A DNA stretch of 64,000 nt from contig NW_027362772.1 of assembly GCF_046119375.1 (NCBI RefSeq), positions 301,258,001 to 301,322,000 of the forward strand, written 5' to 3'. Position numbers and translations under genes: made by a program. Below the pieces are notes generated by a model. The model saw only the letters and a program-made list of their open reading frames with translations. It did no database searches and was not told the DNA's origin. This document shows, piece after piece, positions 1 to 64,000 of this stretch; positions within the stretch are counted from its first letter, which is position 1, and the number at the start of each line of letters is the position of its first letter. This DNA comes from Phyllobates terribilis. Taxonomy: Eukaryota.

Positions 1-2362
1 TTACTACACCCCCAATCATGTGCTGCCGAGTCTCGGTATCTGAGCCCTTCCTATTTATTACACCCCCCATCATGTGCTGCCGAGTCTCGGTATCTGAGCC
101 CTTCCTATTTATTACACCCCCCATCATGTGCTGCCAAGTCTCGGTATCTGAGCCCTTCCTATTTACTACACCTCCCATCATGTGCTGCCGAGTCTCGGTA
201 TCTGAGCCCTTCCTATTTACTACACCCCCCATCATGTGCCGCCGAGTCTCGGTGTCTGAGCCCTTCCTATTTACTACACCCCCCATCGTGTGCCGCCGAG
301 TCTCGGTATCTGAGCCCTTCCTATTTACTACACCCCCCCATCATGTGCCGCCGAGTCTCGGTATCTGAGCCCTTCCTATTTACTACACCCCCCATCATGT
401 GCCGCCGAGTCTCGGTATCTGAGCCCTTCCTATTTACTACACCCTCCATCATGTGCCGCCGAGTCTCGGTATCTGAGCCCTTCCTATTTACTACACTCTC
501 CATCATGTGCCGCCGAGTCTCGAGTCTCGGTATCTGAGCCCTTCCTATTTACTACACCCCCCATCATGAGCCGCCGAATCTCGGTATCTGAGCCCTTCCT
601 ATTTACTACACCCCCTATCATGTGCCGCCGAGTCTCGGTATCTGAGCCCTTCCTATTTACTACACCCTCCCATCATGTGCCGCCGAGTCTCGGTATCTGA
701 GCCCTTCCTATTTACTACACCCCCCATCATGTGCCGCCGAGTCTCGGTATCTGAGCCCTTCCTATTTACTACACCCTCCATCATGTGCCGCCGAGTCTCG
801 GTATCTGAGCCCTTCCTATTTACTACACTCCCCATCATGTGCCGCCGAGTCTCGAGTCTCGGTATCTGAGCCCTTCCTATTTACTACACCCCCCATCATG
901 AGCCGCCAAATCTCGGTATCTGAGCCCTTCCTATTTACTACACCCCTATCATGTGCCGCCGAGTCTCGGTATCTGAGCCCTTCCTATTTACTACACCCCC
1001 CATCATGTGCCGCCGAGTCTCGGTATCTGAGCCCTTCCTATTTACTACACCCCCCATCATGTGCCGCCGAGTCTCGAGTCTCGGTATCTGAGCCCTTCCT
1101 ATTTACTACACCCCCCATCATGTGCCGCCGAGTCTCAGTATCTGAGCCCTTCCTATTTACTACACCCCCCATCATGTGCCGCCGAGTCTCGGTATCTGAG
1201 CCCTTCCTATTTACTACACCCCCCATCATGTGCCGCTGACTCTCGGTATCTGAGCCCTTCCTATTTACTACACCCCCCAATCATGTGCTGCCGAGTCTCG
1301 GTATCTGAGCCTTTCCTATCTACTACACCCCCCATCATGTGCCACCGAGTCTCGGTATCTGAGCCCTTCCTATTTATTACACCCCCCATCATGTGCCGCC
1401 GAGTCTCGGTATCTGAGCCCTTCCTATTTATTGCACCCCCCATCATGTGCCGCCGAGTCTCGGTATCTGAGCCCTTCCTATTTACTACACCCCCCATCAT
1501 GTGCCGCCGAGTCTCGGTATCTGAGCCCTTCCTATTTACTACACCCCCCATCATGTGCCGCCGAGTCTCGGTATCTGAGCCCTTCCTATTTACTACACCC
1601 CCCATCATGTGCCACCGAGTCTCGGTATCTGAGCCCTTCCTATTTACTACACCCCCCATCATGTGCCGCCGAGTCTCGGTATCTGAGCCCTTCCTATTTA
1701 CTACACCCCCCATCATGTGCCGCCGAGTCTCGGTATCTGAGCCCTTCCTATTTACTCCACCCCCTATCATGTGCTGCCGAGTCTCGGTATCTGAGCCTTT
1801 CCTATCTACTACACCCCCCATCATGTGCCGCCGAGTCTCGGTATCTGAGCCCTTCCTATTTATTACACCCCCCATCATGTGCCGCCGAGTCTCGGTATCT
1901 GAGCCCTTCCTATTTACTACACCCCCCATCATGTGCCGCCGAGTCTCGGTATCTGAGCCCTTCCTATTTACTACACCCCCCATCATGTGCCGCCGAGTCT
2001 CGGTATCTGAGCCCTTCCTATTTACTACACCCCCCATCATGTGCCGCCGAGTCTCGGTATCTGAGCCCTTCCTATTTACTACACCCCCCATCATGTGCCG
2101 CCGAGTCTCGGTATCTGAGCCCTTCCTATTTACTACACCCCCCATCATGTGCCGCCGAGTCTCGATATCTGAGCCCTTCCTATTTACTACATCCCCCATC
2201 ATGTGCCGCCGAGTCTCGATATCTGAGTCCTTCCTATTTACTACACCCCCCATCATGTGCCGCCGAGTCTCGGTATCTGAGCCCTTCCTATTTACTACAC
2301 CCCTACACCCCCCGTCATGTGCCGCCGAGTCTCGATATCTGAGCTCTTCCTATTTACTACAC
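1..2362. repeat. 54-bp minisatellite (TACTACACCCCCCATCATGTGCCGCCGAGTCTCGGTATCTGAGCCCTTCCTATT), ~44 copies, in the last fbxo2 intron; runs off the left edge
   Basis: Unit recurs every 54 nt (CATCAT at 1441 and 1495); ORF track shows an 18-aa period (MCRRVSVSEPFLFTTPPI). Confidence 0.97.
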
Positions 2363-2743
2363 TTGCACTTTGGTTGGAATAAAGCGGTGTATGATTTCTA
2401 CAGGACTGTGCGATAATGACATTCTTCCACTAGGTGTCGCTGTTGTACACTTTTCTAGCTTTATCGGGTGCAGTTTTCTGGGCTCTCTGTATCTAAGCCA
2501 GTTGTGTGATACCTCCCCCGACATTATCGCCGGTTCAGACGTCAGTATGATAAAAATGTACCTCTTATAGACATGACTCCATGATTTTCCGTGGACCTCT
2601 GGGTTTGTGGAAAATCACAGATGTATGAATGGCCTCATAGACTATCACAGGTACGAGTGCGATCCGTGAAAACCACAGGTGCCGCTCGTACGCGAAAATC
2701 TGATCTCTGACTGAGGCCTAAGCGGAGGCCGTGTCCCCCTCAC

Positions 2744-5689
2744 CTGGTTCCAGGCGCCGTCCGTGTTCTCGGGGATGGTGATGATCTCGCTGCTGTATTC
2801 ACTGATGACATCACGGCTGTCGGACAAGAGCTGCGCTCTCAGCTCGTAGCAGCATCCGCAGTCAGTGCGCGCGCCATACCTGCAAGCAGAGGCACTCAGC
2901 TTTCCCAGGCTCCTGAATGGCCCATCTGTCTAGCCCAGCCATGCACCCCTCCGCCATACTGACTGCCACCCAGCTTTCCTGGACACCAGTCCTCTCACCA
3001 GTCGCTGACCACGATGTTGGGTTGGGCGTCCAACGCTTCCTCGGTGAATCCTTCCTGAAGGAGATCGATCACTTGGGATTTTTTGCACAATCTGAGAAAA
3101 GAAGATCTCCATCAAATGGATTGTACAGGGGAAAAATATCTGCTTGTTCTAAAAACAGCGCCCCACATGTCCACAGGTTGTATCTGGTATTGCAGATTAG
3201 CAGCATTTAACTGAATGTGACAGAGATGCAATACCAGACACAACCTATGGATGAGTGTGGCGCTGTTCCTGTACAGTCCATTGAATTCTTGGCTAAGACA
3301 GGGGTCAGTCACTTACTCAAAGGATGTAACAAAGTACTTGGAGACCCCGTCAGACGGAAACGGAGCTCCACAGTCTCCCGGGAGATCCTCCACTTTCCAC
3401 TCGTCTCCTCCATTCTCCACTATTTCCCAATGCTCCAGCTCCTCTGTACACAGAGAAAACACAATGTGCATTGTATGACGAAACGTGAGGCCTGGAGTGA
3501 TGGCAGCCTGTATGACAGTCACATGGTCACTGATTGGCTGCAGCGGTCAGGTGGCTAGAATATATATAATGAAATGTAAGGGTCTGGAGTGATGGCAGCC
3601 TGTATGACAGTCACATGGTCACTGATTGGCTGCAGCGGTCAGGTGGCTAGAATATATATATATATAATGAAATGTAACGGTCTGGAGTGATGGCAGCCTG
3701 TATGACAGTCAAATGGTCACTGATTGGCTGCAGCGGTCAGTTGGCTAGAATATATATATATAATGAAATGTAAGGGTCTGGAGTGATGGCAGCCTGTATG
3801 ACAGTCACATGGTCATTGATTGGCTGCAGCGGTCAGGTGACTAGAATATATATATATAATGAAATGTAAGGGTCTGGAGTGATGGCAGCCTGTATGACAG
3901 TCACATGGTCACTGATTGGCTGCAGCGGTCAGGTGGCTAGAATATATATATATAAAGAAATGTAAGGGTCTGGAGTGATGGCAACCTGTATGACAGTCAC
4001 ATGGTCATTGATTGGCTGCAGCGGTCAGGTGACTAGAATATATATATATAATGAAATGTAAGGGTCTGGAGTGATGGCAGCCTGTATGACAGTCACATGG
4101 TCACTGATTGGCTGCAGCGGTCAGGTGGCTAGAATATATTTATATAATGAAATGTAAGGGTCTGGAGTGAAGGCAGCCTGTATGACAGTCACATGGTCAT
4201 TGATTGGCTGCAGTGGTCAGTTGGCTAGAATATATATATATAATGAAATGTAAGGGTCTGGAGTGATGGCAGCCTGTATGACAGTCACATGGTCACTGAT
4301 TGGCTGCAGCGGTCAGGTGGCTAGAATATATATATAGTAAAATATAAGGGTCTGGAGTGATGGCAGCCTGTATGACAGTCACATGGTCACTGATTGGCTG
4401 CAGCGGTCAGGTGGCTAGAATATATATATGATGAAATGTAAGGGTCTGGAGTGATGGCAGCCTGTATGACAGTCACATGGTCACTGATTGGCTGCAGCGG
4501 TCAGGTGGCTAGAATATATATATGATGAAATGTAAGGGTCTGGAGTGATGGCAGCCTGTATGACAGTCACATGGTCACTGATTGGCTGCAGTGGTCAGGT
4601 GGCTAGAATATATATATATATATGATGATACGTAAGGGTCTGGAGTGATGGAGGTGTCAGGTATGAATTTATTTAAGTGTTTATCTGGGAACTACATTTA
4701 GGTTCTTATTTGAAGTGTGGATTCGTTTAGGGGTTTGGTCGGGGGTCCGGGGGTCCTCTCTTATTATGAGTCTGTTCTTATGTGGGGGGATGGTACAAGC
4801 CAGCGGTCAATGCCAGCGCGGCCCGGAATGGCGGATAAAAGGGGACACAGTTCAAGGAACCTCCCAGAGCCGCTGGTTCACCTCCTGTGCCGCGTTATAT
4901 ACCGTCATGGCTGGAAGTTTGGTGACTGACACAATGTCGGTTTTCACAGTTTCTGCCTCATTGTTCTTAGACCTTTTAGTTTCTTTGGTTATTAAATTAC
5001 AATTATGATATTTAAACTTTTATTGACAAATCCATGAAGTTTCTGTAAAGTCTCAATATTCCCAGCGCTGCCCCTTATTCTCCAGACTTCTGCCCTTCGC
5101 CCCCCGGCAGCTGCGCCAGATCCTGACTGATGGCCGCCCCCGTTCTACCTTCATCAAGGGGGCTTCATCAGAGAAAGTAACCTTCCCGCCGTCCTCTGGG
5201 GTCAAGTCTCTGTACTCCGTGCAGAGTTATTTTCTCTGGTGAAGCCCCTTCAGACTGTTTTGGATATTTGGAAGAATTATTGTCCAATGTCAACAGTAAA
5301 GCGTCCGAAGACCATTCATGTGCGGGGGGCTTCTCATCCATGGAGGGGCTCACTGACAATTCTGCCTAAGAACACGGCCAGGAATAAAGAATAAGGTCTA
5401 AACTCCAAGAACAACTTCTCCCATCATCCAGGACAATGTGATGTTGATGCTTCCCCCCCCCCCCCCATGATGGAGACCACCGTGTCATAAGACAAAAATG
5501 GTCTTTTGGCCACGATTGTACACCGACAGTGTGAGGCCCCTATGACAGCTCCTCTTGTCTATGCTCCCCGGGCCTCTGTATGTGACCTGGGGGGGTGCGA
5601 GCTGGATATTTGGGCTATGATATGTCTTCAGCATTGTTAGTTTTGCACTTACCTTCTCCGCAGGGGTTTTTTAGGAGATTTTTCGCCAT
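2744..5689 (-). CDS. fbxo2: FBXO2/Fbs1-like FBA-domain lectin, 3'-partial. Coding exons 5689-5653, 3443-3317, 3091-2999, 2879-2744; last exon expected left of the window
   Basis: Manual splicing gives MAKNLLKNPCGE/EELEHWEIVENGGDEWKVEDLPGDCGAPFPSDGVSKYFVTSFE/LCKKSQVIDLLQEGFTEEALDAQPNIVVSDW/YGARTDCGCCYELRAQLLSDSRDVISEYSSEIITIPENTDGAWNQ. Introns are GT-AG with phases 1, 2, 2, 0. Exon sizes 127/93/136 match the paralog at 23267-24097 (127/96/136). Position and orientation match the FBXO2-FBXO44/6-MAD2L2 synteny. Confidence 0.9.
3491..4651. repeat. ~94-98 bp tandem repeat with a variable (TA)n core, ~12 copies, fbxo2 intron
   Basis: GGTCTGGAGTGATGGCAGCCTGTATGACAGTCACATGGTCACTGATTGGCTGCAGCGG recurs at ~3582, 3680, 3776, 3872 and onward. 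Confidence 0.95.
5158..5500. mobile_element. Degenerate, internally inverted Tc1-like transposase relic
   Basis: Minus strand ~5225-5158 reads TEYRDLTPEDGGKVTFSDEAP. Plus strand ~5285-5390 reads STVKRPKTIHVRGASHPWRGSLTILPKNTARNKE. Both resemble Tc1 catalytic-domain motifs (DW..VIFSDE; TVKHP..IHVWGCF...SLTILPKN). Confidence 0.65.
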
Positions 5690-6724
5690 TTTTCGCTATT
5701 CCCGAGTGCAGCGTTGTCTAAACGGCTTGGAAGGAAAGGGTTAACACTGTAAGCGAAGCTCGATCACTGCAGGACAGATTTCAGCAGCGTAGCAGGAAAA
5801 CTAGGCAGTCCTATGCAAACCTGCAGAGAACACGGGTGATATACCAGATGACAAACTAGAGCCGAGTTGAGCTTGTAAGTGCACTGAGATGAGTTTGTCA
5901 TGTATGTTCTGCTCGGAAGCTTTACATAGGACTGAGGCTTTATTGACCGGAAGCTTCACATAGGACTGCTGGTTGACTTACAGCCTTATCTTATCTCAAA
6001 TATGCACGAAATAAGTAAATGACAAACTCAGCTCTGCTACATCTTTGCATGCAATGATTATTAGTCAGTCGTTATTCCGGCTGCAGGATCTACTCACGGA
6101 CAGTATAGAAGATCGGAGCTGACGGACGTCCGGTGCTGCTCCTTGCGCCGTCTTCCCAGGACTTTATGGTCTACCGTCTGGAATCTGCACCGTAATGTGA
6201 CATCGGAGGCTGCCAGCCTCCTCCCTGCATCATCCTGCAGACAAAGCATCTGCATAGGCGAGGCCGGGGGACTGCGTACCCTGTCCTCATATTGATCCGA
6301 CAGATCAGAGGCCAAGAAAAATGCAGCGGTCGCCACCGCCGGCACCGGAGACCACGTCTGACCTGAAAATCCGGCTCTCTCCGAAACCAGATAGGACTAA
6401 AGAATGCCAGAAATGAATGCCGCCTCGTAACCTCCAGCCCACCCCGCACAATGGAGCCTCTGTGGGAAAACCGGGCAACCAGACCACCAATACCGCCTCC
6501 ACCGGGGGGGTCCCGAATGACCCCTGATGCTGATGCAAGCCATTTATCTCTTGACCTCTACAAAGTTTTGCCATTCCTGACTCTGGAAAAGTTGGGTCAT
6601 ATATTTGTAATGTCGGCCATGTTGACTGTCACCAGTGGTTTAATGTGAAGCCCCCCAACTGTCAAGGCTCAATAACTATCATAGTTTATTTATGATTGGT
6701 CAGCTGAGACAATACACAGGTTTG

Positions 6725-6739
6725 GCCACCAGGTGGCAG
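6725..6739 (+). promoter_or_regulatory. CTCF consensus motif
   Basis: GCCACCAGGTGGCAG matches the CTCF core CCASYAGRKGGC; motif match only. Confidence 0.45.
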
Positions 6740-7129
6740 TTAAGGAGAATGTATTGAAAAAGCCCAAAAAAATATAGTTGCAGGTTTTTTAGGATGCGGC
6801 TAAACCAGGGCTGGACTGGCAAATTCCAGATGGGCCGCTGCGGCCATGAGTTACTTCAATTGCGACACAGTTAACAGCATCAGGGTCCCCAGGAAGCCGA
6901 CACTTAGCAGCCATAGCGGAGCAAAGAGCCGTCGGCTCCCAACTTCGTCACTTACTCCGGCAGGACGCAGGCTACATCCAAGCGGTTGCATCACGCGGCC
7001 CACACAGACCACTGCAAGACCGGATAGAAGGGGAGACTGAGGCTGCGGGGATGGGCACCGGGATTACTTATAACTTATAAGAACATTTAAAAAAAACCTT
7101 TATATTATTGGGCCTGGGAGTCGGATGGT

Positions 7130-10100
7130 GGGGGACATCATACTGTATGGGGGTCTGTGGGGGACATAATACAATATATAGGGACCTCTGCAGCCATCAT
7201 ACTATATGGTTGGCTGTGGTTAACATAATGTGTGGAGGACATACTGTGTGGGGGGCTGTGGTGGACATCATACTGTATGGTGGGCTGTGGTGAACATCAT
7301 ACTGTATTGGAGGCTGTGGTGGACATCATACTGTAGGGGGGCTGTGGTGAACATACAGTATGGGGGGCTGTGGTGGACATCATACTGTATGGGAGGCTGT
7401 GTTGGACATCATACTGGATGGGAGGCTGTGGTGGGCATCATACAGTATGGGAGGCTGTGGTGGACATCATACTGTATGGGAGGCTGTGGTGGGCATCATA
7501 CTGTATGGGAGGCTGTGGTGGGCATCATACTGTATGGTGGGCTGTGGTGAACATCATACTGTATGGGAGGCTGTGGTGGACATCATACTGTATGGGGGGC
7601 TGTGGTGGACATCATACTGTATGGGGGGCTGTGGTGGACATCATACTGTATTGGAGGCTGTGGTGGACATCATACTGTATGGGAGGCTGTGGTGGACATC
7701 ATACTGTATGGGACGCTGTGGTGGGCATCATACTGTATGGGAGGCTGTGGTGGACATCATACTGTATGAGGGGCTGTGGTGGACATCATACTGTATGAGG
7801 GGCTGTGGTGGACATCATACTGTATGAGGGGCTGTGGTGGACATCATACTGTATGGGACGCTGTGGTGGGCATCATACTGCATGGTGGTTTGTGGTGGAC
7901 ATCATACTGTATGGGGGACTGTGGTGGACATCATACTGTATGGGGGGCTGTGGTGGACATCATACTGTATGGGACGCTGTGGTGGGCATCATACTGCATG
8001 GTGGGCTGTGGTGAACATCATACTGTATGGGAGGCTGTGGTGGACATACTGTATGGGGGGCTGTGGTGGACACCATACTGTATGGGGGGCTGTGGTGGAC
8101 ATCATACTGTATGGGACGCTGTGGTGGGCATCATACTGCATGGTGGAATGTGGTGAACATCATACTGTATGGGGGGCTGTGGTGGACATCATACTGTATG
8201 GGAGGCTGTGGTGGACATCATACTGTATGGGAGGATGTGGTGGACATCATACTGTATGGGAGGCTGTGGTGGACATCATACTGTATGGGGGGCTGTGGTG
8301 GACATCATACTGTATGGGGGGCTGTGGTGGACACCATACTGTATGGTGGGATGTGGTGGACACCATACTGTATGGGGGGCTGTGGTGGACATCATACTGT
8401 ATGGGAGGCTGTGGTGGACATCATACTGTATGGGGGGCTGTGGTGGACATCATACTGTATGGGGGGCTGTGGTGGACATCATACTGTATGGGGGGCTGTG
8501 GTGGACATCATACTGTATGGGACGCTGTGGTGGGCATCATACTGCATGGTAGTTTGTGGTGGACATCATACTGTATGGGGGACTGGTGGACATCATACTG
8601 TATGGGGGGCTGTGGTGGACATCATACTGTATGGGGGGCTGTGATGGACATCATACTGTATGGGGGGCTGTAGTGGACATCATACTGTATGGGGGGCTGT
8701 GATGGACATCATACTGTATAGGAGGCTGTGATGGACATTATACTGTATGGTGGGCTGTGGTGGACATCATACTGTATGGGAGGCTGTGATGGACATTATA
8801 CTGTATGGTTGGCTGTGGTGAACATCATACTGTATTGGAGGCTGTGATGAACATCATACTGTATTGGAGGCTGTGATGAACATCATAATGTATGGGGGGC
8901 TATGGTGGACATCACACTGTATGGTGGGCTGTGGTGAACATCATACTGTATGGGGGCTGTGGTGGACATCATACTGTATGGTGGGCTGTGATGGACATCA
9001 TACTGTATGGGGTGTTGTGGTGGACATCATACTGTATGGTGGGCTGTTGTGGACATCATACTGTATGGTGGGCTGTGATGGACATCATACTGTATGGGGT
9101 GTTGTGGTGGACATCATACTGTATGGGGGGCTGTGATGGACATCATACTGTATGGGGGCTGTGGTGGGCATCATACTGCATGGTGGGCTGTGGTGGACAT
9201 CATACTGTATGGGAGGCTGTGGTGGACATCATACTGTATGGTGGGCTGTGGTGAACATCATACTGTATTGGAGGCTGTGATGAACATCATACTGTATGGG
9301 GGGCTGTGGTGGACATCATACTGTATGGTGGGCTGTGGTGCACATACTGTATGGGAGGCTGTGGTGGACATCATACTGCATGGTGGGCTGTGGTGGACAT
9401 CATACTGTATGAGAGGCTGTGGTGGGCATCATACTGCATGGTGGGCTGTGGTGGGCATCATACTGTATGGTGGGCTGTGGTGGACATCATACTGTATGGT
9501 GGGCTGTGGTGGACATCATACTGTATGGGGGGCTGTGGTGGACATCATACTGTATGGGAGGCTGTGGTGGGCATCATACTGCATGGTGGGCTGTGGTGAA
9601 CATCATACTGTATGGGAGGCTGTGGTGAACATCATACTGTATTGGAGGCTGTGATGAACATCATACTGTATGGGGGGCTGTGGTGGACATCATACTGTAT
9701 GGTGGGCTGTGGTGCACATACTGTATGGGAGGCTGTGGTGGACATCATACTGCATGGTGGGCTGTGGTGGACATCATACTGTATGAGAGGCTGTGGTGGG
9801 CATCATACTGCATGGTGGGCTGTGGTGGGCATCATACTGTATGGTGGGCTGTGGTGGACATCATACTGTATGGTGGGCTGTGGTGGACATCATACTGTAT
9901 GGGGGGCTGTGGTGGACATCATACTGTATGGGAGGCTGTGGTGGGCATCATACTGCATGGTGGGCTGTGGTGAACATCATACTGTATGGGAGGCTGTGGT
10001 GGACATCATACTGTATGGAGGGCTGTGGTGGACATCATACTGTATGGGGGGCTGTGGTGGACATCATACTGTATGGGACGCTGTGGTGGGCATCATACTG

Positions 10101-13100
10101 CATGGTGGGCTGTGGTGGACATCATACTGTATGGGGGGCTGTGGTGGACATCATACTGTATGGGGGGCTGTGATGGACATCATACTGTATGGGGGGCTGT
10201 GATGGACATCATACTGTATAAGAGGCTGTGATGGACATTATACTGTATGGTGGGCTGTGGTGGACATCATACTGTATGGGAGGCTGTGATGGACATTATA
10301 CTGTATGGTGAGCTGTGGTGAACATCATACTGTATTGGAGGCTGTGATGAACATCATACTGTATGGGGGGCTGTGGTGAACATCATACTGTATTGGAGCC
10401 TGTGATAAACATCATAATGTATGGGGGGCTATCGTGGACATCACACTGTATGGTGGGCTGTGGTGAACATCATACTGTATGGGGGCTGTGGTGGACATCA
10501 TACTGTATGGGGTGTTGTGGTGGACATCATACTGTATGGTGGGCTGTTGTGGACATCATACTGTATGGTGGGCTGTGATGGACATCATACTGTATGGGGT
10601 GTTGTGGTGGACATCATACTGTATGGGGGGCTGTGATGGACATCATACTGTATGGGGGGCTGTGGTGGACATCATACTGCATGGTGGGCTGTGGTGGACA
10701 TCATACTGTATGGGAGGCTGTGGTGGACATCATACTGTATGGGAGGCTGTGGTGGACATCATACTGTATGGTGGGCTGTGGTGAACATCATACTGTATTG
10801 GAGGCTGTGATGAACATCATACTGTATGGGGGGCTGTGGTGGACATCATACTGTATGGTGGGCTGTGGTGAACATACTGTATGGGAGGCTGTGGTGGACA
10901 TCATACTGGATGGGAGGCTGTGGTGGGCATCATACTGCATGGTGGGCGGACATCATACTGTATGGGAGGCTGTGGTGGACATCATACTGTATGGAGGGCT
11001 GTGGTGAACATCATACTGTATGGGAGGCTGTGGTGGGCATCATACTGCATGGTGGGCTGTGGTGAACATCATACAGTATGGGGGGCTGTGGTGGACATCA
11101 TACTGTATGGGGGGCTGTGATGGACATCATACTGTATGGGGGCTGTAGTGGACATTATACTGTATGGTGGGCTGTGGTGAACATCATACTGTATTGGAGG
11201 CTGTGATGAATATCATACTGTATGGGGGGCTATGGTGGACATCACACTGTATGGTGGGCTGTGGTGAACATCATACTGTATGGGGGGCTGTGGTGGACAT
11301 CATACTGTATGGGGGGCTGTGGTGGACATCATACTGTATGGTGGGCTGTAGTGGACATCATACTGTATGGTGGGCTGTAGTGGACATCATACTGTATGGG
11401 AGGCTGTGGTGGACATCATACTGTATGGGAGGCTGTGGTGGACATCATACTGTATGGGAGGCTGTGGTGGACATCATACTGTATGGTTGGCAGTGGTGAA
11501 CATCATACTGTATTGGAGGCTGTGATGAACATCATACTGTATGGGGGGGCTGTGGTGGACATCATACTGTAGGGGGGCTGTGGTGAACATACTGTATTGG
11601 GGGGCTGTGATGGACATCATACTGGATGGGAGGCTGTGGTGGACATCATACTGTATGGGAGGCTGTGGTGGGCATCATACTGCATGGTGGGCTTTGGTGG
11701 ACATCACACTGTATGGGGGGCTGTGGTGGACATCATACTGTATGGGGGGCTGTGGTGGACATCATACTGTAGGGGGGCTGTGGTGAACATACTGTATGGG
11801 AGGCTGTGGTGGACATCATACTGTATGGGAGGCTGTGGTGGACATCATACTGTATGGGAGGCTGTGGTGGGCATCATACTGCATGGTGGGCTGTGGTGAA
11901 CATCATACTGTATGGGAGGCTGTGGTGGACATCATACTGTAGGGGGGCTGTGGTGGACATCATACTGTATGGGGGGCTGTGGTGGACATCATACTGTATG
12001 GGAGGCTGTGGTGGGCATCATACTGCATGGTGGGCTGTGGTGGACATCATACTGTATGGGGGGCTGTGGTGGACATCATACTGTATGGGGGGCTGTGATG
12101 GACATCATACTATATGGGGGGGCTGTAGTGGACATCATACTGTATGGGGGGCTGTGATGGACATCATACTGTATGGGAGGCTGTGATGGACATTATACTG
12201 TATGGTGGGCTGTGGTGGACATCACACTGTATGGGGGGCTGTGGTGGACATCATACTGTATGGGGGGCTGTGGTGGACATCATACTGTAGGGGGGCTGTG
12301 GTGAACATACTGTATGGGAGGCTGTGGTGGACATCATACTGTATGGGAGGCTGTGGTGGACATCATACTGTATGGGAGGCTGTGGTGGGCATCATACTGC
12401 ATGGTGGGCTGTGGTGAACATCATACTGTATGGGAGGCTGTGGTGGACATCATACTGTAGGGGGGCTGTGGTGGACATCATACTGTATGGGGGGCTGTGG
12501 TGGACATCATACTGTATGGGAGGCTGTGGTGGGCATCATACTGCATGGTGGGCTGTGGTGGACATCATACTGTATGGGGGGCTGTGGTGGACATCATACT
12601 GTATGGGGGGGCTGTGATGGACATCATACTATATGGGGGGCTGTAGTGGACATCATACTGTATGGGGGGCTGTGATGGACATCATACTGTATGGGAGGCT
12701 GTGATGGACATTATACTGTATGGTGGGCTGTGGTGGACATCACACTGTATGGGGGGCTGTGGTGGACATCATACTGTATGGGGGGCTATGGTGGACATCA
12801 TACTGTGTGGGAGGCTGTGATGGACATCCTGCTGTATGGCGGGCTGTGGTGGACATCATACTGTATGGGGGGCTGTGGTGGACATCATACTGTATGGGGG
12901 GCTGTGGTGGACATCATACTGTATGGGAGGCTGTGACGGACATCATACTGTATGGGGGGTTGTGGTGGACATACTGTATGGGGGGCTGTGGTGGACATCA
13001 TACTGTATGGGAGGCTGTGATGGACATCATACTGTATGGGAGGCTGTGGTGGACATCATACTGTATGGGAGGCTGTGGTGGGCATCATACTGCATGGTGG

Positions 13101-14210
13101 GCTGTGGTGAACATCATACTGTATGGGAGGCTGTGGTGGACATCATACTGTAGGGGGGCTGTGGTGGACATCATACTGTATGGGGGGCTGTGGTGGACAT
13201 CATACTGTATGGGAGGCTGTGGTGGGCATCATACTGCATGGTGGGCTGTGGTGGACATCATACTGTATGGGGGGCTGTGGTGGACATCATACTGTATGGG
13301 GGGGCTGTGATGGACATCATACTATATGGGGGGGCTGTAGTGGACATCATACTGTATGGGGGGCTGTGATGGACATCATACTGTATGGGAGGCTGTGATG
13401 GACATTATACTGTATGGTGGGCTGTGGTGGACATCACACTGTATGGGGGGCTGTGGTGGACATCATACTGTATGGGGGGCTATGGTGGACATCATACTGT
13501 GTGGGAGGCTGTGATGGACATCCTGCTGTATGGCGGGCTGTGGTGGACATCATACTGTATGGGGGGCTGTGGTGGACATCATACTGTATGGGGGGCTGTG
13601 GTGGACATCATACTGTATGGGAGGCTGTGGTGGACATCATACTGTATGGGGGGTTGTGGTGGACATCATACTGTATGGGGGGCTGTGGTGGACATCATAC
13701 TGTATGGGAGGCTGTGGTGGACATCATACTGTATGGGGGGCTGTGATGAACATCATACTGTGTGAGAATATTATACTGTATGGGAGGCTGTGGTGGACAT
13801 CATACTGCATGGGGGGCTGTGGTGGACATCATACTGTATGGGGGGCTGTGGTGGACATCATACTGTATGGGGGGTTGTGGTGGACATCATACTGTATGGG
13901 GGGTTGTGGTGGACATCATACTGTATGGGAGGCTGTGGTGGACATCATACTGTATGGGGGGTTGTGGTGGACATCATACTGTATGGGAGGCTGTGGTGGA
14001 CATCATACTGTATGGGAGGCTGTGATGAACATCATACTGTGTGAGAATATTATACTGTATGGGGGGCTTTGGTGACCATCATATTGTGTGTGGAGGCTAT
14101 GACTAACTATCTTACTGTGTGGGGGGCTGTGGTGACCATCATCTTGGGGATCAGCATACCGTGGGACGATCTATGGGGGCCATCATACTGTGTGGGGTAC
14201 TGAGGGGCAT
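7130..14210. repeat. 29-bp minisatellite (GGACATCATACTGTATGGGGGGCTGTGGT), ~240 copies, with higher-order block duplications
   Basis: Direct reading. Identical ORF translations at 9306/9680 (374 bp apart) and 12691/13385 (694 bp apart) show multi-unit duplications. Confidence 0.97.
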
Positions 14211-15188
14211 CATACTGTGTATATGGAGGAATGTGTGGGGACATCATACTATGTGGGGGCATTTTTGGGGCATCGTACTCTATTGGAGGTCATGAAAGGG
14301 GTGTCATAGTGGGTGAGAACACTAAGGGGCTCCAATGGGGGCAAAATAACAGTGGAAATGCTGCAAAACATATCCCTCTCTGTGTGTGTAAAAGTTTGGC
14401 AATACGTGACTGCGGCTGTGTGCTGTTACAGAACTTTTGCTATGGGGCCGTGTGATTTCTATGTACACTCCTGCTCTGAGGCATTATTACACTAAAGAGG
14501 CACTAAGAGGGATTATTATAAGGAGGCACACAAGGACACTATGTCTATAGGATGCTGGATAACTGTAAGGAGGCGCAGGGGAGCATTATTAATTTGAAGA
14601 AGTACAGAGGAAACATTATTACTGTATAGGGTCACAGAGGGGGCACTGCTATTGTGTGGGGCACAAAAAGAGGGTTATATCACTATGCAGGGCACAGAGG
14701 GGCATTTTTACTGTCTAGGGAACTGGTTATAGCACTATAAAGTTTGTGTAGAGGTTGGAATATGAGGAGGGGGCTGGAAAGCAGAAAGACTAAGATTTCT
14801 CTGTGTTACATTTTGCAGGGATGGATGGAAGAAGTGGTCATGGCGGTCTGGGCTGAATGGAAAAGAAAAGTGAAAGTGAATGACAATGTCACTGGTGAGA
14901 GAGGTGCATCTAGGTTTTCTGGCAACCGAGGCAAGAATTTAGTTTGGCGCCCCCCCAAGCACATTTGCGATTTGCACCTTTAGATTGGAGTCCCACTAGC
15001 GTATTGCATCGGATGCGATGAGAGAAGCAGGACGAGAAGCTCGTTGTCAAGTGACAGCAAGTATGAAAATCGCATATGAGTGAAGGAGCCGTGTAATGAC
15101 TGCTGAAACCAGCAAGCTGAGCTGAATCCTGACAGTGAGGATATTACATGCCGTTAGGATTGGCTGCGGGGCTTCATATTATAATTAA

Positions 15189-15546
15189 AGCTCTAGGTCT
15201 GAGATGAAAGTCTGCAGCCACTCTGTGTGGCTGCAGGCTTCTGAATTCTCGCAGCGCATGTGCTGCACACTTTTAGGATTCTCCCTTGCCGGCAGCAAGA
15301 GTGAACGTTCATGAGCACAAGTATGAGATTTGTATACTTCTGGCCACATACCGACTAAACGTGTTCGGCCTCACTCAGTTCATTTTCATTAAGAAAGGCC
15401 ATGTATGTCTAGTCGATATGGGACCACATGTATGCAAATCACTGGCCCGAGAGAACCCTAACAGCGTGCAGAGCACAATGTGAGGATTCAGAAGTCTGCA
15501 GTCACATAAAATGACTGCAGACTCATCACTAACTTGGACAACCCCT
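15189..15546. mobile_element. TTAA-flanked fold-back MITE (T2/Kolobok-like)
   Basis: TTAA at 15185-15188 and 15547-15550. Internal inverted arms AAGTCTGCAGCCACTCTGTGTGGCTGCAGGCTTCTGAATTCTC and GAGGATTCAGAAGTCTGCAGTCACATAAAATGACTGCAGACTC. Confidence 0.6.
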
Positions 15547-15627
15547 TTAATGCTCCTAACATAAATAAAAACATGAGAATTAGTCAGTATCACAAAAAAC
15601 ATTTACATCCAGGTACCTGATAGATGA

Positions 15628-17616
15628 TCAGAAAACTGGATGTCCATCAGCAATAAGCAAAAAATGGCTCTTCTCTATTCGATAAATTGACCTTTCCCAG
15701 GGTAATGAAAAACCCCAGAAAAAAGAAGAGTTCTATACATCATAAACTAAAAGAATACAATCTTTATTCAACAATCTACTCAGAAGTTAACAATGATCAA
15801 ATGCATGATCTGGATAAAAATAAGAAACAGAAAGTGCCTCTAGAGGGCGCTGCAGTTACATCTAGTATAGTGATATTAATCTCCATGGGGAATGCAGGGG
15901 AAGCATATACAAAGTGTCACAATAAACACAGATATTAGCAGTAAACAACACAATATACCGATAAAGAACCAATCGAGCGTTGGTTTAAAAAATATTAGTA
16001 TAAAAAGAATACTGCTTATTCACTGTCAGACACTACTGTTATGTAATGCAAAACAAACTATACATACAGTCCATTGGTGTCAGCGGTGACAGAGTTCCAA
16101 TAATGTTTCAAATAAACTAACATAGCCCTATGTAAACAAGTTCCAAGTCGCTGTCGATGACCACAGAGCCCTCTCACCCTGACGCGCATTTTGCCTTGCT
16201 TCTTCCGGGGACGCTTCCAGAAGAAGCTAGGCGACACGCGCGTCGGGGTGAGAGGGCTCTGCGGTCATCAACACACACATCTTTCAGGTAAAATCTCTTT
16301 TACACCTTTATTCCAGCGGACGTACCCAACTGACTAGGCAATAGTCTCCCAAGAATGCTGACAGCAACTTGGAACTTGTTTACATAGTGTAGCGTCGGCG
16401 TCCCTGCCTCCTGCTAGGCAGGGACGCCGTTCCCCTCACCTCTCCGCTCCGTGCCCGGCGTCTTCCTCCCGCTCTGCTGGCAGCACGCGCTGCTTCCCGA
16501 TCACTGTGCTTAGGGCGCGCGCGTGCTCCTTCTCTCTTAAGGGGGCCGCGCGCGCCGTCCTAAGGAGTCCCCGGCCAATGGCCGGAGGACCTCACCATAT
16601 ATAAGGCACCTCCTCCAAAATGGAGGTGCCCGAGCAATGTTGTTGCAAAGCCTTTCAACTCTGCTTCAGCCCTCAGGTCCCGTTGCCTGATACCTGCCTG
16701 ATACCTGCCTAATACCTGCCTGATACCTGCCTGATTTCTGTCTACCTGCTTGCAATCCTGTGGTCCGACAGTCTGCCTACCAACACCTGCCAGTCTGTCT
16801 ATGGATCAGTCCGCCCGCGGACCAGGAAGTACCTGCCAGATACCTGCCTGATACCTGCCTGCCTGTCCAGAGACTCCTGCCCGCTCACCTGGGAGCGCTC
16901 ATCTGCTACCTGCCAGCTAGCCTACCTGGAGGCTTAGCCGTCACTTGCCGTGACCTCCCGCCTGTCAAGAGACTGTCCCCGTCACTTGCTGTGACCGCCC
17001 TGCCCCTCTACCCTGAGACTGTCCTTGTCACTTGCCGTGTCTACCTGCCCGCCTTCCCTGGGAGCCACCCGCTTCCGTACAAGGACTGCCCCTTTGTATA
17101 GTAGCTCAGAGGTTCCACCTCCCAGACCCGTTACACATAGGGCTATGTGCAATATTATTGGCAGTGGGAGAATCTTGTTATATTAGTTTATGTGCAACAT
17201 TATTGGAACTCTGTCACCGCTGACACCAATGGACTATATGTATAGTTTGTTTTGCATTACATAACAGTAGTGTCTGACAGTGAATAGGCAGTATTCTTTT
17301 TATACTAATATTTTTTAAACCAACGCTCGGTTGGTTCTTTATCGGTATATTGTGTTGTTTACTGCTAATATCTGTGTTTATTGTGACACTTTGTATATGC
17401 TTCCCCTGCATTCCCCATGGAGATTAATATCACTATACTAGATGTAACTGCAGCGCCCTCTAGAGGCACTTTCTGTTTCTTATTTTTATCCAGATCATGC
17501 ATTTGATCATTGTTAACTTCTGAGTAGATTGTTGAATAAAGATTGTATTCTTTTAGTTTATGATGTATGGGACTCTTCTTTTTTTCTGGGGTTTTACATT
17601 ACCCTGGGAAAGGTTA
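15628..17616. mobile_element. Penelope-like palindromic (inverted pseudo-LTR) insertion with a 13-bp target-site duplication
   Basis: Arm 15706-16210 is the reverse complement of 16213-17616 once the solo LTR and a ~90-bp extra segment are removed (mirror ORFs 15892+ and 17411-). Flanked by ACCTGATAGATGA at 15615-15627 and 17617-17629. Hammerhead-like motifs lie at the centre. Family assignment is inferred from these motifs. Confidence 0.7.
16388..17135 (+). mobile_element. Solo LTR (748 bp) with 5-bp TSD CATAG
   Basis: Starts TGTAGCG, ends CCGTTACA. CATAG at 16383-16387 and 17136-17140. TATA-like ATATAAGG near 16599. Confidence 0.88.
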
Positions 17617-18088
17617 ACCTGATAGATGACGTTGTCTCTGGAGTTGTTCTGTTTCTTTTCTTCATCTTGTCCAGACTCCATGATGACTTTTCTCATCCAC
17701 AGCTCGTCTGTGCAGACTTCCATCTTCTCCCGTCTTCTGCAGCACATCCCTACACGATGCCCTTAAAGATACAGTGTCAGTATAATGCTCCTGAATAAAA
17801 AGATCTGTCCCCTCCTGGCTGTGCCCTTATACTGCCCTTCACCCCCACCCCCATGCTACACTTCCACACAGACTACTCAGTTTCTATTCTGTGCCCACTC
17901 ACACTTTTCTCCCCCCATACTGTCTCCTCACACATCCCTCCAGGCTCCCCATACTGTCTCCTCACACATCCCATCATCCTCACTCCTCATACTGTATCTG
18001 CACCATCCCCCCACTCACCATACTGTGTCTGCACCTGTCTCTTCCTTGCTTTCCAAACTGTGTCCTTAATTCTTCCCCATCCCCGTTA

Positions 18089-18225
18089 CACTAAATACCC
18101 CAATCCCCACACTAAATCTCCCCCACACACTAAATACCCCAATCCCCACACTAAATCTCCCCCACACACTAAATACCCCAATCCCCACACTAAATCTCCC
18201 CCGCACACTAAATACCCCAATCTCC
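18089..18225. repeat. 39-bp tandem repeat, ~3.5 copies
   Basis: CACTAAATACCCCAATCCCCACACTAAATCTCCCCCACA; 13-aa period in the ORF track. Confidence 0.85.
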
Positions 18226-19810
18226 CCCATGCTGGCTGTGCCCAGGGCAGATTTCCCACCAGCTCCCCCCCCAGATACGCCTCTGCCTCTGCTGCACAGC
18301 ACACGCTTATATGGTCTGCAGAGCACTGGTGTAACACTGATGTTACCATTATATGGTCACTGTATAGTGGTTGTGATTAATGGTCAGTATGGCGGTATCA
18401 TCACTACTATATATGCAGGAGATATTTTGTGTAGTCTGATGGTATTTGTCAGTTATATTGCAATATTATTATTGCGGTATTATTATTATTATTATTATTG
18501 TTAATAATAGTGAATCTTATGTAGCGGTATTATTCTTGATTTGGGTTTTGTAGTAAATCTTGATTTCCTCTAAGCAGGGTAATATTAGTAATAGAGACCC
18601 AATCTGGGAAAGGGGGGGATGGCCAGCGAGGGGCTGTGTGATTTCAGTCCCAGTTCAGACCCGGTAAACAGCAGCAGGTCGTGAGCCAACGATCACGTTA
18701 TTCTCCTGCTACATCGCAATGTGAATGGGGACATATTGTAACCTCTAGGGTACCAGGACGGCAAGGAGCAATTGGTTACGACTTTTTGGAAAGTCGGCCC
18801 CCGATTCATCAAGCAATTTACACCCCAGCGGAAACTTGCAAAATATTGGACAACTTTTTGGAAAGTGAGCGAGGTTATATATCAGTCTGGGAATCGGCTG
18901 TTCAGCTCACAATGGATTATGTAGCCTGGATACAATTGTAGCAAACCCTCAGCTGTGAGATGTATTAGGTCTGTACTTCTTTTTACAAGCATGCTTCCAT
19001 TCATTGACAGCTAACAGAGATTGTGAAAATGGAGAAACATTGATACAAAGGATCCAGTTCATAATTTGCAGGTTATTTGAAGTCACTTTTTTCTTGTATC
19101 CGTTGACATTTTGGCACCAAATTCTTCATAATGTTGCACGCGTTTCACGAATTTTACGCAGAATCAAAACTGCACTTTATTTTTCCGTAACCTTTTTCGT
19201 GTGAAAAGATGAAGTTTCCGCTGAAACGTCACAGATTTTGAGCAAAAACATCAAAGATGTAGATATAACGACCGGAGGACATTCGAAAAGTCCAACATTT
19301 CTTTGTGCAATGTTGCAAAGTTTTGCGACATTTTTTTTTTTTTGCAACTTGGCAAAACTTTTTGTAAACTTTCAATTGATGAATTATCTGGAAAAAAAAA
19401 AAACTGGAAATCCCAAATCATGTCTACGATGACGAACGTGAACAGAAAAAAAGAAAAGGCAAATGAAATAGACTTAGTAAATTAAAAAGAATAAAGTGCA
19501 ACAACAAAAAAAAAAAGCCACAAATGCAATAATGAATCTCGCGCAAAGTGTATTAAAAAAAAAAAAAAAGTGTCAGAACTTTTCCTGGGACATTTAATTA
19601 TCAGGAAGTGATGACCCCATTGTGCGGCAGATGACTGCGCTCCTATATGGGCAACGATTGGGGTGACAGGACAAGATCCGCCTCTGATGGGAGTTTTCTT
19701 CTTTATTCGCTTCCCCTTTAAATGTCTGATAGTTGTCAGTAGTCACCTGACTCTGATGATGTCATCAGGCTTTTACAGGAAGGAGTGTGAGCAGAGCTGG
19801 GGGTCTGCAC

Positions 19811-19987
19811 GGAGGTAAGAGACCCTGTAGGGAGATAAGAGACCCTGCAGGGAGGTAAGAGACCCTGCAAGGAGGTAAGAGACCCTGCAGGGAGGTAAGA
19901 GACCCTGTAGGGAGGTAAGAGACCCTGCAGGGAGGTAAGAGACCCTGCAGGGAGGTAAGAGACCCTGCAGGGAGGTAAGAGACCCTG
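19811..19987 (+). repeat. 20-bp tandem repeat (GGAGGTAAGAGACCCTGCAG) x9; probably the donor region of a non-coding fbxo6/44 exon
   Basis: Units start every 20 nt from 19811 to 19971; 8 of 9 contain GAG|GTAAGA. Confidence 0.9.
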
Positions 19988-20305
19988 AGGGTCCACAGGG
20001 AGGACTCATTATATGCAAGTGCAGGAATGTAGCAGTGCTGGACTTGTTGTTTAACTCTTTCTGGGCTGTAGGACCAATGTGGGGGCAGGTGGCTTAGAGG
20101 GGCTTTAATTTATCTTTTCTGAATTGTTCAGAGGACATTACCGGGCACAGAAAAGTTGTGGACGATCTCTAAGAACAGACAGTCCTACAGATAGGACCCT
20201 GAGGAGCTTGTGCTTATTAAGGGGTGCAGGCGCTCCATCTCCGCTCACTATATGGCGGGCAGTGACACCACCATATTTATACATTTATCGTTCCCAGGGT
20301 GGAGG

Positions 20306-23300
20306 ATGAGCGATATGGACGCCATCCCGGAAGGAGTGCTGCTAGAAATCCTGTCTGCCGTCCCTGCGCCCGATGTGATCCGTCGCTGCCGCCCGGTCTG
20401 TGCCCTCTGGAGAGACATTATAGACTCGCCCGCTCTATGGAAGACAAAATGTCAGCGGGACGGGTTTATATCAAAGCGCTGCATCCGTAACCCGCCGGAC
20501 TGGAAGATGTTCTACTTTCTACATCTACAGAAGAGGAACTTACTAAAGAACCCGGTGGCTGCAGGTCAGATGGACGAATAGCATGGGGAGGGGGCTGGCT
20601 GCTGGTCAGATGGATGTGTATATAGTGTGGGGAGGGGGCTGGCTGCTGGTCAGATGGATGTGTATATAGTGTGGGGAGGGGGCCGGCTGCAGGTCAGATG
20701 GATGTGTATATAGTGTGGGGAGGGGGCCGGCTGCAGGTCAGATGGATGTGTATATAGTGTGGGGAGGGGGTCGGCTGCATGTCAGATGGATGTGTATATA
20801 GTGTGGGGAGGGGGCGGCTGCGGGTCAGATGGATGTGTATAGAGTGTGGGGAGAGGGGGTCGGCTGCGGGTCAGATGGATGTATAGAGTGTGGGGAGAGG
20901 GGGCTGGCTGCAGGTCAGATGGATGTATAGAGTGTGGGGAGAGGGGGCTGGCTGCGGGTCAGATGGATGTATAGAGTGTGGGGAGAGGGGGCTGGCTGCG
21001 GGTCAGATGGATGTGTATATAGTGTGGGGAGGGGGCCGGCTGCAGGTCAGATGGATGTGTATATAGTGTGGGGAGGGGGCCGGCTGCAGGTCAGATGGAT
21101 GTGTATATAGTGTGGGGAGGGGGTCGGCTGCATGTCAGATGGATGTGTATATAGTGTGGGGAGAGGGGGCCGGCTGCGGGTCAGATGGATGTGTATAGAG
21201 TGTGGGGAGAGGGGGTCGGCTGCGGGTCAGATGGATGTATAGAGTGTGGGGAGAGGGGGCTGGCTGCAGGTCAGATGGATGTGTATAGAGTGTGGGGAGA
21301 GGGGGCTGGCTGCGGGTCAGATGGATGTATAGAGTGTGGGGAGAGGGGGCTGGCTGCGGGTCAGATGGATGTGTATAGAGTGTGGGGAGAGGGGGCCGGC
21401 TGCGGGTCAGATGGATGTGTATAGAGTGTGGGGAGAGGGGGCCGGCTGCGGGTCAGATGGATGTGTATAGAGTGTGGGGAGAGGGGGCTGGCTGCGGGTC
21501 AGATGGATGTGTATAGAGTGTGGGGAGAGGGGGCTGGCTGTGGGTCAGATGGATGTATAGAGTGTGGGGAGAGGGGGCCGGCTGCGGGTCAGATGGATGT
21601 GTATAGAGTGTGGGGAGAGGGGGCTGGCTGCGGGTCAGATGGATGTGTATAGAGTGTGGGGAGAGGGGGTCGGCTGCGGGTCAGATGGATGTGTATAGAG
21701 TGTGGGGAGAGGGGGTCGGCTGCGGGTCAGATGGATGTATAGCGTGTGGGGGGAGAGGGGGCTGGCTGCGGGTCAGATGGATGTATAGCGTGTGGGGGGA
21801 GAGGGGGCCGGCTGCGGGTCAGATGGATGTATAGCGTGTGGGGGGAGAGGGGGCTGGCTGCGGGTCAGATGGATGTATAGCGTGTGGGGGGAGAGGGGGC
21901 TGGCTGCGGGTCAGATGGATGTATAGCGTGTGGGGGGAGAGGGGGCCGGCTGCGGGTCAGATGGATGTATAGCGTGTGGGGGGAGAGGGGGCTGGCTGCG
22001 GGTCAGATGGATGTATAGCGTGTGGGGGGAGAGGGGGCTGGCTGCGGGTCAGATGGATGTATAGCGTGTGTGGGGAGAGGGGGCTGGCTGCGGGTCAGAT
22101 GGATGTATAGCGTGTGGGGGGAGAGGGGGCTGTCTGCGGGTCAGATGGATGTATAGCGTGTGGGGGGAGAGGGGGCTGGCTGCGGGTCAGATGGATGTAT
22201 AGAGTGTGGGGAGAGGGGGCTGGCTGCGGGTCAGATGGATGTATAGCGTGTGGGGGGAGAGGGGGCTGGCTGCATTCAGTATCGGAGTGTCGTATGCGCC
22301 ACAAGCCACTTCTTGATGCTGAACGGTGTCACAGCCCGGTGCAGGCTACACCAGACGGGATACAAATTAATTTTGGGGTCTGAAATAGTTGTGGGGTTCT
22401 GGGTTTGGGGGGGGGACCGTAACATTACAGTAGCAGAAGTGTCATGTGTGGCAGTGTATTGCGGGGGTATTGTTTCCTGCATGATACGGTGTGTGATGGA
22501 ACGGCCATGAGGTTTTAGCTGTGTGTCTGCGTATAGCGCTCACATACGGCCGCAGCGTCGCTGCTTAACGGGTCGATCCCAATATCGTTGGTTATAGGAT
22601 ACTGTGCTTCGCTGCGCTATTTCCAGGAGCCCCATAAACAGAGGTCGAGCATACACGGTGGTCAAACAATGACTGTACACTCGCACATACCGCCATACAG
22701 TGCCCCATCAGCTCAAATGATTCTGCTATAGAGCACCCAGAAAATCCCATCCCACAGAAGCCAAATATGATCACACTGGCAGCACAGTGCCCAAATAAAG
22801 CCGCTATGCATATTCAAATACTGCCATATAGTGTAAGCGGCATTTTTTTTTTTAAAACCGCCCTGTTTCTGGGAAAGGAGGGCTACAACCAATATGGCCG
22901 CCATTAAATTTTACTGCAGCTGCCTCCTTGCCGTATAATGGATCCATCCTCCACCCGGGTCTCATATTATCCATTCAGCAGTTGGGTAATTCCGGGTGAC
23001 CCTCCTGTGGCAGCGGCGGCCATATGGGTTTTTCCTAGAATCGTCTCAGTATCAGGCGGTGGGGATTTTTCGGTGGGGGGCGACCCGTCAGGGAGATGGT
23101 AATTTCCACCAATTATTTATCCTCTTTGTAAGTTCCTCTCGTAAAGTCAAAGTGAAACCAAAAAATCATAAAGGGGGAAACGATCCGGAGCTTTCACTTT
23201 TACGGATTTCGATGGATTTTTCCCGTCCTCACGCCGTCTTATCTTCTGTGCGTTGTTTCTTGTCAGAAAACTTCAAGCACTGGAAAAAAGAAAAAGATGG

Positions 23301-24480
23301 CGGAGACAAGTGGAAGGTGGAGAAACTGCCCGGAACCTACGGCCGGCCATTACCAGACGAGAAGGCGAAGAAGTATTTTGTCACCTCTTATGGGTGCGTG
23401 TATAGGGCCTCCGCCCTGCTGCCGCTCCTTCAGGAATTGCACATTCCGCTCTTGTGCTTTTTATTTCTCTTAGGATTGCACACACCAAAAAAAAAAGCTT
23501 GTATAGGGCGCTGTTCACACACAGCCTATTAGTGACAGCCATACGATTAGATTAGGCGGGGATGCAGCAAACCCATATAATAAAGATGGCGGCAAAGTGG
23601 TTCCTCACTTAGCCCCATATGAGAGCGGCCGTTAATTCAGTCACCCAGGCTACCTAGCAATACGTTCTCACTTTTTGCTCCTCCCCCTTGTCTCTTTCTT
23701 ATTGGCTCCTCCCATTACTCTTTTTTTTTTTTTTTTTTCTTTTCTTTTGGCTTCCAGACTGTGTTTGAAGTCGCAGACCATCGATCTGAAGAAGGAGGGG
23801 TACCCCGCTGAGTTCATGGACGTCGTGCAGCCCAGTATAGTTGTCCGGGACTGGTACGTGATCCGTTTTAAGGAATCTGTTTCCTTTCCGTTTTCTGGGA
23901 AAGCTGGGTGACGACTGATACGGCCGCCATGACAGCACTGTCTCGGGTCCCATCTCCGCAGGTACGCCGCCAGACTCGACTGCGGCTGCCGCTACCAGAT
24001 TCTCGTACAGCTGCTGTCACAAGACAAGACGGTGATGGAGGAGTTTCAGCCGGAGCCGGTGACTATAGAGCAGTGGAGTAACGCCGAGTGGGCCCAGGTA
24101 GCTGTCTGCTGTGTGCGGTTACCGGGGAGCTGTGACCCATAGCAACCAATCAGATTGCTGCTCTTATTCTCCAAAGTGTCTCTGAGAAATGGGAGCTGGA
24201 ATCTGATTGGTTGTGATGAATCCCCCTCGTTGGGCCGCTGATGATCAGATTTCAGGGGTGGATACGGTGATAAGATGGAGTATCGGCTGTTGGGATATTA
24301 CAGCTTTTCTCCTCTCATTATTCCTTACAGATTGAATACACCTTCAGAAATTACGGTCCTGGGGTTCGTTACATATATTTCCAACATGGTGGACAAGACA
24401 CCCAGTTTTGGGCCGGCTGGTATGGAATTAGGGTGACGAACAGCAGTGTGACCATTGATCCCGGCAATCTCAGCGCATGA
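20306..24480 (+). CDS. fbxo6: F-box + FBA-domain protein, FBXO6/FBXO44-like, 255 aa. Coding exons 20306-20564, 23267-23393, 23758-23853, 23962-24097, 24331-24480
   Basis: F-box MSDMDAIPEGVLLEILSAVPAPDVIRRCRPVCALWRDII. FBA domain NLLKNP...KYFVTSYG/LCLKSQTIDL...VVRDW/YAARLDCGCRY...W/IEYTFRNYGPGVRYIYFQHGGQDTQFWAGWYGIRVTNSSV. All introns GT-AG and in frame; TGA at 24478-24480; acceptor TTCCCAG ends at 20297. The choice between fbxo6 and fbxo44 cannot be made by eye. Confidence 0.92.
20555..22270 (+). repeat. ~44-47 bp G-rich minisatellite (GGCTGCRGGTCAGATGGATGTGTATAGAGTGTGGGGAGAGGGG), ~37 copies, starting at the F-box exon 3' end
   Basis: Direct reading; the first unit overlaps the GCAG|GTCAGA donor at 20564/20565. 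Confidence 0.95.
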
Positions 24481-24737
24481 GGACTGGAAGCTTCACGTTA
24501 ATCCGGTCCTACAGTCGAAATACGACTGGTCGTACCAGGGATCGCACTGATCTAACCAAACCCCAAAAGGGACAGTAACCCTACAGCGTTCTCCACTTAC
24601 TGAGCAGCTAATCTGTTGTTCTCTGTTATCACCCGAAGGCTGACTATAGAGGGACAGGATGACTCAAAACCTCCCCGACCCCATCATCTTTCCGCCTAGG
24701 TCACGTATCTCCAGGACGGAGAACCGCACATCCTTAA

Positions 24738-25228
24738 AGGGCATCTGTCAGTAGGACCAACCCTCCTAAGCCGTCTATATTGGCTGCAGGTCATAGGAAG
24801 CTGAATAAAATGATACCTTGATATCTGCGACCCGATGTCTTATTCCAGAGAAATCCACGCTTTCTCAATATGTAAATGAGCTGTTAAGCCCTATGGGCGG
24901 GACATAGATCTCCCTGAGACTCCGCCTCCAGAGATTATTGTAAATGAGAGGGGGCGTTACCAGTGTGAGACATGTAGATCCAGAGAGCGGCACTGTCAGT
25001 CATTACGTTTCTCACACTGGTAACGCCCCCTTTTGTATAAAGCAATCTGGAGGCGGAGTCTCAGGGGGATCTGTGTCCCACCCATAGACCTTAACAGGTT
25101 ATTTACATATTCCAGAGAAATACATGTTTTTTTTCTGAATGAAACATCGGATCGCAGATCTCAAAGTATCATGTTAATCAGCTTCCTGTTACCCATGTAG
25201 ATGGGGTGATCTTACTAACAGATGCCCC
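24738..25228. mobile_element. Palindromic T2/Kolobok-like MITE downstream of the fbxo6/44 stop
   Basis: TTAA|AGGGCATCTGTCAG ... CTAACAGATGCCCC|TCAA. Long internal inverted arms (CTGAGACTCCGCCTCCAGA / TCTGGAGGCGGAGTCTCAG; GGGGCGTTACCAGTGTGAGA / TCTCACACTGGTAACGCCCC). Confidence 0.85.
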
Positions 25229-25483
25229 TCAAGAGGCCGATTTCTGCCCATAGATGGAGTCGATCTGCTCTCATCTAAGTCAATCAGTTCTTGCTTAATG
25301 GCCTTTTCACATGGCCGACAGACTGTATGGGAACAAACAATACAGTATCTGCAGCACATCCTTCCTTTACATAGGGCAATGTGCTGCCGAGAACCGTGAC
25401 TTAATGGCCTTCATGAATGATCCAGGCAACCGCCAAAGCAGCTAATGTGCGGCATGAAGACACGGGCCAATGATGGGGCAGAA

Positions 25484-27059
25484 TCTATATATATATAATC
25501 GTCTTATCCCGTCTGTCTGTCTGTCCTGGAAATCCCGCGTCGCTCATTGGTCCAGCAGCGGCCAATCAGCGCCGCGGGATTTCTGAAAAAAGATGGCGGC
25601 CGTTAGCGGCTCATCTGCGTGACGGAGCTCAGCGGCGATGCAGCCGGGAGATGACCGGCGCGAGGCGCTCATCTCCCGACCGCCGGCGACGCTGACCTCC
25701 ATGCGGCCAGGGTGACAAGGGAGGACCGGGGAGCGGCGCTGCAGGGTGGGATACTTCTGTTGCGAGCGCCCGTGCATGTCCCGGGTTCTCGCAGCGGAAG
25801 TAGCCGTACAGGCAGCGGCGCTGACATCCATGCAGCTAGGGTGTCAAGGGAGGACCGGGGAGCGGCGCTGGATACTTCTGCTGCGAGCAGTCGCTCATGT
25901 CCCGGGTTCTCGCAGCGGAAGTAGCCGCACAGGCAGCGGCGCTCCCTGGTCCTCACCAATACGATTCGATGATTGGTCGCGATCTCTCGCCGCGACCAAT
26001 CACTGATCTTGGACCAAAAGTTAAACACCGCTGTGCTGACTGGTCGCGGCCTCTGCCCGCGACCAATCACCGATTTGGGCGCCACATTTAAATAGCGGAC
26101 GCAACCAATCACCGATCTTGGCGCCACATTTAAACACCGCTGTGCTGATTGGTCGCGGACGCTGCCCGATCAGCACAGCGGTGTTTAAATGTGGCGCCAA
26201 GATCGGTGATTGGTCGCGGACGCTATTTAAATGTGGCGCCCAAATCAGCGATTTTGAACACAAATGTCAGGACCATAGTAACACCATGCGGCTACTGTCG
26301 GGAGATCAGCGGCTAGGGTGTCAAGGAAGGACCGGGGAGCGGCGCTGCAGGGCGGGATACTTCTGCTGCGAGCAGTCGCTCATGTCCCGGCTTCTCGCAG
26401 CGGCAGTAGCCGCACAGACAGTGGCGCTCCCCGGTCCTCACCAATACGATTCGCTAATTGGTCGCGGTCTCCGCACCCGACCAATCAGTGATCTTGGCGC
26501 TAAAGTTAAACACCGCTGTGCTGATTGGTTGCGGCCGCTGCCCACGACCAATCAGCGAGACTGGCGCCTAATTTAAACAGCGCTATGATCTCCTGACGGC
26601 AAGTGTGACCGGGGAGCGGCGCCGCCGGTCGGGATGCTTCTGCTGCGAGCAGCCGCTCATCTCCCAGCTGCTCGCAGCGGAAGTACCCGCACAGGCAGCG
26701 CCGCTCCCCGGTCCTCAATAATACGACGCCGATTGGTTGCGGCCGCCACCAATCATCGATATGGGCGGCATATTTAAACCCCGCTCTGCTGATTGGTCAC
26801 GGTTACCGGTCGCAAATAATCAGCATTATTGGCGCCAAATTTATACACCGCTCCGCTGATTAGTCGCGACCGCCGGCCGTGACCAATCTGCGATATAGGC
26901 GCCAAATTTTAACACCGTTTTGCTGATTGGTCGCGGTTGCCGGCCTCGACCAATCAGCGATTTGGGCCCCAAATTTAAACACCGCTCTGCTGATTGCGCC
27001 CGGTCGGCCGCATACATATTCTAGAATACCCGATGCGCTAGAATCGGGCCACCATCTAG
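25484..27059 (+). mobile_element. Non-autonomous Helitron
   Basis: 5' A|TCTATATAT..., 3' ...CCATCTAG|T (AT target, no TSD). Subterminal hairpin CCCGAT-N8-ATCGGG at 27029-27048. Confidence 0.88.
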
Positions 27060-28540
27060 TATTCCTATAAATGCTTTCTTGCCCAGTGTATGTTCTCCCC
27101 GTGTTTGTTTCCTCCCACACTCCAAAGACTTAGTGATAGGGAAGGATGATTGTGAGCCCCAATGGGGACAGCGGTGATGAATAGGATAGCGCTATATAAG
27201 CAATGCAAAATAATAATAATGTAACTGGGCCGTTACTGATCTCAGCCGCTCCTCCTATAACACTTCTGCACCCTAATACGGTCCGTAAGCACCAAGTAAA
27301 AAGGCCCATAACCCTGGAACCGTATTTATAAAAAGCCGAGTACACTGGGGAACAGTGGGAATAAAACTAAAAACTGGTCTCTTGACCTGCAGACAGATGA
27401 CTTTTTTTTTTTTTTTAGATTCGCTTTAAAACTGCAGCTATGGTAACAATATTTAATTATTATGGTAATGCAGAATATATGACCATTATAGATTATAGTA
27501 CTGACAAACTTTTGTTTTTTTGAAGATTCTTGTTGATCAATTTGGAAAAGCTTTTATTACTTAAACTGGGTTAATGCCCCGTACAGTATCTATTAAATAT
27601 AATATACGACCTTAGATGTTCCTGCCCTGATGATGACTTACTATGGCCTCCGTCACCGCCATCTTGGTACTCCTGTAGAGCCCAGCTAGGAGCTTTTCAC
27701 AATATACTGCCATATGTGAATACAGTACAAGTGACTAATCGCAAGATCAAAATATAAAATTTAACCTATTTAGGTAAAAACCATAGTGAAAGCGACAAAA
27801 AAACAACTTTTTTGGGGGGTCACTGAACTTTTTGACTTAAAAAAAAAACAAAACTTCTGGATCTCTAAATGCTACAAATGAAAGTCACAACACAAAAAAA
27901 AAGTAAAAATAAAGTGTTAAAAGTTCTAGGAAAATGACAAAACTTTTTTTTTTTTTTTTTTTTTTTTAAATTTCATTATCTCTCCTTAAACACGGACGGC
28001 TGGAGATGGCCGGGTGGGCACTTCTGACGTCTGAGGAGTTTGGGGGGGGAGAAGTAGATTGATGTACATGGCTGGAGCCTAAGATCGGTGCACGCAGGGT
28101 GGGAAGAGCTTCTGAAAACCTGTTACGGGGGACGCGATGAGCAAAGAGCGCAAAACTGTTAGATACGAGACTGATATCAATCACTGAAAATGCAACAATG
28201 GCGGCTGCGGAGTCCGGGAGTAAGGGGGGCTCCAATGTTCTCACATGGAAATAATGAACCACGTTACACACGTGGTCAAAATTGTTGGTGCCCCTCGTTT
28301 AATGAAAGAAAAACCCCACAATGGTCACAGAAATAACTTGAATCTGACAAAAGTAATAATAAATTAAAAATCTATGAAAATGAACAGATGAAAGTCAGAC
28401 AGAATAAAAAAAAAATTAATCTGATGAATCGGCCTGGACAGAAATGATGGGACCCCTGAAAATAATGTGACAAAAGGGACATGTTAAATCAAGTTATGTC
28501 CACTAATTATCATCACAGGTGTCTACAATCTTGTAATCAG

Positions 28541-29735
28541 TCACTGTGCTGTATATAGAGCTACAGATACTCACTGTGCCTGTATATAGGGCTACAGATA
28601 CTCACTGTGCTGTATATAGAGCTACAGATACTCACTGTGCCTGTATATAGGGCTACAGATACTCACTGTGCCTGTATATAGGGCTACAGATACTCACTGT
28701 GCTGTATATAGAGCTACAGATACTCACTGTGCCTGTATATAGAGCTACAGATACTCACTGTGCCTGTATATAGAGCTACAGATACTCACTGTGCTGTATA
28801 TAGGGCTACAGATACTCACTGTGCCTGTATATAGGGCTACAGATACTCACTGTGCTGTATATAGGACTACAGATACTCACTGTGCTGTATATAGGACTAC
28901 AGATACTCACTGTGCTGTATATAGAGCTACAGATACTCACTGTGCTGTATATAGAGCTACAGATACTCACTGTGCTGTATATAGAGCTACAGATACTCAC
29001 TGTGCTGTATATAGAGCTACAGATACTCACTGTGCCTGTATATAGAGCTACAGATACTCACTGTGCCTGTATATAGGGCTACAGATACTCACTGTGCTGT
29101 ATATAGGGCTACAGATACTCACTGTGCCTGTATATAGAGCTACAGATACTCACTGTGCCTGTATATAGGGCTACAGATACTCACTGTGCCTGTATATAGG
29201 ACTACAGATACTCACTGTGCCTGTATATAGAGCTACAGATACTCACTGTGCCTGTATATAGGGCTACAGATACTCACTGTGCCTGTATATAGAGCTACAG
29301 ATACTCACTGTGCCTGTATATAGAGCTACAGATACTCACTGTGCCTGTATATAGGGCTACAGATACTCACTGTGCCTGTATATAGGGCTACAGATACTCA
29401 CTGTGCCTGTATATAGGGCTACAGATACTCACTGTGCTGTATATAGAGCTACAGATACTCACTGTGCTGTATATAGGGCTACAGATACTCACTGTGCTGT
29501 ATATAGAGCTACAGATACTCACTGTGCTGTATATAGGGCTACAGATACTCACTGTGCTGTATATAGAGCTACAGATACTCACTGTGCTGTATATAGAGCT
29601 ACAGATACTCACTGTGCCTGTATATAGGGCTACAGATACTCACTGTGCTGTATATAGAGCTACAGATACTCACTGTGCTGTATATAGAGCTACAGATACT
29701 CACTGTGCTGTATATAGGGCTACAGATACTCAGTG
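28541..29735. repeat. 28/29-bp minisatellite (CTCACTGTGC[C]TGTATATAGRGCTACAGATA), ~41 copies, inside the Tc1 5' region
   Basis: Direct reading; lies between the left TIR and the transposase ATG. Confidence 0.95.
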
Positions 29736-29768
29736 TTGTTTGGTGACATGGTGTGTACCACACTCAAC

Positions 29769-30801
<1,033 letters not shown>

Positions 30802-31804
30802 GTTAAGAAGAAGAACCATCATTTCATGAGTTTAATTTTTGTTCATTTTCATAGATTTTTAATTTATTATTACTTTTGTCAGATTCAAGTTATTTCTGTG
30901 ACCATTGTGGGTTTTTCTTTCATTAAACGAGGGGTACCAACAATTTTGACCACGTGTGTGTATATAGGTTGAAAAAAAAAAAAAAAAAAATAAGACTCCG
31001 GTCCGTCAAGTTCAACCTTCCTCCACCAATTATACTTTGTCACTAATTTACCTATAACCCACAATGTTATATGTAGTGATGAAATCACCCAGCCCCTGTA
31101 TAAAAGCCATCAGTGGTCGGCTTCACACAGTCTGACTATAAAGAGCCCTCCACGTTCACACGGGGGTTGTGCATACACTTGGTGTTATTATGCTCTTTAG
31201 CTTGGTATCTGATTGTCCCTAGCAGCCTTTTGGTGTAAGGTTTGTGTTAGTCCTCAGCACTTACTGTTTCAGGTCTTATTCGTTCGTCCCTCATCAATAC
31301 AAGTCTATAACCTAATCCAGCAATTACAAAGTTTTACCGTCTGGTTTAGAGAAATAAAACCGCAGTTGAATAGCAATAATAGAAGTTGCAGGACACAGGC
31401 CGCCAGCAGTGGCCCCGGCCGGGTATGTGGCCCCGGCCGGGGCTGTGGCCCTTCCTTACTGCTACAAAACAGCTGTGCTCCGGCCATTCTTCTGCTTACA
31501 TGTATTTATACTCAGTGCTTTTCCTCATTTAATTATCATATATTACAAGAAACAATACATCAGTCCAATACAAAGCCATGTACAATAAGGAGACAGATCC
31601 GGGGGCTTCATCCTGCAGATTCTGTACGAGTGATGGCCGAGTCCTTAATGCCGATCAGCACAGGGGGGTGAACTGCTGGAATATTAATCCCCCCCATCAC
31701 CCGGTCCGCCATAGAGCGGGCGCTGCTTCAGATACCACCGGGTAAGTGACGTTCATAAGTCCACAGCACTGGCATCTGGGGTAGATTTGGTCTCCACAAG
31801 GCCG

Positions 31805-34800
31805 TCAGGTGCTTTTTTGTGCTCTTTCTTCTACATAAAGCTGCATCTATAAAACAAGAGACAATGTGAAAAGTGCAGTTGTATCATTCTTTTTCCTTTG
31901 CAATCATTTATCCACCACTAGAGGGCGCTCACTGTACAAGTCTGTATATTACCAGCTCCCCCTAGTGGTGGCTGCTGGCACACACAACTCTCAGGACTGA
32001 AGGCCGGGAAGGCGGACGTCTCACAGTACACAGCTTTACCCCTAAGGAAGGAGGAAGATAAAAGTCTGGCTCTTTAGGAACTTGTTGCCCAAACTTTTAA
32101 GATTTTACTTACTTTTCCGTCCCATCAGTAGTAATAGGAGGGGAGAAGACGGCTCCCTGTACCCTCATCACTGTGAAGTCCGTGCCCAAATACAGCTCAG
32201 GATAGCAAGGGGAAGAGTTAAAGGGGTTTTCCATAATAAGAAATTTTAATTTTTTTTTGTAAAGGTGGGAAAAGGAAAAAAAATACAATATGGTGGTCCT
32301 CGCTTCCTTCCTTCCATCTCATCGTGTGCAGTTTATCCATGTGACCGCTGGGGTCAATCAATGGCCTCCGCCGTCCAGAGCTGTATGTGGCTCCCACGGC
32401 AGTGTCCTTCTATACTGAAAAGTTACTGCCCGTTCTTTCTATAGCGCCGACACACTCCGCGGCGCTGTACAGAGACGGTCACCGTGTACCGGAGCCCCCT
32501 TTTTCAGCACAGGAACATTTCTTAGCTATAGAGATGTTTTTGCGGAGCCCGGGGGCTGCACCGTGTATCGTGTGCGGAGCTACTCACTTTTAATATGTCG
32601 GAGGTCATCGTCTTGAGAGGTATGAGGCGCGGCTCCTGCATGTGGACATCCTGCTCATCAGCGAGAATCCAGGGGAAATCCTGGGGAGGAAGGAGAACGC
32701 CACAAATATACACTGCAGCCATGATGCCCGTCCTCCCGAGGCCTGCAAGCTCCGCGGATCGACGGCATCCGTCCTCCCGAGGCCTGCAAGCTCCGCGGAT
32801 CGACGGCATCCGTCCTCCCGAGGCCTGCGCGCTCGAGGCGAGAGGGTCTGCGGATCGACGGCGTCCGTCCTCCCGGCCTGCGCGCTCCATGCGAGAGGGT
32901 CAGCGGATCGACGGCGTCCGTCCTCCCGAGGCCTGCGCGCTCGAGGCGAGAGGGTCTGCGGATCGACGGCGTCCGTCCTCCCGGCCTGCGCGCTCGAGGC
33001 GAGAGGGTCTGCGGATCGACGGCGTCAGTCCTCCTGAGGCCTGCGCGCTCGAGGCGAGAGGGTCTGCGGATCGACGGCGTCAGTCCTCCTGAGGCCTGCG
33101 TGCTCGAGGCGAGAGGGTCTGCGGATCGACGGCGTCCGTCCTCCAGAGGCCTGCGCGCTCGAGGCGAGAGGGTCAGCGGATCGACGGCATCCGTCCTCCC
33201 GAGGCCTGCGCGCTCGAGGGTCTGCGGATCGACGGCGTCCGTCCTCCCGGCCTGCGCGCTCGAGGCGAGAGGGTCTGCGGATCGACGGCGTCAGTCCTCC
33301 TGAGGCCTGCGCGCTCGAGGCGAGAGGGTCTGCGGATCGACGGCGTCCGTCCTCCCGAGGCCTGCGCGCTCCAGGCGAGAGGGTCAGCGGATCGACGGCG
33401 TCCGTCCTCCCGAGGCCTGTGCGCTCCAGGCGAGAGAGTCAGCGGATCGCACACTGTCATTTTCCTGTATGTTCACTTTGGGACTAGTTACATGCCAAAG
33501 AATTACAGGAGCATGTGGTAGTAGATTAAAAATTACTTACTTGCACCGTAAAGCACCGATGTAATTTATATACAGTACAGTGGGGAAAATAAGTATTTGA
33601 TACACTGACAATTTTGTAAGTTTTCCCACCTACAAAGAATGGAGAGATCAGTAATTTTTATCGTAGGTCACTTTACCTGTGAGAGACAGAAACTAAAAAT
33701 AAAATCCAGAGAATCACATTGTAGGATTTTTACATAATTCATTTGCATTTTATTGCATGAAATAAGTATTTGATACAATAGAAAAACAGAACTTAATATT
33801 TGGTCCAGAAACCTTTGTTTGCAATTACAGAGGTCAGACGTTTCCTGTAGTTCTTGACCAGGTTTGCACACACTGCAGCAGGGATTTTGGCCCCCTCCTC
33901 CATACAGATCTTCTCCAGGTCTTTCGGGTTTTGGGGCTGTCGCTGGGCAACATTGAGTTTCAGCTCCTCCAAAGATTTTCTATTGGGTTCAGGGCTAGAG
34001 ACAGGCTAGGCCACTCCAGTACCTTGAAATGCTTCTTACGGAGCCCCTCCTTAGTTGCCTTGGTTGTGTGTTTCGGGTCATTGTCATGTTGGAAGACCCA
34101 GAAACGACCCAACTTCAATGCTCTTACTGAGGGAAGGAGGTTGCTGGCCAAAATCTCACAATACATGACTCCATCCCTCCTCCCTTCAATATAGTGCAGT
34201 CGTCCTGTCCCCTTTGCCAAAAAGCACCCCCAAAGTATAATGTTTCTCCCACCATGCTTCATGGTTGGGACTGTGTTCTTGTGGTTGTACTCATCCTTCT
34301 TCCTCCAATCCCGGCGAGTGGTGTTGATACCAAAAAGTTCTATTTTGGTCTCATCTGACCACATGACCTTCTCCCATGTCCCCTCTGGATCATCCAGATG
34401 GTCATTGATGAACTTCAAACGGGCCTGGACATGTGCTGGCGTGAGCAGGGGGGCCTTGCGTACCCTGCAGGATTTTAATCCATGACGGCGTAGTGTGTTA
34501 CTAACGGTAATGTTTGAGACTGTGGTCCCAGCTCTTTTCAGGTCAGTGATCAGGTCCTCCTGTGTACTGGGCTGATTCCTGACCTTTCTCAGAATCATCC
34601 TTGCCCCACGAGGCGAGATCTTGCATGGAGCCCCAGACCGAGGAAGATTGACAGTCATCTTGTGTTTCTTCCATTTTCTAATAATTGCACCAACAGTTGT
34701 TGTCTTCTCACCAACCTGCTGCCTATTGTCCTGTAGCCCATCTCAGCCTTCTGCAGGTCTACAATTTTGTCCCTGGTGTCCTGAGACAGCTCTTTGGTCT

Positions 34801-37800
34801 TGGCCATGGTGGAGAGGTTGGAGTGTGATTGATTGTGTGCACAGGTGTCTTTTATACAGGTAATGAGTTCAAACAGGTGCAATTAACACAGGTAATGAGT
34901 GCAGAGTAAGATGGCTTCTTAAAGAAAAACTAACCTGTCTGTGAGAGCCAGAATTCTTGCTGGTTGGTAGGTGATCAAATACTTATTTCATGCAATAAAA
35001 TGCAATTTAATTATTTAAAAATCATACAATGTGATTTTCTGGTTTTTATTTTTAGATTCTGTCTCTCACAGGTGACGTGACCTACGATAAAAATTACAGA
35101 CCTCTCCATTCTATGTAGGTGGGAAAACTTGCAAAATCGGCCGTGTATCAAATACTTCTCTTCCCCAATGTAGGTGATGTCAAATAATCACATTTCCCCA
35201 GATGAGGGATTCCCAGGCCCAGCGTCCGTGTCGATGACCTGCGGCTGCAGGGCGGGAGCTCCGATAACGGCTTCCTACCCGACGGCATCTGCAGCTCTCC
35301 TGGTCCGGCCATCACCTAACCACAAGAGGAGCCACGGATGCGGTCGGGCAGGGGACGGTTCTCTGGGTTCCCGTCCTGCAGCCACAGATCAGTGACGCTG
35401 GACCGGGTCATGGGGATAGATTTGCACCAACTCTAATCCAGAGGGATGAAACTTCTGCACCGAACTACATTGCTGCGTTACCTTTATAACCTGGATCTTC
35501 TCCATGTTCCTCGTCGCCGCTTCTCTCGTGTGAACCAGTAAAGTGAACGTGCAGCCTGCAAATGGCAAGGAATTAGGATCAGGCCGAAGTGCCACAAACT
35601 ACGAGAAAGCGGAGGGACCATTATACTATACATATTAACCCCTTCCTATTGTGGCCATTTATCGCTTTTTTTTTGTGCCGTTTCTATCGATACTATTAAT
35701 TTTACCATATAATGTGCTGAAAATGGGAAAATCCCAAGTGCCCTGAAATAGTAAAAAAAAAAAAAAGTGACTTCTCCATTGCTTCTTGGGTTTATATGGA
35801 GTTCACTGTGCGGTAAAAATCCCATGGTAACGTTATCCTCCAGGTCGGTGGGATTACGGCGAAGCCAAAACGAAGACATTAAATTATTTTAGGTAGTAAA
35901 AACAAAAATCTGAGCTTGAAAAATGGCGACAAAAAATTTTTTGGTCCCATAACCCATTTTCCGTAGTACGTCATGGCTCAGTAAAATGTGAACAACCCCT
36001 TTAAGAGGCTCTCACACATCCTCAGTGATACCAGGTGGGCACCGCTATCTATATTCAGCATTACCGCCACCTAGTGGACGAGAAGTACCTGGCGGGTTGT
36101 TGTCCAGGACGGCATCGCAGACGCTGATCTTGAGAATGAACGCCCGCAGTAACTGCTCCACGTGAGTCAGCAGCGAGTCCGAGCTGTAAGGACACAAGAA
36201 GATAATGGGGGCGGCCATGAGCTCATACTGGCCCGAGCCACCAGGTAAGTATAAGACCCGACCGTCCCAAAGCGTCACTGCTGTCAATTACATCACGTCC
36301 TACGAGAAAATTGCTAGATAAGCAGTTGCCCTACAATGCAAAAATGGCTTCTGTAGTAAAGCTGTAGAGGAGACATTATGCTCAGCCAATCGCACGTAAT
36401 AATGTGACCAGTGTGAATTATGGCCACTGCCCAGATGTCAGCGATTGCCATACAAGCTGCATCTTACACAGTGGCTCCATTTTGTTCCCTTACCTGATGG
36501 ACAGCAGAGGCGGCTGCGCTATTTCAAACACAAATCTCTCCACCGGGTGGTGCTCTTTATCCAGAATCACGACCACAACCTTCTCCACATCGTTCTGCAA
36601 ATATATAAGAAATCATAAGGTCACAGGACGGGGGGGAAGAGGAAGAAGAAGAGCAGGTGACCAGAGGACGGGGGGAGAGGAAGAAGAAGAGCAGGTGACC
36701 AGAGGATGGGGGGAGAGGAAGAAGAAGAAGAGCAGGTGACCAGAGGACAGGGGGGAAAGAGGAAGAGCAGGTGACCAGAGGACGGGGGGAAAGAGGAAGA
36801 AAAAGAGCAGGTGACCGGAGGACGGGGGGGGGGGGGGGGGAGAGGAAGAAGAGCAGGTGACCAGAGGACGGGGGGGGGAGAGGAAGAAGAGCAGGTGACC
36901 AGAGGACGGGGGGAGAGGAAGAAGAAGAGCAGGTGACCAGAAGATGGAGGGGGGGGGGGGGGGGGACAGGTGACCAGAGGACGGGGGGAGAGGAAGAAGA
37001 AGAGCAGGTGACCAGAGGACAGGGGGAGAGGAAGAAGAAGAGCAGGTGACCAGAAGATGGGGGGGGGGGGGGGGAGCAGGTGACCAGAGGACGGGGGGAG
37101 AGGAAGAAGAAGAGCAGGTGACCAGAGGACGGGGGGAGGGGAAGAAGAAGAGCAGGTGACCAGAGGACGGGGGGAGAGGAAGAAGAAGAGCAGGTGACCA
37201 GAGGACGGGGGGAGAAGAAGAAGAAGAGCAGGTGACCAGAGGACGGGGGGAGAGGAAGAAGAAGAGCAGGTGACCAGAGGATGGTGGGGAAGAGGAAGAA
37301 GAAGAGCAGGTGACCAGAGGACGGTGGGGAAGAGGAAGAAGAAGAGCAGGTGACCAGAGGACGGGGGGAGAAGAGCAGGTGACCACAGACCGCCCCTGGG
37401 AATCGGGACACCGCACGTCCTCACCTTCTCTATGAGCGGCTTCACGCAGTGCAGGGTGTCCTGGATGTAGCGGTTCAGCTCAGGGTGACACGACATCTGC
37501 AGCGGGAAAATATATTAGACAAATGCATACATTTCATTTTCCTCTTACCCATCAGCTCTGCTTCTGGGAAGAGAAGTGCAGCAGGAAAGGGGAGGGCGGC
37601 TGAGCGGAATATTGCCGGCTGTAAGGTCAATGTCACAGCACCTCGTGAGCCGCAGAATACCCATGACCCCCACAGGAGCAGGTACCTGCACTGGGACATT
37701 GTACTTCTTCCTCTTCTGGAAGATCCCGATGGGATAGACTTCTCTGACGTACAGGATTAGATGGACGGCCACCTCCAGAAACTCGCACAATATGTCAGCC

Positions 37801-39424
37801 ACCACTGGGGAGAGCAGCAATGAATGGGTTAATATTTACCATTATACCCAGAATTTAACCCTATAATCCCCACCCAGAGTACGGAATAGCAAATTGGCTT
37901 AGAGCTACCACTGACCCTAAAGCTTCGGGGCATTTATAAGACGCCCTTACCACAAGAGTACGCTGTGTTATACAACCAGCACATACTTCTAACAGCAGCG
38001 GCCGGAGCGAGCGCTGATCAAGACCCCCACGCTGACATTGCTGGGACAGCAGGTCTGGTGAACGCAGCACCTCGGATAGAGCTGCAGTGCGGCGGCTTCT
38101 TCATGTCTTGGATTCTAGGGGCGTCTTTACACTGGGATGCTACTTTTTCTACTTCTGAATTGCTAGAACAGACCCAGTGCAGGAGGGGAGTATAAGTCTG
38201 GGGTCACACGAGCGAATATTCTCCATCCAAGAGAATCGGCGTCATGATGCTAATCACACTGAGCAGAGCGCGGTCCGATTTTCTGAGATGAAAAGATGGA
38301 GAGAAAAATGTCTCCATCTTTTCCATTGTGTCAGTCCATGAAAATCGCACTGCACTCAGATTTCATCCGAGCGCAGTCTATGGTTTCCCATGCACTCACT
38401 GACATGCATGGCCGATCCCATTATCTGATGAAACTCAGGCATAAAGCAATGTTTCCTCGGATCATCTCTGTGCAGAGCGCCATAGAATAACGCTGGTCCA
38501 GGTGCAATCCGGTGTTCTGCCAGATCGCACTCGTACCAAAAATACGGCCGTCTGTATGAGCCCTAAGGATGCTCTAATGTACACTGGAAAACTGCGCTCC
38601 CCACAGGTAGAAGATGGAATAAAATCGCAGGAAGAGGAGGCATCAGACCCGGCCTCACAGACCACCCACGCGTCCCGCTCCGACCCACCCTGACCCTCCT
38701 GTTCACGACCTCACCTCACCACCCTCCCGTTTCCGCATCCTGCACAGACCCGCCCTCGCGTCCCCACCCTCAAATCCCGCACTGACCCACCCTCGCAGAC
38801 CCGACCTCGCACCCAGCACCGACCCACCCTCACATCCCTCACAGACCCGACCTCGCACCCAGCACCGACCCACCCTCACATCCCACCACTGTGCCCCACA
38901 CCAACCTGCACCGACCCACCTTCACAGACCCGCCCTTGCGTCCCCACCCTCAAATCATGCACTAACCCACCCTCGCAGACCCGCCCCAACCCGCCCTTAC
39001 ACCCAGCACCAACCCACCCTCACATCCCTCACGGTCCCGCCCTCACATCCTGCACCGACCCACCCTCACGGTCCCGCCCTCACAGACCCGACCTCGCACC
39101 TAGCACCGACCCACTGTCACGGTCCCACCCTCACATCCCGCCACTGTGCCCCACACCAACTTGCACCGAGCCACCTTCACAGACCCGCCCTCACGGTCCC
39201 GCCTCACATCCCACACCAACCCACCCTCGTATCCCGCACTGACCCACCCTCACATCCCACACCAACCTGAACCGACCCACCCTCACGGATCCGCCCTCAA
39301 GGACCCGCACTGCCCTCATGGACCCACCCTCACAGATTCGCCCTCGCATCCTGACTGACCCACACCGACCCACCCGGCACTTACCCTGCGCGAAGTTCAG
39401 GTCCTGCCGTGTGATTGTCGTCAT
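31805..39424 (-). CDS. mad2l2: MAD2L2/REV7 HORMA-domain protein, 211 aa. Coding exons 39424-39385, 37804-37686, 37496-37425, 36594-36494, 36183-36089, 35555-35482, 32680-32588, 31846-31805
   Basis: [211 protein letters not shown]. All introns GT-AG and in frame; length equals human REV7. Confidence 0.98.
32728..33449. repeat. CpG-rich ~55-bp minisatellite, ~14 copies, mad2l2 intron
   Basis: GCGGATCGACGGCGTCCGTCCTCCCGAGGCCTGCGCGCTCGAGGCGAGAGGGTCT recurs with length variants. Confidence 0.93.
33578..35170 (-). mobile_element. Tc1/mariner element (~1.6 kb, IR/DR-type TIRs) in a mad2l2 intron; transposase 34807-33793 frameshifted
   Basis: TA|CAGTGGGGAAAATAAGTATTTGATACAC ... GTGTATCAAATACTTCTCTTCCCCAATG|TA; inner AAGTATTTGATAC direct repeat. 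ORFs read [45 protein letters not shown]. Confidence 0.93.
36623..37386. repeat. ~38-bp purine/pyrimidine-skewed minisatellite (GAGGACGGGGGGAGAGGAAGAAGAAGAGCAGGTGACCA), ~20 copies, filling a mad2l2 intron
   Basis: Direct reading; source of the Pro/Ser/Leu-rich ORFs in the track. Confidence 0.93.
38200..38566. mobile_element. Harbinger-like MITE in a mad2l2 intron
   Basis: Imperfect TIRs GGGTCACACG... / ...CGTCTGTATGAGCCC followed by TAA. Confidence 0.5.
38690..39375. repeat. Degenerate C-rich repeat (GACCCACCCTCACA-like); G-rich on the mad2l2 sense strand
   Basis: Low-complexity CCCACCCTC/CCGACC motifs throughout. Confidence 0.8.
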
Positions 39425-39699
39425 TGTTCCATCTGTGGAGTAAAGGTTCACACGTTACCGAGGACACACTGCTGTCAGTGACAATGGAGGAGCCTGTGTG
39501 TACAATAGCCGCACAGCCCAGCAGAGGGCAGCACTGCTCTACCCCTGATTATTCCCATGTGTTCTCCTGGATAGACCAGTAAGGACACTGGCGCCAGAGC
39601 GCACAGACACTGCCCCCCTGTATACGGACCTGTGCGCCCCCGACACCGGCTGCGACCACCGCCTCCTCCTCCTGAACAACAGAAACCTGGTCGCATAAG

Positions 39700-39830
39700 T
39701 GACGTCACTCACAAGCCCCGCCCCCTGTCACGCCTTAGTCTCACCTCCTTCTCCCGCAGGTCCTAGCGCCGCTGTCCGAACAGAATGGAGCAGCTGGCGG
39801 ATGTGTGCGCAGGCTGGGACTTGTAGTCCT
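39700..39830 (-). promoter_or_regulatory. Proximal mad2l2 promoter and probable non-coding first exon (donor after 39745)
   Basis: ZNF143/SBS-type ACTACAAGTCCCA (minus, 39827-39815), CRE TGACGTCA 39700-39707, GC box CCCCGCCCC ~39717, donor GAG|GTGAGA. Confidence 0.65.
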
Positions 39831-39904
39831 CTTGTGGAGCCGCACTGGGTGTGAACATGCTCCACTTTACATTATGATGCTGTATGAGGATGGAGAATGA
39901 GCCG

Positions 39905-42900
39905 GTGTATCTAAGCTTAATGTGTGATACAGTCTGAGGGGACCAGAATATAGAGGTGTATCTAAGCTTAATGTGTGATACAGTCTGAGGGGACCAGAAT
40001 ATACAGGTGTATCTAAGCCCATTGTGTGTGATACAGTCTGAGGGGACCAGAATATAGAGGTGTAGCTAAGCCCATTGTGTGTGATACAGTCTGAGGGGAC
40101 CAGAATATACAGGTGTATCTAAGCTTAATGTGTGATACAGTCTGAGGGGACCAGAATATACAGGTGTATCTAAGCCCATTGTGTGTGATACAGTCTGAGG
40201 GGACCAGAATATACAGGTGTATCTAAGCCCATTGTGTGTGATACAGTCTGAGGGGACCAGAATATACAGGTGTATCTAAGCCCATTGTGTGTGATACAGT
40301 CTGAGGGGACCAGAATATACAGGTGTATCTAAGCCCCTCGTGTGAGATACAGTATGAGGGGACCAGAATATACAGGTGTATCTAAGCCTAATGTGTGATA
40401 CAGTCTGAGGGGACCAGAATATATAGGTGTATCTAAGCCCCTCGTGTGAGATACAGTCTGAGGGGACCAGAATATACAGGTGTATCTAAGCCTAATGTGT
40501 GATACAGTCTGAGGGGACCAGACTATACAGGTGTATCTAAGCCTAATGTGTGATACAGTCTGAGGGGACCAGACTATACAGGTGTATCTAAGCCTAATGT
40601 GTGATACAGTCTGAGGGGACCAGAATATACAGGTGTATCTAAGCCCCTCGTGTGAGATACAGTATGAGGGGACCAGAATATACAGGTGTATCTAAGCCTA
40701 ATGTGTGATACAGTCTGAGAGGACCAGAATATAGAGGTGTATCTAAGCCTAATGTGTGATACAGTCTGAGGGGACCAGAATATAGAGGTGTATCTAAGCT
40801 TAATGTGTGATACAGTCTGAGGGGACCAGAATATACAGCTGTATCTAAGCTTAATGTGTGATACAGTCTGAGGGGACCAGAATATACAGGTGTATCTAAG
40901 CTTAATGTGTGATACAGTCTGAGGGGACCAGAATATAGAGGTGTATCTAAGCTTAATGTGTGATACAGTCTGAGGGGACCAGAATATACAGGTGTATCTA
41001 AGCTTAATGTGTGATACAGTCTGAGGGGACCAGAATATACAGATGTATCTAAGCTTAATGTGTGATACAGTCTGAGGGGACCAGAATATACAGGTGTATC
41101 TAAGCTTAATGTGTGATACAGTCTGAGGGGACCAGAATATAGAGGTGTATCTAAGCTTAATGTGTGATACAGTCTGAGGGGACCAGAATATACAGCTGTA
41201 TCTAAGCTTAATGTGTGATACAGTCTGAGGGGACCAGAATATACAGGTGTATCTAAGCTTAATGTGTGATACAGTCTGAGGGGACCAGAATATAGAGGTG
41301 TATCTAAGCTTAATGTGTGATACAGTCTGAGGGGACCAGAATATACAGCTGTATCTAAGCTTAATGTGTGATACAGTCTGAGGGGACCAGAATATACAGG
41401 TGTATCTAAGCTTAATGTGTGATACAGTCTGAGGGGACCAGAATATAGAGGTGTATCTAAGCCCATTGTGTGTGATACAGTCTGAGGGGACCAGAATATA
41501 GAGGTGTAGCTAAGCCCATTGTGTGTGATACAGTCTGAGGGGACCAGAATATACAGGTGTATCTAAGCTTAATGTGTGATACAGTCTGAGGGGACCAGAA
41601 TATACAGGTGTATCTAAGCCCATTGTGTGTGATACAGTCTGAGGGGACCAGAATATACAGGTGTATCTAAGCCCATTGTGTGTGATACAGTCTGAGGGGA
41701 CCAGAATATACAGGTGTATCTAAGCCTAATGTGTGATACAGTCTGAGGGGACCAGAATATACAGGTGTATCTAAGCCCCTCGTGTGAGATACAGTATGAG
41801 GGGACCAGAATATACAGGTGTATCTAAGCCTAATGTGTGATACAGTCTGAGGGGACCAGAATATACAGGTGTATCTAAGCCCCTCGTGTGAGATACAGTC
41901 TGAGGGGACCAGAATATACAGGTGTATCTAAGCCTAATGTGTGATACAGTCTGAGGGGACCAGACTATACAGGTGTATCTAAGCCTAATGTGTGATACAG
42001 TCTGAGGGGACCAGACTATACAGGTGTATCTAAGCCTAATGTGTGATACAGTCTGAGGGGACCAGAATATACAGGTGTATCTAAGCCCCTCGTGTGAGAT
42101 ACAGTATGAGGGGACCAGAATATACAGGTGTATCTAAGCCTAATGTGTGATACAGTCTGAGAGGACCAGAATATACAGATGTATCTAAGCCTAATGTGTG
42201 ATACAGTCTGAGGGAACCAGAATATAGAGGTGTATCTAAGCCTAATGTGTGATACAGTCTGAGGGGACCAGACTATACAGGTGTATCTAAGCCTAATGTG
42301 TGATACAGTCTGAGGGGACCAGAATATACAGGTGTATCTAAGCCCCTCGTGTGAGATACAGTATGAGGGGACCAGAATATACAGGTGTATCTAAGCCTAA
42401 TGTGTGATACAGTCTGAGAGGACCAGAATATACAGATGTATCTAAGCCTAATGTGTGATACAGTCTGAGGGGACCAGACTATACAGCTGTACCTAAGCCC
42501 CTCGTGTGAGATACAGTCTGAGAGGACCAGACTATACAGGTGTATCTAAGCCTAATGTGTGATACAGTCTGAGAGGACCAGAATATACAGATGTATCTAA
42601 GCCTAATGTGTGATACAGTCTGAGGGGACCAGACTATACAGGTGTATCTAAGCCTAATGTGTGATACAGTCTGAGAGGACCAGAATATACCGTTGTATCT
42701 AAGCCCCTCGTGTGAGATACAGTCTGAGGGGACCAGAATATACAGGTGTATCTAAGCCTAGTGTGCGATACAGTTTGAGGGGACCAGACTATACAGGTGT
42801 ATCTAAGCCCCTCGTGTGAGATACAGTCTGAGGGGACCAGAATATACAGGTGTATCTAAGCCCAATGTGTGATACAGTCTGAGGGGACCAGACTATACAG

Positions 42901-45900
42901 CTGTATCTAAGCCTACTGTGTGAGATACAGTCTGAGGGGACCAGAATATACAGGTGTATCTAAGCCCCTCGTGTGTGATACAGTCTGAGGGGCCCAGAAT
43001 ATACAGGTGTATCTAAACCTAATGTGTGATACAGTCTGAGAGGACCAGAATATATAGGTGTATCTAAGCCCCTCGTGTGAGATACAGTCTGAGGGGCCCA
43101 GAATATACAGGTGTATCTAAGCCCCTCGTGTGAGATACAGTCTGAGAGGACCAGAATATATAGGTGTATCTAAGCCCCTCGTGTGAGATACAGTCTGAGA
43201 GGACCAGAATATACAGGTGTATCTAAGCCCCTCGTGTGAGATACAGTCTGAGAGGACCAGAATATACAGGTGTATCTAAGCCCCTCGTGTGAGATACAGT
43301 CTGAGGGGCCCAGAATATACAGGTGTATCTAAGCCCCTCGTGTGTGATACAGTCTGAGGGGACCAGAATATATAGGTGTATCTAAGCCCCTCGTGTGAGA
43401 TACAGTCTGAGAGGACCAGAATATACAGGTGTATCTAAGCCCCTCGTGTGAGATACAGTCTGAGGGGCCCAGAATATACAGGTGTATCTAAGCCCCTCGT
43501 GTGAGATACAGTCTGAGAGGACCAGAATATACAGGTGTATCTAAGCCCCTCGTGTGAGATACAGTCTGAGGGGACCAGAATATACCGTTATATCTAAGCC
43601 CCTCGTGTGAGATACAGTCTGAGGGGACCAGAATATACAGGTGTATCTAAGCCTAGTGTGCAATACAGTTTGAGGGGACCAGACTATACAGGTGTATCTA
43701 AGCCCCTCGTGTGAGATACAGTCTGAGGGGACCAGAATATACAGGTGTATCTAAGCCCAATGTGTGATACAGTCTGAGGGGACCAGACTATACAGCTGTA
43801 TCTAAGCCCCTCGTGTGAGATACAGTTTGAGGGGACCAGAATATACAGGTGTATCTAAGCCTAATGTGTGATACAGTCTGAGAGGACCGGAATATACAGA
43901 TGTATCTAAGCCTACTGTGTGAGATACAGTCTGAGGGGACCAGAATATACAGGTGTATCTAAGCCCCTCGTGTGTGATACAGTCTGAGGGGACCAGAATA
44001 TACAGATGTATCTAAGCCTACTGTGTGAGATACAGTCTGAGGGGACCAGAATATACAGGTGTATCTAAGCCCCTCGTGTGTGATACAGTCTGAGGGGCCC
44101 AGAATATACAGGTGTATCTAAACCTAATGTGTGATACAGTCTGAGAGGACCAGAATATATAGGTGTATCTAAGCCCCTCGTGTGAGATACAGTCTGAGGG
44201 GCCCAGAATATACAGGTGTATCTAAGCCCCTCGTGTGAGATACAGTCTGAGAGGACCAGAATATATAGGTGTATCTAAGCCCCTCGTGTGAGATACAGTC
44301 TGAGAGGACCAGAATATACAGGTGTATCTAAGCCCCTCGTGTGAGATACAGTCTGAGGGGCCCAGAATATACAGGTGTATCTAAGCCCCTCGTGTGTGAT
44401 ACAGTCTGAGGGGACCAGAATATATAGGTGTATCTAAGTCTAATGTGTAATACAGTCTGAGGGGACCAGAATATATAGGTGTATCTAAGCCCCTCGTGTG
44501 AGATACAGTCTGAGGGGCCCAGAATATACAGGTGTATCTAAGCCCCTCGTGTGAGATACAGTCTGAGAGGACCAGAATATATAGGTGGATCTAAGCCCCT
44601 CATGTGAGATACAGTCTGAGAGGACCAGAATATACAGGTGTATCTAAGCCCCTCGTGTGAGATACAGTCTGAGAGGACCAGAATATACAGATGTATCTAA
44701 GCCCCTCGTGTGAGATACAGTCTGAGGGGACCAGAATATACAGGTGTATCTAAGTCTAATGTGTGATACAGTCTGAGAGGACCAGAATATATAGGTGTAT
44801 CTAAGCCCCTCGTGTGAGATACAGTCTGAGGGGACCAGAATATACACGTGTATCTAAGCCTAATGTGTGATACAGTCTGAGGGGACCAGAATATACAGGT
44901 GTATCTAAGCCTACTGCGTGATACAGTCTGAGGGAACCAGAATATACAGGTGTATCTAAGCCCCTCGTGTGTGATACAGTCTGAGGGGCCCAGAATATAC
45001 AGGTGTATCTAAACCTAATGTGTGATACAGTCTGAGAGGACCAGAATATATAGGTGTATCTAAGCCCCTCGTGTGAGATACAGTCTGAGGGGCCCAGAAT
45101 ATACAGGTGTATCTAAGCCCCTCGTGTGAGATACAGTCTGAGAGGACCAGAATATATAGGTGTATCTAAGCCCCTCGTGTGAGATACAGTCTGAGAGGAC
45201 CAGAATATACAGGTGTATCTAAGCCCCTCGTGTGAGATACAGTCTGAGAGGACCAGAATATACAGGTGTATCTAAGCCCCTCGTGTGAGATACAGTCTGA
45301 GGGGCCCAGAATATACAGGTGTATCTAAGCCCCTCGTGTGTGATACAGTCTGAGGGGACCAGAATATATAGGTGTATCTAAGTCTAATGTGTAATACAGT
45401 CTGAGGGGACCAGAATATATAGGTGTATCTAAGCCCCTCGTGTGAGATACAGTCTGAGGGGCCCAGAATATACAGGTGTATCTAAGCCCCTCGTGTGAGA
45501 TACAGTCTGAGAGGACCAGAATATATAGGTGGATCTAAGCCCCTCATGTGAGATACAGTCTGAGAGGACCAGAATATACAGGTGTATCTAAGCCCCTCGT
45601 GTGAGATACAGTCTGAGAGGACCAGAATATACAGATGTATCTAAGCCCCTCGTGTGAGATACAGTCTGAGGGGACCAGAATATACAGGTGTATCTAAGTC
45701 TAATGTGTGATACAGTCTGAGAGGACCAGAATATATAGGTGTATCTAAGCCCCTCGTGTGAGATACAGTCTGAGGGGACCAGAATATACACGTGTATCTA
45801 AGCCTAATGTGTGATACAGTCTGAGGGGACCAGAATATACAGGTGTATCTAAGCCTACTGCGTGATACAGTCTGAGGGAACCAGAATATACAGGTGTATC

Positions 45901-46110
45901 TAAGCCTAGTGTGTGATACAGTTTGAGACCAGAATATACAGATGTATCTAAGCCCCTCGTGTGTGATACAGTCTGAGGGGCCCAGAATATACAGATGTAT
46001 CTAAGCCCCTCGTGTGTGATACAGTCTGAGGAGACCGGAATATACAGGTGTATCTAAGCCTAGTGTGTGATACAGTATGAGGGGACCAGAATATACAGCT
46101 GTATCTAAGC
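39905..46110. repeat. 51/53-bp minisatellite (GATACAGTCTGAGGGGACCAGAATATACAGGTGTATCTAAGC-TTAATGTGT/-CCCTCGTGTGA), ~120 copies
   Basis: 17-aa period in ORF 40639-41466. Identical ORFs at 44644 and 45588 (944 bp apart). Rare variant TGTAGCTAAG at 40061 and 41505. Confidence 0.97.
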
Positions 46111-46189
46111 CTTTTCATGTGTGATACTCTCTGTGGAATGTACTGGAGTATCTAAGCCTACATCTGCTGGAAACACTCTGTGCTGCTGT

Positions 46190-46450
46190 GGCGGTTCCCT
46201 ATCACGTCCGTTACTGAACGTCGTCCGTCCGTGGCCACGCCCACGTAACAAGGTTCCCGCCGCCGTCACCATAGTAACTGCCGGCAGATGGCGCCCGGCT
46301 CCTCGTTATTACTCCGTCCAGCAGAAATAGCTGCCGACCACCGCTGGTTATTAACCCCCGAGGTCCCGCACTGCGGCCACCGCTGCCGTGTGAATATCAT
46401 CACCACTGAAAGATGGCGGAGGAGAACGACCCCGGGCGGGGGGGCAAACT
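46190..46450. promoter_or_regulatory. CpG-rich promoter-like island (possible distal mad2l2 / draxin promoter)
   Basis: KLF/Sp GGCCACGCCCA 46233-46243, RFX X-box GTCACCATAGTAAC 46265-46278, YY1 AAGATGGCGG 46410-46419. Gene assignment is inferred from synteny. Confidence 0.55.
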
Positions 46451-46921
46451 GTGACATCACCGGGGGGCACAACCCCTTCAGCTTAAACTGGAATATCCCT
46501 TTAAGATCGATGGGGTCCAGACACCTCTGCAGCCCCCATGTACTGTTGAACTAGGAACAGCGCCACACACACAGTGGTGGCCATGCTTGGTACTGCAGCT
46601 CAGTCCTATCAGGATTTCAGCGCTGAGGACAGAATGCAGGGAGCAGACACTGAGGCATCTTCTGACCTGCCTGCAGGGTCCGGTTTTGGCCACTAGGTGT
46701 CAGCACATGTGAGATCTGCAGGGGATGAGATTATTTGCAAAATTGCTTAATTACTGTTGTTGAAAAAGTTAAAGTTTGGCCTTTAATGGATTGATGTGGA
46801 AGTGTGAGTGATCTGCCAGCGGACGTCACCCCGGTATAACGCCATCAGTGCAGGGGTCACCCCAAAGAGAGGCCAGATATTGGGGACGGGTTTTATTTTC
46901 CCCTATAAAAGTAGCATTTCT

Positions 46922-49900
46922 GATAAGGAAGAGCATGAAGATGGGATTAATGATAAGGAAGAGCATGAAGATGGGATTAATGATAAGGAAGAGCATGAAG
47001 ATGGGATTAATGAAAAGGAAGAGCATGAAGATGGGATTAATGATAAGGCAGAGCATGAAGATGGGATTAATGATAAGGCAGAGCATGAAGATGGGATTAA
47101 TGATAAGGCAGAGCATGAAGATGGGATTAATGAAAAGGAAGAGCATGAAGATGGGATTAATGATAAAGCAGAGCATGAAGATGGGATTAATGATAAAGCA
47201 GAGCATGAAGATGGGATTAATGATAAAGCAGAGCATGAAGATGGGATTAATGATAAAGCAGAGCATGAAGATGGGATTAATGATAAATCAGAGCATGAAG
47301 ATGGGATTAATGATAAATCAGAGCATGAAGATGGGATTAATGATAAGGCAGAGCATGAAGATGGGATTAATGATAAGGAAGAGCATGAAGATGGGATTAA
47401 TGATAAGGCAGAGCATGAAGATGGGATTAATGATAAGGAAGAGCATGAAGATGGGATTAATGATAAGGAAGAGCATGAAGATGGGATTAATGATAAGGCA
47501 GAGCATGAAGATGGGATTAATGATAAAGCAGAGCATGAAGATGGGATTAATGATAAGGCAGAGCATGAAGATGGGATTAATGATAAGGAAGAGCATGAAG
47601 ATGGGATTAATGATAAGGAAGAGCATGAAGATGGGATTAATGATAAGGCAGAGCATGAAGATGGGATTAATGATAAGGAAGAGCATGAAGATGGGATTAA
47701 TGATAAGGAAGAGCATGAAGATGGGATTAATGATAAGGCAGAGCATGAAGATGGGATTAATGATAAGGAAGAGCATGAAGATGGGATTAATGATAAGGAA
47801 GAGCATGAAGATGGGATTAATGATAAGGAAGAGCATGAAGATGGGATTAATGATAAGGAAGAGCATGAAGATGGGATTAATGATAAGGAAGAGCATGAAG
47901 ATGGGATTAATGATAAAGCAGAGCATGAAGATGGGATTAATGATAAGGCAGAGCATGAAGATGGGATTAATGATAAGGAAGAGCATGAAGATGGGATTAA
48001 TGATAAGGAAGAGCATGAAGATGGGATTAATGATAAGGCAGAGCATGAAGATGGGATTAATGATAAGGAAGAGCATGAAGATGGGATTAATGATAAGGAA
48101 GAGCATGAAGATGGGATTAATGATAAGGAAGAGCATGAAGATGGGATTAATGATAAGGAAGAGCATGAAGATGGGATTAATGATAAAGCAGAGCATGGAG
48201 ATGGGATTAATGATAAGGCAGAGCATGAAGATGGGATTAATGAAAAGGAAGAGCATGAAGATGGGATTAATGATAAGGAAGAGCATGAAGATGGGATTAA
48301 TGATAAAGCAGAGCATGAAGATGGGATTAATGATAAATCAGAGCATGAAGATGGGATTAATGATAAGGCAGAGCATGAAGATGGGATTAATGATAAGGAA
48401 GAGCATGAAGATGGGATTAATGATAAGGAAGAGCATGAAGATGGGATTAATGATAAGGAAGAGCATGAAGATGGGATTAATGATAAGGCAGAGCATGAAG
48501 ATGGGATTAATGATAAGGCAGAGCATGAAGATGGGATTAATGATAAAACAGAGCATGAAGATGGGATTAATGATAAGGAAGAGCATGAAGATGGGATTAA
48601 TGATAAAGCAGAGCATGAAGATGGGATTAATGATAAGGAAGAGCATGAAGATGGGATTAATGATAAGGAAGAGCATGAAAATGGGATTAATGATAAGGAA
48701 GCGCATGAAGATGGGGTTAATGATAAGGAAGAGCATGAATATGGGATTAATGATAAGGAAGAGCATGAAGATGGGATTAATGATAAGGAAGAGCATGAAG
48801 ATGGGACTAATGATAAGGCAGAGCATGAAGATGGGATTAATGATGAGGCAGAGCATGAAGATGGGATTAATGATAAGGCAGAGCATGAAGATGGGATTAA
48901 TGATAAGGAAGAGCATGAAGATGGGATTAATGATAAGGAAGAGCATGAAGATGGGATTAATGATAAGGAAGAGCGAGAAAATGGGATTAATGATAAGGAA
49001 GAGCATGAAGATGGGATTAATGATAAGGCAGAAGATGAAGATGGGATTAATGATAAGGCAGAGCATGAAGATGGGATTAATGATAAGGCAGAGCATGAAG
49101 ATGGGATTAATGATGAGGAAGAGCATGAAGATGGGATTAATGATAAAGCAGAATATGAAGATGGGATTAATGATAAAGCAGAAGATGAAGATGGGATTAA
49201 TGATAAGGAAGAGCATGAAGATGGGATTAATGATAAGGCAGAGCATGAAGATGGGATTAATGACAAGGCAGAGCATGAAGATGGGATTAATGACGAGGAA
49301 GAGCATGAAGATGGGATTAATAACAAGGAAGAGCATGAAGATGGGATTAATAACAAGGAAGAGCATGAAGATGGGATTAATGATAAGGAAGAGCATGAAA
49401 ATGGGATGAATGATAAGGAAGAGCATGAAAATGGGATGAATGATAAGGAAGAGCATGAAGATGGGATTAATGATAAGGAAGAGCATGAAGATGGGATTGA
49501 TAAGGCAGAGAATGAAGATGGGATTAATGATAAGGAAGAGCATGAAGATGGGATTAATGATCAGGAAGAGCATGAAAATGGGATTAATGATAAGGCGGAG
49601 CATGAAGATGGGATTAATGATAAAGCAGAGCATGAAGATGGGATTAATGATAAAGCCGAGCATGAAGATGGGATTAATGATAAAGCAGAGCATGAAGATG
49701 GGATTAATGATAAGGAAGAGCATGAAGATGGGATTAATAATAAGGCCGAGAATGAAGATGGGATTAATGATAAGGCAGAGCATGAGGATGGGATTAATGA
49801 TAAGGCCGAGCATGAAAATGGGATTCATGATAAGGCAGAGCATGAAGATGGGATTCATGATAAAGCAGAGAATGAAGATGGGATTAATGATAAGGAAGAG

Positions 49901-52900
49901 CATGAAGATGGGATTAATGATAAGGAAGAGCATGAAGATGGGATTAATGATAAGGCCGAGCATGAAGATGCGATTAATTATAAGGAAGAGCATGAAGATG
50001 GGATTAATGATAAGGCAGAGCATGAAGATGGGATTAATGATAAGGCAGAGAATGAAGATGGGATTAATGATAAGGCAGAGAATGAAGATGGGATTAATGA
50101 TAAGGCAGAGCATGAATATGGGATTAATGATAAGGAAGAGCATGAAGATGGGATGAATGATAAGGAAGAACATGAAGATGGGATTAATGATAAGGAAGAG
50201 CATGAAGATGGGATTAATGATAAGGAAGAGCATGAAGATGGGATTAATGATAAGGAAGAGCATGAAGATGGGATTAATGATAAGGCAGAGCATGAAGATG
50301 GGATTAATGATAAGGAAGAGCATGAAGATGGGATTAATGATAAGGCAGAGCATGAAGATGGGATTAATGATAAGGAAGAGAATGAAGATGGGATTAATGA
50401 TAAGGCAGAGCATGAAGAAGGGATTAATGATAAGGCAGAGCATGAAGATGGGATTAATGATAAGGCAGAGCATGAAGATGGGATTAATGATAAGGAAGAG
50501 CATGAAGATGGGATTAATGATAAGGAAGAGCATGAAGATGGGATTAATGTTAAAACAGAAGATGAAGATGGGATTAATGATAAGGCCGAGCATCAAGATG
50601 GGTTTCCTAATAAGGCAGAGCATGAAGATGGGTTTCCTAATAAGGCAGAGCATGAAGATGGGATTCCTGATGAGGGAGAGCATGAAGATGGGATTCCTGA
50701 TAAGACAGAGCATGAAGATGGGATTCCCAATAAGTCAGAGCATGAAGATGGGAGTCCCGATAAGGCTGAGCATGAACATGGGATTCTCTATAAGGCAGAG
50801 CATGAAGATGGGATTCCTGATGAGGGAGAGCATGAAGATGGGATTCCTGATAAGGCAGCGCATGAAGATGGGATTCTTAATAAGGCAGAACATGAAGATG
50901 GGATTTCTGCTGAGGCAGAGCATGAAGATGGGATTCCCCATAAGGCAGAGCATGAAGATGGGATTCCTGATAAGGCAGAGCATGAAGATGGGATTCCTGA
51001 TAAGGCAGAGCATGAAGATGGGAGTCCTGATAAGGCAGGGCACGAAGATGGGATTCCTGATAAGTAAGAGCATGAAGATGGGATTCCTGATAAGGAAGAG
51101 CATGAAGATGGGATTCCTAATAAGGCAGAACATGAAGATGGGATTCCTGATGAGGCAGAGCATGAAGATGGGATTCCACATAAGGCAGAGCATGTAGATG
51201 GGAGTCCCGATAAGGCAGAGCATGAAGATGGGAGTCCTGATAAGTCAGGGCATGAAGATGGAATTCCTGATAAGGAAGAGCATGAAGATGGGATTCCTGA
51301 TAAGGAAGAGCCTGAAGATGTGTTTTCTGATAAGGCAGAGCATGACAATGGGATTCCTAATAAGGCAGAACATGAGGGTGGGATTCCTGATAAGGCAGAG
51401 GATTAAAATGGGATTCCTTATAAGGCAGATCATGGAGGCGGGATTCCCGATAAGGCAGGGCATGAAGATGGGATTACTGATAAGACAGAGGATTAAAATT
51501 GAATTCCTGATAAGGCAGAGCATGAAGATGGGATTCCTGATAAGGCTGCGCATAAAGATGGGATTCCTGATAAGGCAGAATATGAAGATGGGATTCCTGA
51601 TGAGGCAGAGCATGAATATGGGATTCCTGATGAAGCAGAACATGAAGATGGGATTCCTAATAAGGCAGAACATGAGGGTGGGATTCCTGATAAGGCAGAG
51701 CATGAAGATGGGATTCCTGATAAGGCAGAGGATTAAAATGGGATTCCTGATAAGGCAGATCATGGAGGTGGGATTTCTGATAAAACAGAGGATTAAAATG
51801 GAATTCCAGATAAGGCAGATCATGGAGGTGGGATTCCTGATAAGGCAGAGCATGAAGATGGGATTCCTAATAAGGGAGAACATGAAGGTGGGATTACTGA
51901 TAAGGCAGCGGATTAAAATGGGATTCCTGATAAGGCAGATCATGGAGGTGGGATTCCTGATAAGGCAGAGGATAAAAATGGAATTCTGGATAAGGCAGAT
52001 CATGGAGGTGGGATTCCTGATAAGGCAGGGCATGAAAATGGGAATCCAGATAAGGCAGATCATAAAGGTGGGATTCTTGATAAGGCAGAGCATGAAGATG
52101 GGATTCCTAATAAGGCAGAACATGAGGGTGGGATTCCTGATAAGGCAGAGCATGACGATGTGATTCCCGATAAGGCAGAGCATGAAGATGGGATTCCCGA
52201 TAAGGCAGAGCATGAAGATGGGATTCCCAATAAGGCAGGGCATGAAGATGGGATTCCTGATAAGGCAGAGGATTAAAATAGGATTTCTGATCAGGCAGAT
52301 CATGGAGGTGGGATTCCTGATAAGGAAGAGGATTAAAATGGAATTCCGCACAAAGCTGATCATGGAGGTGGGATTCCTGATAAGACAGAGGATTAAAATG
52401 GAATTCCAGATAAGTCAGATCATGGAGGTGGGATTCCTTATAAGGCAGGGCATGACGATGGGATTCCTAATAAGGCAGAACATGAGGGTGGGATTCCTGA
52501 TAAGGCAGAGGATTAAAATGGGATTCCTGATAAGGCAGATCATGGAGGTGGGATTCCTTATAAGGCAGGGCATGAAGATGGGATTTCTGATAAGGCAAAG
52601 CATGAAGATGGGTTTCCAGATAAGGCAGAACATGAGGGTGGGATTCCTGATAAGGCAGAGGATTAAAATGGGATTCCTTATAAGGCAGATCATGGAGGTG
52701 GGATTCCTGATAAAACAGAGGATTAAAATGGAATTCCAGATAAGTCAGATCATGGAGGTGGGATTCCTTATAAGGCAGGGCATGACGATGGGATTCCTAA
52801 TAAGGCAGAACATGAGGGTGGGATTCCTGATAAGGCAGAGGATTAAAATGGGATTCCTGATAAGGCAGATCATGGAGGTGGGATTCCTTATAAGGCAGGG

Positions 52901-55900
52901 CATGAAGATGGGATTCCTGATAAGGCAAAGCATGAAGATGGGATTCCAGATAAGGCAGAACATGAGGGTGGGATTCCTGATAAGGCAGAGGATTAAAATG
53001 GGATTCCTTATAAGGCAGATCATGGAGGTGGGATTCCTGATAAGACAGAGGATTAAAATGGAATTCCAGATAAGTCAGATCATGGAGGTGGGATTCCTTA
53101 TAAGGCAGGGCATGACGATGGGATTCCTAATAAGGCAGAACATAAGGGTGGGATTCCTGATAAGGAAGGGCATGAAGATGGAATTCCTGATAAGACAGAG
53201 CATTAAAATGGAATTCTAGATAAGGCTGATCATGGAGGTGGGATTCCTGATAAGGCAGAGCATGAAGATGGGATTCCAGATAAGGCAGATCATGAAGGTG
53301 GGAGTCCTGATAAGGAAGAGCATGAAGATGGGATTCCTAATAAGGCAGAACATGAGGGTCGGATTCCTGATAAGGCAGATCATGGAGGTGGGATTCCTTA
53401 TAAGGCAGGACATGAAGATGGGATTCCTGATAAGGCAAAGCATGAAGATGGGATTCCAGATAAGGAAGAACATGAGGGTGGGATTCCTGATAAGGCAGGG
53501 CATGAAGATGGGATTACTAATAAGGCAGAACATAAGGGTGGGATTCCTGATAAGGGAGGGCATGAAGATGGAATTCCTGATAAGACAGAGCATTAAAATG
53601 GAATTCTAGATAAGGCTGATCATGGAGGTGGGATTCCTGATAAGGCAGAGCATGAAGATGGGATTCCAGATAAGGCAGATCATGAAGGTGGGAGTCCTGA
53701 TAAGGAAGAGCATGAAGATGGGATTCCTAATAAGGCAGAACATGAGGGTCGGATTCCTGATAAGGCAGAGCATGATGATGGGAGTCCTGATAAGGCAGAG
53801 CATGACGATGGGATTCCTGATAAGGCAGGACACGACGATGGGATTCCTAATAAGGCAGAACATGAGGGTGGGATTCCTGATAAGGCAGGGCATGAAGATG
53901 GGAATCCAGATAAGGCAGGTCATGAAGGTGGGATTCCTGATAACGAACAGCATGAAGATGGGATTCCTGACAAGGCAGAGCATGACGATGGGATTCCTGA
54001 TAAGGCAGGACACGACGATGGGATTCCTGATAAGGCAGGACACGACGATGGGATTCCTAATAAGGCAGAACATGAGGGTGGGATTCCTGATAAGGCAGGG
54101 CATGAAGATGGGAATCCAGATAAGGCAGGTCATGAAGGTGGGATTCCTGATAACGAAGAGCATGAAGATGGGATTCCTAATAAGTTCGAACATGAGGGTG
54201 GGATTCCTGATAAGGCAGAGGATTAAAATGGGATTCCTTATAAGGCAGATCATGGAGGCGGGATTCCCGATAAGGCAGGGCATGAAGATGGGATTACTGA
54301 TAAGACAGAGGATTAAAATTGAATTCCTGATAAGGCAGAGCATGAAGATAGGATTCCTGATAAGGCTGCGCATAAAGATGGGATTCCTGATAAGGCAGAA
54401 TATGAAGATGGGATTCCTGATGAGGCAGAGCATGAATATGGGATTCCTGATGAAGCAGAACATGAAGATGGGATTCCTAATAAGGCAGAACATGAGGGTG
54501 GGATTCCTGATAAGGCAGAGCATGAAGATGGGATTCCTGATAAGGCAGAGGATTAAAATGGGATTCCTGATAAGGCAGATCATGGAGGTGGGATTTCTGA
54601 TAAAACAGAGGATTAAAATGGAATTCCAGATAAGGCAGATCATGGAGGTGGGATTCCTGATAAGGCAGAGCATGAAGATGGGATTCCTAATAAGGGAGAA
54701 CATGAAGGTGGGATTACTGATAAGGCAGAGGATTAAAATGGGATTCCTGATAAGGCAGATCATGGAGGTGGGATTCCTGATAAGGCAGAGGATTAAAATG
54801 GAATTCTGGATAAGGCAGATCATGGAGGTGGGATTCCTGATAAGGCAGGGCATGAAAATGGGATTCCAGATAAGGCAGATCATAAAGGTGGGATTCCTGA
54901 TAAGGCAGAGCATGAAGATGGGATTCCTAATAAGGCAGAACATGAGGGTGGGATTCCTGATAAGGCAGAGCATGACGATGTGATTCCCGATAAGGCAGAG
55001 CATGAAGATGGGATTCCCGATAAGGCAGAGCATGAAGATGGGATTCCCGATAAGGCAGGGCATGAAGATGGGATTCCTGATAAGGCAGAGGATTAAAATA
55101 GGATTTCTGATCAGGCAGATCATGGAGGTGGGATTCCTGATAAGGAAGAGGATTAAAATGGAATTCCGCACAAAGCTGATCATGGAGGTGGGATTCCTGA
55201 TAAGACAGAGGATTAAAATGGAATTCCAGATAAGTCAGATCATGGAGGTGGGATTCCTTATAAGGCAGGGCATGACGATGGGATTCCTAATAAGGCAGAA
55301 CATGAGGGTGGGATTCCTGATAAGGCAGAGGATTAAAATGGGATTCCTGATAAGGCAGATCATGGAGGTGGGATTCCTTATAAGGCAGGGCATGAAGATG
55401 GGATTTCTGATAAGGCAAAGCATGAAGATGGGTTTCCAGATAAGGCAGAACATGAGGGTGGGATTCCTGATAAGGCAGAGGATTAAAATGGGATTCCTTA
55501 TAAGGCAGATCATGGAGGTGGGATTCCTGATAAAACAGAGGATTAAAATGGAATTCCAGATAAGTCAGATCATGGAGGTGGGATTCCTTATAAGGCAGGG
55601 CATGACGATGGGATTCCTAATAAGGCAGAACATGAGGGTGGGATTCCTGATAAGGCAGAGGATTAAAATGGGATTCCTGATAAGGCAGATCATGGAGGTG
55701 GGATTCCTTATAAGGCAGGGCATGAAGATGGGATTCCTGATAAGGCAAAGCATGAAGATGGGATTCCAGATAAGGCAGAACATGAGGGTGGGATTCCTGA
55801 TAAGGCAGAGGATTAAAATGGGATTCCTTATAAGGCAGATCATGGAGGTGGGATTCCTGATAAGACAGAGGATTAAAATGGAATTCCAGATAAGTCAGAT

Positions 55901-57650
55901 CATGGAGGTGGGATTCCTTATAAGGCAGGGCATGACGATGGGATTCCTAATAAGGCAGAACATAAGGGTGGGATTCCTGATAAGGGAGGGCATGAAGATG
56001 GAATTCCTGATAAGACAGAGCATTAAAATGGAATTCTAGATAAGGCTGATCATGGAGGTGGGATTCCTGATAAGGCAGAGCATGAAGATGGGATTCCAGA
56101 TAAGGCAGATCATGAAAGTGGGAGTCCTGATAAGGAAGAGCATGAAGATGGGATTCCTAATAAGGCAGAACATGAGGGTCGGATTCCTGATAAGGCAGAT
56201 CATGGAGGTGGGATTCCTTATAAGGCAGGGCATGAAGATGGGATTCCTGATAAGGCAAAGCATGAAGATGGGATTCCAGATAAGGAAGAACATGAGGGTG
56301 GGATTCCTGATAAGGCAGGGCATGAAGATGGGATTACTAATAAGGCAGAACATAAGGGTGGGATTCCTGATAAGGGAGGGCATGAAGATGGAATTCCTGA
56401 TAAGACAGAGCATTAAAATGGAATTCTAGATAAGGCTGATCATGGAGGTGGGATTCCTGATAAGGCAGAGCATGAAGATGGGATTCCAGATAAGGCAGAT
56501 CATGAAGGTGGGAGTCCTGATAAGGAAGAGCATGAAGATGGGATTCCTAATAAGGCAGAACATGAGGGTCGGATTCCTGATAAGGCAGAGCATGATGATG
56601 GGAGTCCTGATAAGGCAGAGCATGACGATGGGATTCCTGATAAGGCAGGACACGACGATGGGATTCCTAATAAGGCAGAACATGAGGGTGGGATTCCTGA
56701 TAAGGCAGGGCATGAAGATGGGAATCCAGATAAGGCAGGTCATGAAGGTGGGATTCCTGATAACGAACAGCATGAAGATGGGATTCCTGACAAGGCAGAG
56801 CATGACGATGGGATTCCTGATAAGGCAGGACACGACGATGGGATTCCTAATAAGGCAGAACATGAGGGTGGGATTCCTGATAAGGCAGGGCATGAAGATG
56901 GGAATCCAGATAAGGCAGGTCATGAAGGTGGGATTCCTGATAACGAAGAGCATGAAGATGGGATTCCTAATAAGTTCGAACATGAGGGTGGGATTCCTGA
57001 TAAGGCAGATCATGGAGGTGGGATTCCTTATGAGGCAGGGCATGAAGATTGGATTCCTGATAAGACAGAGGATTAAAATGGAATTCCAGATAAGGCAGAT
57101 CATGGAGGCGGGATTCCTGATAAGGCAGAGCATGAAGATGGGATTCCTAATAAGGCAGAACATGAGGGTGGGATTCCTGATAAGGCAGAGCATGACGATG
57201 GGATTCCTGATAAGTCATGGCATGAAGATGGGATTCCTAATAAGGCAGAACATGAGGGTGTGATTCCTGATAAGGCAGAGCATGACGATGGGATTCCTGA
57301 TAAGGCAGGGCATGAAGATGGGATTCCTAATAACGCAGAACATGAGGGTGGGATTCCTGATAAGGCAGAGGATTAAAATGGGATTCCTGATAAGGCAGAT
57401 CATAAAGATGGGATTCCTAATAAGGCAGAACATGAAGGTGGGATTCCTGATAAATCAGAGCATGACGATGGGATTCTTGATAAGGCAGGGCATGAAGATG
57501 GGATTCCTGATGAGGCAGAGCATGAAGATGGGATTAATGATAAAGCAGAGCATGAAGATGGGATAGCTGATAAAGCAGCAGATGAAGATGGGATTTTTGA
57601 TAGGGCAGGGCAATAGGACAGCATTCATGATAAGGCAGAGCATGATGATT
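46922..57650 (+). repeat. 30-bp minisatellite (GATAAGGMAGAGCATGAAGATGGGATTAAT/CCT), ~357 copies; carries ORF 46808-51067 (DKEEHEDGIN)n of uncertain status
   Basis: Strict 30-nt period, with only one 3-nt deletion seen (~49495). Confidence 0.97.
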
Positions 57651-59017
57651 TTGTGTTAACTATTTCCTTTCCAGAGTACACAGCTTAGAAGATACAGTAC
57701 AGTGCTCATAATATAGCATTGCTCAGAAGGCAGATGTATAAGATGGCATTACTAATAAGGTAGATCGTGAAGATGTCATTTCTCATAAGGCAGAGCATGA
57801 AGACATTTATGGTCAGTAATGGGTAACCCCTTTAAATGATGGCAGGGGGCACAGATCAGGTCATTGGTCAGCTCGGCCCCCTATTCCTCTGCCTGGTATT
57901 TAATTGGCAGTGTCCTGCTCAGCCTGAAGAGATTCTACCCCCCACAGGGCTCCAAGCTTAGAAGGTCTACAGGTCACTGTCCAGATGTCCAGACAGATGT
58001 GCTGCCCCCCAGCCTCACACCCAGGACTCAGGGGTTACAGGACACAACATCCAGATCCTGACATCTTTTGTCTTCCTCCCTTTCTTTTCTTTGTTTGTGT
58101 TTTCTCTCTTTTTAGCTGTGGAGAATCCCTGTCCTCATTACACCCTGATCTATCTACCTATCTGTCTATCTATACTCTGATCTGTCTCTGTCTACACTGA
58201 TACCAGTGACATTGTGCCATGAACTCTTCTAAACTCTCCATCACTATTGTCTCCTCTTCTCCCCAGTCACCTGGGTACCTGCAGCTGATATTTTAGGGTT
58301 CAGCCCCCCATGTCCTCCCCATCCTCCTCCTCCTCCTCCTCCCTGCCCCTCCTACATCTCTCATCTCCCCTGCTGATGATGCTGGAGAGGATTTTAGTGG
58401 AGCAGAAGACAGGTAGACAAGGAGGAGAAGACAGAAGAAGAGTCAGGGCTGCAGGGTCTGGTGAGAGTCCTCCATTCCTAGCTCTACATTGCTTTGCCTT
58501 TATTTGATCTTTTCCTCTGTTATTTCTTGAGCTCTTCAGTCTCTTCTTCTGTTTTCCACTTCTACATTTCCAGCTCCTCTCTCTCCACAGACAGTGGCTG
58601 GCATAGGTGGTACAGTGCCAGCCTCTATGGGCATTTAACATTCACTTCACTCCTCTGATACATTACTTATTGTCGGTACATTGTAGCAATCAGCTTCTCT
58701 CTCTTTCCTTCTGTCTTTTGTATAGAGGGGGGTGGGGACATTTCTAGAAATCTTAAAGTGTTATTCCTCTTACTTAACATGGGTAAAGATGGCATTTATT
58801 ATTGTCTTATATATTAGTGTTCTCATAGTGTTGTAGACTTGTATTTGCAGTCCCATGTAAAACCAAAAAAAGATTCATGTGCTGCTACCTTTGTGAGTTC
58901 TTTCAAATGACAAGCTCAGCTCTGCTACATCTGATGGTATAGATTAATGCTGGGAATGTGAAATTGTGAAATCTGTATCTTGTAGTTGTGTGTTATAACA
59001 TATGAGGTTCGCATGTG

Positions 59018-59022
<5 letters not shown>

Positions 59023-59067
<45 letters not shown>
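59023..59067. repeat. (TA)n microsatellite
   Basis: About 22 TA units. Confidence 0.95.
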
Positions 59068-59068
<1 letters not shown>

Positions 59069-59659
59069 CTACAACAGAAGTATGGCTAGACATGGATATA
59101 TATATGCATGTGTACAATCACTGTAATGTGGTGCGAAGAATTGCTAAGAGGGGATTATGTCAATAATAACTTAATTTAATAACTTATTAAGCCGCAGAAA
59201 AGGATTAAAACGATAAATATATTGTGTAATAAATTATTAGATAAAATATCGTGAAAATAAAAAATATATATTATTAATAATTGTAATTATTTCAAGGCAT
59301 ATTTGTTATGACAAAATAGAATATAAATGACTTAAATACAGAGATAAAAATGTATATATCTGTATAAAATACATCAAAAGATAAAAGAAAAAAAAATGAA
59401 TTAAAAAATAAATAAATGTAATGTAATGAAATACATCAAAAGATAAAAGAAATAAAAGAAAAAAAAAAACATAAATAAAATGTAATGATATAAAATTTTT
59501 AATGATCATTTTATTTATGGAATTTCATTAAGGAAATAACCTGAGATGAACGGTGCAATGACGGACTTCCGATCGGACCCATTCTCCGCCCTGATTGTAA
59601 TAATCTTTGCATTTATGATACAAATCGGATGAGATTATTTGAGATCGAATCAATTTTTT

Positions 59660-60300
59660 GAAAAATGTATCAGAGATTTTACAAAATGTTCCTCTTCTGC
59701 TGTATCAGCCTCCAGTCTCTCCTAGAAGGTCGTCCACTACAAGAATTCATCTCCATGTGGTCGTGTCTGAGGTCGGACATTGATGAGTTTAGGAGGGTGA
59801 AGTCTTGGGGCCATCAATGTTTTGCTCTTCAGACTTGGCTTCTTACTTCTCATGGGGGGAGAGTCCAGGAAAGGGTCATTCTGGAACTATTACTCGGTCA
59901 CAATGCTCTTGAGTAGCCTTCTTGATTTGGGGCAGAACTTGCCAACCTTTATTCCTCCAAACTTTTCATTGGGGCAGGAAGCCTTCTCCTGGCCTCCACC
60001 AAACCCCGATCTCTTGATTTGACCACGAGATGGAGCGGAATATATATCTACTGCTCCATGGTCCATTGGTGGCTATCTCACTCCGGTCCTGCCAGTGCTT
60101 GGCATCATGTAGGTGATCTGAGGCTTATGGGCAACTGCTCAACCGTGGAGACCCCAATGCATGAAGCCCCCAATGAAAGAGCTGAGATCTGTTGTGGCTA
60201 CTGGGAATGGGCAACACTATCGGGACTTGTAGGAAAAGTGGCAGTGGTGCCATGATGCCCCGGTACTCCTCCAGTTCTGCCCATTCAGGCATTCACTACT
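59660..60300 (-). mobile_element. Highly decayed Tc1-like transposase relic
   Basis: Minus-strand pieces GLHALG.LHG*AVAHKPQIT, QWTMEQ, KFGGIK and TSMSDL match Tc1 motifs (ELHGMGFHGRAAAHKP, HWTLEQW, VKFGGG, TSVSDL). Confidence 0.55.
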
Positions 60301-61920
60301 TAGAACGGGGTCACATACTTTGGTCCTGTATGTTTTTACTATATGTGTACATATGGTCAGTCATCTGTTCCATTAAGGTCATTGATCTTGTGTGACCCCA
60401 TTGATGGAAATGGTCACAACCCTTATAGGTCCCCTGATGTCAGCCATTGTTATGGTTTCCCAAATACAGTCTTAACCCCCCCCCCCCCCCCCCCCTCCGC
60501 CCCTTCATTAAACTGAGACCATTAAACTCAATGATCCTTGTCCCCACTGGGGACCCTCTTCCCCGTTAGACCACCTACCAATCAAAATTGGTGTGTAGGC
60601 AACAATATGTCCCCTCCTTGTTGTAGGACATCATTGGGTGAGGGTTTTACTTGGTGCACATTGGCAGAGACTTACCTACTTACTGATGGTTTCCTATCAA
60701 CACCAATAGTTTGCTGAGCTGGTACTTGTGCCCCTATTGTGATTTTGCTAGTTTTTGCATAATATAGTCCCCACAATGATCCGCTAAGGCTTATAGGATC
60801 ATTATGGGAACTATATTATGCAAAAATTAGATTCTAAGCATTGGATCTGCACTGGACATAGGTCTCTGATTTTACCTATTAAAGGGAGGTCTCAAGTGTG
60901 AATGACCCCCCAATATTAAAAGTGTCGATGACCAATATAAAGTCCAGACTAAAGTGAACTTCTAACATGTCAGCTATCGTTGGTCTATGACCGAACACAC
61001 GTCCGACCATCACTTTTGGGTGTGTTTTCCCCTTTAAGTCGGAACAAAGGCGAAACCTCTATGGATCCGTCAGTGAAATAGCAAATTGCTTAACTCAGCG
61101 CCAACATCTAACCCCCCCACCCCGTCCTCCTGCTTACAAAGTCATCGCAGAATCGCTTACACAGATGATCCGGCTATAGACCCGCACCCCTCCCCCGGTA
61201 TACGGCCACGTATTGATTATGTAAATGTCACGGGTGATATTGGATGCGCCCGTGTCTCTGTAATTACTGCTGATGCATCTAATTACTATATATGACTGTA
61301 TTATGTACAGTCCCCGGGGGTCTCATTGTTAGCACAGGGGTACAGGGTGTGACCCCCCCCCCACATTCTCAGGAGTTTTCTCAAATCTATTCTTATAGGT
61401 TAATGCTGCAGTGTGTGATATATGGCGGTATTACGTGCGTACATATCGCTGCTGCTGGTCAAAACTGGTGCAGACGATCATCTCGTTTATTATGGGATCC
61501 CACTGGTTAGTAGTCAGTAGCAGGGGGGCTACTATTGTGGATGCAGGGGTTTTAGTCATACCGGTGCCAAAAAGTCCCTTTGCCCCATATGAGAAGAACG
61601 AGATAGTTGTGGCCCCCTGTTGGGGATCAAAAAGTGCAATAATCACCTCTGGCCACAAGGAGGCAACGGAACGGGGGATATTGTGGGGTACATTTAAGGG
61701 GACACCTTCTCCAGCGTTCAATCTCCAAATTATCCAAGTAAACAAAAGAGCTTTACTGATCCATTAAAACGATGCGAAGAACAGAGACGTTTGTTTATTT
61801 ATTTATTATTTATTTTTTGTTTATATTTATTTAAGTTTAAAAACAGGAACATCCTCCATAAAGCCTGCGCATATCCAACCTACAAATCCGTGTTGTTTTA
61901 GTTGTGGCACGATAATAAAA

Positions 61921-62170
61921 GGCTGTGTTCACACGTTGCATTTTTGCATCGTTTTTTTTTTTTTAATGCGTTTTTTTTTATGCAAATTTTCAGCTGCGTT
62001 TTACAGTATCAGCACAGTCTATGAGATTTCAGAAGTCTCATGCACACACCTTTTGGATTTTTTTTTTTTTCCTGACTGAGCGTTTTTTTGCAGCGTTTTT
62101 CACCCATAGAAAGCAATGGGTAGTGCAAAAAACGCAGCAAAAAAAAAAAACGCAACGTGTGAACATAGCC
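61921..62170. mobile_element. Harbinger-like MITE (250 bp)
   Basis: 19-bp TIRs GGCTGTGTTCACACGTTGC / GCAACGTGTGAACATAGCC with one mismatch. Confidence 0.8.
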
Positions 62171-62909
62171 AAGTCAGTTCCTTGGTCAGTTAATATGTCT
62201 ATTATTGATGGGTATTTTGTTTTGATTTTGGGCAAATTTCAGCCAATAAAATCAGATTTTTTTGTTATTTGGAAGCTCTATAGATATGGATCGTGTTATA
62301 GAAAAAGCCGCCATGGAATAAATGCTGAAATATCCGGCACCCTCCTCTCGCTGCCCCCGACACCTCGCACATCCCCAGATTATAGAAACAGCGCTCGGGG
62401 CCGACTGGTATAAATAACTAATGGTGTAATAGGCGGCCCTGGTGGTCCTAGTGGCCCGGGGTCACCGTGCGCTGGGATTTGCTCCGACTTTCCATTAATA
62501 TAACAGCACAGAGTGCAAGAGTCAAATAAATGAGCGGGTGCCGATCAGCCTGGAGTATACATCTATATACCTACAGTCTATACAGCGGCCGGGAAGGGGC
62601 CGGAAATTCTAAAGTTTCATTATTTAAAAATGAACTTTCTAAACTCTTTTCTGTTCTTATTTGTCGCCATTTTTGCTTCTTGTCAGTGAATGGAAACCTT
62701 CTCGTTTACATCTAGAGGCCGATATAACCTTTTACTTCTCACAGCTGAGGGTTTGTCACACAATTGTATCCAGTCTACAAAAAAAAAAAAAAAACAGATT
62801 TAATCCCACAAATGTCTTCCTTCAGTCCTTATAGTTTGTTACAATGTATCCGTGCAGGAGAACGTTGTCAGTCTGGAGTCTCATACAGGATGAGATGAAA
62901 GGAGGCGAT

Positions 62910-63895
62910 TTCTTCAGCAGCACAGAGGGTTTCAGGAGGGGAGTGAGCTGATCTTGATATGTTAGTGTTATCATGCAAGAAGCATAGGCAGCAGAGTCTT
63001 CAGCAGCACAGAGTATTTCAGGTAGAGACATCCCGGACCCCAATCTACCATGTGTGTGACAGAGGGGTCTGCAGAGGAACCAGTCCCAGACCCCTGTCAC
63101 ACTAATAGCCATTTTAGGAGAGGGCAGAGCTGGGCAGTGCCAGATTTTGTGAGGAGTGGAAGGAGCAGGATCCCTCTGCAGCACAGAGTATTTCAGGAGA
63201 GGATGGTGCTGATCTTGTGTGGGGCAGTGACCTATCTGCTGATATAATATTAGTGAACCCAGGGCTGCGAGTGACAGGGCAGTGTCTGATTATGAGGAGT
63301 GCAAGGAGCAGGATCCCTCTGCAGCACAGAGTATTTCAGGAGAGGATGGTGCTGATCTTGATATGTTAGTGTTATCATCATGCAAGAAGCATAGGCAGCA
63401 GAGTCTTCAGCAGCACAGAGTATTTCAGGTAGTGACATCCCGGACCCCAATCTACCATGTGTGTGACAGAGGGGTCCGCAGAGGAACCAGTCCCAGACCC
63501 CTGTCCCACTTATAGCTATTTTAGGAGAGGGCAGAGCTGGGCAGTGCCTGATTTTGTGAGGAGTGGAAGGAGCAGGATCCCTCTGCAGCACAGAGTATTT
63601 CAGGAGAGGATGGTGCTGATCTTGTGTGGGGCAGTGACCTGTCTGCTGATATAATATTAGTGAACCCAGGGCTGCGAGTGACAGGGCAGTGTCAGATTGC
63701 GAGGACTGGAAGGAGCAGGATTCCCCTGCAGCACAGAGTATTTCAGGAGAGGATGGTGCTGATCTTGTGTGGGGCAGTGACCTGTCTGCTGATATAATAT
63801 TAGTGAACCCAGGGCTGCGAGTGACAGGGCAGTGTCAGATTGCGAGGACTGGAAGGAGCAGGATCCCCCTGCAGCACAGAGTATTTCAGGAGAGG
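62910..63895. repeat. Compound tandem duplication: 407-bp period with a 143-bp sub-unit
   Basis: TGAACCCAGGGCTGCGAG at 63254, 63661 and 63804; duplicated ORFs at 63050 and 63457. Confidence 0.88.
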
Positions 63896-64000
63896 CAGGG
63901 AGCTGCCCGCTCCTGTGATGCTCTTGGTAAGGACAGGGCTGCGTGTCACAGTTCAGGGTCACAATGTGAGATGGAGATTAGAGGAAACTGGAAGAAGCAG

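Follow-up and report, generated by a model that had tools for sequence, protein, structure and literature searches.

An FBXO2 gene of the frog Phyllobates terribilis that encodes the FBA domain alone, probably truncated in the stem of Neobatrachia

Structure of the locus

The window, i.e., the whole stretch of 64,000 nucleotides of Phyllobates terribilis DNA analysed here, contains on its minus strand most of a short gene of the FBXO2 (Fbs1) group and, on the opposite strand, a divergently oriented neighbour, together with several tandem repeats. From left to right the features are:

1-2362, no strand: 54-bp minisatellite, >43 copies, within the last intron, extending off the window
2744-2879, minus strand: exon D (FBA domain); Pfam FBA 34.2 bits, above cut-off
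2999-3091, minus strand: exon C (FBA domain); Pfam FBA E 2.6e-6; boundaries at cDNA junctions
3317-3443, minus strand: exon B (FBA domain), strands with the Phe177 equivalent (…VTSF); Pfam FBA E 2.6e-6
3492-4651, no strand: 96-bp satellite, 12 copies, within intron 1; a single copy in Dendrobates (L001 10851-10963)
5653-5689, minus strand: exon A (first coding), 37 nt, MAKNLLKNPCGE plus 1 nt of the next codon; 3' remainder of the ancestral F-box exon
5690-5766, minus strand: conserved putative 5' leader or promoter-proximal block, TTAACCCTTT...CCGTTTAGACA
5696-5698, minus strand: in-frame TAG, three codons before the ATG; also in Dendrobates
7240-14040, no strand: 29-bp satellite, ~235 copies, half of the space between the divergent genes
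20306-20566, plus strand: the neighbour's F-box exon (FBXO6/44-like); Pfam F-box-like E 3.3e-10, F-box E 6.2e-6
~23264-23393, 23760-23858, 23961-24097 and 24328-24480, plus strand: the neighbour's FBA exons, from paralogue tBLASTn, Pfam and mapping of cDNA L002

An earlier note on this DNA had proposed a first coding exon of 37 nt within 5653-5720. This exon is real: it runs from 5689 to 5653 on the minus strand, inside that span, reads ATG GCG AAA AAT CTC CTA AAA AAC CCC TGC GGA GAA G, and is followed by the donor gtaagt from 5652. The acceptor at 3443 joins it in frame (G|AG GAG CTG ...) to exon B, and the in-frame TAG that was said to lie 9 nt upstream of the ATG is indeed found there (5698-5696). 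Exons B, C, and D each match Pfam FBA (PF04300; E 2.6e-6 to 2.7e-8), covering profile positions 20-55, 57-87, and 89-133, respectively, as well as solved FBXO2/6/44 structures. Exon B aligns to mouse Fbs1 136-177, and the exon boundaries of the gene coincide with the junctions of the cDNA contig L002. The final exon (45 aa, VYWKGW) is located 8.9 kb past the left end of the window (L004 24447-24584).

The gene model is already known; it is present in RefSeq for P. terribilis as “F-box only protein 2-like,” with four transcript variants (XP_073511502-505) that encode one identical protein. The translations of exons A-D are identical to XP_073511502 (P0163) at 12/12, 41/41, 30/30, and 45/45 residues, and the DNA of the window matches assembly GCA_046119375.1 with 100% identity. 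The precomputed Pfam content of this protein is FBA (PF04300) only; the claim of an FBA-only protein without F-box thus stands, with its length of ~176 aa corrected to the 175 residues of RefSeq. The window exons were searched one by one, and the full-length comparisons reported below used the database protein. For the Ranitomeya orthologue (P0086), which is ~94% identical over exons A-D, PF04300 was matched with 230.6 bits over profile positions 7-175 of 175. Exon A is conserved in the genomes of Dendrobates and Dendropsophus and in a hylid-like cDNA, and comparison with these two genomes revealed conserved splice sites and start context.

The divergent neighbour is, as had been supposed, a full-length gene of the FBXO6/44 type with both F-box and FBA domain (20306-24480). 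The same head-to-head arrangement of FBXO2 and an FBXO6/44-type gene occurs in Dendrobates and, presumably, in human, where we take FBXO2 to face an FBXO44/6-type gene. No neighbouring gene was called within 10 kb of Pelobates FBXO2 or of Polypterus fbxo2. The 29-bp satellite is absent from the collinear Dendrobates site (L001 8022-8032). A partial duplicate of the short gene, lacking exon A, was observed 243 kb away (L008).

Directly upstream of the ATG, the block at 5690-5766 is 89% identical to Dendrobates, vs. 72-78% in its flanks, and its core is kept in Dendropsophus. It holds candidate acceptors near 5766 (...cctgcag|T) and 5746 (...cttacag|T) which, with the one at 5696, would permit a non-coding exon further upstream. 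A location of such an exon near 19.7 kb, in the neighbour's promoter, was considered on the basis of the 212-nt spacer of cDNA L002 but found no support, as the best of 30 shuffles reached the same local alignment score. An exact 14-nt match to this spacer at 6042-6029 was likewise set aside as chance or repeat, since it recurs in the window and lies in opposite orientation in Dendrobates.

Absence of an F-box

In the earlier note no F-box-like sequence had been recognised at 5690-7100. This result was upheld and extended to the whole 64 kb by tBLASTn, a family profile, and Pfam. Using the neighbour's F-box exon as tBLASTn query, the sole match over the window was this exon itself on the plus strand (20306-20566), and FBXO2 of Xenopus, chimaera, bird, and mammal also revealed no other F-box there. 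The family profile, which comprised 22 sequences of the F-box and linker of FBXO2/6/44 and was run on six frames of the whole window, scored 126 bits for the neighbour exon, 14.7 bits for the tail motif of exon A (profile positions 75-87), and 6 bits (E 1.6) for the next best hit. ORFs at 5801-7012 did not match a Pfam F-box at E<=10. Two GC-rich ORFs on the minus strand at 6094-6449 (RCRRWRPL, SDVTLRCR) look F-box-like by eye and were attributed to chance (1.6 bits, E 40, no Pfam F-box). Simple F-box regular expressions found no match in six-frame ORFs; they are too strict to be informative because the neighbour's real F-box exon escaped them as well.

The close orthologues P0086 and P0088 gave no match to the F-box (PF00646 / PF12937; ~45 residues) at E<=10, and the alignment of XP_073511502 to Fbs1 125-296 explains all of its 175 residues. 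F-box searches of Dendrobates, Dendropsophus, and further Phyllobates flanks were likewise negative, as were those of all frames of seven cDNA contigs, two of a probable hylid and five of a ranid. In-frame stops precede the ATG in these cDNA contigs (L002, L003, L009-L013) and in Dendropsophus genomic DNA.

Phylogeny and distribution

Phylogeny, best hits, and gene neighbourhood all assign the gene to the FBXO2 group. In the tree based on the FBA part it groups with FBXO2 (97/88*) and, more precisely, with the FBXO2 of tetrapods (99/93*), where the short forms of Neobatrachia adjoin the F-box-bearing FBXO2 of early-branching frogs. All its nearest database matches are named FBXO2. Orthology with NCCRP1 found no support, as none of the 76 matches at E<=1e-10 carries that name, the tree itself holding no NCCRP1 sequence.

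FBXO2 with an F-box was encountered in every early-branching frog sampled, i.e., Ascaphus, Discoglossus, Xenopus, Rhinophrynus, Pelobates, and Leptobrachium. The F-box exon of Pelobates shares the donor of exon A (...NLIKNPCGE G|gt), which bears out the idea that the 37-nt exon corresponds to the end of the F-box exon of other species. Where the short gene has its ATG, an Arg codon stands in the FBXO2 of early-branching frogs, as part of a basic KRK patch directly before NLIKNP. The short length of teleost fbxo2, which the earlier note had mentioned, was confirmed (175-178 aa, FBA only) and also applies to bichirs. However, the suggestion that this represents the ancestral state was not borne out: the short form is derived because the F-box is present in chimaera, sharks, amniotes, and early-branching frogs and because the frog short form is nested in tetrapod FBXO2.

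Neobatrachian frogs have the truncated gene in common; it is under purifying selection, and its expression is documented for a ranid and a probable hylid. Orthologues reduced to the FBA domain, 173-176 aa long, are known from Dendrobatidae, Aromobatidae, Leptodactylidae, Eleutherodactylidae, Bufonidae, Hylidae, Myobatrachidae, and Ranidae. Microhylidae and Hyperoliidae are represented by FBA-only models of 180-227 aa, Limnodynastidae being excepted (Mixophyes, 176 aa), which brings the number of families, those with longer models included, to at least 11. Among the database proteins sampled, an FBXO2-type F-box was not encountered in any neobatrachian. The dN/dS of the short gene is 0.13 vs. 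Dendrobates and 0.15-0.18 vs. hylid-like cDNA, and the ranid protein was recovered in 126 blocks of run assemblies. One RefSeq model of Pseudophryne corroboree (isoform X2, P0099) has an FBXO6-like F-box exon fused to the FBA exons of the short FBXO2; exon borrowing is, therefore, conceivable where the genes stand in tandem.

Discussion

FBXO2/Fbs1 is the textbook E3 adaptor that reads cytosolic N-glycans, acting both in ERAD and when damaged lysosomes are cleared. In P. terribilis the F-box exon of this gene has been cut to its last 37 nt, which leaves a protein of 175 aa consisting of the sugar-binding (FBA) domain alone. It seems likely that this protein, whose gene is maintained by selection, acts as a lectin independent of SCF, and that the truncation happened once, in the stem of Neobatrachia. 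The truncation in ray-finned fishes is probably a separate event.

The resemblance between frogs and fishes could also be explained, although in our opinion this is unlikely, by an ancient short FBA-only paralogue common to ray-finned fishes and modern frogs instead of a frog-specific truncation of FBXO2. The ML tree argues otherwise, as it nests the frog short forms in tetrapod FBXO2 and the fish ones in a separate starred clade, but the AU test does not reject grouping all short forms in one clade (lnL difference 9.1, p=0.24) and the starts of the proteins are near-identical, with MAKNLLKNP in both Menidia and P. terribilis and M[AS][KR]NLLKNP in teleosts. An ancient paralogue is, however, difficult to reconcile with the fact that no sampled species possesses both a long FBXO2-type and a short gene; many reciprocal losses would therefore be required, of which the paraphyletic early-branching frogs alone would account for four or more, with those in amniotes to be added. 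Moreover, the short gene occupies the position of FBXO2, head-to-head with an FBXO6/44-like gene, and the outgroup (sharks, chimaera) carries the F-box.

It is very unlikely that an F-box is hidden in an exon outside the window or is spliced in from another gene, which would leave the protein an SCF adaptor. The Pseudophryne isoform, whose F-box is 63% identical to the exon of the window neighbour, offers an example of such borrowing, and the 5' structure in Phyllobates is a predicted one. Nevertheless, within the 58 kb upstream the only F-box on either strand is the neighbour's opposite-strand exon, and in three genomes in-frame stops separate every candidate acceptor from the ATG, the Dendropsophus equivalent of the TAG|CGA site starting with TGA. 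The cDNA contigs of two frog lineages and the single protein encoded by all four RefSeq variants point in the same direction. Even more remote is the scenario in which the gene is a decaying remnant, i.e., a transcribed pseudogene without protein function. The loss of its defining domain, the partial duplicate 243 kb away, and introns swollen by satellites would fit such decay, yet the frame is intact at 173-176 aa in most neobatrachian families sampled, the dN/dS values are low, the splice sites, start context, and glycan-contact residues are all kept, and the ranid orthologue is recurrently found in run assemblies.

Residues 3-174 of XP_073511502 correspond over their full length to mouse Fbs1 125-296 and to the SBD crystal constructs 1UMH/1UMI, and its structure matches are better for FBXO2 (239 bits) than for FBXO6 (213) and FBXO44 (204). 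Phe177, Tyr279, and Trp280 (mouse Fbs1 numbering), which are essential for chitobiose binding (PMC4603797), are all identical in the alignment to 2e31_A; of the three, Phe177 alone is encoded within the window, by exon B, and the other two by the last exon outside it. Position 279 carries Phe, Cys, or Gly instead of Tyr in some neobatrachian orthologues. Since the chitobiose-contacting residues are kept in the frog protein, its most likely ligand is the Man3GlcNAc2 core of N-glycans exposed to the cytosol. The human Fbs1 domain isolated from the F-box binds N-glycans (PMC5457524). FBXO44 has similar residues and does not bind sugar (PMC4603797), so that sequence is an insufficient guide to glycan binding. 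Lacking an F-box, the protein is predicted not to dock on SKP1 and, therefore, not to act as an SCF substrate adaptor. The short FBXO2 is thus probably a free-standing glycan binder and not a ligase subunit. Putative targets are retrotranslocated or misfolded glycoproteins and ruptured organelles; a stand-alone lectin would hold or shield glycoproteins, or compete for them with the neighbouring F-box-bearing paralogue.

Compared to mammalian FBXO2/Fbs1 (1UMH, 1UMI, 2E31), the orthologous FBA domain is present end to end, with the same exon boundaries and the same three contact residues, whereas the N-terminal PEST region, F-box, and linker (mouse residues 1-124), and thereby the SKP1 docking surface, are missing. 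The frog protein is thus co-extensive with the laboratory SBD construct and not with native mammalian FBXO2. “F-box only protein 2” of ray-finned fishes (teleosts, bichirs; 175-181 aa) has the same FBA-only layout, M-x-[KR]-NLLKNP start, and first-exon donor but forms a separate starred clade, and its F-box loss was probably independent of that in frogs. In the literature searched we found no paper noting the missing F-box in ray-finned fish FBXO2. A precedent for FBA proteins drifting from SCF is NCCRP1/FBXO50, in which the F-box is degenerate (mammals) or undetected (fish) (PMC3210139). It is, however, a different paralogue, with ~31-36% identity to FBXO proteins and located on another human chromosome. 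Ubiquitylation-independent suppression of glycoprotein aggregation by FBXO2 is described in PMC11192832, which summarises reports of chaperone activity of a non-SCF Fbs1-Skp1 heterodimer (Yoshida et al., 2007; Nelson et al., 2007). This activity is reported for full-length Fbs1 bound to Skp1, whereas the frog protein has no predicted means of binding Skp1.

A broader reading, which we put forward only tentatively, is that the F-box of FBXO2 disappeared twice independently, in the neobatrachian stem and in ray-finned fishes, each time at the same exon position, and that its glycan-binding domain has since long been under purifying selection. Neobatrachia comprise most living frog species. If two losses indeed occurred, the core task of FBXO2 would be SCF-independent glycan binding, as holdase, sensor, or decoy, and ubiquitin-ligase adaptor activity would be dispensable in most vertebrate species. 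The lectin half on its own, under selection, in most sampled frog families and in ray-finned fishes provides a natural experiment on ligase-dependent vs. ligase-independent roles. Work on FBXO2 function in fish or frog models, e.g., on the inner ear or on neurodegeneration, would not test an SCF adaptor, and the label “F-box only protein 2” is misleading in neobatrachian and ray-finned fish genomes.

Gene Model

The features of the FBXO2-like gene and of its divergently oriented, full-length FBXO6/44-like neighbor in the window are as follows:

5698-5696, minus strand: in-frame TAG upstream of the exon A ATG, read from the sequence
5689-5653, minus strand: exon A, ATG GCG AAA AAT CTC CTA AAA AAC CCC TGC GGA GAA G, then gtaagt, read from the sequence
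3443-3317, minus strand: exon B, frame kept, Pfam FBA profile match
3091-2999, minus strand: exon C, frame kept, Pfam FBA profile match
2879-2744, minus strand: exon D, frame kept, Pfam FBA profile match
20306-20566, plus strand: F-box exon of the neighbor (Pfam F-box-like, E = 3.3e-10)
~23.26-24.48 kb, plus strand: FBA exons of the neighbor, a paralogue of the FBXO2-like gene

Exons B, C, and D match the Pfam FBA profile consecutively (positions 20-55, 57-87, and 89-133), and the matches of exon B include the solved structures of FBXO6, FBXO44, and FBXO2. Searched alone against 1.8 billion representative proteins, exon B retrieved the Dendrobates tinctorius “F-box only protein 2 isoform X1,” which begins MAKNLIKNPCGEE and is matched at residues 14-54. 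The 90% cluster of this protein contains the P. terribilis “F-box only protein 2-like” (XP_073511502-505; 175 aa; P0163), which is identical to exons A-D of the window (12/12, 41/41, 30/30, and 45/45 residues) and whose genomic locus is 100% identical to window 15689-1. Given this exon-by-exon and locus identity, the gene model proposed in the earlier note is the RefSeq model; it is already in that database, and precomputed Pfam assignments show its FBA-only architecture. The gene crosses the left window end within a 54-bp minisatellite, and exon E (45 aa, containing VYWKGW) lies 8.9 kb past it. Window exons were searched unjoined and full-length comparisons were made with P0163.

Absence of an F-box

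The earlier claim that no F-box-like sequence lies between 5690 and 7100 held in tBLASTn, family profile, and Pfam searches alike. tBLASTn of the window with the neighbor's F-box exon gave no match beyond that exon, and with FBXO2 of Xenopus, chimaera, bird, and mammal no F-box beyond it. A profile of the F-box and linker from 22 family members, run with all filters off against every stop-to-stop ORF on both strands of the window, scored 126 bits with the neighbor's exon and 14.7 bits with the NLLKNPCGE tail in exon A, while all other ORFs reached at most 6 bits. The Pfam F-box was not found at E ≤ 10 in ORFs within 5801-7012. Two GC-rich ORFs (6094-6449) were F-box-suggestive by eye and were judged to be noise.

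The transcript evidence is cDNA of related frogs. Two assembled RNA contigs (L002 and L003) from a probable hylid, with proteins that cluster at 90% or more with Dendropsophus ebraccatus, contain the spliced 175-aa ORF, with exon junctions that coincide exactly with the window exon boundaries and in-frame stops 12 and 52 codons 5′ of the ATG. Five ranid contigs from five runs (L009-L013), with 5′ leaders no longer than 393 nt, show a stop two codons ahead of the ATG, and no F-box was found in any of their frames; for the ranid short protein, the index lists 126 blocks. Genomic DNA of Phyllobates, Dendrobates, and Dendropsophus shows conservation over the 60-80 nt preceding the ATG (core TTAACCCTTT...CCGTTTAGACA), and all three genomes hold an in-frame stop there. 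An exon beginning at the Dendropsophus equivalent of the TAG/CGA acceptor considered in the earlier note would open with TGA. In Phyllobates, a non-coding exon farther upstream could be spliced to candidate acceptors near 5746 and 5766.

Distribution and Origin of the Truncation

Our literature search revealed no paper remarking on an F-box-less FBXO2 in fishes or frogs. Kallio et al. (2011; PMC3210139) treat a missing F-box in FBA proteins for NCCRP1 only, and a Xenopus F-box survey counts Fbxo2 among the F-box genes, which fits F-box retention in Xenopus. Convergent loss of the F-box, which we consider probable, is a more interesting claim than the gene model.

Cluster listings and a word search in which the Dendrobates protein was the query revealed FBA-only proteins of 173-176 aa in Dendrobates, Ranitomeya, Phyllobates, Anomaloglossus, Engystomops (several copies), Leptodactylus, Eleutherodactylus, Bufo, Hyla, Dendropsophus, Mixophyes, Pseudophryne, and Rana, and longer FBA-only models (180-227 aa) in Gastrophryne and Hyperolius; all frogs with this architecture in the survey are neobatrachians. 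Both F-box and FBA occur in Ascaphus, Discoglossus, Xenopus, Rhinophrynus, Pelobates, and Leptobrachium and, outside frogs, in reptiles, birds, mammals, sharks, rays, and chimaera. FBXO2 of teleosts and bichirs is FBA-only, and the paddlefish model likewise has no F-box. The Pelobates F-box region as query matched early-branching frogs only, in a search with few candidates and limited reach. A 264-aa Pseudophryne corroboree protein (isoform X2, P0099) is a RefSeq model of hybrid make-up: the N-terminal part is an F-box of the FBXO6/44 type (63% to window 20306-20566, as against only 41-46% to F-boxes of the FBXO2 type), and the FBA part is of the short FBXO2 type (84% to the short protein of Mixophyes). 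Either the model was joined wrongly or the tandem genes truly share an exon.

A maximum-likelihood tree built from 173 columns of the FBA part alone (58 proteins) contains an FBXO2 clade (97/88*) that divides into the tetrapods (99/93*), the short forms of ray-finned fishes (100/99*), and the cartilaginous fishes (100/99*). Among the tetrapods, frogs are sister to amniote FBXO2 (83/94), and the neobatrachian short forms (84/94) are placed next to the early-branching frogs that keep the F-box. Three changes of F-box state fall on this tree, the Pseudophryne hybrid being one of them. All short forms could alternatively descend from one ancient short paralogue, and since a single clade of short forms is compatible with the AU test (p = 0.24), the tree by itself is not decisive. 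This explanation is costly in view of the species distribution: long and short forms occur together in no sampled species, and early-branching frogs form a paraphyletic group. Two independent losses are quite likely, provided that the gene is real.

In Pelobates FBXO2, the first coding exon starts at the ATG, includes the F-box, and ends ...AAA AGG AAG ACA AAT CTC ATC AAG AAC CCC TGT GGG GAA G, then gt; its window counterpart reads ...AAA ATG GCG AAA and onward through exon A, with the same donor and phase. The start codon (5689-5687) corresponds to the Arg codon AGG of the basic KRK patch in Pelobates (L006, ~10214) and, judging from this alignment, could have arisen by one G-to-T change. Upstream of it, the resemblance to an F-box is gone.

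Constraint and Putative Function

The F-box is the established SKP1-docking module, and in view of this role the short protein would not assemble into an SCF complex and would, consequently, have no adaptor function. It is an expressed (as documented by cDNA of related frogs) and conserved F-box-less FBA protein. For whole codons summed over exons A-D, dN/dS is 0.13 (dS 0.18) between the window and Dendrobates and 0.15-0.18 (dS 0.6-0.7) between the window and the hylid-like cDNA. Mouse Fbs1 (FBXO2) residues 125-296 and the sugar-binding-domain constructs 1UMH and 1UMI align without a break with residues 3-174 of P0163 (239 bits), in which Phe177, Tyr279, and Trp280 (mouse numbering), the essential hydrophobic chitobiose contacts (PMC4603797), are identical. 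The human domain in isolation (92-296) binds N-glycans sufficiently well for use as a capture reagent (PMC5457524). Glycan binding by the frog protein is likely but unproven, since FBXO44 does not bind sugar despite similar residues (PMC4603797). Based on domain conservation, the frog protein probably binds the N-glycan core of cytosol-exposed glycoproteins and could mark damaged organelles, hold these glycoproteins, or shield them from the F-box-bearing neighbor. Mammalian Fbs1 is described, in a passage of PMC11192832 citing Yoshida (2007) and Nelson (2007), as having a ligase-independent role as a chaperone, but in a heterodimer with Skp1.

Intergenic Region, Repeats, and a Partial Duplicate

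The start codons of the two divergent genes are 14.6 kb apart, and half of this distance is filled by a 29-bp satellite (7240-14040; ~235 copies, 6.8 kb). The collinear site of Dendrobates tinctorius (L001 8022-8032) lacks it, indicating a lineage-specific expansion that spaced the two promoters apart. One 1.7-kb contig (L002/L003; SRR5149426, SRR5149423) carries both spliced cDNAs head to head, i.e., the 252-aa F-box and FBA neighbor and the 175-aa short gene, with only 212 nt between the start codons, a pattern suggestive of a shared bidirectional promoter with overlapping 5′ ends, or of a join made during assembly. This spacer has no significant match in the window.

In window 20556-22279, the neighbor's F-box exon ends NLLKNPVAAG, the usual ending being NPC[GA]EE, and a minisatellite follows. 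This 46-bp minisatellite, which begins at the exon's donor, also occurs in Dendrobates (75-83% identity, L001 1-2612) and, therefore, predates the split of the two genera. Intron 1 of the short gene contains 12 copies of a 96-bp unit (3492-4651), of which Dendrobates has a single copy. With more than 43 copies of the 54-bp unit (1-2362), the last intron measures ~11.5 kb in Phyllobates versus ~3.5 kb in Dendrobates, where isoform X1 (206 aa) runs into its own last-intron repeat and the last third of the FBA domain is gone. A partial duplicate in P. terribilis (L008; ~96% identity to window 4650-1) lies ~243 kb from the FBXO2-like gene in opposite orientation; it begins within the intron-1 satellite and has exons B-E without exon A or an F-box. 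Its RefSeq model (XP_073511500.1, 172 aa) starts at an intronic ATG with MHIVFSLCTEE, letters that also occur at window 3471-3441.
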